This document shows positions 1 through 64,000 of a DNA stretch of 64,000 bases, in pieces. A program made the position numbers and the translations under genes. The notes beneath the pieces are model-generated. The model was given only the letters and a program-made list of their open reading frames with translations. It made no database searches and was not told the origin of the DNA. This DNA is from Anaerolineales bacterium. Lineage in GTDB: Bacteria; Chloroflexota; Anaerolineae; Anaerolineales; UBA11858. Location of the stretch: the NCBI GenBank assembly GCA_046483045.1, contig JAWODY010000084.1:6806-70805 (forward strand). Reading direction: 5' to 3'. Every line of letters begins with the position of its first letter. Position 1 is the stretch's first letter.

Positions 1-974
1 ATACCGCTTGCAAAAGTGAATGCCTTTAGTGGGATGACCTCTATGGTACCGATGCCGGTGGCATAGGGGCCCGAATCAACGTACACTCGTTTGCCCACTG
101 AAAATTGGTCTGTATCCTTTGGTACGTCAAAGTTGTCCGGGGAAGGTAAAGAGATGATTGCTTCCGGGTACTTCCCCGTGGTTCGACTATATTCCTGGGA
201 ATTGAGGGAAATTTCTTTCTCCTCGTTGGTTATCAAGAGCCTTGATGCTAAGGTGTTCATGGGCTTTTGACCGAAGCCATCGATGATGATAATGGGGTAC
301 TCCATGCTGCTGGCGGTAGGAATTAACGCGGAGGACATACTGCCCAGGATGAGACCCTTAATGGGAATGGAGGCTGCGGTAGAGAAGAACTCTGGGTCTT
401 TACAGTACCCGCCAATGGCAATCGCTCCCCTGAAACTTATGTCAACTTGCTTTGCCTGAACTTCCCCCTCGAGGTCTTTGCTCAAACGCTGCATGACGCC
501 ATAGGCGATTTTGCCATTTCCCCAAACCCCTTGGATTAAGGCGCCTACGGCTTCAATGATTACGCCTCTCTCCGGGATGATATTGGTCACCGTGCCTTTC
601 ATGCCCGCTAAGAGCTGGTAGGAGGGGGTGTCCTTTTCTAAGAGGACTTTTCCCTCGCCAGCGATTTTGACTTCACAATCCGCCGGAGCTCTGACGACAC
701 GCTGAAATAAGCCCACCGGACCGGCGATCACATCCCCTTTTGAAAGCACATCTCCCGCTTGTCGCTGGAGGAGGTCATTTGCTTTGGACGCAGATACGTT
801 CAACCCTTGGGTGAGATCGATCATGATGTGTTCCGGTTCCAGGTTCGCTTCTGCGACCACATCCGTCGGAACGACTTTCTGCATCCGGCGAGCAACCACT
901 CTTCCTAACTGGGGAAGAATTCGTTCGCGGCGGATGTTTGTTCGCGGCAGGATGTGCTTAGTGGGAGCTAACAT
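1..974 (-). CDS. hypothetical protein, partial (C-terminus lies beyond the left window edge); last visible gene of the 7093->1 operon
   Basis: My own reverse-strand translation from the ATG at 974-972 stays open to position 1 (MLAPTKHILPRTNIRRERILPQLGRVVARR...GDVIAGPVGLF...PIIIIDGFGQKPMN...). It is absent from the ORF track, presumably because it has no stop inside the window. It lies 43 nt downstream of the 1018 stop on the same strand. Confidence 0.6.
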   Translation of the reverse strand, partial: MLAPTKHILPRTNIRRERILPQLGRVVARRMQKVVPTDVVAEANLEPEHIMIDLTQGLNVSASKANDLLQRQAGDVLSKGDVIAGPVGLFQRVVRAPADCEVKIAGEGKVLLEKDTPSYQLLAGMKGTVTNIIPERGVIIEAVGALIQGVWGNGKIAYGVMQRLSKDLEGEVQAKQVDISFRGAIAIGGYCKDPEFFSTAASIPIKGLILGSMSSALIPTASSMEYPIIIIDGFGQKPMNTLASRLLITNEEKEISLNSQEYSRTTGKYPEAIISLPSPDNFDVPKDTDQFSVGKRVYVDSGPYATGIGTIEVIPLKAFTFASG

Positions 975-1017
975 TTCGATACCTTGTCCGTGTTTTCTAA
1001 CCTGATGAGAACATTTC

Positions 1018-2772
1018 TTATGCGTATTTTTCCAAGCTCGTGATCCATTTCTTTGCTCGTTTTCGATTTTTTTCGGGATCAGGGGGGAAGCGAAGGGGGC
1101 GGCCGCGAGCATCGATGATGATTCCCAATGACCCGCCCACAGCGCTGACTTTTCCAGCCTTTCCTGGCCCACCCATGCCGATATCAAAACCATGGAGAGG
1201 ACGAAGGTGGAGGGTGACCTGCTCCCCAATGTTCGTGGGAAGCACGCTTAGCGTCCCATATTTGATGTCCTTTGTAGTCCTTTCCCCATTCTGACGGGTG
1301 ATCTGCATTCGTAAAATGGGGGTTCCGAGCCGTGCATTTCCATAAGGTGCAATAACTGTGCCTAAGTTAAGAAAAGTGCTGGTTTCAATGACTTGCACTG
1401 TGAGTAAGGGATTTATATCACTGATAATTCCCAGGGATGGCAGTAAGCCATTCTGATCCAGCGCGATCGTTGTTACCCCCGCTGGTTGAAGTCCATCTAA
1501 TAAAATCAGTAAGCTTTGAGCCCGATTCGGGGCTTGCGTGATCACGCTCCCGGAGCCGATGATGGGTTCAACTGAAGGTAAGAGAGAGCCCTTTTGGTAT
1601 TCTTTGGGAATCTCGGGGAGGATATCTTTCACTGTTGTGCGGAGGATTTCTCGGGCCACAGCATGCTCAATGGCGAGTTCCTCCTGGGTCGCCGGTAAGC
1701 TGTCCGGGTAAATAGATTTGTTGTTCACGTAATCGCGAACAAATGAACTGGGTATTTTCAAAGGGAGCCAGCGTGTGATGTCCGAAACCTGAACGTGCTC
1801 GAGGATCCTTTGACAGCCTGCTCCTATCCCGAGGTTGGGTAAGACTCGCAGAGTTTCTTTGCCTTCGAATGAGGCTGCGATGGTTGTGTTCCGGGAACCA
1901 ATATCGATGCCCAGGACACCTTTATCTGGTTCATACTTTCTGCTCAAGAAACGGATCATGCGGCTGAAAGCGGTCGCTGTAGCTGTCATTTTTCCATCGG
2001 TCCAGGTAAGGACCTCACTCATCCCACCAATCTGTTTCCGCCTGATCATTTTAAATATTTCTGCCAGCTCTTTTTGAGCTGGATACATTTGTTTTTGGTT
2101 CAGAGAAGGCTGAATGTTGGGAGCGATGTGAAGGTTGCTGATTTTTCCGAGATCATCCTTTACGTCTTCCTGCAGCTCCTCATTTCCCACGTAAAGGATA
2201 TGCGTTTTTAGATCATCTTTTGTCAGGTATCCTGCTAATCCGACTACTTCAATGAGGTTGAGGATAGATTTCGAGGCCCCGCCGTTTGTCCCGCCGCTGA
2301 TGATTATCAGATCGGGACGGGTTTTCAACAAAAGGTTGATCCTATCTTCATCTTGTCTGCGGTCATTGAGAGATATCTCCTCCACGACCTGGGCGTTAAT
2401 CGTGGAAGCTAATTGATTTGCTGCAGAAATAGAAACATCTTGCAGTAGTCCCACAGTGACAACGTGGATGGGTTTACCTGCCGAGATGGTAGCTACCATA
2501 GCGTCAACACCGTTATTGTCCATGGTGCTAGGAATGATCAACCCTTCTGCATCGCTGATCATCATCCTTCCGGTTTTGTCCTGGAGGTCCTCAATCGCGT
2601 GCCAAACACATTCCGCGATATCAAAGAAAGGGGACCCTGCTGTGGAAGGCGCAGATCCCTCGGCGATAAATCTGTATTTGGTGTTGACAATATCAAACAG
2701 CAGCGCCCGTGTCGTTGAGGAACCGATATCAACTGCCAGTATGGAAGAGAGGTTCGTGTTTGTGTTTACCAT
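1018..2772 (-). CDS. MutL/GlmL-like ASKHA (actin-fold) ATPase-family protein, 584 aa
   Basis: ATG start. Two phosphate-binding-type motifs (AVDIGSSTTRA at the N-terminus, GIDIGSRNTT near residue 290) plus IISGGTNGG and IIGSGS Gly-rich motifs, typical of MutL/GlmL/EutA-like ASKHA proteins. The stop is 7 nt after the upstream gene's start region (tight coupling). Confidence 0.8.
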   Translation of the reverse strand: MVNTNTNLSSILAVDIGSSTTRALLFDIVNTKYRFIAEGSAPSTAGSPFFDIAECVWHAIEDLQDKTGRMMISDAEGLIIPSTMDNNGVDAMVATISAGKPIHVVTVGLLQDVSISAANQLASTINAQVVEEISLNDRRQDEDRINLLLKTRPDLIIISGGTNGGASKSILNLIEVVGLAGYLTKDDLKTHILYVGNEELQEDVKDDLGKISNLHIAPNIQPSLNQKQMYPAQKELAEIFKMIRRKQIGGMSEVLTWTDGKMTATATAFSRMIRFLSRKYEPDKGVLGIDIGSRNTTIAASFEGKETLRVLPNLGIGAGCQRILEHVQVSDITRWLPLKIPSSFVRDYVNNKSIYPDSLPATQEELAIEHAVAREILRTTVKDILPEIPKEYQKGSLLPSVEPIIGSGSVITQAPNRAQSLLILLDGLQPAGVTTIALDQNGLLPSLGIISDINPLLTVQVIETSTFLNLGTVIAPYGNARLGTPILRMQITRQNGERTTKDIKYGTLSVLPTNIGEQVTLHLRPLHGFDIGMGGPGKAGKVSAVGGSLGIIIDARGRPLRFPPDPEKNRKRAKKWITSLEKYA

Positions 2773-2779
2773 GATGGTC

Positions 2780-3469
2780 TCAAGGAAGGATTTTAATCTG
2801 CATTTGGTTTAGGTAATCCCAAAGGAAGGACAAACGTTCAACAAGCGCAGAAAGCGCTGATATGTAAACGCCGGCAAATAAGACGCCGAGGGTGACGGCG
2901 ATGAAAAAGTGGCCGATTTTTCCCAGGATTTGAATCAGCGGTCGCCGTCGATCCGTTTGCCCCGGCATGTGTCCCGTGCCAAAGTGAAAATAAATTAAAG
3001 TCGTCATGGTTCCCAAAACGGTCATAAGTCCGTTCAATATCGAGAATAACGTGCTTGTTTTTGTAGGGGTTTCAAAGCTATTTATCGTGCCCAGTAACTG
3101 TGGGAAAAGGGTACCTGTGATTGCGCCGCCGATCGCGGAGGCGGCTCCAATCCCGACAAGGATGGCAACCGACCAATTTCCAGCTTTTCGGAGGGGGGTT
3201 ATCTTCATGAAAAGGAATAAGCTGGGGATGAACAACATCAAAGACAACAAACGTTCTCCTCTGGTCCCTGTGAAAAGGGGCAGAAACAAACGCGGAACAA
3301 GCACGTTGTTGATGGTAATGATCACTACGTACCCAGCGGTCACGCCGATGAAGATGTGCGAGGCAAGACGGAAAAGTGGATTATCACCCAGAATATAACT
3401 GAAAACAAGCAGCGTAAACAGAAATCCCAGGGAGAGTCCGATGAAATCGCTGAGGTTTGTTGGAGACAT
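2780..3469 (-). CDS. polytopic integral membrane protein, unknown function, 229 aa
   Basis: ATG at 3469, 1 nt after the stop of the upstream gene (3471). The translation is dominated by hydrophobic helices (FLFTLLVFSYILG, IFIGVTAGYVVIITI, AILVGIGAASAIGGAITG, etc.). Confidence 0.75.
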   Translation of the reverse strand: MSPTNLSDFIGLSLGFLFTLLVFSYILGDNPLFRLASHIFIGVTAGYVVIITINNVLVPRLFLPLFTGTRGERLLSLMLFIPSLFLFMKITPLRKAGNWSVAILVGIGAASAIGGAITGTLFPQLLGTINSFETPTKTSTLFSILNGLMTVLGTMTTLIYFHFGTGHMPGQTDRRRPLIQILGKIGHFFIAVTLGVLFAGVYISALSALVERLSFLWDYLNQMQIKILP

Positions 3470-3470
3470 G

Positions 3471-5396
3471 TCAGGAAACTCCCCTCTTTTCTTTGTTTTT
3501 TCGCTGCTTGATGAGGTTCAAGATCCCATTTGCAAGCCCTCCAATGAAGACGGTGAGTATGGTGACGATGATCCCTACATTGAGAGGGAACAAGAACACC
3601 GAGGACAGGTTTGGGCTTCCGGTTAACTCTTCGTAAGCCCTCCCCCCCGGCAGTCCGGCCGCCAAACCAGAGATCTGTTGTGGGCTGTTTTGAAAATAGG
3701 GTCTTACCAAAGGTTCTGCTTGCGCGCTGACAATCATAGCCACTTTGTACCTGGAGATGTAGGGGTTGACTTGTTCGATCCACATGCGTGCCGTGGTCGG
3801 GTCGTCAGTGATAATCAGGAATAGGTCGAAATCTGACAAGGTTTGAATCTCTTTTAAGGGTGGAGAGTCCCAGGCGTTAGCACCATTGAATGCGATAGGG
3901 ACGATCTCGCGGGGGGCGATAGAGAAACTGAGGACCCCGGCAGCTTGTCCAGGAATGTAGCCAAGGTTTATATAGTCTCTCCCGTGCTGGTATTCGAACT
4001 CGGATTGTGTGTTGGATATGAAATGTTCAGCCAGTGAAGGTCCTGTGGCTTGGGTGGAAATAAAAGCCAGGTATGATTCCTGGCGCAGTAGGTGATCGAC
4101 CACCCCTGATGCTGTGGCGTTCAATTCCCCCGCTAGGGCGGGTTGGTAGTCAAAAGCGATCAGCGCCGTGTCGCGAGCTTCCATCTCGTCGATCATCTCA
4201 TACAAAGCAGCAGGTCCCTGTTCATCTTTCAGGTGACCGCCTGTGGATGGGGGGGGCACTGCTCCCCCTCCCGTAATCACACTGGCACCGACAGATATAA
4301 TGAGCACGATGGCGATCAACCAGCGTAGGACTCTTTGGGTGGCTACTGGTTTTACTTCACCTTTCGGTTTGGCTTTGCCCTCTCGAGAGATAACGTTCTC
4401 CAAGAGGGAAGCATATTCTTTTTGCGTTTTGGATACTTGTAATTCGAAGGAAAGTTTGGAACCCTCTTCCACACTCGTCTGGTCGATATCCGCCTCGGCA
4501 GGGAGGACGCTGGGAATCCCAGCCAAAGGCCCGTAGTTTTCGATGTACTCCTCGTCTTCTGCTAGCCCTGAGGTGTCTGAAGATTCAACCACGGGACGCA
4601 TGGCTTCCACCCACCCAGGTAATTCTCCGGGGGAAATATCATCTCCCGTTTCAGCTTCCTCTTTTTCCATGTCGACAGAGGTAAGCCAACTGGGCAGTTC
4701 CTCGTCAAACAAATCATCGATGACTTCATCATCTTCATCGAGCTCAAAGGGTTGGATGGGCCCTTCGCCTGCAGGTGAAGGTTCTTCATCCTCTTCCAGC
4801 CATGAGGGAAAATGTCCTTCCTTTTCCTGGGCCGGTTCGGGTGGAGCGGTTTCTTCCTCATCCTTTTCAGATAAAATCGGTTCTGCTTCTCCCGCTTCTT
4901 CCTCTTCAGATTGAAGCCAATCCGGAAGTTCCTGCTTCTCTTCAGAGGGTGTCTTTTCAACTTTCCCTTCCCCTTCGACTTCTGACATCCAGGTGGGAAA
5001 AGTTTCTCCTTCCGGGGGTTGCTGACCTTTTTCCTCCTCCACATCCAGCGCGCGAATGCGCTTTAACCAGTCGGTGTCCTCTTTTTCCTCCTCTTCTTCG
5101 GAGGGTGTTTGTAAATCGCTGGGCTCTTCCCCTTCTTCTGCTGCATGCAGGATGTCTAACCATCCCGCTTCTTCCTCATCCTCTCCGTCCGGGATATCTT
5201 CCTGTGCCTCTCCAGGTGTGGTGTCTTGGGTATTGGAGGGAAGGTCCGAGGGGGAGTCTGTGGTGTCTGGGGATGTAGAGGGTGTTTCCTGGTTTATAGA
5301 AGGGGATTGTGAAGGCAGGGGGAAACCACAGGAATCACAAACTTCTTTTCCTTCAGGATTTATTTTTCCGCAGTTTGGACATTGTATTTTAGCCAT
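3471..5396 (-). CDS. zinc-ribbon protein with a long acidic disordered region, TM helix, about 250-aa extracytoplasmic domain and C-terminal TM helix, 641 aa
   Basis: The track ORF 3471..5726 overlaps the upstream gene. The internal ATG at 5396 gives MAKIQCPNCGKINPEGKEVCDSCGF (a CxxC...CxxC zinc ribbon) and sits 5 nt after the 5402 stop. A Glu/Asp-rich region is followed by RWLIAIVLIISVGASVI (TM) and a terminal IIVTILTVFIGGLANGIL (TM). Confidence 0.8.
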   Translation of the reverse strand: MAKIQCPNCGKINPEGKEVCDSCGFPLPSQSPSINQETPSTSPDTTDSPSDLPSNTQDTTPGEAQEDIPDGEDEEEAGWLDILHAAEEGEEPSDLQTPSEEEEEKEDTDWLKRIRALDVEEEKGQQPPEGETFPTWMSEVEGEGKVEKTPSEEKQELPDWLQSEEEEAGEAEPILSEKDEEETAPPEPAQEKEGHFPSWLEEDEEPSPAGEGPIQPFELDEDDEVIDDLFDEELPSWLTSVDMEKEEAETGDDISPGELPGWVEAMRPVVESSDTSGLAEDEEYIENYGPLAGIPSVLPAEADIDQTSVEEGSKLSFELQVSKTQKEYASLLENVISREGKAKPKGEVKPVATQRVLRWLIAIVLIISVGASVITGGGAVPPPSTGGHLKDEQGPAALYEMIDEMEARDTALIAFDYQPALAGELNATASGVVDHLLRQESYLAFISTQATGPSLAEHFISNTQSEFEYQHGRDYINLGYIPGQAAGVLSFSIAPREIVPIAFNGANAWDSPPLKEIQTLSDFDLFLIITDDPTTARMWIEQVNPYISRYKVAMIVSAQAEPLVRPYFQNSPQQISGLAAGLPGGRAYEELTGSPNLSSVFLFPLNVGIIVTILTVFIGGLANGILNLIKQRKNKEKRGVS

Positions 5397-5401
5397 GTTT
5401 A

Positions 5402-6046
5402 TTAACCCCCATAGGGACGATCCGTTCCAATTAGAATACGCAAACCTGTGGCGATGGTCCCCAGAGCGATTCCCAGCAGCAGTCCGCGAGCCCCGCCTAA
5501 GGCAGGTACTTGGACGATCCACTGACGGATCTGGGTCAGAAAGGGGACTTCCGGAGTGAAAATAGACAGTGTACCGATCAATACCATGAGGACGATGAAG
5601 AAGAAAATAACAGCGTAAGTGTGCATGTTTCTGCGCAAGAAGCGCGTGGCTGCGTATGTGAGACTGATGGCCATGACAGCCATTAAGCTGGTCTCTAAAG
5701 GAAATTGAATGTACGTGAAAAGCCAACTAATGGTCTGGAAATTGGGTTGTCCGAACATATAGCTTTGGAACATGTCAAAAAAACCGATCAGGAGGGTGGC
5801 TATCAACGCGAAGACTAATATCAAGCTGTAACCGCTGTTATCGTCATTTTGAGCCATTTTGCGGAAGTGCACCGCAAAGAGGTTCAAAATTCCCACGATT
5901 AAAGCCACAGCAGCTAAGACCAATCCAGCACGGAGGAAAAGAAAACGCAGGCTGATTAAACCGGGGATAAAGTAACCGGCCAAGACGATGACCCCAACCC
6001 CAATAGCAACCGCTGTAGCAAAGGGAGTTTTGAATTTTATATTCAC
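5402..6046 (-). CDS. polytopic integral membrane protein, unknown function, 214 aa
   Basis: GTG start at 6046 overlaps the stop of the upstream gene (a GTGA 4-nt overlap at 6043-6046). The translation is strongly hydrophobic with about 6 predicted helices. Confidence 0.75.
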   Translation of the reverse strand: MNIKFKTPFATAVAIGVGVIVLAGYFIPGLISLRFLFLRAGLVLAAVALIVGILNLFAVHFRKMAQNDDNSGYSLILVFALIATLLIGFFDMFQSYMFGQPNFQTISWLFTYIQFPLETSLMAVMAISLTYAATRFLRRNMHTYAVIFFFIVLMVLIGTLSIFTPEVPFLTQIRQWIVQVPALGGARGLLLGIALGTIATGLRILIGTDRPYGG

Positions 6047-6879
6047 GAAACCCCCATTAAAATGGATTGAAAGATATCATGCATACCTAAATATTTCAGG
6101 ACGATGCCTAAAATCATCAATACGACCAGAATCCATCGGAAAATATCCTGGGTCTTTACGCTTGAAACATGCATCGGTTTCTTTCCCAGATATGCCCCGG
6201 CGGTGAATATTTCCTCTCCAATTAAGGGTTCACTGGCGGAGGCATACATGATGGCTTGGGCGGGGAGCTGGGCAGCCCCAGCTATAGTGGGGCTGTTCTG
6301 TCGTTCTCCCGCCGTGGTTAACCATGTGATTTCATTTCCATACCAGCCGGCGAGGATATTTGCTGAAACTCGATTTTCACGAATGGTCGTCAGTGTCCCC
6401 ACAGCATATGAAAAAGGCGTCAACCCTACTAATTCCCCAACGGAAGACCGTTCATGCCCTTCCGTGCTGATCGCCTTCGAGGTGCCCTGGATGATGTCCT
6501 GGGCAAGGAAGGAAATGGTTGCGTTCCCAGTCGTCGCTACAGGAGGGTAGTCACATACGGAGGAGGCTTTTATGATCTCCTGTAAAATACTTAATCCCGC
6601 TAACGCGGAAGCGGATTGAAGGCTTGTGAACCCGCCGCGGCCCAGAGAAACGTGGAGCTGGGACCCTTCCTCCACGGTTAAACCAATAACCTCATTAATC
6701 CTGCGGAAAGCCGGGATCTGACGTAGGTTATTATCTTTCTCTTGATCCCGTGTCAGGGTGAAAAAAAACATGGATCCTAAAAAGAGAAAAACGATCACGA
6801 TTCCTGTAAAGCCTGTTACCGTCACCGTGATAAACCTCCAAAGGTTATTCTGATTGGTAGGCGCGCAGGGCTTGAACAA
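6043..6879 (-). CDS. membrane protein with TM helices at both termini and a central soluble domain, unknown function, up to 278 aa
   Basis: This is the ORF-track frame. The TTG at 6879 overlaps the upstream 82-aa gene by 35 nt. A GTG at 6825 preceded by GGAGG (9-nt spacer) is a more likely start, giving 261 aa. N-terminal TM GFTGIVIVFLFLGSMFFF, C-terminal TM IFRWILVVLMILGIVL. Confidence 0.7.
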   Translation of the reverse strand: MFKPCAPTNQNNLWRFITVTVTGFTGIVIVFLFLGSMFFFTLTRDQEKDNNLRQIPAFRRINEVIGLTVEEGSQLHVSLGRGGFTSLQSASALAGLSILQEIIKASSVCDYPPVATTGNATISFLAQDIIQGTSKAISTEGHERSSVGELVGLTPFSYAVGTLTTIRENRVSANILAGWYGNEITWLTTAGERQNSPTIAGAAQLPAQAIMYASASEPLIGEEIFTAGAYLGKKPMHVSSVKTQDIFRWILVVLMILGIVLKYLGMHDIFQSILMGVS

Positions 6880-7093
6880 AGCCCCGTGTTTCTTCTGGAT
6901 CCTCTAAAATACTAGCGAGGTCAGAAGCTGTTTGGCCTGGGATGAAGGTGCTTAAAATGGGCTCGCTCAAGTACATAACCTGGGCTCCTACCAGGCTGAG
7001 TGGGCCCAGCGCTTCAAGCAATGCAGCTGTGACATGATGCAACCCCCATTTGTGGAGGTTGCCGCTTAGTTTGTCCCAATTTTCCTTTCCCAT
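6845..7093 (-). CDS. small hypothetical protein, 82 aa, first gene of the operon
   Basis: ATG at 7093. It is followed on the same strand by six tightly packed genes, and a 169-nt AT-rich gap lies upstream (7094-7262). There is no recognisable motif. Confidence 0.55.
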   Translation of the reverse strand: MGKENWDKLSGNLHKWGLHHVTAALLEALGPLSLVGAQVMYLSEPILSTFIPGQTASDLASILEDPEETRGFVQALRAYQSE

Positions 7094-7262
7094 AGCTAAA
7101 AATTAGTATAGCATAGTTTCCCGGAATAAGAACCGCCTAAAAAGGATGCAAATATGCTTTCTGGTACAGCAGGGATGTTATTTCTGGGCCTTAGAATCCT
7201 TATCAGGAAAAGTTAAGATATTATATATATAAGTCTATACAACTGCCCACTCTTTATGGGAG

Positions 7263-8149
7263 ATGATTGTGCAACCTGATCTGACCCAGCAATTATTTGA
7301 ATTGCTGCGTTTGACATCGACGGATTTGTCCCGAGATGTGAAAGAGAGTTTACAAAAGGCCAGAATATGGGAAGAAGATGGTTCCGCCGCTGAGGGCGCT
7401 TTGGATACGATTTTGGACAACGTTGACATGGCTCGAAAGAAATCCACCCCCATATGCCAGGACACCGGCAAGCCTATTAATTACGTAGATCATGCACAGG
7501 GTTGGAGTACTTGTACCCCTGATTCCCAGATCACCAAGGGGGTGGCCAAAGCGACCCGAAAAACGTACCTCCGGCCTAATTCCGTCAACGCGGTCACGGG
7601 GGTGAACATTGGGGATGATACAGGTGGGGATCATTATCCCTCCTTCCATTTTTCAGGAGGTAGGCGGAGAGACCCTTACTGTGGACCTATTGTTGAAGGG
7701 GGGATGGTGTAAAAACGTGGGCGCCCAGTACAAACTGCCCGATACTGCATTAAAGGCGGGTCGGGATTTGGACGGTTTCTGGAAGGAGGCTTTGGAAAGC
7801 GTTTATCATACTTAGGGAAATAGGTTGTGCTCCCGGCTTCTTAGGAATTGGGATTGGCGGAAATCGGGGTTTTTCTTTTCTGGATTCAAAAGACGCCTTA
7901 TTCCGGGATATCAATGATGTGCATGAGGACCCCGCTTTGGCGGCGTTAGAAAAGCAGATTGCCGACCAGGTGAGTGAACTTGAGATAGGCCCTATGGGAT
8001 ATTTTGGGAAGATAACAGTCCTGGGGACGAAAATAATAGGCCTTCATCGTTTGTCGGCCAGTTACTTTGTTTCTATCTCTTATATGTGTTTGGCCTATCG
8101 TCGGCGGGGAATGATTTATAAGGAAAAGAAACCCGTAATCTATAACTAA
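7263..8149 (+). pseudogene. fumarate hydratase class I / tartrate dehydratase alpha-subunit (N-terminal Fumerase domain) gene, disrupted by at least two frameshifts
   Basis: Three consecutive ORFs in three different frames (7263..7712, 7609..7815, 7919..8149) together reconstruct the family: STPICQDTGKP, LRPNSVNAVTGVNIGDDTGG, ETLTVDLLLKGG..., GCAPGFLGIGIGGNRG (read by me in the third frame upstream of 7919), ELEIGPMGYFGK. The shifts lie near 7625-7635 and 7805-7820. The normally invariant KGGGSEN reads KGGWCKN. No beta-subunit gene follows. Confidence 0.6.
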
Positions 8150-8169
8150 AGGTAAAGGGAGAGGTGGGG

Positions 8170-8210
8170 CCGCAGTGGTGAGATTTTCCTCATCATTGCG
8201 GTTTTATTTT
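8170..8210 (+). terminator. Rho-independent terminator downstream of the fumarase remnant
   Basis: CCGCAGTGGTGAG-attttc-CTCATCATTGCGG forms a 13-bp stem (two G-U pairs) followed by TTTTATTTT. Confidence 0.7.
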
Positions 8211-8317
8211 GGGGCCATCTCCTATGATACAGACCCCAGTTTTCCCCGTATCGACGGGTGAGCATCGGGGTTAAATAAAAATGAGACAGTTCGCAAATGA
8301 AGGAAAAAGGATTTATC

Positions 8318-9676
8318 ATGAAAACTTCAGTCAAGAAGGCCAACCTTAAAAAGAGAGACCGCTGGTTGTGGTATTTATATGATGTCGGAAATTCAGCTTA
8401 CGCCGCTGTGGTCATTCTCGCTATTTATGCAGCATATTTCAAAGAACATGTTGTTGGCGGGGTGGAAGGCTCTCGATTATGGGGGATTTCCGTGGGGATC
8501 GCTATGCTGGTGGTAGCCATTATTGCTCCCGTTCTGGGTGTGATTGCTGATTTCGCGGGCAGCAAAAAGCGTTTTTTACTCTTTTTCACGATCCTCTCCT
8601 GCGGTTCCACAGCCAGTTTGTTTTTTGTTCAAAAAGGGGATATCCTTTTAGGGATGGTGCTTTTCATTTTAGCTGAAATCGGATACCGCGGGGGTCAGGT
8701 CTTTTACAATTCGCTCCTGCCGGAAATCGCGGATCGAGAAGAATTTGGTCGGGTATCCGGTTATGGTTGGGCCATTGGTTTACTGGGGGGCATTGTGTGC
8801 TTGCTTCTCGTTCTGGGATTGGTGATGAGCTTTGAAGGTACATGGATGGTCCGGTTTTCCTTGGTGATCACAGCCCTGTATTTTGCGATCTTTGCAACCC
8901 CATTATTCCTGTGGTTGCGAGAGAAGGCAGAACATAAACCTTTGCAGAAAGGGGAAAACTATTTGACTGTCGCGGTAGATCGGTTAAAAAAGACTTTTAA
9001 CTCCGTTCGGGATCACGGGGAGTTCATCAAATACATCATCGCTTTTTTGATATATAACGATGGGATCTTGATGATGATCAACTTCGCAGCTATCTTTGGT
9101 GTGGTCATGTTTGGCCTGGCCCAGCAGCAGATCATTCTCTTCATGATCCTCATTCAATTCACAAGTGTAATCGGCGCGTTTTTCTCGGGGTGGTTAACCG
9201 ACTTCATTTCTGCCAAGAAAACGCTGGTCATTTTCCTGATCTTGATGTTGGGTACAGCGGTGGGGTTGTTTTTCACCGAAACCGTCCGGAATTTTTACAT
9301 CATGGGCGGGTTGGCAGGGTTGGCCCTCTCCTCCGTGCAGGCAGTGAGCCGGGCCATGGTTGGAAAATTGAGTCCTGCTGGGCGCAGTGCGGAATTTTAC
9401 GGCTTTTTTGCGGTTGCCGGTCGGACTTCTTCGTTTATCGGCCCTACGGTGTATGGTTGGGTAGCGGCAGAGACCGCTTTATGGTTTGAAGCTCGAGGTA
9501 CGACGGATTCCTTCCTGTGGTTTGAATTTTTAAGGGAGGGGACTAATTTTGCAGAGCAAATTGGCCAGCGAGCAGCGATTATCCCTGTGGTTCTTTTTCT
9601 CGTGGTCGGGTTAGCGCTCTTGTACTCTGTGGATGAAAAAGGCGCAGCAGCCCGGCTGGATGGGCCGACATCGTGA
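8318..9676 (+). CDS. MFS transporter, UMF1/Atg22-like family
   Basis: There are about 12 hydrophobic segments. The N-terminus RWLWYLYDVGNSAYAAVV is typical of Atg22-like MFS proteins. ATG 8318 has an AAGGA-type RBS, whereas the track start 8297 has none. Confidence 0.8.
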   Translation: MKTSVKKANLKKRDRWLWYLYDVGNSAYAAVVILAIYAAYFKEHVVGGVEGSRLWGISVGIAMLVVAIIAPVLGVIADFAGSKKRFLLFFTILSCGSTASLFFVQKGDILLGMVLFILAEIGYRGGQVFYNSLLPEIADREEFGRVSGYGWAIGLLGGIVCLLLVLGLVMSFEGTWMVRFSLVITALYFAIFATPLFLWLREKAEHKPLQKGENYLTVAVDRLKKTFNSVRDHGEFIKYIIAFLIYNDGILMMINFAAIFGVVMFGLAQQQIILFMILIQFTSVIGAFFSGWLTDFISAKKTLVIFLILMLGTAVGLFFTETVRNFYIMGGLAGLALSSVQAVSRAMVGKLSPAGRSAEFYGFFAVAGRTSSFIGPTVYGWVAAETALWFEARGTTDSFLWFEFLREGTNFAEQIGQRAAIIPVVLFLVVGLALLYSVDEKGAAARLDGPTS

Positions 9677-9686
9677 GCTGCGAGGG

Positions 9687-10970
9687 TCAGGTCACCGACA
9701 GATATTCCTCTGAATATTGTAAATACTCCTTCTCTTTCACGATTTGCTCCATACGCCCGACAGCCTGGTGAAGATCCAGAAAGGTTGTATAAAGAGGGGC
9801 AATGCCTAAACGCACATTGTCGGGCTCGCGGAAATCGGGTATGACACGAATGTCCCCATCTTGAGGTTCAATTAATACCCTGCAGATGCGGTAAGCTTCA
9901 GGATGTTGAAGCGTGACATGGGAGCCGCGCTTACTCGCGTCTGTGGGTGAGCCTAGTTTGTAGCCCAGGGGGAAAAGAAATTCTCGGGCTAGGTAGATCA
10001 AGTATTCTGATTGTTGCGTGGATTTTTGGCGAAGGTTATTGATACCCGCCTTGAGAATGATTTCCAGAGCCGGTTCCACAGCAAGCAGCGAAAGCATGTG
10101 AGGAGTGCTGATTTGAAACCTGGTTAAATCCCGGGCAGGTGTGAAATCTAGGTCAAAATTGAAGGGTGCTTGGGCTCCAAACCAGCCCCAGATGGGAGGG
10201 ATTAATTTGTCTTGTAGGTCACGGCGGACGTATAAAAACGCGGGCGCGCCCGGCCCACCGTTGAGATATTTATAGGTGCAGCCCACGGCCAGATCGACAT
10301 CCCAATCATGGAGTTCCAGGGGGACCGCACCTGCTGAATGCGAAAGGTCCCAGAGGGTCAGGGCACCCGCCTGGTGCGCGAGATGGGTCACTTTTTCCAT
10401 GTCATACATGAAAGCGCTCTTAAACGATACATGGGAAAGCGTAACCAGGGCTGTGTCGTCACCGATTCTCTCCCGGCAGTTCTCCAAAGGAACGGAGAGG
10501 GTTTGATCTGAGGGGATGAGGTCCAGACGGTGTTCCTCTCCCATGAGATCGCTGATCCCCTGCAGGATATACAGGTCACTGGGGAAATTCAACGCGTCGC
10601 TGAGGATGGTTTTCCTTTCAGGTCGGGCCTGAAGGGCAGCCAGAGCCAATTTATAAAGGTTGATGGATGTCGTATCACAGACGATGACCTCGTCCGGACG
10701 CGCTCCAATGATCTCTGCTATTTTTGCTCCTACCTCTGCCGGTTTCTTGATCCAGCCGTCGTTCCAGCCCCGGATCAGGCGTTCACCCCACTGATGCTCG
10801 ATGGCATATTTCATGTGATCCGGGGTGGCTTGGGGAAGCCTGCCAAGTGAATTACCATCCAAATAGATCAGCGTTGGATCCTGGATGACGAATTGGTCCC
10901 GGAAAGGGGAGAGGTCATCTTGCGCGTCGAGCTGTTTGGCAAAGGAAGTTTTTGTGGAGTTAAATTTCAT
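9687..10970 (-). CDS. kynU: kynureninase (PLP-dependent)
   Basis: 427 aa. The N-terminal DDLSPFRDQFVIQDPTLIYLDGNSLGRLP and later GCTYKYLNGGPGAPAFLYV (PLP-lysine region) match the kynureninase family. Confidence 0.85.
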   Translation of the reverse strand: MKFNSTKTSFAKQLDAQDDLSPFRDQFVIQDPTLIYLDGNSLGRLPQATPDHMKYAIEHQWGERLIRGWNDGWIKKPAEVGAKIAEIIGARPDEVIVCDTTSINLYKLALAALQARPERKTILSDALNFPSDLYILQGISDLMGEEHRLDLIPSDQTLSVPLENCRERIGDDTALVTLSHVSFKSAFMYDMEKVTHLAHQAGALTLWDLSHSAGAVPLELHDWDVDLAVGCTYKYLNGGPGAPAFLYVRRDLQDKLIPPIWGWFGAQAPFNFDLDFTPARDLTRFQISTPHMLSLLAVEPALEIILKAGINNLRQKSTQQSEYLIYLAREFLFPLGYKLGSPTDASKRGSHVTLQHPEAYRICRVLIEPQDGDIRVIPDFREPDNVRLGIAPLYTTFLDLHQAVGRMEQIVKEKEYLQYSEEYLSVT

Positions 10971-11018
10971 CTTTTTCTTCCTCGATTGAAAAACCTGATT
11001 TATGCCGGATATCCCTTT

Positions 11019-11645
11019 TTACTTGGTGAGGCGGTCCAGAATTACAGGCAGGACCGTTTCTCCCCAGATCTGGTACATCTTCCCAGAATAATGTAGCCCA
11101 TCTTCCGCCAAGAATGCATTTGCCTCTCTCGCCCTTCTGGATAGAGGGGTGATGTCCACGTACCGGACCCCCATTGTCTTTGTTAGATGGCGGTTGATGT
11201 TATTGAAACGTTCAATCTCAGCCCTTATTTGAACCTGGTCCCGTGCTTTCACGAATGGGGTCACACTCCAGTCCGGGATGGAAAGCACGATCACCCTTGT
11301 CGGATTGCCGGCTGTGAAAGAAAGGGATGTCTCTAAGAGGATTCCGAAGTGTTTTCTATATTCATCGACAGGTACGCCGTCATATTGGTCGTTGACCCCG
11401 ATCTGCAGGCTGACCAGATGGAAGCTCCTGGGTAATGACGTTGACTCAAGGGTTTTGATCAGATCTGCGCTGGTCCACCCGTTTTGGGCGATGATCCAGG
11501 GGTCCTTCATAGGGACTCCAGCATCTCTGACCAGGGAAATTAATTTTCGCGGCCAACTCTCAGCAGCCGGGACTCCCGTGCCAATGGTATAAGAATTGCC
11601 GAGGGCGAGGAACCGATAGGGAGGAGAGAAAAATGGATCACCCAT
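11019..11645 (-). CDS. SGNH/GDSL hydrolase-family protein
   Basis: Block I LALGNSYTIGTG, block III GVNDQ and block V DGLHYS. Confidence 0.8.
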   Translation of the reverse strand: MGDPFFSPPYRFLALGNSYTIGTGVPAAESWPRKLISLVRDAGVPMKDPWIIAQNGWTSADLIKTLESTSLPRSFHLVSLQIGVNDQYDGVPVDEYRKHFGILLETSLSFTAGNPTRVIVLSIPDWSVTPFVKARDQVQIRAEIERFNNINRHLTKTMGVRYVDITPLSRRAREANAFLAEDGLHYSGKMYQIWGETVLPVILDRLTK

Positions 11646-11725
11646 AGAAAGAAGGCGTGTTTACAGGTGTGAGCTGCAGTTGGATCTAACTGTACTGTAG
11701 GATAAGGGAATTGGGGAGACCCTCA

Positions 11726-12964
11726 TCACCCTTCCTTTACGATCCTCCGGAAGCGCCGTTTTCCTACCCTCAGTACACCCGGTCCCGGGAAATCCTGGTA
11801 GGGATCGAGTATTTTTTCATCATCCAAACGGACAGCTTTTTGTTTGATCATTCGCCGGGCCTGACTCCGGCTGTCCACAAGCCCGCTTTCGTCCAAGACA
11901 TCCAGCACGGTTTGTCCTTCCTGGAGTATGTATTCATCCATCTCCTCAGGTTCGCCCTCCTGCTGGAAGACGCGCACGAATTCCTTTTCAGCTTCCTGTG
12001 CTGTGCTCTCCCCGTGATAAATAGTGACGATTTCTCTGGCCAGTTTCATCTTCGCCTTTTTGGGGTGAAGATCCCCATCCTCAAGAGCGCGTTCAAGTTC
12101 CTGGATCTCATCCGGGTCCCACCGGGTGACCAAGCGGAAGTAGGTGGGCATGACATGGTCCGGCAAACTCATTACCTTTCCGTACATGTCCTTGGGATCG
12201 CCGGCGATGGGGATGTCGTTACCGATGGATTTGCTCATCCGCACCTCCCCGTCTGTGCCGGGAAGGATGGACATGGTGATGGCGATGTTCGGTTTTTTCC
12301 CTTTGGAGAACATCAGTTTTCGGGCTGCAGTCAGGATATTGAATAACTGGTCACTGCCCCCGATCTGCACATCTGCATCCAGGTGGTAGGCGTCATAACC
12401 CTGCATCAGGGCGTAGAAAAACTCGTGAAGGTGGATAGGATCGTTGCGGTTGAAACGTTCCTTGAACTTTTCCCGGCTTAAAAACTGCTGCACGGTGAAA
12501 AGGGCGCTGAATTCAATCACGTCCTCAAAGGTCAGCTTCGAGAGCCAGTCCGCATTGTAGCGGATGAGGGTTTCTTTTCGGTCTAGGATTTTGTAGGCCT
12601 GTTCTGCGTAGGTGCGGGCGTTTTCTTCTACCTCAGCAGGAGAAAGGCGGGGACGGGCTTGATCTTTGTCAGAGGGGTCACCGATCAGGGAAGTGAAACT
12701 GCCAATCACGAAGATCACTTGGTGTCCCAGCTCCTGGAACTGCCGCAGCTTGCGCATGGTCACGGTGTGCCCCAGATGCAGATCCGGCGCAGTGGGGTCA
12801 TAGCCGCAGTACACGCGCAGGGGTCGATCTTCCTTTTCGGCTTCGATTAGGCGCTCGCGCAGTTCGTCCGCCATGGCAGCCCTGAGGGTTTCATCACCGT
12901 AATCAGCTCCCTGCATCAAGTAGGTGACTTTTTGATCAATGGTCATGTCCTTTTTCTTCTCCAT
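11726..12964 (-). CDS. tyrS: tyrosine--tRNA ligase
   Basis: HIGH-type motif PDLHLGHTV, KMSKS-type motif RMSKSIGN and a C-terminal S4-like domain (SQARRMIKQKAVRLDDEKI). The start is set at ATG 12964 (MEKKKDMTIDQ), because the longer track ORF runs into the leader terminator. Confidence 0.9.
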   Translation of the reverse strand: MEKKKDMTIDQKVTYLMQGADYGDETLRAAMADELRERLIEAEKEDRPLRVYCGYDPTAPDLHLGHTVTMRKLRQFQELGHQVIFVIGSFTSLIGDPSDKDQARPRLSPAEVEENARTYAEQAYKILDRKETLIRYNADWLSKLTFEDVIEFSALFTVQQFLSREKFKERFNRNDPIHLHEFFYALMQGYDAYHLDADVQIGGSDQLFNILTAARKLMFSKGKKPNIAITMSILPGTDGEVRMSKSIGNDIPIAGDPKDMYGKVMSLPDHVMPTYFRLVTRWDPDEIQELERALEDGDLHPKKAKMKLAREIVTIYHGESTAQEAEKEFVRVFQQEGEPEEMDEYILQEGQTVLDVLDESGLVDSRSQARRMIKQKAVRLDDEKILDPYQDFPGPGVLRVGKRRFRRIVKEG

Positions 12965-13250
12965 GTCTTTCTCCCGGTTTTGCTTAATGATTGCAAAATA
13001 AAACGCCCCCAAGATGGAGGGCGTGGTCAGAAGCGAGCGCAGGTTTGATTTCACCCTTGCCGCTTCTAAGGTTTGAAATAATAGCTCACATGTGCCTTGT
13101 TTGACTTATCCATTAAAAACTTGCTTTCTGATTTTGAGCGTAAGAGCCTTGAATGGGTCCTTCCACTGTCTCTCGTTGGATGACATGGGATTCGGGGGTG
13201 AACTTGTCAGCTTTGTAATCCCTGTCTGGTACTTTCCCATTATATCAGAA
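12965..13250 (-). promoter_or_regulatory. tyrS leader: extended -10 promoter plus T-box-like Stem I elements and an intrinsic terminator (attenuator)
   Basis: Minus strand: TGATATAAT (13239-13247); AGAGA and AGTGGAA motifs; TAC (Tyr codon) at 13140-13142. ACGCCC(T)CC-atctt-GG(G)GGGCGT followed by TTTTATTTT (12996-13024) lies only about 30 nt before the tyrS ATG. The T-box core is non-canonical (AGGGTGaaatcaaACCtGCG). Confidence 0.45.
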
Positions 13251-13352
13251 TCTAACGCCCCATGTACGCCTCCGACCAGGTAAAATGCAGGAAGCAGAAT
13301 AGAGACGATCACCCGCCGCTGGATCGATAAACCACTATTTTCTAAGGGATTT

Positions 13353-16300
13353 TTATTCCACGACTTCCAGGCCCACTGTGAGTTTTTCTCCTTCGAATTC
13401 CGCTGAACTCACAAAGGATTCCTCTTTTGGAGCACCCTCCTCAAGATCAACTGCCAGGGTTTCTTCCATAATGTACTGTTTATGTTCCTGGATGGCTTCT
13501 TTGAGATTGGATGTGGCCTGGTAAGAGATCCGGATCCGGTCGGAGATGTCAAAGTCAGCTTGCTTGCGGAAATCCTGGATGCGGCGAACAACGTCCCTTG
13601 CCAGCCCTTCTTTTTTTAGATCGGGGGTGATCTCTGTGGAGAGGGCTGCCAGGTATGTTCCATCTGAAGCAACTTCCAGGCCCTCCTTCGCCTGGGCCCT
13701 TACCTCCACTTCTTCCGGTAAGATTTTAAGCTCTTCGCCTTCCACAGTGACAAAAATGGGCTCTTCATTAAGCAGCTTCTCCGCGGCTTCCTTCTGATCA
13801 AGGTCGAGAATAGCTTCCCGGACCTTGGGGAAGAGCGCCTGGTATTTCTGACCCAACTGGCGGGGATATGGGTTGAGGTTGTGAGTCACGGCTTCGTCTG
13901 CAGAGCTGAGGATTTGAATTTCTTTCACATTTAATTCGTCCGTGAGGATGTCCGTATATGATTTGAGAGTTTGGGCTTCGGAGGCGCTACCCACAGAGAA
14001 GGAGACCTCCGATAGAGGCTGGCGCACTTTGATGCCGGAGTTGTTACGCGCTGCATGACCCAGAGAGGCAAGTTTCATGATCAGTGACATGTCTTCGTTC
14101 AATTTTTCATCGATCAGCTCTCGCTTAAACTCAGGCCAGTCTTCAAGATGGACGGAGAGTTCAGCATCCTTTTCCACGCTTCCCACCAGATTGCGGTACA
14201 TGGCATCAGCTAAGAACGGCATGGTGGGCGCAAGCAGTTTGCTGAGGGTGACCAGCACTTCATACAATATTGTATAGGCTGCGTTTTTATCTGCGTCCGC
14301 TTCACTCTTCCAATACCGGCGCCGGGAACGGCGCAGATACCAGTTGGAGAGTACATCGACAAACTCCTGGATGGGGCGCGTGGCCCGGAGCACATCATAA
14401 TCCTCAAATGCCCGGGTGATGTCTTTGATCAGGGTATGTAATTCTGAACGGAGCCATTGGTCAAGAGGGTTGAAATCCCGGGGCTCTTCATTCCTGGGGT
14501 CCCATTCGTCGATATTGGCATAGGTGACAAAGAATGAATACACATTCCACACGGTGAGGGTGAAATTCCGAACTACCTCTCCAACAAGGTTTGTAGAAAA
14601 ACGCCGCTCCTGTCCGGGAGGGCTGGCCGTGTAGAGATACCAACGGAAGGCATCCGCACCGTGCTTTTTGAGGACATCCCAGGGACTGACCACGTTTCCG
14701 CGGGACTTAGACATCTTCTGGCCCTCTTCGTCCAAAATCAAGCCTAGACAGATCACATTCTTAAAACTTTCTTCGTCAAACAACAGGGTGCTGATTGCAT
14801 GTAGGGAATAGAACCAGCCCCGGGTCTGGTCAACCGCTTCGCAAATGAAGTCCGCAGGATGCTGTTCCTGGAATTTCTCTTCGTTTTCAAAGGGATAATG
14901 CCATTGTGCATGCTGCATAGCGCCGGAGTCAAACCAGACATCGATCAACTCCGGGACCCGATTCATGGTCCCTTCACATTCCGGGCAGGGCAGGACGACT
15001 TCGTCCACATAGGGACGGTGTAAGTCCAGGTCAGACAGGTCCTGACCGCTTTGCTGACTCAATTCCTGGACGGATCCCAAAGCGGTTTGATGGTGGCACT
15101 CATCGCATTCCCAGATGGGTAGCGGGGTTCCCCAGTAGCGTTCCCGCCCCAGGGCCCAGTCGACGTTGTTTTCCAGCCAGTTACCAAAACGCCCATTTTT
15201 GATGTGTTCAGGACGCCAGTTGATGCGCTGGTTGTATTCTAAAAGCTTGTCCTTGTATTCTGTGGTTCGGATGTACCATGTGCCCCGGGCGTAATACAGA
15301 AGGGGGGTGTCACACCGCCAGCAAAATGGGTAGGTGTGCATATAGGTCCTGACGTCAAACAGCAGACCCCGGTTTTCTAAGTCTTCGAGGATCAAGGGGT
15401 CAGCGTCCTTGACGAACATTCCGCTCCAGGGCCGGACATCAGCTGTGAACCGGCCATCTGGATTGACTGTCATCAGCACGGGAAGATCGTGTTCCAACGC
15501 AGCATCCATGTCCTCTTCGCCAAAGGCGGGAGCGAGGTGTACGATACCGGATCCGTCTTCGGTGGTCACAAAATCTTCCAGAATGACCCGGTAGGCGGGT
15601 TTGTCAGGATCGACGAAGGTAAACAAGGGACGGTATTTTTTCCCTTTTAATTTCTTACCTGGAAAACTTTTTATGACCTCGACTTTCTCCTCCTGGAAGA
15701 CGTTTTCAAGCAGCGGACGAGCGAGGATCAAGCGTTCCTTACCCCCCTCGGTATCAGGCAATGTCCGTTCTACGAGTACATATTCTTCATCCGGGTGTGC
15801 AGCCACGGCCACGTTGCCGGGCAGCGTCCAGGGCGTGGTTGTCCAAACCAGGAGGGATGTATTTGGTTCGTCTGCCAGGGGCATACGCACGAAAACGGAA
15901 GGATCCTCGGTCTCTTCATATCCCTGGGCAACCTCATGATCCGAGAGCGGAGTCCCGCAGCGAGGGCAGTAAGGGACGACTTTATAACCTTGGTAAAGCA
16001 GGTCCTGATCCCATAATTTTTTTAATGACCACCACACGGATTCAATATACTCGTTTTTGTAGGTGATATAAGCCCGGTCCAGGTCAACCCAGAACCCGAT
16101 CCGGTCCGTCATCCGCTCCCACTCCTGGATGTATGTGAAGACGGATTCCCGGCACAGTTCGTTGAAGCGGTCTATCCCGTATTCCTCGATCTCGCTCTTC
16201 TCTGTGAACCCGAGTTTCTTTTCGATTTCGATTTCCACTGGCAGCCCGTGCGTGTCCCATCCCCCGCGGCGGTCGACATGATACCCGCGCATGGTTTTAT

Positions 16301-16511
16301 AACGGGGGAACATATCTTTAAAGACGCGAGCTAAAACATGATGCACACCTGGGCGGCCGTTAGCCGTTGGAGGGCCTTCAAAAAAGACATATTCCGGTCC
16401 GCCTTCTCTCTCGGTCATGGTTTTCTGGAAAATGCCTTTCTTTTTCCAGAATTGAAGGACACTTTCTTCTAATTCAGTGATATCCAGTTTGGATGAAATG
16501 GGTTTAAACAT
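13353..16511 (-). CDS. ileS: isoleucine--tRNA ligase (type 2, long form), 1052 aa
   Basis: PPTANGRPGVHHVLAR (HIGH region), KMSKSRGN, GRERYWGTPLPIW and CPRCGT/CWRC zinc motifs. The start is set at ATG 16511 (MFKPISSKLDITELEE), because the track extension runs into the leader terminator. An Ile-specific T-box lies upstream. Confidence 0.95.
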   Translation of the reverse strand: MFKPISSKLDITELEESVLQFWKKKGIFQKTMTEREGGPEYVFFEGPPTANGRPGVHHVLARVFKDMFPRYKTMRGYHVDRRGGWDTHGLPVEIEIEKKLGFTEKSEIEEYGIDRFNELCRESVFTYIQEWERMTDRIGFWVDLDRAYITYKNEYIESVWWSLKKLWDQDLLYQGYKVVPYCPRCGTPLSDHEVAQGYEETEDPSVFVRMPLADEPNTSLLVWTTTPWTLPGNVAVAAHPDEEYVLVERTLPDTEGGKERLILARPLLENVFQEEKVEVIKSFPGKKLKGKKYRPLFTFVDPDKPAYRVILEDFVTTEDGSGIVHLAPAFGEEDMDAALEHDLPVLMTVNPDGRFTADVRPWSGMFVKDADPLILEDLENRGLLFDVRTYMHTYPFCWRCDTPLLYYARGTWYIRTTEYKDKLLEYNQRINWRPEHIKNGRFGNWLENNVDWALGRERYWGTPLPIWECDECHHQTALGSVQELSQQSGQDLSDLDLHRPYVDEVVLPCPECEGTMNRVPELIDVWFDSGAMQHAQWHYPFENEEKFQEQHPADFICEAVDQTRGWFYSLHAISTLLFDEESFKNVICLGLILDEEGQKMSKSRGNVVSPWDVLKKHGADAFRWYLYTASPPGQERRFSTNLVGEVVRNFTLTVWNVYSFFVTYANIDEWDPRNEEPRDFNPLDQWLRSELHTLIKDITRAFEDYDVLRATRPIQEFVDVLSNWYLRRSRRRYWKSEADADKNAAYTILYEVLVTLSKLLAPTMPFLADAMYRNLVGSVEKDAELSVHLEDWPEFKRELIDEKLNEDMSLIMKLASLGHAARNNSGIKVRQPLSEVSFSVGSASEAQTLKSYTDILTDELNVKEIQILSSADEAVTHNLNPYPRQLGQKYQALFPKVREAILDLDQKEAAEKLLNEEPIFVTVEGEELKILPEEVEVRAQAKEGLEVASDGTYLAALSTEITPDLKKEGLARDVVRRIQDFRKQADFDISDRIRISYQATSNLKEAIQEHKQYIMEETLAVDLEEGAPKEESFVSSAEFEGEKLTVGLEVVE

Positions 16512-16529
16512 AACGTACCTCAATGTAGG

Positions 16530-16854
16530 TAAGATAAAAAAAACTCCCAACCCCAACAGGGGCGAGAGTATAATTCACGCGGTACCACCCTGGTTCCCAC
16601 AGTTTGCGGGCACTCAGTCAAACACGCATGACGGAGGAGTCAATGGATGTTTGTGCGCCTATAACGGGGGCAAATCCGGCTTCCCTACTGCTGCCTGGTC
16701 TCAGGGCTGGTTCGGGTTACAGCTCCGGAAGGATGTTCAGATTGGGTTTCCTGTCCCGGCTTCCACCGTATCCGGGTTCGCTGGCAGGATAAATCAATCT
16801 TACTCGTTTCTATCACAGCTTTTTGGTTTCTCAGTTGTCAGGGAAATTATGCCA
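16530..16854 (-). promoter_or_regulatory. T-box riboswitch leader of ileS, with promoter and terminator/antiterminator
   Basis: Minus strand: canonical T-box AGGGTGGTACCGCG (16578-16591). Terminator CTCTCGCCCC-tgtt-GGGGTTGGGAG followed by T8 (16536-16567). Stem I motifs AGCGA and GGTGGAA. Candidate ATC specifier at 16732-16734. Promoter TTGACC (16869-16874) and TGgCATAAT (16846-16854). Confidence 0.85.
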
Positions 16855-16965
16855 CAAATGAAAGCGTTGGTCAACGGCTGGATAAAAATCACTTGTTCTT
16901 CCTGCATGCTCTCTTTGATCAAAGGGTGGGGAGCAAAATGATGAAGGCTGCGGGAGATTTGGATC

Positions 16966-16993
16966 TTGACAATAATTTAGGAAAACCTAAAAT
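16966..16993 (+). promoter_or_regulatory. promoter of the DtxR-family gene with an embedded palindromic operator
   Basis: TTGACA (16966-16971), 16-nt spacer, TAAAAT (16988-16993). The spacer contains the inverted repeat TTTAGG-aaaa-CCTAAA (16976-16991), which resembles the TTAGG/CCTAA arms of DtxR/IdeR boxes. A further TTAGGTTCA lies about 10 nt downstream. Confidence 0.5.
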
Positions 16994-17029
16994 ATGGATT
17001 AGGTTCATAAAAATTTGGAGGATGAAGGT

Positions 17030-17704
17030 ATGGAAAGCCCTGTATCCGAGAGGGTGGAAGATTACTTGAAAGTCATTTACAACTTAACGACGGAGGCTGA
17101 ACGGGCCAGCACCGGGGAAATCGCGCGAGTCCTGAAAATTTCACCAGCCTCTGTCACGGATATGATTCAACGCCTGGCTGCGGAGAACCCCCCCTTGGTG
17201 GATTACCGGAGACATCAAGGTGTGGGTTTGACAGAAGAAGGAGAAAAAGTGGCCTTGGAAACCTTACGCCATCATCGCCTTTTGGAACTTTTTTTACATG
17301 AGTTGTTGGGATATTCTTGGGATCAGGTCCATGAGGAAGCGGACCGATTAGAGCATGTGATTTCAGAGTTTTTTGAGGAGAGGATTTCTGAGGTGTTGGG
17401 GGATCCTGAAAAAGGGTTATACGGGGAACCCATCCCCTCAGAAGAACTCCACGTTCCCGTTCGAGAAGATATTTGTTTACATGATATGCGACCGGGGCAG
17501 AGGGGTGTGATTCAGTCTGTGAAAGATGATGACCCCGGACTTTTAAAATACTTGAAAACCAACGGGCTGGTTCCGGGAGCAGGGTTTGAGGTGTTGGATT
17601 ATTCCCCTTACGATAATAATTTGCGCATAAGGGTAAAGGAGCATACCCAGGAGATCGTCCTGGGCGCCGCTGTCACAGCTCAAATATTCGTTGGCCTTCA
17701 ATGA
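17030..17704 (+). CDS. DtxR/IdeR/MntR-family metal-dependent transcriptional regulator with C-terminal FeoA/SH3-like domain
   Basis: VEDYLKVIYNL, ISPASVTDMIQRL, RHHRLLELFL and WDQVHEEADRLEHVIS (metal-ligand region), plus a C-terminal GQRGVIQSV...GLVPGAGFEV FeoA-like domain. ATG 17030 lies 8 nt after GGAGG. Confidence 0.9.
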   Translation: MESPVSERVEDYLKVIYNLTTEAERASTGEIARVLKISPASVTDMIQRLAAENPPLVDYRRHQGVGLTEEGEKVALETLRHHRLLELFLHELLGYSWDQVHEEADRLEHVISEFFEERISEVLGDPEKGLYGEPIPSEELHVPVREDICLHDMRPGQRGVIQSVKDDDPGLLKYLKTNGLVPGAGFEVLDYSPYDNNLRIRVKEHTQEIVLGAAVTAQIFVGLQ

Positions 17705-17834
17705 GTGCTGGGCGCGGATCAAAGGGACTTTGTCTGAGAGGGGAGCGCCATCCTACGCCGCTCCGTTTCAGAAGTCGATTCCCTGCAAGAGGAAATGAGG
17801 ATTCTTAACCTGATGGACATCATGAGGTGCACTT

Positions 17835-18878
17835 ATGTTTGAGTCTTGGCTGGTTTTTACGATCGCCGCCCTGGTTTTGGGTTTGTTGGCCTACCTTTTC
17901 TGGCCTCAAAAAGAGGTGTATTGGGGATGGCAGCGGAGGCGCCGCAGAAGCGAACGGGTTCTGATTGAGGATGCCTTGAAATATTTATTCAAGTGTGAAC
18001 GTCGGGACCGGGCTTCGTCTTTGGAGAGCATCGCGGGCATGTTGTCCATCTCTATGGATCAGGCCACGGATATTATGGATCGGACCCGGGTAAGGGGGTT
18101 GGTTGAACTTGAGGATGGGGGTTTCAGGTTGACTGAAACGGGACGGAATATCGCCTTGCAGATCGTGCGGGCACACCGTTTGTGGGAGAGGTATCTGGCG
18201 GATTCCACGGGGTACGGGGAGGAGGAATGGCACCAGCAGGCAGAGGAATGGGAGCATCTCCTTTCTGCGGAAGATGTGGACCGTCTCTCAGCTCAGCTGG
18301 GCCGGCCAATTTATGACCCGCATGGAGACCCCATTCCCACGTCGCGCGGCGATCTCGTCGATCATGAGGGGAAACCTGTAACAGCGCTGGAGGAAGGAGA
18401 TCTGGCCCGGATCATTCATATTGAGGATGAGCCGGAAATGGTCTATGCCCAGATTGTGGCGGAAGGGCTCCGGCCCCATTTGGTAGTCAGGCTGGACAAG
18501 AAATCTCCCACTCGGATCGTTCTCTGGAGTGAAGACCGGGAATTTATCCTTGCTCCCATGCTCGCTGCCAACCTCTCCGTCATCCCTCTTCCCGAAGATG
18601 TTTTTGCGGAAGAGCAGCGCGGGGTACCCATGGATCGTCTCGATGAGGGGCAAATAGGAAAGGTCCTTTCCATCTCCTCTCACATTCGGGGCCTGGATCG
18701 GCGCCGGCTGCTGGATTTGGGTCTTTTACCAGGGACTGAGATCCGGGTGGAGATGATCAGTCCCAGCGGCGATCCAACAGCGTATCGCATTCGGGATTCG
18801 GTGATTGCGTTGAGAAGTACACAGACAAAGCAAATCCGTGTCCTCCCCCAGGAAAATGGGGAGGGAGTGAAGGCATAA
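17835..18878 (+). CDS. atypical DtxR-family protein: N-terminal TM helix + wHTH + dimerisation/metal domain + two FeoA domains, 347 aa
   Basis: MFESWLVFTIAALVLGLLAYLFW followed by RRRRRS (a TM helix with a positive-inside signal). IEDALKYLFKCE...RAHRLWERYLAD...WHQQAEEWEHLLS...DPHGDPIP is a DtxR core. Two FeoA-like repeats follow (GDLARIIHI...GLRPHLVV and GQIGKVLSI...GLLPGTEIRV). Confidence 0.8.
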   Translation: MFESWLVFTIAALVLGLLAYLFWPQKEVYWGWQRRRRRSERVLIEDALKYLFKCERRDRASSLESIAGMLSISMDQATDIMDRTRVRGLVELEDGGFRLTETGRNIALQIVRAHRLWERYLADSTGYGEEEWHQQAEEWEHLLSAEDVDRLSAQLGRPIYDPHGDPIPTSRGDLVDHEGKPVTALEEGDLARIIHIEDEPEMVYAQIVAEGLRPHLVVRLDKKSPTRIVLWSEDREFILAPMLAANLSVIPLPEDVFAEEQRGVPMDRLDEGQIGKVLSISSHIRGLDRRRLLDLGLLPGTEIRVEMISPSGDPTAYRIRDSVIALRSTQTKQIRVLPQENGEGVKA

Positions 18879-18935
18879 CTCATATGTACCCGTGTCCTCA
18901 GCCCGTTTTTTGAAGCAGAAGCAAAGGAAAAGATT

Positions 18936-19793
18936 ATGGACCAGGAAAAAGAAAGCAGAGAAGTAAGGGATCGAGGTCAGGTTTCTGCCGTCCCTGCCCC
19001 GTGTGATACCTGCCCGGTTCATCATGCTGCCAACCTCAAGAAGCTGGGGGTGGACATGGCGGACTGGGATTTCGTGGTCGCGCTGGCTGGAAACCCGAAC
19101 ACTGGCAAAAGCACGGTGTTCAACGCCCTGACCGGCCTGCGCCAGCACACGGGGAACTGGCCTGGGAAGACAGTGACCCGGGCGGAAGGCGGAATGGAAT
19201 ACGGCGGGTATCGATTTAAGTTAGTGGACCTTCCGGGAACATATTCTCTGCTGGCGACGAGCCTGGACGAGGAGATCGCCCGGGATTTCATCCTTTTTGG
19301 GCGACCTGATGTCACCGTGGTCATGGTCGACGCCACCCGCCTGGAGCGCAACCTGAACCTCGTCCTGCAGGTCCTGGAGATCACGAACCGGGTGGTGGTG
19401 TGTTTGAATTTGATGGATGAGGCGGAGCGACACGGCTTGACGGTGGATCACCGCCGTTTAGCGCGTGATTTAGGGGTCCCTGTGGTCCCCACCGTGGCCC
19501 GCTATGATAAGGGATTTGACGACCTTTTGGATGCCATCCATGACGTCGCCACCGGTCAGGTGGTCGGTAAACCATATCACGTCCGGTACGACCAGCCTCA
19601 GGTTGACCGGGCTGTTTCCCGCTTAGAGCGCCGGATCCGGGCTGTCTTTCCCGATGTCCCCAATGCCAAATGGGTCGCCCTCCGTTTGCTGGATGGAGAT
19701 GAGCGGATTATCGAGGCGGTCGAGGAAGGGGAGTTAGGCGACCTGAAGTATGGTGAGGGCATGAGGATGGAGGAGCCTGCACCCGCTCCCTGA
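18936..19793 (+). CDS. feoB: FeoB N-terminal part: GTPase (G) domain plus helical domain, as a separate ORF
   Basis: G1 GNPNTGKST, G3 DLPG and G4 NLMD. The ORF ends with TGA at 19791-19793 and a second in-frame TAG shortly after. The start is uncertain: ATG 18936 or ATG 19056 (MADWDFVVALAGNPN), the latter giving a more typical FeoB N-terminus. Confidence 0.85.
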   Translation: MDQEKESREVRDRGQVSAVPAPCDTCPVHHAANLKKLGVDMADWDFVVALAGNPNTGKSTVFNALTGLRQHTGNWPGKTVTRAEGGMEYGGYRFKLVDLPGTYSLLATSLDEEIARDFILFGRPDVTVVMVDATRLERNLNLVLQVLEITNRVVVCLNLMDEAERHGLTVDHRRLARDLGVPVVPTVARYDKGFDDLLDAIHDVATGQVVGKPYHVRYDQPQVDRAVSRLERRIRAVFPDVPNAKWVALRLLDGDERIIEAVEEGELGDLKYGEGMRMEEPAPAP

Positions 19794-19889
19794 TCCCTCG
19801 TTTAGAGAAGGCAGGGAGATCAGGCATCAGCCCGGCCCGGTTCAGAATGCAAGGTAAAAATTTTAAAGGATGATGAGGAAAGGATAGAT

Positions 19890-21326
19890 ATGACCGATAG
19901 AGAGGTATCAAAGGAAGACATTATAGAGGAGGCAAGGGCGCTGCGGTGGGAGGTGGGGGGAGATTTTCATGAGAAAATCATGGAGTCCATCTATGCCGAC
20001 GCTGCCCGGATTGCGGATCGGGCGGTGACCCGCGAAGATGAGCAGGGAGGGTTTGATTTCGACCGCTTTTTAGATCAGGTGGTGACCAGTAAGGTATTGG
20101 GTTTTCCTCTCATGCTGCTGATGCTGACCCTCGTTTTCTGGTTGACTATCAGCGGGGCGAATGTGCCCTCCCGTTTGCTGTCCAGTCTTTTGCTGGATAC
20201 GGTCCAACCTCTCCTGAAACAGGCCTCAGATATGGTCGGTTTGCCTGGATGGTTGGACGGTGTCCTGATCGACGGAGGCTACTTGGCGACCGCCTGGGTC
20301 ATCAGCGTCATGCTGCCGCCCATGGCCATTTTCTTTCCCCTCTTTACGCTGCTGGAGGACTTTGGGTACCTGCCCCGGGTTGCCTTCAACCTGGACAATC
20401 TCTTTCGGAAGGCCGGTGCGCACGGCAAACAGGCGTTGAGCATGACTATGGGATTTGGATGCAATGCAGCAGGGGTGGTTTCCACGCGGATCATCGACAG
20501 CCCCCGGGAACGCTTGATCGCCATCATCACCAATAACTTCGCCCTCTGCAACGGGCGCTGGCCGACCCAGATCTTGATCGCCACCCTTTTCGTCGGCAGC
20601 CTGGTGCCGGCTTATCTGGCGGGCTTGATCTCTGCCCTGGCGGTGGTGAGTATTGCTCTGTTAGGGGTGCTGCTGACTTTCGCGGTCTCTTGGGCGCTGT
20701 CCCACTCGGTCCTCAAGGGTGAACCCTCCACCTTCAGTCTGGAGTTGCCTCCCTACCGTCCGCCCCGGGTCCTGCAGACCCTGTATACCTCATTGATCGA
20801 TCGCACATTGATCGTCCTGTGGAGGGCTGTGGTCTTCGCTTTACCTGCAGGGATGGTGATCTGGGTCATCGCCAATGTCAATGTGGCCGGGACCAGCATC
20901 GCCGAACACCTCATCCAATTCTTGAATCCTTTGGGTGTGCTGATCGGACTCAACGGCGTGATCCTTGTGGCCTATATCGTGGCCATCCCCGCCAATGAGA
21001 TTGTCATCCCAACTGTGCTCATGCTCACCGTGATGACCGCCGGATTGTCCGGGGTGGGAGAAGGAGCGGGGGTAATGTTTGAATTGGAATCCGCGTCCAA
21101 GACGATGGAGATCTTCCGGGCCGGGGGGTGGACGTTGTTGACCGGTGTGAACCTGATGCTCTTCAGCCTGATCCACAACCCCTGCAGCACGACCATTTAT
21201 ACAATTTACGAAGAAACGAAGAGCGCCAAGTGGACCGCGGTGGCTGCCCTGCTCCCTCTGGGAATGGGATTTTTGGTCACCCTTTTTGTGGCCCAGATCT
21301 GGAGATTGGTGGGAGGGTTGTTGTAA
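19890..21326 (+). CDS. feoB: FeoB C-terminal part: polytopic membrane (gate/nucleoside-recognition) domain, as a separate ORF
   Basis: 478 aa, highly hydrophobic, with FeoB-type segments ([46 protein letters not shown]). It has its own RBS GAGGAAAGG upstream of the ATG. Confidence 0.85.
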
Positions 21327-21407
21327 TGTGAGGGTCCGGGCCCTGCCCGAAAACCTTTTCCGGAGCAGAGTTGGGATACATGTGGAGTTTGGATAGGAGA
21401 GGGATTC

Positions 21408-22313
21408 ATGGTGCATGTCATTGACATACAAGGCTTGGTGAAATGGTACGGTCCGGTGCAGGCGCTGCGGGGAGTGGACCTGAAGGTTCAGCGGGGGGAG
21501 CTGCTTGGATTTCTCGGTCCCAATGGGGCGGGAAAGACTACCACCATCCGCTGCCTGCTGGACCAGATTCGGCCTCAGGCGGGCACCATCCGCGTTTTAG
21601 GGCTCGATCCCCAGAAGAACCCGGTCTTGGTACAGCGCCAGATAGGCTACTTACCGGGAGAGTTGAGCCTGGAGGGCACATTCAGGGTGAGCCAGTTGCT
21701 CCGTTATCTTATCCAATTGCGCGGTAATCGGACGGGTAAAGCCTATCTGAAAGAATTGACCCGTCGTCTTGAATTGGATACCTCCCGCAAGATCAAGAAT
21801 CTTTCCAGCGGCAACAAACAGAAGGTCGGCGTGGTCCAGGCCTTGATGCACCAGCCAACGCTGTTGATTCTGGATGAGCCCACGGCGGGGTTGGACCCGC
21901 TGATGCAGCAGGAAGTCTACCGCTTGCTGCGGGAAGCCCAGTCGCGGGGAGCGACAGTGTTCTTCTCCTCACATATTCTCAGTGAGGTGGAAACGCTCGC
22001 AGATCGGGTGGCTATCATCCGCCAGGGCGTGATCGTGGAAGAAGCCACACCCGATCAGCTGACGGAGATGGCCATGCGTCAAGTCCAGGTCAGCTTTCTG
22101 GACCCGGTCGATCTTGAGCCGCTCCGTGCATTGCCTGGAGTCCATGTTCTGGCCGAGAGCGACGGGTTATCTGCCCAGCTGCGCGTGGAAGGAGAGATGG
22201 ACGCTTTGATCAAGTCCCTGGCAGGGTTTCCGGTCAAAGACCTCCAGACCGCATCTCACTCGCTGGAGGATATTTTCCTGAAATATTACGAGCGGGAAGA
22301 GGAGGAAGCATAA
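21408..22313 (+). CDS. ABC transporter ATP-binding protein (ABC-2 type)
   Basis: Walker A GPNGAGKTT, signature LSSGNKQK, Walker B LLILDEPTAGLD. Confidence 0.9.
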   Translation: MVHVIDIQGLVKWYGPVQALRGVDLKVQRGELLGFLGPNGAGKTTTIRCLLDQIRPQAGTIRVLGLDPQKNPVLVQRQIGYLPGELSLEGTFRVSQLLRYLIQLRGNRTGKAYLKELTRRLELDTSRKIKNLSSGNKQKVGVVQALMHQPTLLILDEPTAGLDPLMQQEVYRLLREAQSRGATVFFSSHILSEVETLADRVAIIRQGVIVEEATPDQLTEMAMRQVQVSFLDPVDLEPLRALPGVHVLAESDGLSAQLRVEGEMDALIKSLAGFPVKDLQTASHSLEDIFLKYYEREEEEA

Positions 22314-23161
22314 TGTTCGTTGAATTCAAGCATTCGCTCCGCAATTATGCAGGCCAAATCGCAGGCTGGGGCTTTGGACTGGCCCTGTTGGGCGTGCTCC
22401 TGGTGTCGGTATATGATTCCTTTGCCGATCAGATGGACATGTATGAGCAGTTGGTTGAGAGCTTCCCCCAAGAATTTATGGCATTTTTTGGGGATTTGGG
22501 TGGCATGGCTACCCCCGAAGGGTTTGTGTCCATCGAATTCTTTTCCTATATGCCTTTGATCCTGGGCATTTTCGCCATCCAGGCCGGCAGCGGTCTCCTG
22601 GCCCGGGATGAAGAGGAGGGCACGTTGGATCTGGTCATGGCCCATCCGGTGAGCCGCGCCGGCCTCTTTGTGGGTCGGTTCTTGGCTTTCCTGTGTGCGT
22701 TGGCGGGCATTTTGTTCATCGCCTGGTTGGGCATCGTCGGGCCCATGAACTGGTCCTCGATGTCCCTGGGATGGGGGGAAATGGCCCGGCCCTTTTTATC
22801 CTTGTATGCGGAGATGGTGCTCTTCGGGGCCCTGGGGGTGCTGTTGAGCATGCTTCTTCCTTCCCGACGTCTGGCTTCCATGGCTGCCGGTCTCCTGCTC
22901 GTGGCCAGTTTCTTCCTCCCCGGGTTTGCTAAACTCAATGAAAATCTGGAAACTGCGGCCAAGTTTTCGCCCCTGGAATACTATCAAACCCAGGAGGCCT
23001 TTGCGGGGTTGAACCGGGAATGGCTTTTCGGGTTGCTGGCAGCCGCGGCGGTCTTTGCCCTTCTCGCCTGGTGGCGTTTTATGAGGCGGGACATTCGCGT
23101 AGGTGGGGAAGGGGGCTGGCGCCTGGGCCAGATGACCCTGTGGTTAAGTAGAACTGAATAG
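22313..23161 (+). CDS. ABC-2 family transporter permease
   Basis: The ATG overlaps the upstream stop (TAATG). It has six hydrophobic segments and follows a cognate ATPase. Confidence 0.8.
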   Translation: MFVEFKHSLRNYAGQIAGWGFGLALLGVLLVSVYDSFADQMDMYEQLVESFPQEFMAFFGDLGGMATPEGFVSIEFFSYMPLILGIFAIQAGSGLLARDEEEGTLDLVMAHPVSRAGLFVGRFLAFLCALAGILFIAWLGIVGPMNWSSMSLGWGEMARPFLSLYAEMVLFGALGVLLSMLLPSRRLASMAAGLLLVASFFLPGFAKLNENLETAAKFSPLEYYQTQEAFAGLNREWLFGLLAAAAVFALLAWWRFMRRDIRVGGEGGWRLGQMTLWLSRTE

Positions 23162-23430
23162 AAAGAGACCATTTTCAATGAACGGTCCCCTTTGGGTAAC
23201 TCAATCATTTTGGGAAGATTTTTAAGCGGGGATAACTATTCCAGAGGTGAGAGAAAAACCCTTCTGACCGCGGTTTCGCTGTCATGCGATAGGCAGTGAT
23301 GGGGCAGTTTGGTTCCAGGGATCCATCGACCAAAGAGTATATCTTATGCAAGATGCCTTGTGCAGGATAGGCGCGTAAATTAATATAGTATTATCTCTCA
23401 ATAAAATTCGGTGTTTTACGTGGAGGTTTT

Positions 23431-25185
23431 TTGAAATCGCTGAAGTTTGTATTTAAATTTGCCCGAGATTATTCGGGTGTGCTTATATTGACGGTATTGA
23501 GCATGCTTTTACTGGTAGGTGTTCAATTGCTGACTCCCTGGATCATAAAAAGCATGGTGGCTACGGTTACAGATGCGGGGGTGAGCCCGGGAGATATGAA
23601 ATATATCACCCGTTTAGCTTTGTTGGCATTGGGCGCATATGTGGTGCGTGCGGGGTTGCAGTTTGTCCGCAGTTATATGGCCCATATCGCGGGATGGAGT
23701 GTCGTGGCTGATGTTCGGGCCAAAGTTTATGAACATTTGCAGCGCTTGTCCCTTCAGTTTTATGAAGAGAAACAGACCGGACAATTGATGTCACGAGTGG
23801 TAAATGATACCGATTTGCTCGAGCATCTGATTGCCCATGCCATTCCCGATGTGATCGCGAATACACTGATGCTGATCGGGGTGATCTCGGTTTTGTCCCG
23901 AATTAACTGGCAGTTGACATTATTGAGCTTGATCCCCGTTCCATTGATCATATTGGGAGTGCAGGGTTTTACGAAATATGTTCGTCCCGCGTTCCGGGCC
24001 CGTCAAGCGGAATTAGGGGAACTGAATGCCACCCTGAATGATAATCTCTCCGGGGTTCGTGAGATCAAAGCGTTTTCTCGAGAGGAAAGTGAGAAAGCCC
24101 GGGTCATGGATCACGTCATCCGGTATCGGGATTCCATGCTTCGTGCATTACGTTTGATGGCTACGTTTCGCCCATTTATCTCCTTCGCATCCTCCTTGGG
24201 GACGATTATTTTAATCTATTTTGGGGGGCAATTAATCTTGGGAGAGATCTTGGCCATTGATGATTTGGTTGCGTTTTTCCTTTACCTGGAATTGATGTAC
24301 CAACCCGTACGCGAATTAAGCGGTGTTTGGGAGAGGGTACAGCGCTCCATGGCCGGTGCGGAAAGAGTAGCGGAATTGTTGAGTGAGGCCCCGGACATCG
24401 TTGAAAAACCTGATGCGCTCACATTAACGGGCCGGGCTGAAGGGGAGATTAAGTTGAAGGATGTCGGTTTTCGTTACGCCCAAGGGCATCCCGTCCTGGA
24501 GGATATTAATCTGGAAATTGCTCCCGGAACCGTGGTTGCCCTGGTGGGACCAACCGGGGTGGGGAAGACAACACTGGCGAATCTCATCCCCAGGTTCTAC
24601 GATGTAAGTAAAGGTTCGATCACCTTGGATAGGCATGACATTCGTGATCTCACCATCCAAAGCCTTCGCCAACAGTTCAGCATCGTCTTACAAGACGTGT
24701 TCCTCTTCCACGGCACTGCGCGTGAAAACGTACTTTTTGGACGAAAAGATGCCACTGAAGAGGAAATGATCCATGCAGCGAAGGTCGCTAATGCCCATGA
24801 ATTTATCACTCAATTGCCAGATGGCTACAGTACTGTGATTGGGGAAAGGGGAGTCAAGTTATCGGGAGGACAAAAGCAGCGTCTGGCGATCGCTCGAGCT
24901 GTACTTAAGGATGCACCCATCCTGATTCTTGATGAAGCAACCTCTTCTGTGGACACCGAAACCGAACTCTTGATCCAGCAGTCCTTGGAGCGTTTAATGG
25001 TAGGCAAGACAGTCATTGTCATCGCTCACCGCTTATCCACCATCCGCAATGCGGACCTGATCGTCGTTCTGGAGGGCAGTGGGATTGTGGAAAAGGGAAC
25101 TCACGAAGAATTAATGACCAGGGACGGCCTGTATAAACGTCTAAGGGAAGTACAGACAGATCATGCATTGATCGGTGTAGGATAA
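23431..25185 (+). CDS. ABC exporter, fused permease/ATP-binding protein (MsbA/type I exporter-like)
   Basis: An N-terminal six-helix TMD followed by Walker A GPTGVGKTT, signature LSGGQKQRLAIARA and Walker B ILILDEATS. TTG start lies 5 nt after GGAGG. Confidence 0.9.
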   Translation: MKSLKFVFKFARDYSGVLILTVLSMLLLVGVQLLTPWIIKSMVATVTDAGVSPGDMKYITRLALLALGAYVVRAGLQFVRSYMAHIAGWSVVADVRAKVYEHLQRLSLQFYEEKQTGQLMSRVVNDTDLLEHLIAHAIPDVIANTLMLIGVISVLSRINWQLTLLSLIPVPLIILGVQGFTKYVRPAFRARQAELGELNATLNDNLSGVREIKAFSREESEKARVMDHVIRYRDSMLRALRLMATFRPFISFASSLGTIILIYFGGQLILGEILAIDDLVAFFLYLELMYQPVRELSGVWERVQRSMAGAERVAELLSEAPDIVEKPDALTLTGRAEGEIKLKDVGFRYAQGHPVLEDINLEIAPGTVVALVGPTGVGKTTLANLIPRFYDVSKGSITLDRHDIRDLTIQSLRQQFSIVLQDVFLFHGTARENVLFGRKDATEEEMIHAAKVANAHEFITQLPDGYSTVIGERGVKLSGGQKQRLAIARAVLKDAPILILDEATSSVDTETELLIQQSLERLMVGKTVIVIAHRLSTIRNADLIVVLEGSGIVEKGTHEELMTRDGLYKRLREVQTDHALIGVG

Positions 25186-25296
25186 GAGAGGATTCCCAGT
25201 AAGAAAAAACTAGGCTGTTTACCATTCACTATCGCCTCCTCGACAAATACAGTCAGCTTCCTACCTATAATAAGGGATTCATAATTTCAACTCACC

Positions 25297-26268
25297 ATGG
25301 ATGACCGTTCAGCTACTCCACTGATCCCGCCTCTGTTTGCCATACCTATTGGGATCACCGCCGTATCTACGGCTTCAATATTTATCCGCTTTGCCCAAGA
25401 GTACGCCTCCTCGTTGACAGTTGCCGCCTTCCGATTGGGTTTGGCAGTCATATTTTTGGCTCCCTTTGTCCTTTTCAGGCATCGGAAAGAGATTTCTTCC
25501 CTCCAGCCCAGAGAATGGGGGTTTGCTTTCCTGTCTGGGATTTTTCTCGCCCTGCATTTCGCAACCTGGATCACATCCCTGGAGTACACAACCGTGGCCA
25601 GTTCCGTTGTTTTGGTGAGCACCTCTCCCTTATGGGTGGCCCTTCTGGCACCCTTGTTCCTCGAGGAGCCCATTTCTCGGGTTATCCTGGTGGGAATGAG
25701 CCTTGCTTTTGTAGGAGGGGCTATGGTGGGGTTGAGCGACAGCTGTCATTGGACGATGAAGGGGATAATTTGTCCATCATGGGCTGCATTCATCCAGGGA
25801 GAAGCTTTATTAGGGGATGTCATGGCGCTTCTGGGGGCCCTTACCGGGGCCGGTTATTTGATGGTGGGGCGGCATTTGAGGGCGAAAATGTCCCTCTTCC
25901 CCTATATTTTCGTCGTGTACGGGGTAGCCGCCGGGGGATTGATCGCTGCCATGCTGATTGTGGATGGGGTGCCCGCTGGGTTCCCACCCAAAGTTTATGT
26001 TTGGTTTATTATGCTGGCGGTTCTCCCCCAAATTCTCGGTCATTCCATCTTTAATTGGGCTTTGCGTTATGTATCCACTGCCTACGTTTCCGTCACGCTG
26101 CTCGGCGAACCCGTGGGCTCGGCAGTGCTAGCTTACATTTTTTTAGGGGAGAGACCAGGGTTGATGAAAATATTTGGTGCTATACTTATTTTGATAGGCA
26201 TTTTGATCTCTTCCCGTAAAGGACGAACGCCTTTGGAGGGCAAGGAAGGCAGGAGAATCCGTGGCTAA
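25297..26268 (+). CDS. EamA/DMT-family transporter
   Basis: About ten TM segments arranged as two EamA-like halves. The start position is uncertain. Confidence 0.75.
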   Translation: MDDRSATPLIPPLFAIPIGITAVSTASIFIRFAQEYASSLTVAAFRLGLAVIFLAPFVLFRHRKEISSLQPREWGFAFLSGIFLALHFATWITSLEYTTVASSVVLVSTSPLWVALLAPLFLEEPISRVILVGMSLAFVGGAMVGLSDSCHWTMKGIICPSWAAFIQGEALLGDVMALLGALTGAGYLMVGRHLRAKMSLFPYIFVVYGVAAGGLIAAMLIVDGVPAGFPPKVYVWFIMLAVLPQILGHSIFNWALRYVSTAYVSVTLLGEPVGSAVLAYIFLGERPGLMKIFGAILILIGILISSRKGRTPLEGKEGRRIRG

Positions 26269-28477
26269 AGACGAAGAATCGAGGAAGATAAAGGAAATTT
26301 TTGCACAATTATCCTCAAAATCTGATCCTGTAAGGGGGCTGTGGCAGCGATATCGCAGCTACGCCTGGGATCTTGGAGGGATGATTCTGATCGCCTTTTC
26401 TTTGATGACCCTGATCGCCCTCGTTTTTCCAGGTTGGGTTCAGGGTTCCTTGCTGCTCGTTTGGGCGAACATGATCCGGCTCGGTGTGGGATGGGGTGGG
26501 AGTCTTGTCGTTCTTACCGGGATCCTGGTGGGAGTGTGGATGCTGAGAAAGCAGGTGGGAAGCCCTGTTCAGGTGGGTTGGGGACGAGTTTTTGCTTTGG
26601 AAGGAGCGATGTTTGCCTTGATTGCCCTTTTCACCGTCCTGGGTGGACATTCTTTGTCCCGGGCCCGAGAGGGCCTGGATGGCGGTTTGGTCGGATGGGG
26701 TTTAGTAGAAGCTTTCTCGAGTGTGATAGGTTTGTTCGCGACGGGTGTGTTTTCCGTGCTTGGAATATTGGTAGGAGGGATCCTGGGCCTGGATGCCTGG
26801 GATTTGATCGAAAACCAGATCCAGCGATGGATGGATGCTAAGAGAAGAAGTTCCGTTGAAACTGTATCTTCCTCCACCCTGGAAGAGGAGATATCACCGG
26901 TCCAAATGGAGGAACCTGCTCCTGAGAGCCACAAGCCCCGGCGCCGGCTTCCACCTGAATTTAGAAAACAATTCCGGGTAGAAGCCCATGAGGACAAAAA
27001 GGTGTCAGCTCCTCCCCGGGATAAAAATTTGCCTTCTTTGGATCTATTGATATCAGGCCGAACTTCAAAACCAGATCAGCGTCATATCAACACCTCTGCA
27101 GGTTTGATCGAAAAGACACTGGCGGAGTTCGGGATTCCCGTCCAGGTCGTGGGCTTCCAGGTGGGTCCCACGGTGACTCAGTTTGCTGTCAAACCAGGAT
27201 ACATGGGGGAGACTGAGGAGGAAGCGGACGAAGAGAAAAAGAAAGTTCGCGTTTCCAGGATCACGTCACTTAAAAAGGACTTGGCCCTGGCACTGTCCGC
27301 GAAGCGGTTACGGATCGAAGCCCCTGTTCCGGGGCGGCCTTATATCGGCATTGAGGTACCCAATGCCAAGGCGTCTCTTGTTCGTTTACGTCCGCTTTTG
27401 GAATCGGAACCCTTCTTCAAGCTGGATTCACCCCTGGCCATTGCCTTGGGGAGGGATGTTTCCGGAGAACCGGTTGTGGCAGACTTGGTGAATATGCCCC
27501 ATCTCTTGATCGCTGGGACCACGGGTTCCGGGAAGAGTGTGTGTATCACCGCGATGACCACCTGTTTGGTGATGAATAACACCCCGGAGGATTTGCGCCT
27601 GGTGATGATTGATCCCAAGATGGTGGAGTTGGTCCGTTTCAATGGCTTACCCCATCTGTACGGGGACGTGGAAACGGATCTGGAAAGGATTTTAGGGGTT
27701 TTGCAGTGGGTGGTCGCGGAGATGGACCGCCGGTACAAGCTTCTTGAAGACACGGGTTCGAGGAATATCGACACTTATAACCGTAAAATTCGCAGGAGGA
27801 AAAAAGGTGACCCGCTGCCCCGCATTGTGGTTCTGATTGATGAGCTGGCTGATTTGATGATGATGGCGCCCGAACAAACAGAGCACAGTCTGGTCCGCTT
27901 GGCACAAATGGCGCGGGCCACGGGGATCCATCTTGTGGTGGCCACACAAAGGCCCAGCACTGATGTGGTCACCGGTGTGATCAAGGCAAACTTTCCTGCT
28001 CGCTTGTCGTTTGCCGTGGCTTCCGCTGTTGATTCCAGGGTTATCTTGGACAGCAGCGGAGCGGAGTCATTGTTGGGTAACGGAGACATGCTTTTCTTGC
28101 CGCCGGAAGAAGGGAGCCCTCTCCGAGCCCAGGGTTGTATGGTGACCAATAAGGAATTGGAACGAGTGATAAAAGCGTGGAAGAAAATAAGTGAAAAAGG
28201 TGATCTTGAAGATGAGCCGCCTTGGGAAGAAATGCTTATCGAGCAAGCGGCTGTGGAAGAGTACGACGAGTTGGTCAAAGATGCCTTTGAAATTGTGCGG
28301 GATTCCCAGCGGGCTTCCACCTCCATGATCCAGCGTAAGCTTCGTGTGGGCTATCCGCGGGCTGCTCGTTTGATGGATGATCTTGCGGATTTAGGTTATG
28401 TAGGTCCATCGCAGGGCAGCGGTAAAGAGCGGGAGGTATTTATCGATCCTGAGGAGGAATTCAAACCCCAAGAATAA
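26261..28477 (+). CDS. ftsK: DNA translocase FtsK/SpoIIIE
   Basis: N-terminal TM helices and a linker, then the motor domain with Walker A GTTGSGKS and Walker B VVLIDELADL, HLVVATQRPS, and a C-terminal gamma wHTH (ASTSMIQRKLRVGYPRAARLMD). Confidence 0.95.
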   Translation: MAKDEESRKIKEIFAQLSSKSDPVRGLWQRYRSYAWDLGGMILIAFSLMTLIALVFPGWVQGSLLLVWANMIRLGVGWGGSLVVLTGILVGVWMLRKQVGSPVQVGWGRVFALEGAMFALIALFTVLGGHSLSRAREGLDGGLVGWGLVEAFSSVIGLFATGVFSVLGILVGGILGLDAWDLIENQIQRWMDAKRRSSVETVSSSTLEEEISPVQMEEPAPESHKPRRRLPPEFRKQFRVEAHEDKKVSAPPRDKNLPSLDLLISGRTSKPDQRHINTSAGLIEKTLAEFGIPVQVVGFQVGPTVTQFAVKPGYMGETEEEADEEKKKVRVSRITSLKKDLALALSAKRLRIEAPVPGRPYIGIEVPNAKASLVRLRPLLESEPFFKLDSPLAIALGRDVSGEPVVADLVNMPHLLIAGTTGSGKSVCITAMTTCLVMNNTPEDLRLVMIDPKMVELVRFNGLPHLYGDVETDLERILGVLQWVVAEMDRRYKLLEDTGSRNIDTYNRKIRRRKKGDPLPRIVVLIDELADLMMMAPEQTEHSLVRLAQMARATGIHLVVATQRPSTDVVTGVIKANFPARLSFAVASAVDSRVILDSSGAESLLGNGDMLFLPPEEGSPLRAQGCMVTNKELERVIKAWKKISEKGDLEDEPPWEEMLIEQAAVEEYDELVKDAFEIVRDSQRASTSMIQRKLRVGYPRAARLMDDLADLGYVGPSQGSGKEREVFIDPEEEFKPQE

Positions 28478-28691
28478 GGGGTGAGGTTAAATGATGCCCT
28501 CTGGGTGTTTCTCCTCCAGATGTGCAGGTCTCACCGGACGCTACATTAGCCCCAAGAACGATCTTTTCTGTGGAAGATGGCTCACGGGGATGTACGGGCC
28601 GTTTTTGTTTACACTTTCTCAAGGTTCAAGCCATCGGGAAATGAGGGATGGAGTTTATCTTATTTCCCGCAGTGACTAAAAAAGATAAGAG

Positions 28692-29603
28692 ATGATTACC
28701 ACGAAGAACTTGACCAAACATTTTAAGGATTTTGTCGCTGTTCAGGGAGTCAACCTCGAGGTAAAAGCTGGGGAAGTCTTGGCTTTACTCGGTCCCAATG
28801 GGGCAGGGAAAACTACCACGGTGAGGATGTTGACCACCGTGCTGCGTCCAACACTGGGTCGGGCATGTGTTGCTGGGTATGACATCCTTAAGGAGGATGC
28901 GCAGGTACGCAAATCCGTTGGCGTTTTGACGGAGCACCATGGCTTGTATCAAAGGATGTACATCAAAGAATACCTTGATTTCTTTGGTCAATTATATGAA
29001 CTTGGTTCAGAGGAGCGGGAAGACCGGATTATAGATCTGTTGAATACCTTTGGGCTGGAACAAGAGAGCGACCGCAGGATCGGTGAATTCTCAAAAGGGA
29101 TGCGCCAGAAACTCTCCTTAGCGCGCGCCTTATTACATTCTCCTCCTGTTTTGCTGCTTGATGAGCCCACCTCAGCCATGGATCCGGAAAGCGCTCGCTT
29201 GGTGCGAAATGCGATCAAAAAACTCCGCTCAGAGGAGCGAGCGATTGTGATTTGCACGCATAATCTTTCGGAGGCGGAGGAATTGGCGGACAAAATCGCC
29301 ATCATCCGACGGGGAGAGATCATCGCCAATGGTACACCCCGCCAGCTGAAGCGGCACTTGCTCGGACCCAGTGAATTTGAGGTCCAGTTGCGTGAAACAT
29401 TGGATGGAAAAGATCTGGCATTCTTAGAGATGGTGGAAATCACGGCGACAGGGAAAGATTGGTTCCGTTACCAAACGGCGTCGCCGGACGAGGTGAACCC
29501 TGTGGTCATTAAACGATTGTTGAATGATGACTTCTCTATCATCCGTTTAGGGGAAGTGCAGCGGAGTCTAGAATCTGTGTATTTAGAAGCGGTACATTCG
29601 TGA
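28692..29603 (+). CDS. ABC transporter ATP-binding protein (ABC-2 type)
   Basis: Walker A GPNGAGKTT, signature FSKGMRQK, Walker B LLLDEPTSAMD. Confidence 0.9.
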   Translation: MITTKNLTKHFKDFVAVQGVNLEVKAGEVLALLGPNGAGKTTTVRMLTTVLRPTLGRACVAGYDILKEDAQVRKSVGVLTEHHGLYQRMYIKEYLDFFGQLYELGSEEREDRIIDLLNTFGLEQESDRRIGEFSKGMRQKLSLARALLHSPPVLLLDEPTSAMDPESARLVRNAIKKLRSEERAIVICTHNLSEAEELADKIAIIRRGEIIANGTPRQLKRHLLGPSEFEVQLRETLDGKDLAFLEMVEITATGKDWFRYQTASPDEVNPVVIKRLLNDDFSIIRLGEVQRSLESVYLEAVHS

Positions 29604-31051
29604 GGAACTGGATAGGGAATATGTGTCATACCGTGCGTAGAGCATTGATGATCACGAAGAGAGAGGTCCGCGATCAATTTCGAGACTGGCGAATCGTGAC
29701 CCCGATCATCATCCTCACTCTTTTCTTCCCGGGGTTGATGAATTTTACCGCCCGTAGGGCAGTGGGTTTTGTGGAGAAGTACGGGGCAGATGTGATCGGG
29801 GACCGGTTGATCCCTTTCCTGTTGATGGTGGTTGGTTTCTTTCCCATTTCGGTCTCTTTGGTGATCGCCTTGGAAAGCTTTGTGGGAGAAAAAGAGAGAA
29901 GAAGCATCGAGCCTCTCCTGAGTACCCCTTTGACCAACGTCGAGCTCTATTTGGGTAAATTGATGGCGGTGATGTTTCCTCCCTTGATTGCCAGTTTTCT
30001 GGGAATCGGCGTATACCTGATTGGTGTATACCGCCAGGTGGGTTGGTTCCCCGATCTGATCCTGTTGCTGCAGGTGGTATCGTTGACCACAGTGCAGTCT
30101 TTGGTGATGGTCAGTGGGGCTGTGGTCGTGTCTTCCCAAACCACTTCCGTCCGAGCCGCCAATTTATTGGCTTCCTTCATTATCATCCCCATGGCCATAT
30201 TGTTAGTGGGGGAGAGCATGATCATGTTTTGGGCTCGATATCATATTTTATGGTGGGCGATTTTCGGCCAGGTGGTGATAGCCGGGCTGTTGATCCGGGC
30301 TGGGATCGCTCATTTTAACCGGGAGGATTTGTTAGGGAGGGAACTAGATATCCTTAACTTGGGTTGGGCCTGGCACATTTTTCATGATGAGTTGGTGGGT
30401 AAGGCGGATTCATTTACCGAATGGTGGAGGTGGAAAGTCAAAGGGTCGTTGGCGTCATTGAAGTGGCCGCTTGTCTTATCGCTGCTGATCATGAGCGCAG
30501 GAGTGGCGTTTGGCGGCCTGCAGGCGAAAAACTATCCTTTGCCCTCGGAAGCCCTTGATTGGAAACAGCTTGAGGAAGGGATGTTAAAGGGCATTGAAAC
30601 CTTTGGCACGATTCGATTCTTTTCGGTGGAAAGCGTCGGCATCATTTTCCTGCATAACTTGCGGGTGATCGCCCTGGCGAGTATTTTGGGAGTGTTTTCC
30701 TTTGGGGTTTTGGGTTTGATTGTCCTGGTTTTACCCCTGGGTTTGATCGGTTATTTTACCGGTACCGTGTCTCAGATGGGGATTTCCATTTGGCAGTTTT
30801 TGGTGGCTTTTGTACTTCCCCATGGGGTCGTTGAGATTCCAGCCATCATCCTCACCGGGGCCATTATCTTAAGATTGGGGATCACGCTTGTTACGCCTGC
30901 TGACGGCTCTACGATTGGGGAAGCGTGGCTTCGGTCCTTGGCTGAATGGGTAAAAATCTTTTTTGTCTTCATCGTTCCATTGCTGTTGGCGGCTGCGTTT
31001 TTAGAAGTCTTCGTGACACCAAAAGTGGCGTTATTACTTTTTGGAGGATAA
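29600..31051 (+). CDS. fusion membrane protein: ABC-2 permease-like N-terminal half + SpoIIM/DUF95-like C-terminal half
   Basis: The GTG overlaps the upstream stop (GTGA). The N-terminal half has ITKREVRDQFRDWR, typical of ABC-2 permeases. The C-terminal half has FLHNLRVIALASILGVFSFGV...FVLPHGVVEIPAIILTGA, the SpoIIM-family signature. The start could be later (ATG near 29648). Confidence 0.75.
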   Translation: MRNWIGNMCHTVRRALMITKREVRDQFRDWRIVTPIIILTLFFPGLMNFTARRAVGFVEKYGADVIGDRLIPFLLMVVGFFPISVSLVIALESFVGEKERRSIEPLLSTPLTNVELYLGKLMAVMFPPLIASFLGIGVYLIGVYRQVGWFPDLILLLQVVSLTTVQSLVMVSGAVVVSSQTTSVRAANLLASFIIIPMAILLVGESMIMFWARYHILWWAIFGQVVIAGLLIRAGIAHFNREDLLGRELDILNLGWAWHIFHDELVGKADSFTEWWRWKVKGSLASLKWPLVLSLLIMSAGVAFGGLQAKNYPLPSEALDWKQLEEGMLKGIETFGTIRFFSVESVGIIFLHNLRVIALASILGVFSFGVLGLIVLVLPLGLIGYFTGTVSQMGISIWQFLVAFVLPHGVVEIPAIILTGAIILRLGITLVTPADGSTIGEAWLRSLAEWVKIFFVFIVPLLLAAAFLEVFVTPKVALLLFGG

Positions 31052-31083
31052 TGGGGAATATTCCCTGAGATAAGGAGGGTCGT

Positions 31084-31845
31084 ATGGCTAGAGTCGTGTT
31101 CTTGGGAACGGCAAGCGCGGTGGCTTATGCGGGTCACCAGAATACGCATTTAGTGGTTGAGGGGGACGAACACATTATATTAATAGATTGTGTTGGAAAT
31201 CCAGTCTTGCGTTTGCAGCAAATAGGGATTCATTTTAATAATCTGACGGATTTAATGATCACCCATTTTCACCCCGATCATGTCTCGGGCCTACCCCTCC
31301 TCCTGATGAATATGTGGTTGTTAGGACGCGAGAGACCTCTGTGTGTGTATGGTTCACCGCATTCCATGTCCAGAATCGAGAAGATGATGAATTTGTTTGA
31401 TTGGGAAGAGTGGCCGGATATGTTCCCGGTGGTGTTCCATCGACTTCCAATGAATGAGATGACCCAGGCCTTAAAAAGTGACGATATCCAAATTTTCACT
31501 TCCCCCGTAGAACACCTCATCCCCACTTTGGGCTTGCGGATCGAATTTACCACTAAAGACTTCGTGATTGGGTATTCCTGTGATACGGATCCCTGTCCGC
31601 AGACGGTGGATTTAGCCTCAGAGGGAGATATCCTGATCCATGAAGCAGCGGGTGCGCTTGATGGACACAGTTCGCCGGCTGAGGCAGGGGAGATCGCTCA
31701 GAAGGCAGGTGTGAATAAGCTTTATCTGATTCATTATTCTCTCTATGAGCAGGATGTCCAGACAATGCTTGAGGAAGCCCGAAAAACATTCTCGGGAGAC
31801 GTGGTGTTAGCGGAAGATTTCATGGAGATAGCTGTACCTGATTGA
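31084..31845 (+). CDS. MBL-fold metallo-hydrolase (RNase Z/BN-like)
   Basis: HFHPDHVSG motif and downstream His/Asp ligands. A strong RBS AAGGAGG precedes the ATG. Confidence 0.85.
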   Translation: MARVVFLGTASAVAYAGHQNTHLVVEGDEHIILIDCVGNPVLRLQQIGIHFNNLTDLMITHFHPDHVSGLPLLLMNMWLLGRERPLCVYGSPHSMSRIEKMMNLFDWEEWPDMFPVVFHRLPMNEMTQALKSDDIQIFTSPVEHLIPTLGLRIEFTTKDFVIGYSCDTDPCPQTVDLASEGDILIHEAAGALDGHSSPAEAGEIAQKAGVNKLYLIHYSLYEQDVQTMLEEARKTFSGDVVLAEDFMEIAVPD

Positions 31846-31846
31846 A

Positions 31847-32350
31847 TCACCATCCTTCAATGAAAGGCTCCCACTCTTGATAGCGATTAAGGTATTTCCG
31901 GAATAAATAAGTCGCTGATTTAGGGGGTCTTTTGGGTTTCTTGAGCAGGCTGAGCCCGGATTGGCTGAGCGTTTTCCCCCCTTTTTTATGGTTGCATCGT
32001 ACACAGGCCGTGACCAGGTTTTTCCACGTTGATTCTCCCCCCAGGTGTCTAGGCTGAATATGATCCACCGTGAGGGTGCCGCTTCTCCTACCGCAGTATT
32101 GGCATTTGTAGTGATCCCGCCTGAAAATTTCTTTTTTGTTTAATTTCACCTCGGGATGGGGGCGTTTGACAACTTTTCTCAGGCGAATGATGGATGGTTT
32201 GGGAAATGATTGGGTCACGGTCCGAATCACCCCGCGCCCGTCCAACACTAGATTCGCTTTCCCAATCAGGAGTAAGCCCATGGCTCGTTTTGTTGAGCAC
32301 ACGTTGATGGGTGCGTAATTGCCATTCAGGACCAAAACCGGTTCGTTCAT
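31847..32350 (-). CDS. HNH endonuclease-family protein
   Basis: CQYCGRRSGTLTVDHIQPRHLGGESTWKNLVTACVRCNHKKG (HNH with Cys pairs). ATG 32350 is preferred over the track GTG 32362. A TGcTATAAT promoter lies at 32371-32379 (minus strand). Confidence 0.85.
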   Translation of the reverse strand: MNEPVLVLNGNYAPINVCSTKRAMGLLLIGKANLVLDGRGVIRTVTQSFPKPSIIRLRKVVKRPHPEVKLNKKEIFRRDHYKCQYCGRRSGTLTVDHIQPRHLGGESTWKNLVTACVRCNHKKGGKTLSQSGLSLLKKPKRPPKSATYLFRKYLNRYQEWEPFIEGW

Positions 32351-32488
32351 ATCTCCACTCACCTTGGGAAATTATAGCATGTCCTTTTTGAATTTCTCAA
32401 GGTGTTACTAACGGGAAGGAGAAGCGGTCATGGGCCCGTTTTGACAGTAAGTTTAGGAGTTTTTGGGGGAATGAATCGGGCAGATGCT

Positions 32489-33352
32489 CTAGGCTTTGAG
32501 TGTTTCCGAATAACCGCATAAAGCGATTGCCCCCGGTCCGGTGTTGACACCCAGGACAGGGCCGGTAATGTTGAAAAGCAGTTCTTGGGGTTGATATTCC
32601 TCTTTGATCCGTTGGGCGATCTCACGTGCTTGCTCTTCTGCATCCCCGTGCAGAACCGCAATCCGGATGGGGCGGCTTGTGTCTAATTCTTCGAAAAACT
32701 GGTCGAGTAGCATCTTGATTCCCCTTTTGCGAGTGCGGGCCCGCCCTGCAGCTTCGACGACTCCATCCTGGTGGTTTATTCTTACCAAGGGTTTAAGGTT
32801 AAGAAGGCTGCCCAAGAATTTTGCCGCGCTTCCAATCCTGCCTCCTTTGTGAAGGTACTCTAAGGTATCAAGGAGAACGATCTGGGTCAGATTTTTCCTG
32901 ACGTCAGCCGCTGCGGCGAGGATATCCTCCTCGTCCCTGCCCTCTTTCAGAGCACTGGCCGCCGCTAAAACTTGCCAACCCAGGCTCATAGTTGGCCCTT
33001 TAGAGTCGATGACCCGGATGGGGTGATCGATCTCAGAAGCAACCTGTGTGGCTACGTTATAGGTGCCGCTTAGCGCGCTGCTCACTGTAAAGAGGATGAT
33101 CTTGTCAGCGCCATCTTGGATTGCATCCCGGTAATACCTTTCAAATGTGGCGGGCGTGGGCTGTGTGGTAGTGGGATGGTTGGGATCTTCGCTCAAACGC
33201 TGGTAAAATTCACGGGGTGTAATCTCGATTTGATCTCGGTATGTTTCCTCCCCCCAGATGACGAGCGTGGGAATCACACCGATGTGGTATTCCTCAATCA
33301 ATTCTTGGGGGATGTCGCAGGTGCTGTCGGTCAGGATGGAAATAGTAGGCAT
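32489..33352 (-). CDS. DegV-family fatty-acid-binding protein
   Basis: ILTDSTCDIP, the SSALSGTYN motif and LHKGGRIG. Confidence 0.9.
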   Translation of the reverse strand: MPTISILTDSTCDIPQELIEEYHIGVIPTLVIWGEETYRDQIEITPREFYQRLSEDPNHPTTTQPTPATFERYYRDAIQDGADKIILFTVSSALSGTYNVATQVASEIDHPIRVIDSKGPTMSLGWQVLAAASALKEGRDEEDILAAAADVRKNLTQIVLLDTLEYLHKGGRIGSAAKFLGSLLNLKPLVRINHQDGVVEAAGRARTRKRGIKMLLDQFFEELDTSRPIRIAVLHGDAEEQAREIAQRIKEEYQPQELLFNITGPVLGVNTGPGAIALCGYSETLKA

Positions 33353-33544
33353 TTTGTCCTACCTCTTTGTGGTGAGTTTAAAGGTGGATTCTGGACTGCG
33401 GAGCTCAGGAATTATAACGTATTTTCCTTTCTCATGCTGGCGGGTAGGGAATGTTTCCCTCTTATCCGAGTCAGGATCTCCCATGAGCTTCTGCTGCCGA
33501 TCCTAATGGGGTAAAATGGATGTGTTGAGGTAAAGGAGGCATTT

Positions 33545-34027
33545 TTGAAGAAAAATCTACAAGCATATCTTTTTTTGGGGTCCATTTCAGGTTTTATCGT
33601 TGCTTTGGATCAATGGACCAAATCGGTTGTGGAATCCAATCTGGTCTTTAACTGGACATGGATGCCCGTGGAGTGGTTACGGCCGTATTTAAGGATTGTA
33701 CACTGGAAGAACACAGGGGCAGCATTTGGAATTGGGCAGGGATTGAATTATTTTTTTATGATTCTTTCCATCATCGTGATCCTTGTTATAGTGTATTATT
33801 TTCCCCTCATCCCTGATTCGGATCGTTTTTTTCAAATAGCTTTGAGCATGCAGTTGGGAGGGGCGGTAGGTAATTTGATTGATCGGATCAGCCACGGCTA
33901 TGTGACGGATTTTATCTCTGTGGGTAGATTCCCCGTTTTTAACGTTGCTGATGCCAGCATTACTCTGGGTGTGGGAGTATTGCTGCTGGGGATCTGGTTG
34001 GAGGAACGGGAGAGAAGAGATGAATGA
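33545..34027 (+). CDS. lspA: signal peptidase II (lipoprotein signal peptidase)
   Basis: LDQWTK, WKNTGAAFG, GGAVGNLIDR and FNVADASI. TTG start lies 5 nt after AAGGAGG. Confidence 0.9.
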   Translation: MKKNLQAYLFLGSISGFIVALDQWTKSVVESNLVFNWTWMPVEWLRPYLRIVHWKNTGAAFGIGQGLNYFFMILSIIVILVIVYYFPLIPDSDRFFQIALSMQLGGAVGNLIDRISHGYVTDFISVGRFPVFNVADASITLGVGVLLLGIWLEERERRDE

Positions 34028-34952
34028 AGGTCCATTCACTTTTCGCTACCATGGTGAGGGGGAGGAGCGTTTGGATATCATCCTTTCTGATGAATTTGAA
34101 GAGTATTCGCGAACTCGCTTACAATCGCTGATCAAACAGGGGTTTGTTTCTGTGGGGGAGAAAACGGTGAAAAAGAAAAGCCAGACCATACCCCCTGAGA
34201 TGGAAATCACTGTGGTCATTCCCCCGCCCCGGCCGAGCGAATTGACGCCGGAAGACATACCTTTGGATATCATTTTTGAAGACGAGCATGTGGTAATCGT
34301 CAATAAACCCGCCGGAATGGTCGTCCACCCCTCTGCCGGTCATCCGTCGGGGACGTTGGTGAACGCGGTCTTGGCCCATGTGCCGGAGATCGAAGGCGTA
34401 GGGGGTGTGAAACGCCCAGGTCTCGTCCACCGCTTAGATCAGGACACTTCGGGCATTGTCGTGCTCGCCAAAGATGATCAGGCGCATCAGTTTTTGCAAG
34501 ACCAGTTCCGAAAGAGAGAGGTGGAGAAAGTTTATCTGGCCCTGGTGGATGGTCATCCTCCCTCATCCAAAGGCCGCGTGGAGGTTGCCATCGGCAGAGA
34601 CCCGGACCACAGACAGAGAATGGCACCGGTCTTAGCGCGAAAAGGGAAGGAAGCTATTTCTGAGTATTTCACCAAAGAAACGTTTCCGGAACACACATAC
34701 CTGGAAGTTCATCCTCTGACGGGGAGGACCCATCAGATTCGGGTCCATCTGGCTTTTTTGGAGTGCCCGGTAGTCGCGGATACCACGTACGGCAGGAATC
34801 GCCCTTCATTACCCTTGGACCGCCAATTTTTACATGCCGCGCAGCTGACGATTACTCTGCCAGGAGAACATGGGAGACAAACCTTAACAGCGCCCCTTCC
34901 AGAAGATCTTTTTCGGGTGCTGGAAGATTTGCGTATGGAGAAAAAGAGATGA
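34020..34952 (+). CDS. rluD: RluA-family 23S rRNA pseudouridine synthase (RluD-like)
   Basis: An S4-like N-terminal domain, then the catalytic HRLDQDTSG, and [13 protein letters not shown] 34020 overlaps the lspA stop by 8 nt. Confidence 0.9.
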
Positions 34953-35992
34953 TGCAGATGATTGACATTCGTTCAGATACGGTTACGAAGCCTACCCCTG
35001 AAATGCGAGAAGCAATGGCCTCTGCACGGGTTGGCGATGATGTCTACGGCGAGGATCCTACTGTCAACCAGCTGGAGGCGTACGCAGCTGAACTCTTGGG
35101 GAAAGAAGCGGCTTTGTTTGTCCCCTCGGGCACCATGGGCAACCTGGCTGCTGTCTTAACTCACTGCCGCCGGGGAGACGAGATCATCCTGGGTGACTCA
35201 GCGCACACGTTTTTATTTGAGGTTGGGGGCGTGTCTGCTTTGGGCGGGGTTCAAACGCATCCTGTTCCCAATCAAGCGGATGGAACGCTTCGGTTGGAGG
35301 ATATCAAAAACGCCATCCGACCGCAGAACATACATTATCCAACGACGCGGTTGATTACCCTGGAAAACACACACAACCGCTGCGGTGGTGTGCCCCTCAC
35401 CCTTGACTATACGGAAAAGGTGGGAGCGTTCGCTCAAGAGCAGGGATTGAAGGTCCACCTGGATGGAGCGCGCATTTTCAATGCTGCAGAAGCCTTGGGT
35501 ATGGATGTCAGACAATTGGTGGAGCCCGTGGATTCTGTTATGTTTTGTTTGAGTAAAGGCCTGGCTGCCCCCGTAGGTTCTCTGCTTTGTGGGCGGGAAG
35601 AATTTATCAATCGAGCCAGGAAAATTAGGAAACAGCTAGGGGGCGGCATGCGGCAGGCTGGAATCCTGGCCGCAGCTGGCTTGGTCGCTTTGCAAAAAAT
35701 GAGGCTGCGTCTGGCTGAGGATCATACTCGGGCAAAAAGGTTAGCTGAAGGGTTGAGAAGAGTTTCTGGGCTGGACATGAAACCTACTTCTCCTGCAACC
35801 AATATGGTGTATTGTTCCCTGGAAGAAGGCATTCCCTATGATGGGGAAGAAATAGCAGGACTTCTTGAAAATGAGGGTGTCTTGGTGGGGGTCACCGGTA
35901 AACGGCGTTTTCGGCTGGTAACTCATTATTGGATCCGAGATCCCGACGTAAAAAGCGTGGTCCAGGCTTTTGGGAAGGTGTTGTCATTTTGA
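34949..35992 (+). CDS. ltaE: low-specificity L-threonine aldolase
   Basis: [20 protein letters not shown]...[18 protein letters not shown] 34949 overlaps the rluD stop (ATGA). The upstream part of the longer track ORF lies inside rluD. Confidence 0.9.
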
Positions 35993-36118
35993 TTCTGAAC
36001 CTCCCGATTTGGTCAGTCAACCTGGTCTAAAAATGGGCGGGCGCCCAGATGATATAATTTTTTGATGGGAAGGCTTGTCAATCTATATCGGTGATCATTG
36101 AGAAAGGGAAGGGTGTCC

Positions 36119-36955
36119 ATGCAGAACGATTTTACGATTCAAGAGATTGATAAAATGGCCAAAGCGGTGCAGGATAAGGTTTCCCTGCAGCCGAAGACAG
36201 CAATGATTTTAGGGTCCGGTCTTGGGATCCTTTCTGAAGCGGTGGAAAACGCCACTGTGATCCCGTATCAGGACATCCCAAATTGGCCTGTCTCCACGGT
36301 GGAGGGGCATGCAGGAAACTTGATGATCGGTACACTGGAAGAGAAAGATATCCTGGTTATGAATGGGCGCCTTCATTACTATGAAGGGTATACCATGGAG
36401 CAGGTGACCCTCCCTATCCGTGTTTTACAGCGTTTGGGTATTGAGAACCTGATTGTTACGAACGCGGCAGGGGGCGTGAATCAAACCTTTACCCCCGGTA
36501 ACCCCATGTTGATCACCGATCACATTAACCTTTTAGGTATGGCAGGTCCTAACCCTCTCCGGGGTCCTAACTTGGAAACGTTTGGTCCCCGGTTTCCAGA
36601 TATGAGCCGGGCCTATGACCGGGAGTTGGGGGAAATCGGTCGCCAGGCGGCTGCCGACCTTGAGATCACACTTTATGAAGGGGTGTATGTTTGTTTAGCA
36701 GGGCCAAGTTTTGAGACCCCTGCAGAATTACGATTCTTATCTTCTATTGGCGTGGATGCTGTGGGGATGTCCACTGTACCGGAAGTGATCGTGGCGAATC
36801 ATGGGGGGCAGCGTGTGTTGGGCATCTCGGGCATTACCAACAAATCGAGTCTGTATGGAGAGAAGATGACAACGCATGAAGAGGTAATCGCCACTGGGAA
36901 AATTTTGGCTCCCAAGATGGTGAAGCTGTTAAAAAGTGTGGTGGCTAGATTATAG
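36119..36955 (+). CDS. punA: purine nucleoside phosphorylase (trimeric PNP/PunA type)
   Basis: GSGLG, VEGHAGNLMIG, GRLHYYEGY, TNAAGG and GMSTVPEV. A TGaTATAAT promoter lies at 36050-36058. Confidence 0.9.
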   Translation: MQNDFTIQEIDKMAKAVQDKVSLQPKTAMILGSGLGILSEAVENATVIPYQDIPNWPVSTVEGHAGNLMIGTLEEKDILVMNGRLHYYEGYTMEQVTLPIRVLQRLGIENLIVTNAAGGVNQTFTPGNPMLITDHINLLGMAGPNPLRGPNLETFGPRFPDMSRAYDRELGEIGRQAAADLEITLYEGVYVCLAGPSFETPAELRFLSSIGVDAVGMSTVPEVIVANHGGQRVLGISGITNKSSLYGEKMTTHEEVIATGKILAPKMVKLLKSVVARL

Positions 36956-37035
36956 CGGCCTGTGATCCAAGAAAAGGTTTCTAACTCAGGTGATGACCCG
37001 AACCAGCCATGCCCAAAGTAGATTGAAAAAGATTT

Positions 37036-37731
37036 ATGGAAGATATCCTGCGATATTTGAAAGATTACGAATTGGTCATCTACGTTGGCCTTGCTTTAAT
37101 TGCGATCTGGCAAATAAGAAAATTCCTTTTGGCCTGGGAAGAGCTGCGTGCAGCGGCCTTTGGACTCGAGCGTGAGAGCGCGCAATCGCAATTGAACAGA
37201 ACGGCTGGTGTGTTGGTCTTTCTTCTGGTCCTGGCAATTTTCGAATATGCTTTGGTGACTTTTGTGGTTCCCAATGTACAAGGAGCGAATCCCCTGCCGA
37301 CACCGACTTTGGATGTATTGGCTACCCCCACCACTACATTACCTGCTGCAACCGCCCCTTCATCCGCCCCGGAGACGCCCGAAGGTCAAGCTGAGGAACA
37401 GGAAGCTTCCCCCGGCTGCGTTCCGGGTCAGGTGATGATCAGCTCTCCGGAGGAGGGCGAGACCGTGCAGGATATCGTAGAAATCCAGGGGACGGCAGAC
37501 ATCCCTGATTTTGGTTTTTATAAATTTGAAATTTCCAGGATGGAAGCCCAGTCTTGGTTGACCATCCAGGCGCAGGATGAAGTTAAAAGAGAAACCGAGT
37601 TGGGCTTCTGGGACACCACTCAAATAGATCCCGGACAATATAAGCTGCGGTTGGTCGTTTTTGACAACCTTGGTGCTCAGCGCGAACCGTGTGTCGTCTC
37701 TGTATATGTGGATGAACCCACTGAAGAATGA
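37036..37731 (+). CDS. membrane-anchored hypothetical protein with Pro/Thr/Ala linker and C-terminal beta-sandwich-like domain
   Basis: Two hydrophobic helices, a low-complexity PTPTLDVLATPTTTLPAATAPSSAPETP linker, then VEIQGTADIPDFGFYKFE...GQYKLRLVVFDNLG. Confidence 0.65.
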   Translation: MEDILRYLKDYELVIYVGLALIAIWQIRKFLLAWEELRAAAFGLERESAQSQLNRTAGVLVFLLVLAIFEYALVTFVVPNVQGANPLPTPTLDVLATPTTTLPAATAPSSAPETPEGQAEEQEASPGCVPGQVMISSPEEGETVQDIVEIQGTADIPDFGFYKFEISRMEAQSWLTIQAQDEVKRETELGFWDTTQIDPGQYKLRLVVFDNLGAQREPCVVSVYVDEPTEE

Positions 37732-37742
37732 TCCCTGTGTAG

Positions 37743-38285
37743 GTGTTTATGCCAGAAATTGAAATTCGCCCTGCTTTTTCAACAGATATACCCAAGTTAA
37801 TCGCTTTGGATCATAACTATACCACGGGGTTTGTGTGGCAGATGACGATTGACAAGATGGACCCCCAGACCAGGGTTTCTTTCCGGGAAGTGCAGCTTCC
37901 CAGGGAAGTCCATGTCAATTATCCCCGCAATCCAGGTGAGTTGGCGGATACTTGGACGGAGCGGGATGCGTTACTGCTGGCGGAAGGTATTGATTCCATC
38001 AAGGGCTACATCAGTTTGCGGCTAGGGATGGTGCCGGTCAGCGCCTGGGTCGAGGATCTGGTCGTGGACAGGGATGAGCGTCAGGAAGGAATTGGAACCG
38101 CCCTGATCTTAGTGGCCAAAGAATGGTGTGGTAAGCGAGGAATTGGACGCCTGACTCTGGAAATGCAACCGAAAAACTATCCTGCGATCCAGTTTGCTCA
38201 AAAATTGGGATTTGATTTCTCAGGGTACAACGATCAATTTTATAAGCATCAGGAGATCGCGATTTTCTTTACAACCTACGTGTAA
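37743..38285 (+). CDS. GNAT-family N-acetyltransferase
   Basis: The acetyl-CoA binding region RQEGIGTALILVAKEWCGKRG and KLGFDFSG. Confidence 0.8.
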   Translation: MFMPEIEIRPAFSTDIPKLIALDHNYTTGFVWQMTIDKMDPQTRVSFREVQLPREVHVNYPRNPGELADTWTERDALLLAEGIDSIKGYISLRLGMVPVSAWVEDLVVDRDERQEGIGTALILVAKEWCGKRGIGRLTLEMQPKNYPAIQFAQKLGFDFSGYNDQFYKHQEIAIFFTTYV

Positions 38286-38287
38286 TC

Positions 38288-40201
38288 ATGACTTTAAAGA
38301 CTTTGGTTCTGGACACCTTGCAGACGCTCAATCAACTGCTCACAGCTGGCATCTCCATCACCGCTTTCTCGCTGCTTTTGTATGCCTTATCGTTTAATTT
38401 ACGGGACAAAATTGCTCGATCCTTTGCCTTCATTATGACATGTGTGGTCGTGGTTTTTGTGGGAGAATCCGTGGCCAGCGTGATGGAAACACCCCAAGCT
38501 ATGGAAACCTGGCTGCGCTTTCAGTGGATTGGCCTTGCGTACCTGCCCAGTGCGTATTTACAGATGTCAGACGCGGTTTTAGCCACAACCGGACGCCCAT
38601 CCCGGGGGCGAAGGACGAAAATCGTCAAAGCGACCTACCTGATCTCCACGGGTTTCTTGGTCGCCCTCCCCTTTTCTTTATTGGTAGGTCCCCTGGTCAC
38701 GGAAAATGTCGTCTCCCCTTACCTGAAAAGAACCTGGTTGACCCTGGTGTTCACCTTTTATTACTTGGCGAGTATGATTTTTACCTGGATAAACTTCGCC
38801 CGGGCATACAACCGAACGGTGACCAGGGCATCCAGGCGGAGGATGGGGTATTTAATTGGAGGTGCCCTTGCCCCTGCGCTCGGGTCATACCCGTATCTCC
38901 TTTTTGGCGCCACCTTCGCTACGGCTCATCCGGTGATATTCTGGCTGCTGGCCCTTTTTAACAATGTTTTGGTATCCGGCTTGATCATTATTATGGCCTA
39001 TGCGGTCGCTTTTTTCGGCGTGCCGTGGCCTGATCGGGTGGTGAAGCGGCGCTTGATCAAATGGGTGATGCGTGGTCCTGTGACCGCTTCTACCGTCCTG
39101 GCTGTGGTGACCATCGCTCGCCGGGTGGGAGGGGTGTTCGCCACGTTTTCTCCTGTGATTATGGCCGGCAGTTTATTATTGATGCAGTACATGATCACCA
39201 TGCTGGCGCCGGTTTGGGAAAGGTGGTTTTTATATGATGGTGAAGAGCACAATTTAGAATTAATCCAGCATTTAGAAGAGCGGCTTCTCACTCGAGATGA
39301 CCTGCGGCAGTTCTTGGAATCGGTCATCGCCGCGGTCTGTGACCGACTGCAGGTGGAGAACGGATTTGTGGCTTCCTTGGATATTGGTGGGTTGGATTTA
39401 TTGGTCACAGTTGGACATTCAGCTGAATTTGAAAAACAAGATTTTTCTGATCAGATTCTGGAATTTGTCAACAATCAAGGCGACAGAGATAGTTTTCATA
39501 TTTTTTCTTGGGGGGAATACTGGTTGATTCCGATGTTTAAAGAAGACGGATCCGAAAACTTGTTAGGGATTTTAGGTGTAGAGCAGCCTGAAGGGGCATT
39601 GCTGGAGGATCAGCGTCAGGCCTTGGAAATCTTGGTGGACAGGGCGTCGGGAGCGTTGGAAGACAGCTACTTGCAAAGACAGGTGTTCACCTCTCTGGAA
39701 GACCTAACTCCCCAAATGGGCCGCCTGCAGCGCCTCCGGGCCGCTGCCCTGTACGATGGTACAAACGTGCTCATTTCCCCGGAAGGGGAATTAGAACTTG
39801 ACGAAGGTAAAGTCACTGAATGGGTTGGGGAAGCTTTGTCAGATTATTGGGGAGGGCCGGATCTGTCAGAAAGCCCTTTATTGCAGTTGAAAGTTGTCCA
39901 ACGGGCCTTAGATGAACATGAGGGGATCTCTGTCAAAGCGGTCCGTTCCATATTACGGGAGGCGATTGATAAGATCAAACCGGAAGGGGAGCGCCGCTTC
40001 ACGTTGGACTGGGTTTTGTACAACATCCTGGAGATGAAATTTCTGCGGGGGCAAAAGGTGCGGGATGTGGCTCGCCGGTTGGCGATGTCGGAGGCAAACC
40101 TTTACCGCAAGCAAAAAGTTGCTATCGAGGTAGTTGCGAAAACAATCATCGAGATGGAACAACAGGCCCAAAGAGAAGCGGAAGGGGAAAGTGAAGCTTA
40201 A
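38288..40201 (+). CDS. membrane one-component regulator candidate: N-terminal multi-TM (7TM-type) domain + GAF-like domain + C-terminal sigma-70 region-4-like HTH, 637 aa
   Basis: Residues 1 to about 290 form 7-8 hydrophobic helices. The centre (LRQFLESVIAAVCDRLQVENGFVASL...LLGILGVEQPEG...QALEILVDRASGALE) has a GAF-like pattern. The C-terminus LRGQKVRDVARRLAMSEANLYRKQKVAIEVVAK resembles sigma region 4.2 or a LuxR-type HTH. It starts 3 nt after the GNAT stop. Confidence 0.7.
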   Translation: MTLKTLVLDTLQTLNQLLTAGISITAFSLLLYALSFNLRDKIARSFAFIMTCVVVVFVGESVASVMETPQAMETWLRFQWIGLAYLPSAYLQMSDAVLATTGRPSRGRRTKIVKATYLISTGFLVALPFSLLVGPLVTENVVSPYLKRTWLTLVFTFYYLASMIFTWINFARAYNRTVTRASRRRMGYLIGGALAPALGSYPYLLFGATFATAHPVIFWLLALFNNVLVSGLIIIMAYAVAFFGVPWPDRVVKRRLIKWVMRGPVTASTVLAVVTIARRVGGVFATFSPVIMAGSLLLMQYMITMLAPVWERWFLYDGEEHNLELIQHLEERLLTRDDLRQFLESVIAAVCDRLQVENGFVASLDIGGLDLLVTVGHSAEFEKQDFSDQILEFVNNQGDRDSFHIFSWGEYWLIPMFKEDGSENLLGILGVEQPEGALLEDQRQALEILVDRASGALEDSYLQRQVFTSLEDLTPQMGRLQRLRAAALYDGTNVLISPEGELELDEGKVTEWVGEALSDYWGGPDLSESPLLQLKVVQRALDEHEGISVKAVRSILREAIDKIKPEGERRFTLDWVLYNILEMKFLRGQKVRDVARRLAMSEANLYRKQKVAIEVVAKTIIEMEQQAQREAEGESEA

Positions 40202-40313
40202 TCCTCCGGACCACGAGTAAGATCACCTGGTAAAGGTGAAAAAAGACTTGAAAATGACGAAAATTAAATGTTACAATGAAAGATGATCCGCGGAAGTTTA
40301 TGAGGTGACCTTA

Positions 40314-41267
40314 ATGGTTCAGGATGATCCGTTGCACCAATACTTTGATGAACCACCCAGATTGGGGGAATCCTGGTGGAAGGACGCTTTGCAGGACGCG
40401 GATCGAGAACCATTGTCCGTGTATGAGCCTTCTGATAATGGATATCCCTATCTAAATGGGTTGGGGGAGATCCATGATTCCTTCCAAAACGACTGGGATA
40501 CCATTCGACACCTTTATGAGCATGACAAGATCATCGTTCTCGACGTTGTGGGGTGCAACAAAGGGGGGCTCTTGGTCCAGGGGGAAAAGGTGAATGGGTT
40601 TGTGCCTATGTCCCATTTGATGAGAGAGGATCACAGAGAAAAAAAGGAATATCTGGGTGAATCTTTATCTTTGAAAGTGATTGAATACGAAAAGAAGAGA
40701 AATAGGGTAGTGCTTTCCGAGAGAGCTGCTCAATCAGCACCCGGTCAGCGCCTGAAGTTGCTTGACACTTTGGAGGAAGGGGAGTGTGTGCGGGGAGTCG
40801 TGACCACCATTACAAATTTTGGCGCTTTTGTGGATCTGGGAGGCGTGGAAGGGTTAATCCACATTTCCGAACTTTCCTGGGGTCGGGTTGAACATCCCTC
40901 AGATATCATATCCATTGGAGAAGAGGTGGATGTGTCTGTCCTGAATGTTGACCGCGAAGAGAGCAAAGTTGCCCTTAGTTTAAAAAACCTTTGTCGTAAT
41001 CCCTGGGAAACGATAAACGAACGCTACCGGAAAGGACAGGTGGTGAAAACCGTGGTCAAAAATATCGTTTCTTACGGCGCTTTCGTACAGCTCGAGGAAG
41101 GGGTTGACGGTTTAATACACATTTCTGAATTTGGGGAAAATGGAGATGAGATTTCGCCCTGGGACGTGTTGGAAGAAGAGCAGGTTGTAGAAGCCCAGAT
41201 CATACATCTGGATCCGGAGGGGCAGCGTTTGGGTTTAAGCCTTGTATCGGGGGACACAGAGGGCTAA
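40314..41267 (+). CDS. S1 RNA-binding domain protein (three S1 repeats; ribosomal protein S1-like)
   Basis: Repeated S1 signatures GFVPMSHL, GAFVDLGGVEGLIHISEL and GAFVQLEEGVDGLIHISEF. ATG 40314 lies 6 nt after GAGGTG. A TGtTACAAT promoter lies at 40269-40277. Confidence 0.85.
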   Translation: MVQDDPLHQYFDEPPRLGESWWKDALQDADREPLSVYEPSDNGYPYLNGLGEIHDSFQNDWDTIRHLYEHDKIIVLDVVGCNKGGLLVQGEKVNGFVPMSHLMREDHREKKEYLGESLSLKVIEYEKKRNRVVLSERAAQSAPGQRLKLLDTLEEGECVRGVVTTITNFGAFVDLGGVEGLIHISELSWGRVEHPSDIISIGEEVDVSVLNVDREESKVALSLKNLCRNPWETINERYRKGQVVKTVVKNIVSYGAFVQLEEGVDGLIHISEFGENGDEISPWDVLEEEQVVEAQIIHLDPEGQRLGLSLVSGDTEG

Positions 41268-41282
41268 GTCAGTTTTAGAGCC

Positions 41283-41857
41283 ATGAAAGAAAAATGGTGG
41301 ATACTCGCCATGGGGGTCCTGTTTGGCTTGTTAAGTGCAGGCCCGATCATTTTGGTCAGTCGCCCACCGCGGGGAAGGTCGATCATTCTCCGTCCCCCAC
41401 CCATGCCGGTTCCTATCGTGGTTGACATCAATGGAGTTGTGCACCATCCGGGGATATACTCGCTGCCTCTCAACAGTCGTGTCCGGGATGCTGTCAATGC
41501 TGCAGGCGGTTTCTCCGCGGACGCGAACTCAGATTTAATCAATGACGCAGCGCTCCTGGAAGATGGAGATCACATTCATGTCCCATCGAAAGGGGAGGAA
41601 TAGCTTCATATCCAGGGGGAGGAGAGGATGTGCATATCCAACCTACCCCAACGGAGGTTATCTTTCCCATCAATATCAATATTGCGGATCAAAAGACCTT
41701 GGAAGCCTTGCCGGGCATAGGACCCGTGACAGCGGATAAGATCATCGCCTGTCGTCAGGAGCGTTTGTTCTCCACCATTGAAGAGATCCAGCGCGTGCCG
41801 GGTATTGGTCCAGCTACATATGAAGAAATCAAGGGGTTAATTACCGTGGGGGAGTAG
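41283..41857 (+). pseudogene. comEA: comEA-like DNA receptor gene (TM + SLBB + HhH) interrupted by a frameshift
   Basis: ORF 41283..41603 encodes the TM helix and SLBB domain (VDINGVVHHPGIYSLP...GDHIHVP). ORF 41630..41857, in another frame, encodes the HhH pair (LEALPGIGPVTADKI, IQRVPGIGPATYEEI). The second frame is open back to 41546, so one nucleotide gained or lost around the G4 run at 41592-41595 would restore a single ORF. Confidence 0.6.
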
Positions 41858-41880
41858 CAGGGCGCCTCTTAAGCACTAAT

Positions 41881-44325
41881 TTACTTTTGAAACATGAACA
41901 CGGCATCTCGAAAGGGCTCCGTTTGGAGCTTGTTTTCTTCCATTTCCACCTCAACGCCATCGATCTTTGCCCCGCTGAAGAGGTCGGGCGTGTGGATGTG
42001 AAGGGAGAGCGTTTGATGAGGAAATGGATACTTTCCCATTTTTTCCCAGGTGAGATGGATTCCCCGGCGGTTTCTCTCTAGGAAAAATTGATCCAACCTG
42101 CGGGGACCATGCCCGTCACCGGCGTCTTGGTAAAGGTCACTTTTCACAAGCTCTGTCGAGGGGTCCTTGGGTGGGTAGAGATGACAATGCAGGGTCCCAT
42201 CTGCTGCTGTGGGAAGTACGCAGCCTGCTCTGACGAAGAGGGGTATTCTTTCTAAAGAGACGTCGAGTTTCATTTTCTGCGGTCCCTGATGGGCAGTGTC
42301 ATCCCAGTAGGAGATCCATTCGCCGGGGGGAAGTGCCACTTGTTTCGCAGTTTGATTTTCCTCCATGATCGGGACCACAAGAAGGTCTTCTCCAAGTAAG
42401 TACTGGTCCGTTACATCTGCCATCGTTGGATCGTTCCCATAGCTCCAAAATAGGGGGCGCATAAGAGGATGACCTGTTTGATGGCTTTTCCAGGCCAGCG
42501 TGTACAGATAAGGCAGCAGTTGGTAGCGAAGCTTGAGAAACTCTCTGACAATGCTGGTGTACGGTTCTCCATATACCCATGGCTCGCGGCGGGGTGTCCC
42601 GGTCGCGGAATGCCCCCGGAAGAAGGGGGTAAACGCCGCTAATTGAAACCAGCGGGTGAAGAGTTCAGGCGAGGGATGACCCCCGAAGCCACCGATGTCA
42701 GATCCTGTGTATGGGATGCCCGAAAGCCCGAGGTTCAGCATGATGGTCAGGGTTTGGCGAAGTGTTTCCCAAGAGGTGTTTACATCTCCCGTCCAATTCC
42801 AGGCATAGCGTTGATTTCCTGCCCATCCAGACCGGGACAGGAGCCAAGGGCGCTTTTCAGGTTGGTGCTCCGTGAGCCCTTCGTAGCCTGCTTTATTCAT
42901 CAACAATCCGTACAGGTTGTTGACCTGCTTGTGATCCCCTCCCAAACCTTCCAACCAGTATTGGGTGGGTAAGGGTAAAGTTGGTTCTCCCCAGGCGGTG
43001 AAAGCGGCGGGTTCATTCATGTCATGCCAGAATCCATCTACACCTTTTTGCAGGAGTTTCTGGTATTGAGAGCCCCACCAGGCCCGTGTCTCTGGGTGTG
43101 AGAAGTCAGGAAACGCGCACCACCCGGGCCATACTTGAGCTGTGACGGGTTTCCCATTGGGCAGTGTACAAAAATAATTTCCTTCTATACCTTCCTGGTA
43201 AAGGAAATACTTACTGTCTTTTTTAACGCCAGGGTCGATGATTGTAACCAGGTGGATCTCTTGTTCATGAAGCTGGTCTGCCAAATCGGACAAATCAGGA
43301 TATCGTTCTTGGTCCACCGTGAAAATACGATATCCCCTCATATAATCGATATCCAGATGGATGGCGCTGAGGGGCAGGTCGTGTTCTTCAAAGCCGTTGA
43401 GGACATCCTGAATGTCATCCGTTGTCTTATACCCCCACCGGGACTGGTGGTACCCTAAGGACCAGGCGGGTGGCAAGGGGGGGCGTCCTGTGAGTTCAGT
43501 GTAGCGCTGGATGAGGTGAGGGAGGGATCCAAACGTGAAATAATACCGGAGCATCCCTCCCTGGAATGAGGCCCTTGCCTTGGCGTTTGTTTGCTGGGTG
43601 GGATGGTCAAACGTAAGCGTCCCCCGAAAGGGATTTTCATAGAATACAAGGTATCCCTTGTCGCCCATCCTGCTGATGTAAAGGGGGATATTTAGGTAAA
43701 GAGGATCATCACCGGATTCGTAATGCCCGCCAATATCTTGATTCCGAATCTCGAAAGTTGCCCTGTCTCCTTCTGGGTTGGCAGCGCGGAGGTTGAGAGG
43801 GGCTGCTTTTTCTCCCAGACCATGGATGCGTTCCTCCTCTGCCAGGACTGCATCATGTTCCCATGAGGGGCCTATTTTCCGGGGAGGGAGTTCCGTGCGG
43901 ATAGTTTCGCCTTCTAGGTCAAGAAAGGTGATTTCCCCATAACTTGAGATGATGATCCTCAAATCTTCACTGGATAGGGCGTACCCTCCCTGGGCTGTTT
44001 GCCGGGTTTTGATGGAAACACTCGGCCATCCCTGATCGGTCACCGCGTAAGGAGGGGACTTTTTTCCCAGCCCCCAGGTCAGGCAGACGAGATCCGGTTT
44101 TAAAAAGTGGATTTCCAGGGAAGCGTGCGTGAATTCGAATATTATCCCGCGAAAAGTTTTTGATGTGCTGCGGAGCGGTCCAGGTTTTTGCTTTGGCTCT
44201 TTGTTTTTTGGGGTCCGGTAGCGCCAGGCTGTGAAATCCCTTTTCAGCGTAGACAGGAGGGTGAGGAGAGATTGGGAAAAGCCCAGGAAACGGAGAGAGG
44301 TGAGGATTTTTTTAAACATGTTCAT
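41881..44325 (-). CDS. glycoside hydrolase family 31 (alpha-glucosidase/alpha-xylosidase-like)
   Basis: 814 aa. Catalytic-nucleophile region GVDGFWHDMNEPA, and downstream WTGDVNTSW and GSDIGGF. Confidence 0.9.
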   Translation of the reverse strand: MNMFKKILTSLRFLGFSQSLLTLLSTLKRDFTAWRYRTPKNKEPKQKPGPLRSTSKTFRGIIFEFTHASLEIHFLKPDLVCLTWGLGKKSPPYAVTDQGWPSVSIKTRQTAQGGYALSSEDLRIIISSYGEITFLDLEGETIRTELPPRKIGPSWEHDAVLAEEERIHGLGEKAAPLNLRAANPEGDRATFEIRNQDIGGHYESGDDPLYLNIPLYISRMGDKGYLVFYENPFRGTLTFDHPTQQTNAKARASFQGGMLRYYFTFGSLPHLIQRYTELTGRPPLPPAWSLGYHQSRWGYKTTDDIQDVLNGFEEHDLPLSAIHLDIDYMRGYRIFTVDQERYPDLSDLADQLHEQEIHLVTIIDPGVKKDSKYFLYQEGIEGNYFCTLPNGKPVTAQVWPGWCAFPDFSHPETRAWWGSQYQKLLQKGVDGFWHDMNEPAAFTAWGEPTLPLPTQYWLEGLGGDHKQVNNLYGLLMNKAGYEGLTEHQPEKRPWLLSRSGWAGNQRYAWNWTGDVNTSWETLRQTLTIMLNLGLSGIPYTGSDIGGFGGHPSPELFTRWFQLAAFTPFFRGHSATGTPRREPWVYGEPYTSIVREFLKLRYQLLPYLYTLAWKSHQTGHPLMRPLFWSYGNDPTMADVTDQYLLGEDLLVVPIMEENQTAKQVALPPGEWISYWDDTAHQGPQKMKLDVSLERIPLFVRAGCVLPTAADGTLHCHLYPPKDPSTELVKSDLYQDAGDGHGPRRLDQFFLERNRRGIHLTWEKMGKYPFPHQTLSLHIHTPDLFSGAKIDGVEVEMEENKLQTEPFRDAVFMFQK

Positions 44326-44394
44326 CTTTTCGCTTTCTCGAATGGAATCAACGCCTACGCTTAGTGCATTCTATCAGAACAGGATGAAGAACAT

Positions 44395-44425
44395 AAAAAA
44401 CCTCACATCAGGTGAGGTTTTTATG
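44395..44425. terminator. bidirectional Rho-independent terminator
   Basis: AAAAAACCTCAC-atca-GGTGAGGTTTTTAT is a perfect stem flanked by an A-run and a T-run. It lies downstream of the 65-aa gene on the minus strand. Confidence 0.7.
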
Positions 44426-44601
44426 TTGTTTGGCGATATGAAAGTCGTTTTTTTCGTGATATGAATTTTGAAAAGGACATCTGTGACCAGGTTGTTTCCT
44501 CACCCAAGAGGGTACCTTTTCCCTTAGAATCACTTGGGGTGACAGGGGTTGCGTCTTTGTAGGTGATGAACCCTCGAGAGGTCGAAAAATCCTTTTCTGC
44601 G

Positions 44602-44799
44602 CTATTTTGTTTTTTTCAAAACAGGTAGACCGTTTTTACTTTCTGATACTTCATATCCGACGGGCACGCTGTCCAGAGACCCTTCCTTTTCTTCTTTGGC
44701 AAAGAAATAAAGGGTAGATTCCTTGCCACTTTTCAGCGTGCGGGTTCGTCCGTGTAAAATGTACGTTTTCCCCTTTGAGTTTGTGTATGTATAAGCCAT
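44602..44799 (-). CDS. small basic hypothetical protein, 65 aa
   Basis: ATG 44799 is preceded by a perfect AAGGAG RBS. The sequence is MAYTYTNSKGKTYILHGRTRTLKSGKESTLYFFAKEE...GLPVLKKTK. It sits alone in an AT-rich gap with its own terminator. Confidence 0.65.
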   Translation of the reverse strand: MAYTYTNSKGKTYILHGRTRTLKSGKESTLYFFAKEEKEGSLDSVPVGYEVSESKNGLPVLKKTK

Positions 44800-45103
44800 G
44801 TTTTCTCCTTTCTCAGTATATGAATGGGTACCGTCCAACAAGTGATGAATGGGATTGACCGCCTCTTTCCAAAAGCTATAAAAACCTCACGGTACGTTAT
44901 CTCTCATTCTCACCTGTTGAGTGGTTTCTAACAAAATTCGATCGTATATCTGTTTCTAATTGTAACCTTTCTGAAGCGTTTTTGCCCGTTTTTTCGAGAA
45001 AAAAGGGCCTTTTTTAATGGAAATTGGCCTTAATCAGTTCATTTTTAGGCTCTTTTGAAGTTTTAAATCTTGATTTCCCCCCAATTCGTCCTCTAAGGTC
45101 CTT

Positions 45104-45886
45104 TCATTTTTTCCGTATGGTGTATTCATCGTACTCGGCAACGCGGACAAAACCAAGTTTTTTGTAGCAGGCGATGGCAGGTTTATTATCAACTTTGACG
45201 TTTAGACCAATGGTACCCACTTCTCTTAGAAGGGAGCGGCAGAGATACGCAGTGACCTTCGTGGCGAGTCCTTGATCCCTGTACTGGGGATGGGTGGCGA
45301 TATTTCCAAGGGCAGCCACATTGTAAGTGGGCGAGTATACATGAACACCGGCGATAGAGATGAAATCCCCTCCTTTTTTAATTCCTGCATATTGCCCGCT
45401 CTCTAACATTCGGGGATCGAACCAATTTCCAGGATAGCTGGTCCGGTAAAAGATTTTCACTGCACCTGATTCAGCGGCAGAAATCCGCTGGACTTCGTCC
45501 TTCTCTGCTTCTGGGAGGGTCGACCCCTCAGCGAGGGTCATTTTTTGATGTTTGCCGTGATGCGTCAGTGAATGTGTGTCTTCTAAAACAGCCTGCACAT
45601 TGGGGCTGAGGTGGGCATAAAATGAGGGTGGGAGGAGGGGTTTGATCTTTTCAAGTAAGGCATGCAATAGAGCGGTATTTCTGGAAAGGGCCAGGAGGGT
45701 CGGAGAGGACTGACCAAAGTATAATAAAACCACTTCTCTTAATTGACCGTTATCTACCAGGCCGTACCAGTTGGTAAAAGGCCAGAAGAAATCATCCAGA
45801 TCACCGATGGGGTAGATATGAAGGGACACATCCTTTTTCAGAAAGGTGTATATACGGTCTTTGTTGTGCAGGCTGATATATTTCAT
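45104..45886 (-). CDS. GNAT-family N-acetyltransferase (two-domain type)
   Basis: C-terminal HPQYRDQGLATKVTAYLCRSLL...CYKKLGFVRV. The start is set at ATG 45886 (MKYISLHNKD); the track start at 45994 is also possible. Confidence 0.75.
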   Translation of the reverse strand: MKYISLHNKDRIYTFLKKDVSLHIYPIGDLDDFFWPFTNWYGLVDNGQLREVVLLYFGQSSPTLLALSRNTALLHALLEKIKPLLPPSFYAHLSPNVQAVLEDTHSLTHHGKHQKMTLAEGSTLPEAEKDEVQRISAAESGAVKIFYRTSYPGNWFDPRMLESGQYAGIKKGGDFISIAGVHVYSPTYNVAALGNIATHPQYRDQGLATKVTAYLCRSLLREVGTIGLNVKVDNKPAIACYKKLGFVRVAEYDEYTIRKK

Positions 45887-46104
45887 GAATCCATCGATCC
45901 GGTTCTGATGTGCGCTGCTATGATTATATATCAAGTTCCGGAGCCCTCCACGATCAGGGAACAGAAAAGTTGTGACCCGTGCTGACGGCTCCACTCGAGC
46001 TTTTAGTCGGGTATAAGTTCATCAAAGCAGGCAGATCTCCGGTATAATTTAGCCAGAAAACACACTAACAAATATATGGCTGCAAATCCCTAAAGGACCA
46101 AAAC

Positions 46105-47622
46105 ATGAAGTCTCATCTTGTCGAATGTGTGCCCAATTTTTCAGAAGGTCGGCGCCCAGAAGTTGTGGATGCGATCAAGCAGGTAATCGCTGAGATCAAG
46201 GGGGTGTATGTCTTGGATCATCATTCTGATGAAGATCACAACCGGAGCGTAATCACCTTTGTCGGTTCCCCTGATGCGGTGGAGGAAGCGGCCTTTCAAG
46301 GTATTAAAAAAGCGTCGACGCTCATTGACCTCAACGAACATGAGGGGGAACACCCCCGTGTAGGAGCCACAGATGTTGTGCCCTTTATTCCCATTTCCGG
46401 GGTCTCCATGCAGGATTGTGTGGAAATGGCTAAACGTTTGGGGAAGCGGGTTGGAAGCGAGTTGAACATCCCGGTTTATTTATATGAAAAGGCAGCTACC
46501 AGGCCGGAGCGCAAACGCCTGGAAAATATTCGACGCGGTGAGTATGAAGGCCTGAAACAAGAGATCGACACGGATCCTGAACGCGAACCTGATTATGGCC
46601 CGTTAGAGCTGGGTCCGGCGGGAGCGACAGTGATCGGAGCACGGGAATTTTTAATCGCATATAACGTGTATTTGACCACCGACGATAAAAGTGTCGCTGA
46701 TAAGATTGCGCGAGCGGTGCGGCGTTCTTCGGGTGGATTGCGTTATGTGAAAGCGTTGGGCATGCTGGTGGATGGACGCGCCCAGGTGTCGATGAATCTG
46801 ACCAATTTCCACCGGACGCCCATGGCCCGAGTGGTGGAATTCATCCGCGGGGAAGCGAGGAGATATGGTGTCGCTGTTCATCACAGTGAGTTGGTGGGCC
46901 TTATTCCCCAGGAGGCCCTGGTGGATGCCGCGGTGTGGTACATGCAAATGGACCAATTTGATCCTGAGCAAGTCTTAGAACAGAAAATGTATGTTGCTTT
47001 AGAAGAAGAGGAATCCAGCTTGTTGGATCGACTGGCAGCAGGCACACCCACACCAGGGGGTGGTTCAGCAGCCGCCCAAGCAGCCGCTATGGGAGCGGGT
47101 TTGGTTTCCATGGTCGTCCGCACGACCTTGGGTAAGCGCCAATATGAGCGTGCCGCAGAGAAATTGGAAATTGTTTTAAAAGAGTCGGAAGAGCTGCGGG
47201 ACACGCTGACCTCTGCGGTTGAGGAGGACGCTGCAGCCTTCAAGGCCTTGATGGAAGCCTACCGTTTACCGACGGATGATCCCGGTCGGTCTCAGACCAT
47301 CCAACAGGCGACACTGCCGGCTACCCGCGTACCCCAACAGGTGATGCGGGATAGCCTGCGGGTGATGTCCTTGGCGCTTAAGGTGGCGAAAAAGGGCAAC
47401 CTCAACGCCATTACAGATGCCGCTACAGGGTTGGACCTGGCCCATGGGGCTTTAAAAAGCGCAAGCTACAACGTGCGGATCAACATCCAGGACTTGGATG
47501 ATCAAAAGATGAAGCAAAGCATGTTGTCTGAATTGGATGAACTGGAGAAGGAAGCAGAGCAAATCCAATCTCAGTTGGAAGGCGTCCTCAGGAACAGGGC
47601 TCAATTGTTTTCGAACACCTAA
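46105..47622 (+). CDS. ftcD: bifunctional glutamate formimidoyltransferase / formimidoyltetrahydrofolate cyclodeaminase
   Basis: N-terminal VECVPNFSEGR, the transferase signature. The C-terminal third has TPTPGGGSAAAQAAAMGAGLVSMV, typical of the cyclodeaminase domain. Confidence 0.85.
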   Translation: MKSHLVECVPNFSEGRRPEVVDAIKQVIAEIKGVYVLDHHSDEDHNRSVITFVGSPDAVEEAAFQGIKKASTLIDLNEHEGEHPRVGATDVVPFIPISGVSMQDCVEMAKRLGKRVGSELNIPVYLYEKAATRPERKRLENIRRGEYEGLKQEIDTDPEREPDYGPLELGPAGATVIGAREFLIAYNVYLTTDDKSVADKIARAVRRSSGGLRYVKALGMLVDGRAQVSMNLTNFHRTPMARVVEFIRGEARRYGVAVHHSELVGLIPQEALVDAAVWYMQMDQFDPEQVLEQKMYVALEEEESSLLDRLAAGTPTPGGGSAAAQAAAMGAGLVSMVVRTTLGKRQYERAAEKLEIVLKESEELRDTLTSAVEEDAAAFKALMEAYRLPTDDPGRSQTIQQATLPATRVPQQVMRDSLRVMSLALKVAKKGNLNAITDAATGLDLAHGALKSASYNVRINIQDLDDQKMKQSMLSELDELEKEAEQIQSQLEGVLRNRAQLFSNT

Positions 47623-47725
47623 GGTTCCAACCTCATCTCAACGATGAGTACCGTGACGAAATGGAACATTAGTCAAACGATAACCTACTTTCCAAAATGT
47701 GGTTATGAATGGTGATCTCTCAACC

Positions 47726-49393
47726 ATGAAAAAGATACTCCCTTGGATTCTATTAATTGGAGCTTTGTTAGCCTCCTTTTTCTTCTTGCAGCGCACTTTA
47801 GGTGAAGTGTTTTTTCCTTTTACTGGGACGGGGACAGCGACCCCCTATATTCCTGTTTCATCATTTCAAACACCGGTGCCTACGGAGATTCCCACGGTCA
47901 TACCAACACCCACTCCTGAACCTCTTTCTTTGTGGCTGGATCCCGCCTTTCCGGATGGATTTCAATCGCGTGTAGCGCTGCCTCCGGGGCTGGTGATGGC
48001 TTCCTCTCCGGATCAAGCAACGTACAGGGTCGCGGTAAGTGATGAAAAACCGCACAGCCGCTGGGTCTATGCCCTCGTGGTCCCTTTTCCCACAGTGGTG
48101 GATGAGGTTTCCTTTCAGGATGTGCATGATGCCTGGGCGGGAGAACAGAATCCGACGTTTTCTAATTCGCCGCTGTTGATGACGGATTCCACGTCCTACG
48201 TGTTCACAAAACTGTGGGGGGAACCCGCCGCGGGGGCGATCCGCGTTGTGGATGCAGATGACTTGATGGGGATGGCCTGGGAGTCCCGGCCTTCTTGGGC
48301 CCTGGTTCCCTTCGAAGACCTCTCTCCACGCTGGAAGGTGCTCAGCGTGGATGGGGCTTCGCCGATCCGGAAGGGGTTTGAAGCGGAGCGATATCCGCTG
48401 ACCGTCACCTTCTCCTTGCTGGGTGGGAAGCTTGGGGATGGGGTTCTCCCGACCACCAACTATGATCCCGGAAAGAGGACTACGCTGGTCATGACTGGGG
48501 TCACGGCGCTGGTGCGCGCCACTGCATATACTATGGAGATGAAAGGTTTGACGTATCCCGCACAGGATATCCAGCCCTGGTTGGTAGATGCGGATATCAC
48601 GCACATAAGCAATGAAATCCCCTTTGTGAAAGGTTGTCCTTACCCTGAACCCAATCAGGAAGGACTAGAATTTTGCAGTGATCCCCGTTACATCGAACTG
48701 CTTGAACATGTGGGGACGGATATCGTTGAGTTGACGGGGGACCATTTTGGGGATTGGGGTGCGGAGGCCATGCTCTACACCCTGGAGCTTTATGACCAGC
48801 GCGGGTGGCCTTATTATGGAGGAGGCGAGAACAGGCAGCAAGCCCGGAAGCCAGTGATCCTGGAGCACCATGGCAACCGGTTCGGGTTTATCGGCTGCAA
48901 TGCCAAGGGAGGGGGATATGCCAAGGCATCCTCCGATTATCCGGGCGCGGTGGCCTGCGATTTTGAATACATGGCATCCCAGGTTCGGACATTGAAAGAT
49001 GAGGGGATCATCCCCATCGTTACCTTCCAGCATATTGAGTTTTACAAGTACGAAGCATTACCTATCCTGGTGCAGGATGCGGCCCGGATGACGGAAGCGG
49101 GGGCTGTGATCGTCAGCGGTAGCCAGGCTCATCAACCTCATGGGCTAGAAATCAACGAGGGTTCGTTTGTGCATTATGGGTTAGGTAATTTGTTTTTTGA
49201 TCAATATGCTGGGAGTCCCAACGTGTCGGAAACCCGGAAAGCGTTTGTCGACCGCCATGTTTTTTATGATGGTAGACATATCAGCACGGAATTACTGACC
49301 ATGGTTTTTGTGGATTTCGCTCGTGCTCGTCCGATGACGGTGGAGGAGCGCAGGGATTTACTGCAGCGGACGTTCTCAGCCAGCGGGTGGTAG
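47726..49393 (+). CDS. CapA/PGA_cap-family metallophosphatase-like protein, secreted or anchored
   Basis: A signal/anchor sequence MKKILPWILLIGALLASFFF. The C-terminal half has MTGVTALVR, ITHISNEIPF, VELTGDHFGDWG, GGGENRQQA and SGSQAHQPH, CapA-family blocks. The start could be 47699. Confidence 0.75.
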   Translation: MKKILPWILLIGALLASFFFLQRTLGEVFFPFTGTGTATPYIPVSSFQTPVPTEIPTVIPTPTPEPLSLWLDPAFPDGFQSRVALPPGLVMASSPDQATYRVAVSDEKPHSRWVYALVVPFPTVVDEVSFQDVHDAWAGEQNPTFSNSPLLMTDSTSYVFTKLWGEPAAGAIRVVDADDLMGMAWESRPSWALVPFEDLSPRWKVLSVDGASPIRKGFEAERYPLTVTFSLLGGKLGDGVLPTTNYDPGKRTTLVMTGVTALVRATAYTMEMKGLTYPAQDIQPWLVDADITHISNEIPFVKGCPYPEPNQEGLEFCSDPRYIELLEHVGTDIVELTGDHFGDWGAEAMLYTLELYDQRGWPYYGGGENRQQARKPVILEHHGNRFGFIGCNAKGGGYAKASSDYPGAVACDFEYMASQVRTLKDEGIIPIVTFQHIEFYKYEALPILVQDAARMTEAGAVIVSGSQAHQPHGLEINEGSFVHYGLGNLFFDQYAGSPNVSETRKAFVDRHVFYDGRHISTELLTMVFVDFARARPMTVEERRDLLQRTFSASGW

Positions 49394-49419
49394 GTCTGTT
49401 TTTAGAGGAGGGTTTTCTG

Positions 49420-50382
49420 ATGGGCGATATAACAGATGTGTCAGGCTTCAAAGTGGGTCATGCCCAGGATGAAGAAGCACTGACGGGGTGTACAGTGATC
49501 CTTTGCCCACCGGGGACGGTGGGAGGGGTCGATCAAAGGGGCGGGGCTCCGGGCACCCGTGAGACGGATGCCCTGCGCCTGGTCCACCTTGTGAACGAGG
49601 TCCATGCTGTGCTGCTGACCGGGGGCTCCGCTTTTGGACTGGATGCGGCTTCTGGGGTGACCAAATATTTGGAAGAACAAGGGGTAGGATTTGATGTCGG
49701 TCCTGCCCGTGTGCCCATCGTTCCCGCTGCTGTTTTGTTTGATTTGGGCCTGGGCGACCCTAACGTCAGACCCGATGCAGAGATGGGCTATGCGGCTTGC
49801 CAGAATACGCGGACAAATGAGCCGGAAGAAGGAAATGTGGGGGCGGGGATGGGGGCGACTGTGGGGAAGATCTTGAGCATGAAACAAGCCATGAAAGCAG
49901 GGTTTGGCATGGCGAGTAAGAAAATTGGGAGGGGGGGGATTGTTGGAGCAGCGGTAGCCGTAAACGCTTTTGGCGATATTATAGATTCCGCTCGACATCA
50001 AATCATCGCCGGTGCTCGGGGCATTCGAGGATTCGCTGATACCCGGAAGGTCATGGGGTCTCTGGTTGGGCGGACGATCTTGAAATTTGCGACAGCGAAT
50101 AACACGGTCATCGGTACAGTGGCTACCAATGTCAAATTGTCAAAAGAAGAGGTTACCAAGGTAGCCCGGATGGCTCATAATGGGTTAGCGCGAGCGATTC
50201 GACCTGCGAATACAATGGTTGATGGCGACACGGTCTTTGCGCTGTCTTCTGGTGATGTCAATCTGGATGTCAATATCGTGGGGACATTTGCAGCGGAGGT
50301 CTATGAGGAAGCGATTTTGCGCGCAGCTCACCAGGCAGAAGATATCAAGGGTTGTCCATCCGCTGCTTCCTTTTCAGCCTGA
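49420..50382 (+). CDS. P1/S58-family peptidase (DmpA/L-aminopeptidase D-esterase-like)
   Basis: ITDVSGFKVGH, TGCTVIL, GGAPGTRETD and the NTVIGTVATN self-processing region. ATG 49420 lies 7 nt after GAGGAGG. Confidence 0.85.
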   Translation: MGDITDVSGFKVGHAQDEEALTGCTVILCPPGTVGGVDQRGGAPGTRETDALRLVHLVNEVHAVLLTGGSAFGLDAASGVTKYLEEQGVGFDVGPARVPIVPAAVLFDLGLGDPNVRPDAEMGYAACQNTRTNEPEEGNVGAGMGATVGKILSMKQAMKAGFGMASKKIGRGGIVGAAVAVNAFGDIIDSARHQIIAGARGIRGFADTRKVMGSLVGRTILKFATANNTVIGTVATNVKLSKEEVTKVARMAHNGLARAIRPANTMVDGDTVFALSSGDVNLDVNIVGTFAAEVYEEAILRAAHQAEDIKGCPSAASFSA

Positions 50383-50442
50383 AGGCTTCCAGAAAAAACC
50401 TCCAGTGTCGGGAGAGGTTTTGATTTTGAAAGGGGGAATCCG

Positions 50443-51081
50443 TCAGGCCCGGCGCTGTTCTTTCCAAACATCACCTTCATTGTGGTAGCCAGCTTCTTCC
50501 CAAAATCCTTTTTTATCTTCCGACCTGAATTCCAGGCCCCGCAGCCATTTGGCCCCTTTCCAGAAGTAAACTGTTTTCATATCCTCCCGCTCCGGCATAT
50601 GCCCAACGACGCCGCGCAGGGGATACCCATGGTCAGGGGTGATGGGTTCTCCATTCAGGTGAGTGGCCAGGAGGAAATTGTCCTGCATGATGATGTTCAG
50701 AGGTAAATTTGTGGTATAGCCTCCCCCTGCGTGTTGGGTGACAAAGTTTGCGGACGGCAAAGGTTTTATGATGCCTTCTTCCACCAGTCTGTTCACGGAG
50801 ACACCTTTCCACAATGTGTCGAATTTGCTCCACCGGGTCACGCAGTGGACGTCCATTTTCACTTCTCTGGTAGGTAGAGCATTGAATTCCTCCCATGTCC
50901 AGCGGCGTTCTTCCTCTACTTCGCCCCAGATCCGGAAAACCCATTGTGAGAGGTCAACCTCAGGGACGCTGCCATAATGAAGCACGGGAAATTTTTTCGT
51001 CAGGAATTGCCCGGGAGGGAGACGCCCCTCTTTCTGCATCTGTTTTTGCTCTTTTTTTCTTTGCTGTGGATTTGCCATCAT
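50443..51081 (-). CDS. sulfite-oxidase-like molybdopterin-dependent oxidoreductase (small YedY/MsrP-like form)
   Basis: FPVLHYGSVP, the DVHCVTRWSK motif and GYPLRGVV. Confidence 0.8.
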   Translation of the reverse strand: MMANPQQRKKEQKQMQKEGRLPPGQFLTKKFPVLHYGSVPEVDLSQWVFRIWGEVEEERRWTWEEFNALPTREVKMDVHCVTRWSKFDTLWKGVSVNRLVEEGIIKPLPSANFVTQHAGGGYTTNLPLNIIMQDNFLLATHLNGEPITPDHGYPLRGVVGHMPEREDMKTVYFWKGAKWLRGLEFRSEDKKGFWEEAGYHNEGDVWKEQRRA

Positions 51082-51091
51082 ACGTCCTTTT

Positions 51092-51775
51092 TCAAAATTG
51101 CATACTTTGATTTGGCTCCAAGATCCGGACCTGGGTACCGGTTTCTGCTTCCACCCGATCTTTCCATGCTTCCGGATCCTGGGAGATTAACTCCCAGGTG
51201 TTGTAATGTGTGGGGATGACGATTTCCGGTTTTACCATTTTGACTGCCCGTAAAGCGTCATTGGGTCCCATGGTGAAATTATCACCGATGGGAAGCGCAG
51301 CTACGTTAACACCCTCTTCACCGATGAGGGACATCCCAGAGAAGAGCCCTGTGTCGCCGGACAGGTAAATTTTCTCACCCTGAGGGGTGGTGATCAAAAA
51401 CCCTCCCGGCATGCCGCCGTAAGATCCATCTGGAAGAGAGGAGCCGTGGACGGCCTGGGTCATTTTCACGTATCCAAAGGGATGGTGAAATCCTCCACCG
51501 ATGTGTTGGGGATGAACTTCTACTCCTTGTTCGCTGACCCAATTAGCGACCTCGAAGTTGGCGATGACTTTCGCACCCGTTCGTTTGGCTATGGAAACGG
51601 AATCACTTACGTGATCGCCATGCCCGTGAGTGATAAGGATGAAATCAGCCTCTACCTCCCCAGCTCTCAGATCTGTGAGAGGGTTATCCGAAAAATAAGG
51701 GTCGACGAGGATCTGAGTTCCTTCGATGTCTAGAGCGAATGTGCTGTGCCCGAAAAATGAAAAAGTAAAACTCAT
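51092..51775 (-). CDS. MBL-fold metal-dependent hydrolase (UPF0173-like)
   Basis: FFGHSTFAL, ILITHGHGDHV. ATG 51775 lies 5 nt after GAGGAGG. Confidence 0.85.
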   Translation of the reverse strand: MSFTFSFFGHSTFALDIEGTQILVDPYFSDNPLTDLRAGEVEADFILITHGHGDHVSDSVSIAKRTGAKVIANFEVANWVSEQGVEVHPQHIGGGFHHPFGYVKMTQAVHGSSLPDGSYGGMPGGFLITTPQGEKIYLSGDTGLFSGMSLIGEEGVNVAALPIGDNFTMGPNDALRAVKMVKPEIVIPTHYNTWELISQDPEAWKDRVEAETGTQVRILEPNQSMQF

Positions 51776-51926
51776 AGATGCCTCCTCATTTGCCTTCATC
51801 AGGTTCCCGTAGCCTATTTTGCGGGAGTTCTCACTCTTCCCTCATTATAAATGAACTCGCGGTATAATTTTCGAGGCGTACGGTAAAATAGACCTTAGTC
51901 TGAGGTTCGTTATCTGAAGGAGATTC

Positions 51927-54900
51927 ATGTCTATGCGATCTAAAAAATGGGCATTCCTTTTAGTTTTCACACTCCTGTTTACAAGTTCCTGTTTTGGGGA
52001 GATCCTTTCCCTCTCTCAGAGGTCATCCTCGGAGAAGGCTACCCAGTTAGGGGAAGGTGAGCCCCAGGTGCTGATCAGTGAAGTCCTGGCAGGGATAGAG
52101 GGAAACAACAATCACGAATTTATTGAACTGTATAACTCCAGTTCTACCACCCCTGTAGAAATCGAGGGTTGGACGTTGTGGTACCAATTGAAAGAGGGGA
52201 AGGACGAACGCATTTTGCACCGTTGGACGGAGAAAGCCGTCATTCCTCCTCATGGTCATTACTTGTTGGGCCGATCGGGTGAATCATACAGCGAAGTCGT
52301 GGATGTCTTTTTTGATGTGTCCTTGGCAACCAGCAGAGGGGGGTTGTTGCTTCGAAAACCCGATGATACCCGGGGAGATAGTTTGAGCTGGGGAGTGGAT
52401 CCTCAACGTTATGGTGAAGGGGAAAAGGCCCCAGCTATGAGCAGAGGGGTTTCTTTAGAAAGAAAACCTGGTGGGGAGGATGGGAACGCCTTGGACACTG
52501 GAAACAACAGAGAAGATTTCCAGCTCAACTCCAGCCCCGAACCTCAAGGGACGGGGAGCAGGATCACACCCCTTGAAGAAGAGTACCTCGAGGTTTCCAT
52601 CTCAGGTCCTGACACTGTTGAACCGGGAGCTGAGTTTTACTACATATTCGAAGTCACAAATCACACCGACCAGGAACTTCATGATCTGAATGGTGTAATC
52701 CCATTGCCGGAGGAGATGCAGGTGCAGGATTTGCCAGGCTCGTTTTCTCTGAATGGGCTGAACGCTGTTTGGGAAGCGGAATCCCTTGATCCAGGAGAGA
52801 CGCGTTCCTCCCGGATCTCGATGAGGGCACCTTGGACTTATATCTCAACGAAGGTAGCGAATTATTTTGTGAGCGCTGCGAACTGGGAGGTCCCCGCATT
52901 CGGAGGGGCTGTCCGGACCACGATTGCTGGCGGATCGATCCCCGCTGAAACCGCGAGGACGCTGGTTGGAAAAAAGGTGGCTGTGGAAGGGGTGGCTACC
53001 ATGTACACAGGGGGTTATTATGCCGGCAGCGGGAACACAAAATTTTATCTTGAAGATGAAACGGGCGGGATTCAGGTTTGGGTGCCCCAGGGTCAAAATA
53101 AAGTGGATGTCCAGCTGGGTGATCGGGTCAGAGCCCAAGGTGAACTTCAACTTTACCGGGGAGCAGTGGAACTTGTTGTCCATGACCTCGAAAAGGTGGA
53201 GGTCCTGGAGGGATCCGCGGTTGAATTACCATTGGAACCCACCACAGTGAGTATTGAACAAGCCTCCCGTGATGAATCCCTGGCTGGGAAACTGGTCCAG
53301 GTGGAAGGTAAGGTCCTCCGTTCAGAAGAATTCAGCTACAGCTACGAGCTGGACTTAATGGGGGACGAGGCGCATGTCCTCACATTGTATGTCGATAAAA
53401 ACACAGAGATGACCCTGGAAACGGTAGAGGTGGGAGACCGCTATCAAGCTAAGGGCATTCTCGAAGTGCGAGACAGCCGTCTACAGCTTTACCCCAGGAT
53501 ACAGAAAGATCTGGAGAAAGTTTACCCTCCAATCTTGCGCTTGACACTGGAGGCTCCAAACACAGCTTTATCCGGGCAGACCTTCACCGTCAATCTGACA
53601 GCAACCAACCATACCTCGGAGGTCATGAAGGATCTTGAGATCCATGTTGTGCTTCCCGATACTGCCAGGTTGGTAGAAGTGCTGGATGGCGGCGAGGAGA
53701 TAAGGGATAAAGAGCTTAAATGGGAAGTAGAAACATTACCAGGGAATGGCGAGAGCGCACAAGCGCGTTTTCGAATTCAGGGTTTGGATGAAGAGTACAT
53801 CCTCTTGGAGGATATCCAGGCCAGGGCAGATCAAGGGGAGTATACAGCAGAGATCGAACCACATTACGTGTTTGCCGGAGAGGTGATCCCCATCTGGGCC
53901 ATCCAGGGACCCGGGTTTCGATCAAACTATGTCCTGGATGAAGTGACCACGATCGGTGTGATAACGGGTTTGTTCCCTGAGCTGGGTGGGTTTTGGATCC
54001 AGACACAGGAACCAGATTCAGATCCGCGCACCTCGGAGGGCTTGTTCGTCAATGCTGAAGGCTTGAATATTGATCTCCAACCGGGTACCGAGGTGGAGGT
54101 AACGGGTGTTGTTCGAGAGATGTACCAGCAGACTCAAATCCAAATTGAGTCCCGGAGTGATCTTGAGGTACTCAATACAAATGAAGCTGTACCTGTTCCT
54201 GTGGAGTTGGACCCCCCACTTAACAACGCTGAATCGGAAACGTACTTTGAATCCTTGGAGGGGATGAGGGTACAAGTCGTGGAAGAAGCTTTAGTGGTCG
54301 CTCCCACAAATCGATATGGCGAGTATACCGTGATTCTGCCGGAACACCGCATCACGCGTTTGTGGTCGGCCCAGGAGAGCGGCGTTGGGATCACAGTGGA
54401 CGATGGGAGCTATGAGTCCCACGACGATCGGACCACACTTGATTACGTGGTAGCTGTCGGGGATCAAGTCTCAAACATCACGGGTCCCTTAGCCTACACG
54501 TTTGGGAATTATAAGATTGAACCCACCCAGCAGCCTGATGTGATTGACATTCTCCAGCGCTTACCATCCTTACCTAAGACAGGTGCGGACGAGTTCAGCA
54601 TTGCTACTTGGAATGTAGAAAACCTGTTTGATATCCGGGTACCCCATCCGTCGGATTCTGAGATGCCTACAGTGAAAGAATATGAGACGGATATCGCGAA
54701 AGTGGCGAACACGATTGTCTCTGCTGGACTCCCAACGGTGGTGGGATTACAGGAGGTTGAGAATATAGGTATCTTGGAGGATGTGGCTGCCCATCCATCG
54801 CTGATTGACTATCAATACCAGCCTGTGTTGATCGAAGGCACGGACAGCCGCGGTATCGATGTCGGTTATTTGGTCCGGGGGGATCGGGCAGAGATCTTGG

Positions 54901-55427
54901 ATACAAAACAATTCATTGCCCCGGAAGGGCTGACGAGTCGTCCCCCGCTGCTGGTTCGGGTCCGGGTTTTCAACGAAGATAGAGATCGGGAGCTTTATAT
55001 CATTAATAACCATTTCACTTCTATGAGTGGAGGTGAGAAAGCGACAGAGCCTCGCCGGACTGCACAAGCAGCCTGGAACGTGAGTATTGTGGAGGAAATT
55101 CGGGAGGAAAACCCTCAGGCGTCTATCGCTGTGGTCGGGGATCTGAATTCCTACTATCTTTCACCGCCCATTGATGCTTTGCGGGACGCTGGCTTAAAGC
55201 ATGTGATGTCTACCCTGCCGGATCAGGAACGTTATAACTATATCTACGCAGGTCGTTCTCAGCTCTTGGATCACATCCTGGTCACCCCGAACCTGATGGA
55301 CGCACTGGTTCGGGTCGATGTCTTGCATACGAACGCGGATTTCCCCCTACCTCTTCCCGGTGATGAGTCGCCGATGCGGAAGTCGGATCACGATTTGGTG
55401 GTTGCCACGTTTTCCGAGCTGGAATAA
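51927..55427 (+). CDS. secreted ExeM/NucH-type extracellular nuclease: LTD + repeat/Ig-like + OB-like + endonuclease/exonuclease/phosphatase (EEP) domain, 1166 aa
   Basis: A signal peptide (WAFLLVFTLLFTSSCFG). Lamin-tail-like VLISEVLAGIEGNNNHEFIELYNSSSTTPVEIEGWTLW. EEP blocks FSIATWNVENLFD, GLQEVEN, NNHFTS, VVGDLNS and KSDHD. Confidence 0.85.
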   Translation: MSMRSKKWAFLLVFTLLFTSSCFGEILSLSQRSSSEKATQLGEGEPQVLISEVLAGIEGNNNHEFIELYNSSSTTPVEIEGWTLWYQLKEGKDERILHRWTEKAVIPPHGHYLLGRSGESYSEVVDVFFDVSLATSRGGLLLRKPDDTRGDSLSWGVDPQRYGEGEKAPAMSRGVSLERKPGGEDGNALDTGNNREDFQLNSSPEPQGTGSRITPLEEEYLEVSISGPDTVEPGAEFYYIFEVTNHTDQELHDLNGVIPLPEEMQVQDLPGSFSLNGLNAVWEAESLDPGETRSSRISMRAPWTYISTKVANYFVSAANWEVPAFGGAVRTTIAGGSIPAETARTLVGKKVAVEGVATMYTGGYYAGSGNTKFYLEDETGGIQVWVPQGQNKVDVQLGDRVRAQGELQLYRGAVELVVHDLEKVEVLEGSAVELPLEPTTVSIEQASRDESLAGKLVQVEGKVLRSEEFSYSYELDLMGDEAHVLTLYVDKNTEMTLETVEVGDRYQAKGILEVRDSRLQLYPRIQKDLEKVYPPILRLTLEAPNTALSGQTFTVNLTATNHTSEVMKDLEIHVVLPDTARLVEVLDGGEEIRDKELKWEVETLPGNGESAQARFRIQGLDEEYILLEDIQARADQGEYTAEIEPHYVFAGEVIPIWAIQGPGFRSNYVLDEVTTIGVITGLFPELGGFWIQTQEPDSDPRTSEGLFVNAEGLNIDLQPGTEVEVTGVVREMYQQTQIQIESRSDLEVLNTNEAVPVPVELDPPLNNAESETYFESLEGMRVQVVEEALVVAPTNRYGEYTVILPEHRITRLWSAQESGVGITVDDGSYESHDDRTTLDYVVAVGDQVSNITGPLAYTFGNYKIEPTQQPDVIDILQRLPSLPKTGADEFSIATWNVENLFDIRVPHPSDSEMPTVKEYETDIAKVANTIVSAGLPTVVGLQEVENIGILEDVAAHPSLIDYQYQPVLIEGTDSRGIDVGYLVRGDRAEILDTKQFIAPEGLTSRPPLLVRVRVFNEDRDRELYIINNHFTSMSGGEKATEPRRTAQAAWNVSIVEEIREENPQASIAVVGDLNSYYLSPPIDALRDAGLKHVMSTLPDQERYNYIYAGRSQLLDHILVTPNLMDALVRVDVLHTNADFPLPLPGDESPMRKSDHDLVVATFSELE

Positions 55428-55557
55428 AATCAGGTTTTACGTATAATGGGCGAGGAAAAACTGGGATCGAACCTTTTGAGGTACCTGTTGGTTGTCCTTC
55501 AGATGGGGATAGCAGGGCAGGTCTGTAGTGTCACCGGTGGTCAAGGAAGAGGGTTTG

Positions 55558-58053
55558 ATGGAAACTTATGATGGGAAATTTTATCTCGGCAAGACGTATG
55601 ATCTAGAAAAGGGTGAAATCACAGCAGATAAGTTACTGTATGACCCGGATGATTTAACCACCCATGCGGTAGCGTTTGGGATGACGGGTTCGGGAAAGAC
55701 AGGGTTGTGCATTGACCTGTTGGAGGAGGCAGCCTTAAATGAAATCCCTGCCCTGATGATCGATCCTAAGGGGGATATGACGAACACGCTTCTCCACTTT
55801 CCTGATTTGTTTCCGGAAGATTTCTTACCCTGGGTGAATCCGGATGAAGCCAGGCGGGAGAGAAAGACACTCGAGCAGTCGGCAGCGGACGCTGCTTCTT
55901 TGTGGAGTAAGGGGCTGGAGGGTTGGGGGATTGGAGAGGAGCGGCTGCAGGCTTTGAAAGATTCTGTACAGTATACGATTTATACGCCCGGGTCGGAGTC
56001 CGGGATGCCCGTGAATATCTTGTCTTCTTTGGAAGCGCCAGGATTGGATTGGGAAGAGCACCGCGAGATATTGCGGGAAAAAATATCTGGTGTGGTCATG
56101 GGACTGCTAGGTTTGGTAGGGTTGGATGAAATGGATCCGGTGCGGTCCCCTGAGCACATCCTGCTCAGCAATATTTTTGAGCGTGCCTGGAGTCAAAGCC
56201 AAGATCTCGACTTGGGTGAATTGATCTTCCAGATTCAAAATCCTCCCTTTGAAAAACTGGGCATGATGAATGTGGAGGCATTTCTGCCTGAAAAGGAACG
56301 AGTGAAGTTGTCAATGATGTTAAACAATATCTTGGCCGCTCCCTCATTCCAGTCCTGGATCATAGGCCAACCGTTGGACATTGGGGAGCTGCTCATAACC
56401 CCTGAGGGTCGGCCGCGCCACAGTGTCTTTTACATAGCGCATCTCAGTGATGCGGAGCGAATGTTCTTTGTCACCCTCCTGTATTCTGCTGTTGAAACCT
56501 GGATGCGATCGCAGAAAGGTTCGACGTCCCTCCGAGCACTCCTGTATTTTGATGAGATCTATGGTTATCTGCCACCGGTAGCCAATCCCCCCTCTAAGAC
56601 GCCGATGCTACGTATGTTGAAACAGGCGAGGGCGTTTGGGGTAGGGCAGGTCCTGGTTACCCAGAACCCGGTGGATATGGATTACAAGGCCCTTTCCAAT
56701 GCCGGAACCTGGTTTATCGGGAAGCTGCAGACAGAACAGGATAAGGAGCGTCTCTTAGATGGCCTGGAAGGCGCATCCCCTGGGATGGAGCGCAAGGCGT
56801 ATGACCGCTTGATCTCCAGATTGGACAATCGTATTTTCCTGCTCCATAACGTCCATGAAGAAGATCCTGTCCTGTTCCACACACGGTGGGCTATGAATTA
56901 CCTTACCGGTCCGCTGACGCGGAATCAGATTCCTGCCTTAAACCAGCTGGCGGATGTAAAAGCAGAGGTGCGGAAGGGAACCCCTGTGGGCGAAGGAGGC
57001 CAGGATAGGATCAAGGGAGAACGTGAGGAAACGGTGGGGCAGCCGCAAAGAACAGGGGATCTGCCTGGGACCTCCACGTTGCCTTCCGTGCCGAGGGAAG
57101 TGGATGAATATTTTTATCCCCTTCAGGTAGATCCGGAAGCAACTGTGGAGAAAGCTTCTCTTAATTCCGAAAGTGTCCTCCAGAGCGTTGTCCTATACCG
57201 TCCTGTGCTCGCTGCTCAGGCAAACGTTCGATTTCTGAAACGGAATTACAACCTGGATTATGAAGAAAAAAGGACCACTCTGGTTTTGGTTCCAGACCCA
57301 ACGGGGAGGGTCGATTGGGAGAGCTGGTTGGAGGATCCCTTGAAGCTTCGCACTTTGAGGCGGAAACCGGAAACCGAATCACGTTTTGCCGACCTGCGGC
57401 CTCCTCTCTCTGACGGGAAAACCCTCAATTCACTGCAGGCGGACTTTAAGGATTGGATTTATCACACCTTTACAGTGATGGTTAAAGGCTATGAGGACCT
57501 GGATGTTTATGCGGGTCCCCAGGAATCTAAAGAGGATTTTCGGAAACGGGCGGCTGAGGCTGCGGGTCGGGAAAAAGAAGCTGAGATTGAGAAGATCAAT
57601 GAGTCCTATAAAAAGAAAATCGATCGAATGGAAGAGCGTATCCTAAAAGAAGAGCGGGAGCTGGAAGAGGATGAAATGGAGTTATCCCAGCGAAAAATGG
57701 AAGAGATGGGTACTCATGTGGAAAACGTCTTGAGTTTGTTGGCGGGACGGAAGCGAAGGTTATCCACATCCCTTTCCAAACGGAGAATGACCAGCAAGGC
57801 GAAATCGGACGTGAAAGAATCCCTGGCGGTCATTGAGGAGTATCAGGAGAAGATTGAGGAGCTGGAAGAAGAGCGCCAGACGGACATCCAGGATGTGGAG
57901 GAAACATGGGATCAGCTCTTAGAGGAAGTGGAGGAGATTCCCATCGCCCCGTATAAGAAGGATATTCTCATCGAGCTTTTTGGTGTGATTTGGTATCCCT
58001 ACTATATGATAGAGGGCTCCAGAGGATGGGTGGAGGTGCCTGCTTTCTCTTAA
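55558..58053 (+). CDS. HerA/DUF87/DUF853(YjgR)-like P-loop ATPase with C-terminal coiled-coil extension, 831 aa
   Basis: Walker A GMTGSGKTG, IPALMIDPKGDM, Walker B LLYFDEIYGYLPP, GVGQVLVTQNPVDMD and a Glu/Lys-rich coiled-coil tail. ATG 55558 has an AAGGAAGAGG RBS. Confidence 0.75.
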   Translation: METYDGKFYLGKTYDLEKGEITADKLLYDPDDLTTHAVAFGMTGSGKTGLCIDLLEEAALNEIPALMIDPKGDMTNTLLHFPDLFPEDFLPWVNPDEARRERKTLEQSAADAASLWSKGLEGWGIGEERLQALKDSVQYTIYTPGSESGMPVNILSSLEAPGLDWEEHREILREKISGVVMGLLGLVGLDEMDPVRSPEHILLSNIFERAWSQSQDLDLGELIFQIQNPPFEKLGMMNVEAFLPEKERVKLSMMLNNILAAPSFQSWIIGQPLDIGELLITPEGRPRHSVFYIAHLSDAERMFFVTLLYSAVETWMRSQKGSTSLRALLYFDEIYGYLPPVANPPSKTPMLRMLKQARAFGVGQVLVTQNPVDMDYKALSNAGTWFIGKLQTEQDKERLLDGLEGASPGMERKAYDRLISRLDNRIFLLHNVHEEDPVLFHTRWAMNYLTGPLTRNQIPALNQLADVKAEVRKGTPVGEGGQDRIKGEREETVGQPQRTGDLPGTSTLPSVPREVDEYFYPLQVDPEATVEKASLNSESVLQSVVLYRPVLAAQANVRFLKRNYNLDYEEKRTTLVLVPDPTGRVDWESWLEDPLKLRTLRRKPETESRFADLRPPLSDGKTLNSLQADFKDWIYHTFTVMVKGYEDLDVYAGPQESKEDFRKRAAEAAGREKEAEIEKINESYKKKIDRMEERILKEERELEEDEMELSQRKMEEMGTHVENVLSLLAGRKRRLSTSLSKRRMTSKAKSDVKESLAVIEEYQEKIEELEEERQTDIQDVEETWDQLLEEVEEIPIAPYKKDILIELFGVIWYPYYMIEGSRGWVEVPAFS

Positions 58054-58148
58054 ACTATTTTTTGCAGGTCTTTCTGATCATGGTTCTACCCACACAATCC
58101 CCTGAGTATGCATGGAGGGGATTGTTTTATTTTAGTTGCCTCCCGTTC

Positions 58149-58664
58149 TCAACCTGTCATGATGTACACTCCCCAACCGAAGAGGAGCCCGATGCTTATG
58201 CCCGCGAGTATATCTGAGAGGTAATGGACGCCCAATGCAATCCGGGCGGCAGCGACGAGCAGGGACCAGAGGACCATGACCCCTCCCAGCCAGGCTGGGC
58301 CAAGGAGGAAGACAAGCAAGCTCAACATGGCAGCTCGTGCAGCGTGACCAGAGGGGAAGGAGTGTGGGTCGGTGGTGCGATAAATTTTTCCCCATTCCCC
58401 TTGCGGACGGGGTCGTTTGATGGTCATTTTCAGGAAGAGGACGAAGACAGCGGTGACCAGAATCCCAATTATGAGCTTCAAGAGGATAGATTTCAGGTTG
58501 GGGGAAGCCAAGGGGTAGAGGATGATTAACCCAGCTAACCAGAACCAGGAATCAGCAGAATGGGCGAAAAGAGCAGCTGCCCGACTTAAGGTAGGGCGGT
58601 TGGAGGGGAGGCGGATTCTTTGGGAAAATGTGTAGTCAATGCGGGTCAATTTTTTCAGAACCAT
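58149..58664 (-). CDS. PAP2-family phosphatase (undecaprenyl-diphosphatase-like)
   Basis: KRPRP, PSGHA and ARIALGVHYLSD (PAP2 C1-C3 motifs). The start is uncertain: ATG 58664 is chosen, and the track ORF extends to 58796. Confidence 0.8.
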   Translation of the reverse strand: MVLKKLTRIDYTFSQRIRLPSNRPTLSRAAALFAHSADSWFWLAGLIILYPLASPNLKSILLKLIIGILVTAVFVLFLKMTIKRPRPQGEWGKIYRTTDPHSFPSGHAARAAMLSLLVFLLGPAWLGGVMVLWSLLVAAARIALGVHYLSDILAGISIGLLFGWGVYIMTG

Positions 58665-58884
58665 AATTTTCAAAGGGTGTTTTGTATTCAGAGAATGGAA
58701 GACAGCCAAGTAATTGGTTGAAAATCTTGGTAAAAGTATACCGTATTTTTTTGGAACAGCACCGCCATCCCTGTTTGAGTCGGGATTTCTCTGCATGATA
58801 AAATGGATAATGGATCCCTTGCCGCAGGGATGATTGATGTGTCAATTGTCCCTGAAGTTGAAATCAATATAAGGAGGATGGGCT

Positions 58885-59805
58885 GTGGAACTTCCAACAT
58901 ATGCTTATTTTGAAGGCGAGATTGTTCCGTATGGGGAAGCGAAAGTCAGCATTCTCGTTCATGCTTTAAATTACGGCACAGCTGCGTTTGGCGGTTTGCG
59001 CGGGTATTGGAACGAGGAGGATGAACAGCTGTATCTTTTTCGAGCTGAAGATCATTTTCAGCGTTTGATGAACTCTGCAAAACTCTTAACAATGGAGTTT
59101 GATGAGTCTCCTGCGGATTTGATTCAAATCACAAAAAAGTTGCTTCAAAAAGAAGGATACCATCAGGATGTGTACATACGTCCTCTGGTGTATAAAGCTG
59201 AAGAAGGGATTGGCGTCCGTTTGCACGATCTCAAGACGGAATTAGCGATCTCGGCTTTGCCGTTTGCTCGATATGTGGCTAACGACACGGATGCTCATGT
59301 GACGATATCCTCCTGGCGGCGGATCGATGATAACATGATCCCTGCCCGGGGGAAGATCACCGGGGCCTATGCAAATTCAGCTTTCATCAAGTCTGACGCC
59401 GAGCGCTCCGGCTTTGATGAGGCGCTGGTCCTGACCTCGGATGGACATATCTCCGAGGGGAGTGCGGAGAACGTTTTTATGGTCAGGGATGGGGTCTTGC
59501 TCACCCCTCCTGTGACGGAAAATATCCTGGAAGGGATCACGCGGCGAAGTGTGCTGCAGATCGGGGACGAGGTCTTGGGAATTGAAACGCAGGAAAGGCG
59601 GGTGGACCGCACAGAAATTTATCTCTGTGATGAGCTTTTTCTGACCGGGACAGCGGCGCAGATCACAGCAGTGACCCAAGTAGATCACAAGTTGATTGGT
59701 TCAGGAAAAATGGGGCCGATTACAAAACGCCTTCGCGAAACGTTTGATGATGTCGTCCGCGGTTGGGTGCAAGACTACAGTTACTGGCTGACACCAGTGT
59801 ACTAA
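58885..59805 (+). CDS. ilvE: branched-chain-amino-acid aminotransferase
   Basis: HALNYGTAAFGGLR, PARGKITGAYANS and EGSAENVFMV. GTG lies 7 nt after AAGGAGG. Confidence 0.9.
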   Translation: MELPTYAYFEGEIVPYGEAKVSILVHALNYGTAAFGGLRGYWNEEDEQLYLFRAEDHFQRLMNSAKLLTMEFDESPADLIQITKKLLQKEGYHQDVYIRPLVYKAEEGIGVRLHDLKTELAISALPFARYVANDTDAHVTISSWRRIDDNMIPARGKITGAYANSAFIKSDAERSGFDEALVLTSDGHISEGSAENVFMVRDGVLLTPPVTENILEGITRRSVLQIGDEVLGIETQERRVDRTEIYLCDELFLTGTAAQITAVTQVDHKLIGSGKMGPITKRLRETFDDVVRGWVQDYSYWLTPVY

Positions 59806-59825
59806 AGCTAGGGTCCATAAGACAA

Positions 59826-59870
59826 CAGCGCAGCCTAGTTGAATTTTCAACTAGGCTGCGCTGTTATTTT
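59826..59870. terminator. bidirectional Rho-independent terminator between ilvE and the LysM gene
   Basis: CAGCGCAGCCTAGTTGA-atttt-CAACTAGGCTGCGCTG is a perfect long stem, followed by TTATTTTT. Confidence 0.8.
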
Positions 59871-59893
59871 TAAGGTGAAAGTGTAGGGAGAAA

Positions 59894-60538
59894 TTAAGGA
59901 ATCTGAATGGTCTGGCCCACACTTAGCTTTTGATCGACACCGATGTCATTGACTTCAGCGATAGCCCGGGGGTCGACGTCACCAAATTCACAAGCGATGG
60001 AATAGGTGGTGTTGTTGCTCATGGTTACAGTGTACGTCGTGGGGTGGTATTGCAAGGCCCGCTTACCGGGAAACGCCCGAGCCTGGGAGGGGATTTGAAT
60101 GGTTTCCCCTGGGAAGAGGACAGCCCCTTTGGAGAGGCCGTTGTAGTTTAGCAGATCTACGGGGTGGATGTCATAACGCCGAGCCAAACAGTAAACCCAC
60201 TCGCCTTTGTGGAGGGTATAAGAGCTGGGAACAGCGTATGTGCTGGCCTGCTGTGGTTCAGACGTTGGCTGGTCCGTAGGTTCCGGCGTGTTGGTCGGCG
60301 CCATTTCTGTTTCTCCCGCCGTCTCCGTCCCTTCTTGAGCGGGGGAGGTCGCCTGTGGGGTTTCTGAACCCTCTGTTTGAGGAGTTTTCGCTACCGCAGT
60401 CATGGTCGCCTGTTTCGCGATCTCACTCAGGTTGGTGGTGGGTGTCACGGGAGGGGGCGTGGAGGCTGAAAGGCGACAGGCAGACAAAGTGAGCGTCAGT
60501 ACAATACATACGATGAGAAAAATCCGAGAATTATTCAT
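59894..60538 (-). CDS. LysM-domain lipoprotein (two LysM repeats, Pro/Thr/Glu-rich linker)
   Basis: Lipobox LTLSAC after a hydrophobic signal. LysM-like segments YTLHKGEWVYCLARRYDIHPVDLLNYNGL and TYSIACEFGDVDPRAIAEVNDI. Confidence 0.8.
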   Translation of the reverse strand: MNNSRIFLIVCIVLTLTLSACRLSASTPPPVTPTTNLSEIAKQATMTAVAKTPQTEGSETPQATSPAQEGTETAGETEMAPTNTPEPTDQPTSEPQQASTYAVPSSYTLHKGEWVYCLARRYDIHPVDLLNYNGLSKGAVLFPGETIQIPSQARAFPGKRALQYHPTTYTVTMSNNTTYSIACEFGDVDPRAIAEVNDIGVDQKLSVGQTIQIP

Positions 60539-60847
60539 GAGGCGATCTCTCCTTATATGGAACTACATTTCCCTTTGGCTCAGAACGTGATTGAGACACA
60601 ATGGAAATCGGATTAATGTTGATGCTAGCACACTTCCAAAAGTGCGTCAAGAAACTGTGGTTTCTGTTCATGCACTTCAAATGGGTGCAAGATCGGTGCC
60701 AGATCTGAAAATTAGGGATGGAACGCCGCGGTGTCAAGCGTATCTTGGCTGTTCGGAGTCGTTGATTGACCCTTCGGGGAGCTTCTGATACACTAATAAA
60801 GGAATTACTAGCCGACGGATCTGGGACCATTCTCTGGGATAAACAAT

Positions 60848-62428
60848 ATGTCAAAAGTATTATATTTGAAATGGCGACCTCTTGATTGGGATGAAGTGGT
60901 CAGCCAAGATCATGTCATCAAGACACTCCAAAATGCAGTCAGGAACGATCGCGTCTCCCACGCCTATTTGTTCTCAGGACCCCGGGGGACGGGGAAAACG
61001 ACGACAGCGCGCATATTGGCCAAAGCTGTAAATTGTTTGGAGGAAGAATCTGCAAACCGGCCTTGTAACCAGTGCCAACACTGCCAGGCTGTCAACCAGG
61101 GGGAATTTCTGGATTTGATAGAAATCGACGCAGCCTCCAACACCAGTGTGGAGGATGTCCGCGACCTGCGGGATAAAATAAATTTCACGCCCAATCAAGG
61201 CCGTTTTAAAGTGTACATCATCGACGAAGTGCACATGCTTTCGCAGGCTGCCTTCAATGCTCTTTTGAAGACATTGGAAGAACCTCCGGAGCATGCGATC
61301 TTTGTTCTGGCGACCACAGAGGTCCATAAGATACCTGCCACGGTGTTGTCGCGCTGCCAACGGCATGAGTTTAGACGGATCCCGGTGGAGGCAATCGTCA
61401 CGCAATTAGAGAAGTTGGTCGAAAGCGAAGGGTTGGAAGTGGAACCGCCGGCGCTGCGGTTGATCGCCAAACAGGCGACGGGGAGTTTGCGGGATGCGGT
61501 TTCTTTACTTGATCAATTGGCTGCGGCGGAAGCTGAGATCACCCTGGATTTGGCACACCAGGTTTTAGGTACAGCGACCGATCAGGCTGTACTTGAGTTG
61601 GTGGATGCCCTCCTGAGGGAGGAAGCAGCGAGAGGTTTGGATGTCCTTCAGGCTGCCTTAGAGCGGGGGAGCGATCCGCGGCATTTCGCTCGGCAAGTGA
61701 TCAGTTATCTCCGGAATGTGTTGTTGGTGAAGATGGGAAATCGAGAAGAGGTGGAGATCCCAACGAATGATGAAGCGAAGTTGCTGAAGCACAGTCAGGC
61801 CTTTACAGTTGATCATCTCTTACGCGTTATCCGGGCATTTAACCAAGCTACCATCCACAAAAGCAGCTCCTGGCAGCCTTCTCTGCCCCTTGAGATGGCT
61901 TTTATTGACGTCTTGAGTGAGGGGGAAGTGCTTTCATCGGGGGCAGCTCAAAAGACATCCAAAGAGGAAAAAATACAGCAAACCCAGGATCAGGCTGGCA
62001 GCGAAGAGGCCAGCGCGGATCCAAGGCAAAAAAACGAAAATCCTGAGACCTCAAAACCTCAAAACAAAGAAGGCACCTCGTCAAAAGCCGTGCATGCTTT
62101 ACGGAGTTGGGATCAAATCATCAAGATGGCACGGGATTATAACCCTACAACGCAGGCTCTCTTGAACTCGTGTACTCCCTTGGGATTGGAAAAGGGCTGT
62201 TTGATCCTCAGTTTTAAAAACGAGATCATCAAATCCAAAATGGAGAACGGGGATCATCTTCAAACCTGCCGGCAGATTATCACAAAAGTGGTGGGTGAAG
62301 AATTTCCCATCAAATGTGTGATCGGTCAGAGCAAGGGAAAGGATATGCCTCAGGATGTGGATCCGGACGGCCTGGTGGCCACAGCCGTTCGTGAACTGGG
62401 TGGTAAGTACGTATCCGATGAGGAGTAG
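60848..62428 (+). CDS. dnaX: DNA polymerase III subunit gamma/tau
   Basis: Walker A GPRGTGKTT, zinc module CNQCQHC, Walker B/SRC region IIDEVHML...LSRCQ, a low-complexity linker and a C-terminal domain. Confidence 0.95.
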   Translation: MSKVLYLKWRPLDWDEVVSQDHVIKTLQNAVRNDRVSHAYLFSGPRGTGKTTTARILAKAVNCLEEESANRPCNQCQHCQAVNQGEFLDLIEIDAASNTSVEDVRDLRDKINFTPNQGRFKVYIIDEVHMLSQAAFNALLKTLEEPPEHAIFVLATTEVHKIPATVLSRCQRHEFRRIPVEAIVTQLEKLVESEGLEVEPPALRLIAKQATGSLRDAVSLLDQLAAAEAEITLDLAHQVLGTATDQAVLELVDALLREEAARGLDVLQAALERGSDPRHFARQVISYLRNVLLVKMGNREEVEIPTNDEAKLLKHSQAFTVDHLLRVIRAFNQATIHKSSSWQPSLPLEMAFIDVLSEGEVLSSGAAQKTSKEEKIQQTQDQAGSEEASADPRQKNENPETSKPQNKEGTSSKAVHALRSWDQIIKMARDYNPTTQALLNSCTPLGLEKGCLILSFKNEIIKSKMENGDHLQTCRQIITKVVGEEFPIKCVIGQSKGKDMPQDVDPDGLVATAVRELGGKYVSDEE

Positions 62429-62569
62429 GGGAGAATCTCTATTTTAGAGCATTGAAAGCTGGAATGATATTATGGAAAAGCTGGTTTTCTAACTCTACTA
62501 GGTAAATAGGACTGGGTGGGAACGTTAGAGTGAATGTTAATTCGTTTCGTGGTTTGAGCGGAGGAAGGA

Positions 62570-62902
62570 ATGTCAAAAAGTTCGTTTACGGGAAACTCAT
62601 CAATGGGAAGGAAAGGGATGATGCAGCAGCTGCAGCAGCTTCAAAAGCAAATGAAAGAGGCCCAGGAGCAATTAGCGGCGGAAGAGGTTGTGGGGTCCGC
62701 GGGTGGGGGTGCTGTCAAAGTCGTCTTCAGTGGAGATCAAACATGCAAGTCGGTGGAGATTGCCCCCGGATTGTTTGCAGATGGGGACCAGGAAATGCTC
62801 CAGGATTTGGTGCTGGCAGCCATAAAGAACGGGTTGGAGAAAGCGAACGAGATGGCTGCAGAGAAACTTGGGCCCTTGGCTGGTGGGGGCTTGCCCTTTT
62901 AA
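62570..62902 (+). CDS. ybaB: YbaB/EbfC-family nucleoid-associated protein
   Basis: 110 aa, with QLQKQMKEAQEQLAAEEVVGSAGGGAVKVVFSGDQ. It occupies the conserved dnaX-ybaB-recR position. RBS GGAGGAAGG. Confidence 0.9.
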   Translation: MSKSSFTGNSSMGRKGMMQQLQQLQKQMKEAQEQLAAEEVVGSAGGGAVKVVFSGDQTCKSVEIAPGLFADGDQEMLQDLVLAAIKNGLEKANEMAAEKLGPLAGGGLPF

Positions 62903-62925
62903 TCCAAACAATCATAGGTTAGACT

Positions 62926-63531
62926 ATGCTCCCTGAACCCGTCACAGATCTTATCAATGCTTTTTCTAGATTGCCAGGCGTGGGTCCTAAAACCGCTTCG
63001 CGGTTGGTGTTTTACCTTTTACGAGGCAGTGATGATGAACTCACACTCACCCTGGCGGACGCCTTGCGGGACCTCCGTTCCAAGACGGATTACTGCCCGG
63101 ATTGCTTCAACATCATGAGGAAAGGTCGGGAACGCTGCCGGGTGTGCAGCGACCCGGACCGGGATCGCAGCTTGATCTGCGTTGTGGAAGACCCATTGGA
63201 TGTGGCTGCTTTGGAGCGGACATCGGGCTTTGGGGGACGGTATCATGTCTTGCATGGGGCCCTTTCCCCTGTGGAAGGGGTCGGCCCCGAGGACTTGAAA
63301 ATTGAAGAACTGCTGGAGCGGGTGCGGCAGGGTGAGATCAAGGAAGTGATCATTGCCACCAATCCCAGCATGGAGGGTGATGCCACGAGCATGTACCTCC
63401 GTCAGCAGCTGGGACAGATGGATGTCCGGCTGACTCGATTGGCGCGGGGTTTGCCCATGGGGGGCGATCTGGAGTACGCGGATCAAAACACATTGCTGCG
63501 GGCTTTGATGGGGCGACAGGAGATGGAGTGA
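62926..63531 (+). CDS. recR: recombination protein RecR
   Basis: HhH LPGVGPKTASRL, zinc finger CPDCFN...CRVC and Toprim VVEDPLDV...ATNPSMEGDAT. Confidence 0.95.
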   Translation: MLPEPVTDLINAFSRLPGVGPKTASRLVFYLLRGSDDELTLTLADALRDLRSKTDYCPDCFNIMRKGRERCRVCSDPDRDRSLICVVEDPLDVAALERTSGFGGRYHVLHGALSPVEGVGPEDLKIEELLERVRQGEIKEVIIATNPSMEGDATSMYLRQQLGQMDVRLTRLARGLPMGGDLEYADQNTLLRALMGRQEME

Positions 63532-63584
63532 TCGGTTCCGGGCTGGGGAAACCTTAACACTTTCTCGGTGGTTGGGTTCATCCC

Positions 63585-63612
63585 TTGACAGGGGTCGAAT
63601 ATACTTTATAAT
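63585..63612 (+). promoter_or_regulatory. candidate rrn promoter P1
   Basis: Consensus TTGACA (63585-63590), 16-nt spacer, TATAAT (63607-63612), about 300 nt upstream of the 16S gene. Confidence 0.5.
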
Positions 63613-63762
63613 TCGGTACGTAAGAAAGGATTTCGCCCCCTGGGGCAAATCCATAAAAACAAAAGAGTAAAAAAGAGACCCTCCCAAAACACAAAAGTGT
63701 ACGGGTGAAGCCGGTGTCAAAGAGATAGATGTCGGTGGGGTCTTTTGTTCTCTCTAAAGCCC

Positions 63763-63791
63763 TTGACGTGGATAAGGTGAAATGGTATCAT
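63763..63791 (+). promoter_or_regulatory. candidate rrn promoter P2
   Basis: TTGACG (63763-63768), 17-nt spacer, TATCAT (63786-63791), about 120 nt upstream of the 16S gene. A boxA-like CCTTAACAA follows at 63817-63825. Confidence 0.45.
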
Positions 63792-63908
63792 GGAATTCGC
63801 TGAGGAAGGGCCTGAACCTTAACAACTGAATAGTGATAGAAAGCCAACCAGCAAGAAGAAACTTTGAGATAGAACTTCGTAAATCCATCCCACTCTGTGG
63901 GATAAATT

Positions 63909-64000
<92 letters not shown>

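Follow-up and report, generated by a model that had tools for sequence, protein, structure and literature searches.

What does a MutL/GlmL-type, actin-fold protein do in an operon of membrane proteins with no cobalamin enzyme beside it? This question was raised by seven minus-strand open reading frames at the start of a 64,000-nt stretch of an Anaerolineales genome (the window), which a sequence-only reading had described as one tightly packed unit outside any characterised system.

The operon and its boundaries

The window ORF listing places all seven frames, here called A to G in order of transcription, on the minus strand at the coordinates first given. Five junctions were borne out by direct reading: a GTGA overlap between B and C (6043-6046), a 1-nt gap between D and E (3469/3471, TGA-C-ATG), and gaps of 5 nt between C and D (5396/5402), 7 nt between E and F (2772/2780) and 43 nt between F and G (974/1018). 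For the A/B junction, a 35-nt overlap and a 19-nt gap had both been considered. Gene B most likely starts at GTG 6825, which is preceded by a Shine-Dalgarno GGAGG and yields the 260-aa length given by gene callers and by all homologues, so the gap is retained and the overlap is not.

The unit was expected to run past the window edge, and it does. Frame 1-974 is partial, its translation staying open through to the edge, and in near-identical contigs (97%) gene G continued for 28 codons and was followed by an eighth gene, H (192 aa), before the operon ended at a convergent phosphoglucomutase gene. The order A-B-C-D-E-F-G-H was found in 80 of 80 Anaerolineae genomes, with F identities of 43-78%. 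Homologues of each product recur in this order throughout these 80 genomes, so the window frames are not chance ORFs. All seven are genuine genes of a single operon, which has eight genes in Anaerolineae; the original count of seven applies outside Chloroflexota. The AT-rich gap upstream of gene A (7094-7262, minus strand, GC about 0.44), the proposed start of transcription, is probably the operon promoter and leader. The 8.3-kb region has its highest-ranking sigma-70-like match here (7249-7220, -35 TGGGCA, -10 TATAAT, 10/12 positions), although promoter-like sites across that region did not exceed shuffle expectation in total, and no Rfam family matched within the gap.

A two-module system in many phyla

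Profile searches outside Chloroflexota divided the genes into a membrane core, consisting of B (DUF6754), C, a conserved part of D (D') and E, and a cytoplasmic trio of A, F and G. Homologous loci carried source labels from Nitrospirota/Nitrospira, Marinimicrobia, Elusimicrobiota, WOR-3, Acidobacteriota, Deltaproteobacteria and Bacillota, and all seven genes were present in 16 of the 18 metagenome loci whose F is flanked by 6.5 kb or more on each side. Trio and core are adjacent in loci with Nitrospirota- or Marinimicrobia-labelled F and in a locus syntenic with the Elusimicrobiota one. Three orders occur in other lineages (A-B-C-D'-E-F-G, A-F-G-B-C-D'-E and F-G-A-B-C-D'-E), and because the linkage of the two modules survives this rearrangement, they are likely to share a function. 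Five loci encode B-C-D'-E (profile E 1e-19 to 4e-41) with A-F-G absent within 10 kb, indicating that the core can function, or at least be encoded, without the ATPase; they include the one from Elusimicrobiota, one from WOR-3 and that of a relative of a Bacillota-labelled protein. In a few others (L136, L168), A-F or A-F-G occurs with no core nearby.

Judged from these searches, the window operon is shown to be the Anaerolineae form of an uncharacterised seven-gene, two-module system of many phyla. The ancestral unit is the seven genes, with A-F-G and B-C-D'-E as separable modules; the zinc ribbon and acidic ELPDWL-repeat tail of D, together with gene H, are additions of Chloroflexota-type loci. 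As first stated, the system has no characterised counterpart: solved structures, defence models, Rfam families and the literature searched gave no match to it. The loci examined offered no consistent functional clue from neighbouring genes. Neighbours are housekeeping genes in Anaerolineae and in Nitrospirota- or Marinimicrobia-labelled loci. Three core-only loci (L085, L088, L089), whose related lineages make their contexts non-independent samples, lie amid peptide and amide catabolism genes (peptidase M20, Asp/Glu hydantoin-type racemase, gamma-glutamyltranspeptidase, MlrC, creatininase and dipeptidase M19). One locus, L117, carries an Opp-type ABC system as an insertion that separates F from G.

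The cytoplasmic trio A-F-G

The 584-aa product of gene F had been assigned to the MutL/GlmL-type ASKHA proteins, and profile searches agree. Residues 11-464 (1381-2742, minus strand) match Pfam MutL (PF13941) over profile positions 1-448 of 450 with 233.7 bits. The FtsA Pfam model gave 12.8 bits, well short of its 31.8-bit threshold. The protein carries the motifs DIGSSTTR, GGTNGG, DIGSRNTT and GSGS, with D15, G17, D290, G292 and G408 invariant in 28 homologues, and in copies from outside Chloroflexota the motifs take the canonical forms DCGSTTTK, GGTDGG, DIGGATTD and GSGG. The invariant Asp and Gly residues and these canonical motifs indicate that the ATPase signature is kept. In Anaerolineae the second phosphate motif, DIGSRNTT, is degenerate, so F there may hydrolyse ATP slowly or act as a nucleotide switch. 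Foldseek searches with a model of pLDDT only 67 gave matches with low TM-scores, almost all of them ASKHA proteins (E 6e-8 to 1e-4), including hydantoinase/acetone carboxylase, Ppx/GppA, DnaK, PilM and FtsA, as well as MreB; the best were N-methylhydantoinase, acetophenone carboxylase and acetone carboxylase. F falls in the GlmL/hydantoinase branch, whose characterised members are soluble enzymes or reactivases, not filament formers or membrane-machine motors. Outside the Pfam match, residues 465-584 (1018-1380, minus strand) form a beta-rich domain and terminal helix, modelled with pLDDT about 80-90, with FD[IV]GMGGP and D[AT]RGRP conserved in Anaerolineae. This domain is retained in loci L091 and L092 and is family-specific, being absent from true GlmL.

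Gene A (6845-7093, minus strand) encodes a small helical protein of 82 aa with no Pfam or NCBIfam family and a core, FLE..PL.FLG.Q...F..P...LE, that is conserved across phyla. Its profile matched loci L090-L092 with E 1e-9 to 5e-15, and its homologues adjoin F in all 41 metagenome loci with room for A. G follows F in 38 of 41 metagenome loci. The window holds the first 324 of its 352 codons (1-974, minus strand), the full length being taken from the near-identical locus L001, and what had been called simply a further soluble protein can be refined to a three-domain one: an N-terminal barrel-sandwich hybrid of RnfC_N type, a central alpha/beta region and a C-terminal KOW/SH3-like domain. Pfam matches among 39 family members were to RnfC_N in 32 (best 3e-7), Biotin_lipoyl in 25, KOW in 21 and NQRA_N in 10; the window/L001 copy matched KOW only. 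PDB profiles matched only at Spt5/NusG KOW domains, and there is no conserved Lys at the hairpin.

The membrane core B-C-D'-E

Gene B (6043-6825, minus strand) belongs to DUF6754 (PF20539, 93.6 bits). The two terminal TM helices described for a 278-aa protein are supported by hydropathy at either length, but the length itself is most likely 260 aa. An N-terminal TM helix (N-out), with no positive residues ahead of it and an R/K cluster behind it, leads into a cytoplasmic Rossmann-like alpha/beta domain and a C-terminal TM helix. The AF2 model (pLDDT 86, pTM 0.80) had no significant match among PDB folds (best E 0.024). Across 50 diverse members E52, G62, G160, E165, G203 and D227 are invariant, and conserved residues lie in an H-x-S-x-G-x-G loop after strand 1 and after later strands, positions at which Rossmann-like folds usually have their ligand sites. 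One longer non-Chloroflexota B that was examined begins with a signal-peptide-like sequence and carries about 130 additional residues ahead of TM1, and another has a weak fn3 match below the Pfam cutoff. C and E are predicted core membrane subunits: C (5402-6046, minus strand) is a 214-aa polytopic protein with 5-6 TM helices (5 by hydropathy) and with ASAAYRAFRAR and GIER.Y motifs conserved across phyla, and E (2780-3469, minus strand) is a 229-aa protein with 6 TM helices by hydropathy. Neither has a Pfam or NCBIfam family, no paralogy between them is detectable, and their profiles matched loci L085-L092 with E 7e-10 to 4e-49 for C and 1e-19 to 5e-51 for E.

Gene D had been read as a bitopic zinc-ribbon protein, which its hydropathy contradicts: one TM helix at about residues 351-369 and another at about 600-618 enclose an extracytoplasmic alpha/beta domain of roughly 230 aa. 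This TM-domain-TM unit with a basic tail is the conserved core D' (3471-4346, minus strand), which in other phyla is a protein by itself, 273-289 aa long (profile E 5e-19 to 2e-34), has near-invariant DRR, E70, H81, GAAEYE and H252, and matched nothing in Pfam or PDB. Ahead of TM1 is a cytoplasmic zinc ribbon or, in other phyla, the DRR motif. The ribbon (CPxCG...CxxC, residues 6-27, 5316-5381, minus strand) matches Zn_Ribbon_1 with E 1e-4, below the Pfam cutoff, and its C..C(x8-20)C..C pattern is present in 55 full-length homologues. Between ribbon and core lies an acidic disordered tail (4347-5315, minus strand) in which a short motif occurs seven times. The motif, whose consensus in the family is E-[LIV]-P-D-W-L-x-x-[LM]-R, clusters nowhere else in the 64-kb window; D and E residues make up 20% of the whole protein. 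At 576 Trp sites in 55 tails, P occupies -2 in 74%, D -1 in 62% and L +1 in 75%. Tail length varies, giving proteins of about 540 to 1060 aa. Ribbon and tail are a Chloroflexota-type extension of a conserved TM-domain-TM protein, not part of the core; the repeat tail and gene H, a TM-anchored LPXTG protein in Anaerolineae, were found only in Chloroflexota-type loci.

Possible functions of the system

The reading we favour tentatively, at a probability of about 45%, is that an ATP-driven A-F-G module docks on B-C-D-E and supplies the energy for translocation or remodelling. It is favoured by the conserved gene order and by linkage that outlasts rearrangement, by the ATPase signature of F and by the placing of conserved residues of B at likely ligand sites. 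The four membrane proteins would form one complex across the cytoplasmic membrane, with parts on both faces, as suggested by the charge pattern of B, the zinc ribbon or DRR before TM1 of D, and the basic tail. A, F and G would dock at the cytoplasmic face onto the domain of B and, in Chloroflexota, also onto the repeat tail of D, and ATP binding and hydrolysis by F would take the complex through a conformational cycle. Most likely this would move a substrate across or into the envelope, with the outer domain of D as binding or hand-over site and gene H tying the unit to the cell wall. Several observations speak against this reading: C, D' and E matched no known transporter or translocase family, B has no significant structural neighbour, some core loci are free of A-F-G and some A-F(-G) loci free of the core, the relatives of F are enzymes or reactivases, its second phosphate motif is degenerate in Anaerolineae, and neighbouring genes point to no consistent function.

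A rival reading is a metabolic operon in which B-C-D'-E is an uptake transporter, the outer domain of D a tethered substrate-binding domain, and A-F-G a soluble ATP-dependent enzyme of hydantoinase, oxoprolinase or carboxylase type acting on the imported compound, the modules being joined by pathway and not by physical contact. The top folds for F, the ability of the core to occur without F, the catabolic neighbours of the three core-only loci and the ABC system of L117 are all in keeping with it. We nevertheless consider it unlikely, given that F is accompanied by A and G only, with no HyuB-type or other catalytic partner detected, that those core-only loci are not independent, that neighbours in Anaerolineae and in Nitrospirota- or Marinimicrobia-labelled loci are housekeeping genes, that C, D' and E matched no transporter family, and that local synteny is stable where nutrient transporters typically show a multi-paralogue pattern. 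Quite unlikely is a cytoskeletal or morphogenetic scaffold, the kind of machine to which the sequence-only reading had inclined. F would polymerise or otherwise assemble at the membrane in the manner of FtsA, PilM or MreB, with the D tail in the role of PilN, FtsN or RodZ peptides, and the system would organise division, elongation, septal junctions or a surface machine in filamentous cells. No filament-forming member of the GlmL/hydantoinase branch, to which F belongs, is known, the FtsA score of F is below the cutoff, dcw, mre and pil genes were not seen nearby in loci with listed genes, and the motif-rich tail and H, being confined to Chloroflexota-type loci, cannot be the core mechanism; the system is also source-labelled from Nitrospira and Marinimicrobia, which are non-filamentous groups. 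What such a scaffold would explain is the ASKHA fold and its structural similarity to PilM, FtsA and MreB, the repeated motifs on cytoplasmic tails of membrane partners, the LPXTG wall-linked partner in Anaerolineae, and the 61-69% identity of F to the L092 copy in most of 80 metagenome loci, with Nitrospirota and Marinimicrobia among their source labels, a constraint expected of multi-partner proteins.

An Rnf/Nqr-like ion-translocating complex, with G as RnfC/NqrA, C and E as the two 6-TM subunits, D' as the TM-anchored outer subunit (RnfG/NqrC) and B as the TM-anchored cytoplasmic one (RnfB/NqrF), is improbable. Subunit sizes and topologies parallel Rnf, and besides the RnfC_N and NQRA_N matches, G aligns weakly with E. 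coli RsxC residues 7-94 (E 0.0067); against this, profile comparisons of C with RsxA/RsxE and of D' with RsxG were negative, C and E show no paralogy, no Rnf/Nqr, FMN_bind or Fe-S Pfam matches were obtained, B and G have no conserved Cys clusters, an RnfD/NqrB counterpart is absent, and the ASKHA ATPase has no Rnf parallel. Least credible is that F is a true GlmL/MutL, the reactivase or chaperone of a B12-dependent mutase encoded elsewhere, with the membrane genes as unrelated neighbours. The Pfam MutL domain and the database names of F proteins ('glutamate mutase L', 'methylaspartate mutase') would fit, but F scored far below every curated GlmL NCBIfam cutoff (107.7 vs 475, 87.3 vs 600, 82.1 vs 204), as did non-Chloroflexota copies, and by tblastn it is 26-30% identical to annotated GlmL genes, with alignments ending at F residue 380-483 (about 476 in the best case), ahead of its C-terminal domain. 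True GlmL lies between glmS and glmE and adjoins methylaspartate ammonia-lyase; as the sequence-only reading had noted for the window, no mutase, lyase or cobalamin genes accompany F in loci with listed genes, its constant partners being A, G and the membrane core. A role as B12-mutase repair factor was rejected on these sub-cutoff scores and neighbourhoods, and the label "glutamate mutase L" often given to this putative ATPase is best regarded as a mislabel.

Gene cluster and its boundaries

Translation of the left end of the window agreed with the sequence-only reading of seven coupled minus-strand genes, in that six open reading frames are complete and the seventh (1-974) stays open to the window edge. 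The junctions also match the sequence, with a GTGA overlap at 6043-6046, a TGA-C-ATG junction at 3469/3471, and gaps of 5, 7 and 43 nt at the other three. In gene order we call the products A (82 aa), B (a DUF6754 protein), C (214 aa), D (641 aa), E (229 aa), F (584 aa, an ASKHA ATPase) and G (352 aa). For B, where the start had been left between 6879 and 6825, the GTG at 6825 is most likely, since it has GGAGG upstream and gives the 260-aa length found by gene callers and in more than 100 homologues. The expected continuation past the window edge was seen in three contigs 97% identical to the window (L001-L003), in which G is complete at 352 aa and is followed by an eighth gene, H (192 aa), after which a convergent phosphoglucomutase gene closes the unit. 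As for the idea that transcription starts in the AT-rich gap upstream of A, the region's best sigma-70-like site does lie there (7249-7220), but matches to the consensus are no commoner than in shuffled sequence. The operon leader of the window matched no Rfam family, and six other loci gave tRNAs only.

Across this gap, a gene for the alpha subunit of class-I fumarate hydratase (PF05681; 7263-8149, plus strand) is split into pieces in frames 3, 1 and 2, in that order, when compared with the intact gene of L004, a locus whose F is 58% identical. In L001 the same gene has lost ~715 bp and retains only its last ~58 codons. The pattern suggests that the gene is decaying in this lineage or that the window sequence contains sequencing frameshifts. 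Past it, divergent from the operon, lies an MFS transporter gene (8297-9676, plus strand; ATG22/MFS_1-type in the gene lists of L001 and L004), and the fumarase/MFS flank is syntenic in L004.

Conservation and linkage of the two modules

Close homologues of F, ~585 aa in length, number in the hundreds and belong to Anaerolineales wherever named. In a scan that took a single genome from each GTDB species, at least 561 loci encode an Anaerolineae-type relative of F. The best 80 of these loci all come from Anaerolineae-type MAGs with 43-78% identity in F, including an Anaerolinea thermophila bin and a complete chromosome, and phmmer recovered the order A-B-C-D-E-F-G-H in all 80 as far as the contigs reach. 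Profile HMMs built from these 80 loci were then applied to more distant ones. Five distant loci (L085-L089) encode B, C, a D' of 273-283 aa (the TM-domain-TM part of D) and E in that order, with E values from 1e-19 to 4e-41, and have no F within 10 kb of this core; the membrane core can thus also exist without A, F and G. Three others carry both modules in different arrangements: L090 has the eight-gene order of Anaerolineae and a D with a Zn ribbon, L091 reads A-B-C-D'-E-F-G with a D' that has no Zn ribbon, and L092 has A-F-G, then a PMT_2-type GT-C glycosyltransferase (7487-9667), then B-C-D'-E.

A metagenome scan seeded with the F proteins of L092 and L091 found at least 505 stretches with this other, non-Anaerolineae-type F. 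In the 80 metagenome loci analysed, F is 61-93% identical to the seeds and the genes are ordered A-F-G-B-C-D'-E or F-G-A-B-C-D'-E. All seven genes are present in 16 of the 18 loci that have at least 6.5 kb on either side of F, and where there is room A lies beside F in 41/41 loci and G in 38/41. Cluster names for this type of F are Nitrospirota/Nitrospira (one 90% cluster with 883 members) and Marinimicrobia. The DUF6754 family comprises 1468 clusters at 50% identity, with source names that include Bacillota, Deltaproteobacteria, Acidobacteriota, Elusimicrobiota and WOR-3. Source labels place the system in at least six phyla, among them Nitrospirota, Marinimicrobia, Acidobacteriota and Chloroflexota.

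The neighborhood described in the window is therefore kept in the 80 Anaerolineae loci and present in other phyla, and a linkage that persists through three gene orders and across several phyla speaks for joint action of A-F-G with B-C-D'-E. No further universally linked gene emerged from a search of neighbors, which found lineage-specific ones only. Many conserved operons have no known function. Among the source labels, Nitrospira, Marinimicrobia/SAR406, Anaerolineae and Acidobacteriota stand for ecologically important groups. With at least 561 species-representative genomes carrying the Anaerolineae-type F and at least 505 metagenome stretches carrying the other type, the cluster is not a local oddity.

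F is an ASKHA ATPase distinct from GlmL

The assignment of F to the MutL/GlmL type was upheld by a match to Pfam MutL (PF13941) of 233.7 bits over positions 1-448 of 450. We generated AF2 structure models for F and B. The F model is mediocre (pLDDT 67) and gave low TM-scores, but its Foldseek matches in the PDB are almost all ASKHA proteins (probability up to 1.00, E values from 6e-8 to 1e-4), in keeping with the proposed actin-like fold. N-methylhydantoinase and acetophenone/acetone carboxylase lead these matches, followed by Ppx/GppA, DnaK, PilM and FtsA; a PDB sequence search with F returned no match. Residues D15, G17, D290, G292 and G408, which fall in the phosphate-1, phosphate-2 and adenosine motifs, are invariant among 28 homologues. 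These motifs are canonical in non-Chloroflexota F, whereas phosphate-2 is degenerate in Anaerolineae (DIGSRNTT).

GlmL, the accessory protein of glutamate mutase, and Or-4 of ornithine degradation share with F the PF13941 region over the first ~460 residues, the ASKHA fold, and the phosphate and adenosine motifs. F differs in a conserved, beta-rich C-terminal domain of ~120 aa (465-584) that is absent from true GlmL, and in its neighbors, which in the mapped loci are A, G and B-E. The window F scores below cutoff against three curated GlmL models (107.7 vs 475 bits for NF040745, 87.3 vs 600, and 82.1 vs 204 for TIGR01319), as do non-Chloroflexota copies (215-242 vs 475 and 155-173 vs 204 bits). 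Annotated GlmL genes are 26-30% identical to F and end before its C-terminal domain, and a reference true GlmL locus reads glmS-glmL-glmE-lyase-adenosyltransferase. The gene lists of L001-L004 and L090-L092 contain no glmS, glmE or methylaspartate ammonia-lyase, consistent with the absence of mutase, lyase and cobalamin genes first noticed in the window. Sub-cutoff scores, low identity and the absent mutase context argue against a GlmL-type mutase helper as the identity of F, and we give a true GlmL function almost no weight. Searching a phage collection with F gave no match, and a plasmid collection gave matches to true GlmL genes only.

In public records, the F proteins of Nitrospira/Nitrospirota and Marinimicrobia MAGs (L098, L109, L127 and L148) are named "glutamate mutase L" or "methylaspartate mutase". 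In these four loci a profile scan found the membrane core as well as A and G next to F, and F again scores below the GlmL cutoffs. Such naming is probably systematic mis-annotation, through which a spurious glutamate-fermentation or B12 pathway can enter metabolic reconstructions.

Membrane proteins B, C, D and E

Profile search assigned B, in its 278/260-aa forms, to DUF6754 (PF20539) with 93.6 bits against a threshold of 27 (profile positions 11-253 of 257), and non-Chloroflexota copies score 355-388 bits. Hydropathy supported the earlier topology for three of the membrane proteins, with two TM helices in B, one at each end, five in C and six in E. In B no charges precede TM1 and charges cluster after it, and one longer non-Chloroflexota B has a signal-peptide-like start with ~130 extra residues before TM1; from these sequence features the DUF6754 domain is predicted to face the cytoplasm. 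Another B has a weak fn3 match below the Pfam cutoff. In its good AF2 model (pLDDT 86, pTM 0.80), B folds as a Rossmann-like alpha/beta sandwich, for which Foldseek returned only generic Rossmann-like matches in the PDB, none of them significant (E at least 0.024, TM at most 0.38). Some invariant residues of B lie in the H-x-S-x-G-x-G loop that follows strand 1, and others come after strands further along the chain; in Rossmann-like folds such positions would be the usual ligand sites. B as a cobalamin-binding partner of a GlmL-like protein is unsupported, with no B12-binding domain among the 50 matches listed. DUF6754, formerly a name only and carrying no attached function in Pfam, thus gains a topology, a Rossmann-like fold, and constant partners in C, D' and E.

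The Zn-ribbon protein D had been described as bitopic, which proved incorrect: it has two TM helices (~351-369 and 600-618) around a domain of ~230 aa. In D', DRR and a TM helix stand at the N-terminus and a second TM helix followed by a basic tail at the C-terminus, features which suggest that its alpha/beta domain faces outward. Near-invariant in D' are an E, an H, the motif GAAEYE and an intramembrane H/N; it has no Pfam match, and a PDB sequence search was empty. Only Chloroflexota-type loci add an N-terminal extension to D, composed of a CPxCG...CxxC ribbon and an acidic tail. In the window this tail (4347-5315, minus strand) contains seven copies of the repeat E-[LIV]-P-D-W-L-x-x-[LM]-R, and 55 full-length tails contain 3-23 (median 11); our literature search found no paper describing this motif. 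C and E match no family and have no detectable relationship to each other, and comparisons among the components (B with D', C with E, and others) were negative for paralogy.

Proteins A, G and H

A is short and helical, and its conserved core is hydrophobic and resembles a hairpin. Among 39 members of the G family, Pfam matches include RnfC_N in 32 (best E value 3e-7), Biotin_lipoyl in 25 and KOW in 21. The G of the window and L001 has no RnfC_N or NqrA_N match at an E-value threshold of 0.1, and an hhalign match of G to RsxC residues 7-94 is weak (E 0.0067). As no Lys is conserved at the hairpin, G is not a biotin/lipoyl carrier. A PDB sequence search with G found KOW domains and a chance Cpl-7 repeat match only.

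H lies just beyond window position 1 (L001:12922-13500, plus strand) and consists of an acidic N-terminus, a TM helix, a Thr/Pro-rich linker, LPDTG, a hydrophobic stretch and an RRLR tail. In L001 the LPDTG, hydrophobic segment and basic tail fit the sortase (LPXTG) substrate pattern as a predicted signal, and 66 of 83 Anaerolineae homologues of H have [LIV]Px[TSA]G, with close variants in most others. Judged by these motifs, H would be both membrane-anchored and wall-linked.

A putative envelope machine

A model can build on the genes and their linkage, on the fold or family assigned to F, B and part of G, and on the predicted topology with parts on both membrane faces; the function of the system we infer from linkage, fold and topology. 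We propose that B, C, D' and E would form one membrane complex, that A, F and G would dock on its cytoplasmic face, and that the ATP cycle of F would drive a conformational change reaching the outer domain of D. In Chloroflexota, D would have gained a tail for multivalent docking, which the KOW/SH3-like domain of G or the C-terminal domain of F may recognize, and H would serve as an additional wall tether. If the modules do work together, this would be a new way to couple ATP to a membrane process.

For F, A and G acting with the core, we tentatively favor a role in translocation or envelope biogenesis over a cytoskeletal one, at a probability of roughly 0.45. This preference follows from the ASKHA branch of F, whose members are enzymes and reactivases acting to open up or activate their partners, from the two polytopic subunits and outward-facing alpha/beta domain of the core, and from the source labels, some of which are non-filamentous groups. 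The cytoskeletal or platform alternative draws on layout: PilM-PilN-PilO-PilC, FtsA-FtsN and MreB-RodZ-MreCD likewise combine a cytoplasmic actin-fold ATPase with membrane partners bearing cytoplasmic peptide tails and outer domains and with polytopic partners, and PilM, FtsA and MreB are among the fold matches of F. However, homology does not extend beyond the superfamily, the membrane partners are unrelated, and the repeat tail is specific to Chloroflexota-type loci. F scored 12.8 bits against FtsA (PF14450; cutoff 31.8, E 0.16) and matched no other actin-like family, and we regard this alternative as improbable. Slightly better placed, yet still unlikely, is a link at the pathway level only, between a core transporter and a soluble hydantoinase-like enzyme, for which the peptide and amide catabolism genes around core-only loci and an Opp insertion in L117 speak. 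The ATPase subunits of hydantoinase A, oxoprolinase and acetone and acetophenone carboxylases are the best structural matches of F and belong to the same ASKHA branch as the MutL family, but F has no sequence-level match to these families and no HyuB-type catalytic partner, and the hydantoinase-type enzymes themselves are soluble and, unlike F, not linked to membrane proteins. An Rnf-like pump is suggested by G, which appears to start with the same barrel-sandwich-hybrid domain as RnfC and NqrA and, like NqrA, has no obvious cofactor motifs. G differs from both in its central alpha/beta region and KOW domain, and no Rnf/Nqr membrane subunits are present: hhalign of C with RsxA and RsxE and of D' with RsxG was negative, with no Pfam matches and no conserved Cys clusters. 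Kinship with Rnf/Nqr is rejected beyond the first domain of G, and such a pump is very improbable. The remaining probability goes to something else.

A bolder reading is an envelope machine in which a GlmL-type actin-fold ATPase, F, with adaptors A and G, would energize the four-subunit complex of B, C, D' and E. It would be the first ASKHA-driven transporter or translocase and a previously unrecognized class, in at least six phyla by labels; we hold this to be rather doubtful. Its drive would come from F in place of an ABC, AAA+, P-type or rotary motor. PADLOC defense models matched none of A-G and gave one weak, chance-level match for the low-complexity H, and a known defense system is rejected as the identity of the cluster. 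Our literature search turned up no paper on DUF6754, PF13941 or TIGR01319, and none of relevance on related topics. No characterized system shares more than superfamily-level or single-domain likeness with the cluster, and since five of the seven core proteins (A, C, D', E and G) also have no Pfam or NCBIfam model, it falls outside known kinds and defines at least five further protein families. Its broad distribution, the strong constraint on F and the widespread misnaming in databases justify experimental work on the cluster.

Lineage-specific neighbors and variants

Neighbors confined to particular lineages include CdsA, a YegS-type lipid kinase, an RlpA-like DPBB protein, Memo, KpsF, Tll0287-like proteins and PMT_2. 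A Memo-like gene adjoins the cluster in 10 loci (L098:16860-18347, L087:14304-15749 and eight more), including two with Nitrospirota-labeled F and one with WOR-3-labeled B, and L087 also has an AMMECR1 match; the gene may be a functional partner or may reflect local synteny only. Besides the glycosyltransferase of L092, insertions between G and B comprise Tll0287-like (PF11845) genes (L119:13111-13896, L138:3753-4508 and L143:4752-6306), and the insertion between F and G in L117 (3122-7408) encodes an Opp-type ABC binding protein and two permeases. Flanking the core-only loci L085, L088 and L089 are genes for peptidase M20, an Asp/Glu-type racemase, gamma-glutamyltranspeptidase, MlrC, creatininase, dipeptidase M19 and beta-lactamase-fold proteins, which hints that peptide or cyclic-amide use is linked to the core in this lineage.

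Apparent fusions of A with F (L118) and of G with H (L022) were rejected as artefacts of N runs. In one further locus (L042:7144-9996), D and E occupy a single open reading frame with no stop and no N run between them, which may be a true fusion or may stem from an indel error in this long-read MAG; a true fusion would support direct contact between D and E and a cytoplasmic N-terminus of E.

What the first reader, a model, noticed from the sequence alone, without database searches (positions are those of the whole stretch)
17835..18878. Predicted membrane-tethered DtxR fused to two FeoA domains, immediately upstream of feoB
The ORF begins with a clear hydrophobic helix followed by an Arg cluster (WGWQRRRRRSE). 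It continues with a complete DtxR wHTH and dimerisation/metal-binding core (RAHRLWERYL, AEEWEH, DPHGDPIP) and ends with two tandem FeoA/SH3-like domains instead of the usual one. There is no alternative ATG before the HTH, so the TM helix appears to be part of the protein. A DNA-binding metalloregulator anchored in the membrane and carrying the FeoB-partner domain twice, next to feoB, suggests a protein that doubles as the FeoA component of the transporter and/or couples transport activity to regulation, in ToxR/CadC-like logic. A conventional soluble DtxR paralogue sits directly upstream (17030..17704).
Basis: partly seen in the sequence, partly recalled or inferred. Interest (0 to 1): 0.6.

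Follow-up and report, generated by a model that had tools for sequence, protein, structure and literature searches.

The report
Membrane-anchored metal-sensing FeoA subunit
This gene encodes a membrane-anchored relative of the DtxR/MntR metal-sensing repressors that keeps its metal sites but apparently not its DNA-reading surface. It carries the only FeoA domain of the adjacent FeoB metal importer, so it probably controls the transporter rather than a promoter.

Summary
The ORF 17835..18878 (347 aa) is real and built as described. It has an N-terminal Nout-Cin anchor helix, a DtxR-fold winged helix, an intact dimerisation and metal-binding domain, DtxR's own SH3-like domain, and one extra canonical FeoA domain. 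It belongs to a large uncharacterised family: about 500 clusters at 50% identity, in at least 8 phyla. In 69 of 69 testable loci the gene lies directly upstream of a FeoB gene whose G-domain carries a CxxCP(A/V)H extension.

The ToxR/CadC-like reading is not supported. DNA-contact positions are variable and acidic in this family, whereas they are conserved in the soluble paralogues. Three operator classes found upstream of the cassettes covary with the recognition helix of the soluble paralogue, not with this protein. In the window, the box TTTAGG-AAAA-CCTAAA sits inside a near-consensus promoter in front of the soluble dtxR. The same genome has a canonical Fe-type dtxR-feoA-feoB locus in which a plain FeoA occupies the slot this gene occupies here.

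Best reading (confidence 0.6): a DtxR fold re-used as a membrane-tethered, Mn2+/Fe2+-sensing FeoA subunit of a split FeoB importer. The closest studied relative is the soluble P. gingivalis PgMntR. This is a new variant of a known kind. Every functional step is inferred.

The parts
16966..16993 (+). Sigma-70-like promoter of the operon: TTGACA, 16 nt, TAAAAT (11 of 12 matches)
   Evidence: No terminator-like site or further promoter-like site lies between it and feoB.
16972..16995 (.). DtxR/MntR-type operator palindrome ATAATTTAGG-AAAA-CCTAAAATAT between the -35 and -10 hexamers
   Evidence: The exact box is unique in the genome. The same TTTAG(G/C)-N4-(C/G)CTAAA box lies upstream of related cassettes in several phyla.
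17030..17704 (+). Soluble DtxR/MntR-type repressor with Mn-type ligands (D and E in place of DtxR's M10 and C102); likely reader of the operator
   Evidence: Pfam Fe_dep_repress 1.5e-14, Fe_dep_repr_C 1.7e-26, FeoA 4.8e-15. The recognition helix SPASVTDM fits the TTTAGG operator class.
17835..18878 (+). The finding: membrane-anchored DtxR-like metal sensor with an SH3-like domain and a terminal FeoA domain (347 aa)
17838..17903 (+). N-terminal anchor helix (residues 2-23), Nout-Cin
   Evidence: KD 2.24 and Hessa -2.29. AF2 helix 2-21. Positive-inside bias in 63 of 63 members.
17904..17957 (+). Conserved juxtamembrane segment W23-P24-x-x-G27-x-x-W30 plus the Arg cluster (residues 24-41); it continues into helix alpha1
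   Evidence: W23, P24 and W30 are invariant and G27 nearly so in A2. AF2 shows one long helix 28-56.
17964..18134 (+). Degenerate winged helix (residues 44-100): fold kept, DNA-reading residues not
   Evidence: No PF01325 match. Contact columns: entropy 2.86 vs 1.69 bits, acidic fraction 22.5% vs 7.3%. D75, D79 and D82 lie on the recognition helix.
18132..18341 (+). Dimerisation and metal-binding domain (residues 100-169) with invariant H114, E118, H133, E140, H141, D161, H163 and near-invariant E137
   Evidence: Pfam Fe_dep_repr_C 5.8e-27. Ligand columns.
18390..18590 (+). SH3-like domain 1 (DtxR domain 3) with the family-specific invariant H195-I-E197-D198-E199-P200
   Evidence: It scores 15.4 bits against FeoA, below the cut-off.
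18624..18842 (+). Canonical FeoA domain (residues 264-336) on a flexible linker
   Evidence: Pfam FeoA 66 bits. Matches to solved FeoA structures. Linker 255-260 has pLDDT below 50.
18936..19793 (+). FeoB-N: G-domain plus helical domain as a separate protein, with an N-terminal C23-D-T-C26-P-V-H29-H30 extension (19002..19025)
   Evidence: Pfam FeoB_N 2.9e-60. CxxC extension in 64 of 74 related loci.
19890..21326 (+). FeoB-C: polytopic permease half (Gate, FeoB_C)
   Evidence: It is a separate ORF in about two thirds of related loci and fused in the rest.

Best explanation
The product is a single-pass, Nout-Cin membrane-anchored homologue of DtxR/MntR. It has been re-used as the FeoA-type accessory subunit of the adjacent FeoB-type divalent-metal importer, which from the ligand set is more likely to carry Mn2+ than Fe2+.

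Shown by computation:
- The anchor helix, the retained DtxR fold, the intact metal-ligand set and the terminal canonical FeoA domain.
- The obligatory position directly upstream of feoB.
- The degenerate DNA-contact surface.
- A separate soluble paralogue whose recognition helix tracks the operator.

Inferred:
- The protein dimerises at the inner face of the membrane.
- It binds cytoplasmic Mn2+/Fe2+ at the DtxR sites.
- Through the tethered FeoA domain, and perhaps the acidic ex-DNA surface, it engages the FeoB G-domain, so that transport is tuned directly by cytoplasmic metal (product feedback). Transcription of the four-gene operon is repressed by the soluble DtxR at the TTTAGG-N4-CCTAAA box in the promoter.
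For: Architecture and topology.

The family is large and conserved over its full length, including the helix: 6398 hits of which the top 120 are about 340 aa, 502 clusters at E<=1e-30, and at least 8 phyla.

The family is a single clade against all soluble paralogues, SH-aLRT 99.

Metal ligands are invariant.

Loss of DNA reading:
- PF01325 is not matched, whereas the paralogue scores 1.5e-14.
- The soluble motifs PASVT..KKL and K-Y-R-G are replaced by variable or acidic residues.
- wHTH net charge is -2.4 vs +0.5, Mann-Whitney p=8e-7.
- Contact-column entropy is 2.86 vs 1.69 bits.

Three operator classes covary with the soluble paralogue's helix only.

Every one of 16 genomes lacking an adjacent soluble dtxR still has a canonical PF01325 protein elsewhere.

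FeoA role:
- 69 of 69 loci are followed by FeoB-N, with no other FeoA nearby.
- The own genome's second locus is Fe-type dtxR, an 82-aa feoA, and a full-length feoB.

Mn leaning:
- D46 and E137 sit at the positions of DtxR M10 and C102.
- The best solved relatives are Mn sensors: Mtb MntR, DR2539, ScaR, SloR.
- PgMntR pairs with the Mn transporter FeoB2 (PMC4805248).
Against: There is no experimental datum for any member.

The wHTH fold is under purifying selection and keeps some basic residues (R83, R85, R87 here), so non-specific or divergent DNA binding is not excluded. Recognition helices can diverge and still bind.

The same operator also occurs upstream of cassettes that lack an adjacent soluble dtxR, so on position alone the TM protein could be its reader there.

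The anchor is not tied to the FeoB split, since FeoB is fused in about a third of loci. A simple 'tether for the free G-domain' role therefore cannot be the whole story.

The statistics treat related sequences as independent. The loci are the best 80 of about 600 or more pattern matches.

No complex model could be computed.
Confidence: 0.6

Rival explanations
1. It is a true membrane-tethered transcription factor. The metal-loaded dimer binds an operator at the membrane, and the FeoA domain couples that activity to FeoB.
For: The wHTH fold is fully retained. The metal sites that activate DNA binding in DtxR proteins are intact. Operators occur upstream of cassettes with no adjacent soluble dtxR. 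PgMntR, the soluble twin-FeoA relative, does bind its promoter (PMC4805248).
Against: PF01325 is not matched. Contact positions are variable and acidic, while the operator is conserved across phyla. The operator class tracks the soluble paralogue only. Canonical DtxR proteins exist in all 16 genomes checked. There is no periplasmic domain, so the protein has no ToxR/CadC-type architecture.
Confidence: 0.15
2. It is an anti-repressor or sequestration device. Through the conserved dimerisation domain it forms heterodimers with the soluble DtxR paralogue and holds it at the membrane, linking transporter state to transcription in the manner of Mlc-PtsG.
For: The dimerisation domain is strongly conserved. 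The soluble paralogue is adjacent in most loci.
Against: The two proteins are only about 29% identical and form separate clades. Many cassettes have no adjacent paralogue. This reading does not explain the obligatory FeoA domain and feoB linkage.
Confidence: 0.1
3. It is purely a structural FeoA donor and membrane tether. The DtxR core is only a dimeric scaffold, and its metal sites are structural rather than regulatory.
For: The FeoA slot and the obligatory feoB linkage. FeoB is often split, so a tether for the G-domain would be useful.
Against: All regulatory-site ligands are invariant, and the family has an extra invariant H-x-E-D-E motif in SH3 domain 1. That conservation argues for functional metal binding. 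The anchor also occurs with fused FeoB.
Confidence: 0.12
4. It is an annotation artefact. The true start lies downstream of the hydrophobic segment, or the helix is a cleaved signal peptide, giving an ordinary soluble twin-FeoA DtxR.
For: A GTG at codon 28 is in frame.
Against: The helix, the FWPxxG motif and the positive-inside bias are conserved at protein level in 63 of 63 members from many phyla. There is a good SD before the ATG at 17835 and none properly spaced before the codon-28 GTG. A secreted DtxR/FeoA body would make no sense, because its ligands and its partner are cytoplasmic.
Confidence: 0.03

Closest known systems
PgMntR (PG1044) of Porphyromonas gingivalis, with FeoB2 (PG1043); PMC4805248
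   Same: Both have a DtxR core followed by two SH3/FeoA domains, and both are encoded in one operon with a FeoB-type transporter that has no FeoA of its own (Mn2+ in P. gingivalis). The extra potential ligands listed for PgMntR's first FeoA domain (H166, D169, E170) have the spacing of H195, D198 and E199 here. This last point rests on the paper's residue numbers, not on an alignment made here.
   Different: PgMntR is soluble (310 aa, DNA-binding domain at residues 13-65), binds its own promoter in EMSA, and has a mixed D/C ligand set. The window's protein has an N-terminal anchor helix, a degenerate recognition helix and wing, a pure Mn-type D/E set, a separate soluble repressor next to it, and a split FeoB.
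Canonical FeoA of FeoAB(C) systems (E. coli, Vibrio cholerae; B. fragilis FeoA-FeoB fusion, PMC8980893)
   Same: The terminal domain is a bona fide FeoA (66 bits) encoded directly upstream of feoB. Natural fusions of FeoA to other Feo parts are known.
   Different: Here FeoA is fused to a membrane anchor and a complete metal-sensor body rather than being a free 75-aa protein or the N-terminus of FeoB.
Soluble DtxR/MntR/IdeR/ScaR/SloR metalloregulators (e.g. Mtb MntR 5zr4, D. radiodurans DR2539 8pvt)
   Same: The fold (TMt up to 0.90), the dimerisation domain, the primary and ancillary metal ligands, and the SH3-like third domain.
   Different: This protein is membrane-anchored, is not recognised by the DtxR N-terminal DNA-binding model, has variable and acidic DNA-contact positions, and carries an extra FeoA domain.
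ToxR/CadC-type membrane-bound one-component regulators
   Same: A winged-helix fold attached to a single TM helix.
   Different: The order is reversed (anchor at the N-terminus), there is no periplasmic sensor domain, and the winged helix is of DtxR rather than OmpR type and probably does not read DNA.

Membership tests
DtxR/MntR family metalloregulators | Fe_dep_repr_C dimerisation and metal-binding domain | tested here: met
   PF02742 94 bits against a cut-off of 27. Foldseek top hits are SloR, MntR, IdeR and ScaR.
DtxR/MntR family metalloregulators | Conserved metal ligands (equivalents of DtxR H79, E83, H98, C/E102, E105, H106 and M/D10) | tested here: met
   H114, E118, H133, E140 and H141 are invariant. 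E137 is present in 51 of 63 and D46 in 60 of 63.
DtxR/MntR family metalloregulators | N-terminal DtxR-type wHTH DNA-binding domain (PF01325) | tested here: not met
   No PF01325 hit for the whole protein or for the isolated domain, whereas the paralogue scores 54 bits. The fold is retained.
DtxR/MntR family metalloregulators | Metal-dependent binding to a palindromic operator | not testable with these tools
   In silico evidence is against it: variable and acidic contact columns, and operator classes that covary with the soluble paralogue only. An EMSA is needed.
Twin-FeoA DtxR subfamily (PgMntR type) | DtxR core followed by two FeoA/SH3 domains | tested here: met
   SH3 domain 1 at 186-252 (NCBIfam MntR model to residue 250; FeoA 15.4 bits alone). 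FeoA domain 2 at 264-336, 66 bits.
Twin-FeoA DtxR subfamily (PgMntR type) | Soluble protein that binds its own promoter | tested here: not met
   The TM anchor is conserved in 63 of 63 members. DNA reading is probably lost. The family forms its own clade, apart from the soluble twin-FeoA protein of L071.
FeoA (PF04023) accessory proteins of Feo systems | FeoA domain above Pfam's cut-off | tested here: met
   66.1 bits against a cut-off of 23. Matches to solved FeoA chains.
FeoA (PF04023) accessory proteins of Feo systems | Encoded next to feoB as the locus's FeoA | tested here: met
   69 of 69 loci, with no other FeoA within +-5 kb. The own genome's canonical locus has a free FeoA in the same slot.
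FeoA (PF04023) accessory proteins of Feo systems | Physical interaction with the FeoB G-domain | not testable with these tools
   No multimer prediction is available. It needs a two-hybrid assay, a pull-down, or AF-Multimer.
ToxR/CadC-like membrane-bound transcription factors | Cytoplasmic DNA-binding domain, TM helix, and a periplasmic sensor domain | tested here: not met
   A mean of only 1.8 residues precede the uncharged helix, so there is no exoplasmic domain.

The most novel reading that the evidence does not exclude
A whole branch of the DtxR transcription-factor family (about 500 clusters at 50% identity, in at least 8 phyla) has stopped reading DNA. It has become a membrane-anchored allosteric subunit that lets a FeoB-type importer sense cytoplasmic Mn2+/Fe2+ directly. 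The retained repressor metal sites would switch the FeoA domain, and possibly the acidic former DNA face acting like FeoC, on or off the FeoB G-domain. This would give immediate product feedback on uptake, in parallel with transcriptional repression by the soluble paralogue.
Probability: 0.4. Interest if true: 0.8.

Novelty: new variant of a known kind. Interest (0 to 1): 0.62.

Why it matters
What FeoA does for FeoB, and how Feo transport is switched off when the cell has enough metal, are open questions in bacterial metal uptake. This family is a natural construct in which FeoA is covalently joined to a complete metal sensor and a membrane anchor. That makes the idea of metal-gated FeoA-FeoB control directly testable.

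It would also be a clear case of a transcription-factor fold converted into a transporter subunit, with the ancestral job kept by a neighbouring paralogue. Cultured carriers exist: Maribacter caenipelagi CECT 8455, M. polysiphoniae DSM 23514 and Melioribacter roseus.

Tried and rejected
1. The anchor as a tether needed because FeoB is split. Rejected as the sole reason, because FeoB is one open frame in about 23 of the loci that carry the anchored protein.

2. An inter-subunit metal site between C54/H50 of this protein and the CxxC extension of FeoB-N. There is no association (Fisher p=0.72 and 0.70).

3. A regulon for the TTTAGG-N4-CCTAAA box in the own genome. The exact box is unique. There are three one-mismatch sites against 25 for the reversed control pattern, and the one in the window (2808-2823) lies inside a coding region. 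All three were taken as chance.

4. The wHTH as FeoC-like. No FeoC or other informative Pfam match was found for the isolated domain, so this remains only an analogy.

5. Direct similarity between FeoA domain 2 and the genome's free FeoA. BLASTP was not significant, although both match PF04023 strongly.

6. Transcript or start-site evidence.

7. Literature. No paper in the library describes a membrane-anchored DtxR-FeoA protein or a split FeoB.
Full report
OBSERVATION

The ORF 17835..18878 (+) exists, starts with ATG, and encodes 347 aa. A GAGGTG Shine-Dalgarno sequence ends 5 nt before the ATG.

Residues 4-22 have a Kyte-Doolittle 19-residue mean of 2.24. Residues 5-23 have a summed Hessa insertion energy of -2.29, which is TM grade. 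They are followed by W-P-Q-K-E-V-Y-W-G-W-Q-R-R-R-R-R.

Pfam finds Fe_dep_repr_C at 100-169 (5.8e-27) and FeoA at 264-336 (2.9e-18). It does not find the DtxR N-terminal DNA-binding domain PF01325, which the upstream paralogue matches at 1.5e-14.

An NCBIfam MntR model covers residues 48-250. On its own it reaches only 15.4 bits against FeoA, below the cut-off of 23. What is extra is one canonical FeoA domain at the C-terminus.

An AlphaFold2 model (pLDDT 84) shows the following:
- helix 2-21
- one long helix 28-56
- a helix-turn-helix with a beta wing (63-99)
- the DtxR dimerisation helices
- two beta-barrel domains, joined by a linker of low confidence (255-260)

Foldseek places the model with SloR, MntR, IdeR and ScaR, and superposes the first two domains on D. 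radiodurans DR2539 with TMt 0.90 and rmsd 1.5 A.

The next in-frame ATG is codon 69, inside the HTH. A GTG at codon 28 has no properly spaced SD.

The soluble paralogue (17030..17704) is as described. So is feoB, 57 nt downstream, except that FeoB is split into a G-domain protein (18936..19793) and a permease (19890..21326).

IS THE HELIX REAL, AND WHICH WAY ROUND?

The protein has thousands of full-length relatives of about 340 aa, named 'DtxR family Mn-dependent transcriptional regulator' or 'FeoA domain-containing protein' by their sources. The nearest come from Anaerolineales.

In alignments the hydrophobic helix and a juxtamembrane motif (F-W-P-x-x-G-x-x-W) are conserved. W23, P24 and W30 are invariant.

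I analysed 63 members recovered from genomes of Chloroflexota, Acidobacteriota, Ignavibacteriota, Bacteroidota, Gemmatimonadota, Verrucomicrobiota, Calditrichota and Actinomycetota. The results were:
- The uncharged stretch is 17-29 residues long.
- On average 1.8 residues and 0.08 Lys+Arg precede it.
- On average 4.5 Lys+Arg lie in the 15 residues that follow it.
- All 63 obey the positive-inside rule.

This is an uncleaved Nout-Cin anchor with essentially nothing outside the cell, not a signal peptide. The DtxR body and the FeoA domain are cytoplasmic.

A profile search of 1.84 billion cluster representatives gives 502 clusters at E<=1e-30. The best 150 are almost all 330-360 aa and match from the first profile positions.

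Within a sample of 301 Chloroflexota genomes the gene is patchy: 15 genomes in 8 of 172 genera, mostly in the window's own order. The FeoB halves are 55-77% identical across phyla, against 35-50% for this protein. Together these points suggest that the cassette moves horizontally (inference).

CONTEXT

A near-consensus promoter (TTGACA, 16 nt, TAAAAT; 16966-16993) precedes the soluble dtxR. No terminator-like site follows before feoB. Between its hexamers lies the palindrome ATAATTTAGG-AAAA-CCTAAAATAT, which is unique in the genome.

In 69 of 69 related loci with enough downstream sequence, the anchored gene is followed at once by FeoB-N. No other FeoA-like sequence lies within 5 kb.

FeoB is split in about two thirds of these loci and is one frame in the rest, mainly Gemmatimonadota and some Acidobacteriota. 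The anchor is therefore not simply a device for a split FeoB.

The FeoB-N of this clade carries a conserved N-terminal extension, C-x-x-C-P-(A/V)-H. Here it is C23-D-T-C-P-V-H-H30, and 64 of 74 loci have a CxxC.

The window's genome (2.73 Mb, 91% complete) has only three DtxR-family genes. The third heads a second, canonical locus on another contig. That locus holds:
- a DtxR with iron-type ligands (Met and Cys at the positions of DtxR M10 and C102)
- a free 82-aa FeoA
- a full-length 644-aa FeoB without the extension

In the window's cassette both DtxR-like proteins have the manganese-type pair (D46, E137). The anchored protein sits exactly where the free FeoA sits in the canonical locus.

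DOES IT STILL READ DNA?

I aligned the 63 anchored proteins with 42 soluble paralogues taken from the same loci.

The soluble proteins conserve the recognition helix (S/A)-P-A-S-V-T-x-M-x-K-K-L and the wing K-Y-R-G. The anchored proteins have no conserved residues at the corresponding positions. Their wing consensus is E/Q, G/A/E, D/G, G.

| Measure | Anchored | Soluble |
|---|---|---|
| Mean entropy at 13 DNA-contact-equivalent positions (bits) | 2.86 | 1.69 |
| Mean entropy at structural-core columns (bits) | 1.04 | 0.68 |
| Acidic residues at contact positions | 22.5% | 7.3% |
| Net charge of the wHTH | -2.4 | +0.5 |

The contact positions were mapped from DtxR S37, P39, T40, S42, Q43, R47, R50, the wing, and R27/A28. 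The DtxR numbers come from my knowledge of the DtxR and IdeR DNA complexes. The mapping comes from the phmmer alignments. The charge difference gives Mann-Whitney p=8e-7, but the sequences are not independent.

In the window's protein, D75 and D79 sit at the positions of DtxR P39 and Q43.

Upstream of the cassettes I found three operator classes: TTTAG(G/C)-N4-(C/G)CTAAA, TTTAAGC-N2-GCTTAAA and TTTTGAT-N2-ATCAAAA. The recognition helix of the soluble paralogue changes with the class: P-A-S-V-T, then N/Q-A-A-x-T/S, then P-G-T-A-T. The helix of the anchored protein shows no class-specific pattern.

All 16 genomes whose cassette lacks an adjacent soluble dtxR carry at least one canonical PF01325 protein elsewhere.

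On the shared DtxR core, the anchored family is one side of a branch with SH-aLRT 99. The other side holds all the soluble proteins, including the anchor-less twin-FeoA protein of Actinomycetospora chlora (L071), which has a canonical HTH. The anchor and the degenerate helix thus arose together, once.

By contrast, every metal ligand is kept. H114, E118, H133, E140, H141, D161 and H163 are invariant, and D46 and E137 nearly so. The family adds an invariant H195-x-E197-D198-E199 in the first SH3-like domain.

MECHANISM

The best-supported reading is division of labour after duplication. The soluble paralogue is the Mn2+-dependent repressor of the four-gene operon. The anchored protein is the FeoA-type subunit of the importer.

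Shown:
- its architecture and topology
- its retained metal sites
- its linkage to feoB
- the decay of its DNA-reading positions

Inferred:
- It dimerises on the inner face of the membrane.
- It binds cytoplasmic Mn2+ or Fe2+.
- It uses the flexibly tethered FeoA domain, and perhaps the acidic former DNA face, to engage the FeoB G-domain. Uptake would then be tuned directly by the cytoplasmic metal level.

I put 0.6 on this overall. Broken down, that is about 0.75 for 'FeoA subunit of this FeoB', about 0.65 for 'no specific operator binding', and about 0.4-0.45 for allosteric metal gating.

The metal is more likely Mn2+ than Fe2+, for three reasons:
- the ligand set
- the best solved relatives are Mn sensors
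- in P. gingivalis the comparable regulator pairs with the Mn transporter FeoB2 (PMC4805248)

This too is inference.

RIVALS

- A genuine membrane-tethered repressor (0.15). The fold and metal sites are intact, and some cassettes have no adjacent soluble dtxR.
- A device that sequesters the soluble paralogue through the conserved dimer interface (0.10).
- A purely structural FeoA tether (0.12).
- A mis-called start (0.03).

Each is set out in its own section, with the result that would refute it.

COMPARISON WITH WHAT IS KNOWN

The closest studied protein is PgMntR of P. gingivalis (PMC4805248). [quoted passage not shown] It binds its own promoter in EMSA.

The potential ligands listed there for its first FeoA domain (H166, D169, E170) have the same spacing as H195, D198 and E199 here. 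This comparison uses the paper's residue numbers, not an alignment made here.

The window's protein differs from PgMntR in four ways: the anchor, the degenerate DNA surface, the separate repressor, and the split FeoB.

A survey of Feo evolution notes FeoA proteins with an additional domain or with two FeoA-like domains, but mentions neither DtxR nor a membrane anchor (PMC8749426). Full-text searches found no description of the anchored family or of a split FeoB.

Against ToxR/CadC-type regulators the membership test fails, because there is no periplasmic domain.

Notes of earlier agents of this scan on other genomes reach the same reading. They are not independent evidence. My reading was already stated, in the same call that returned the first of those notes.

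LIMITS

- There are no experimental data for any member.
- The statistics do not correct for phylogeny.
- The loci are the best 80 of about 600 or more pattern matches.
- No multimer prediction was available.

VERDICT

This is a new variant of a known kind: a widespread, undescribed branch of the twin-FeoA DtxR proteins. Interest 0.62.

Noticed in passing
window 18936-19793 and 19890-21326: FeoB is encoded as two ORFs, a G-domain plus helical domain and a permease, 96 nt apart. The split is conserved in about two thirds of related loci from several phyla. FeoB is one open frame in the rest, mainly Gemmatimonadota and some Acidobacteriota.
   Followed up: partly
window 19002-19025 (FeoB-N residues 23-30): A conserved N-terminal extension C-x-x-C-P-(A/V)-H(H/N) lies about 25 residues before the P-loop of FeoB-N. 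A CxxC is present in 64 of 74 related loci and absent from the genome's canonical FeoB. It is probably a small metal-binding knuckle of unknown role. It shows no covariation with C54 or H50 of the anchored protein.
   Followed up: partly
window 16966-16995: A near-consensus sigma-70 promoter has a TTTAGG-AAAA-CCTAAA palindrome between the -35 and -10 hexamers. Related cassettes carry one of three operator classes, and each class covaries with the recognition helix of the soluble DtxR paralogue.
   Followed up: yes
L100 (own genome, contig C57:51800-56200): 764-1474, 1494-1742, 1739-3673: A second, canonical Feo locus in the same genome. It holds a DtxR with iron-type ligands (Met/Cys), a free 82-aa FeoA, and a full-length 644-aa FeoB whose start overlaps the feoA stop.
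   Followed up: partly
L071 (Actinomycetospora chlora JCM 17979) 5001-5978: An anchor-less twin-FeoA DtxR with a canonical HTH lies upstream of the same split-FeoB clade, in a cultured actinomycete. It looks like the PgMntR-type state of the cassette and would be a useful comparator.
   Followed up: partly
window 17835-18878, residues 50-55: Helix alpha1 of the anchored family carries conserved H50 (45 of 63), C54 (29 of 63) and E55 (46 of 63). These are absent from soluble paralogues and could form a further metal site. The window's protein has Y50, C54 and E55.
   Followed up: no
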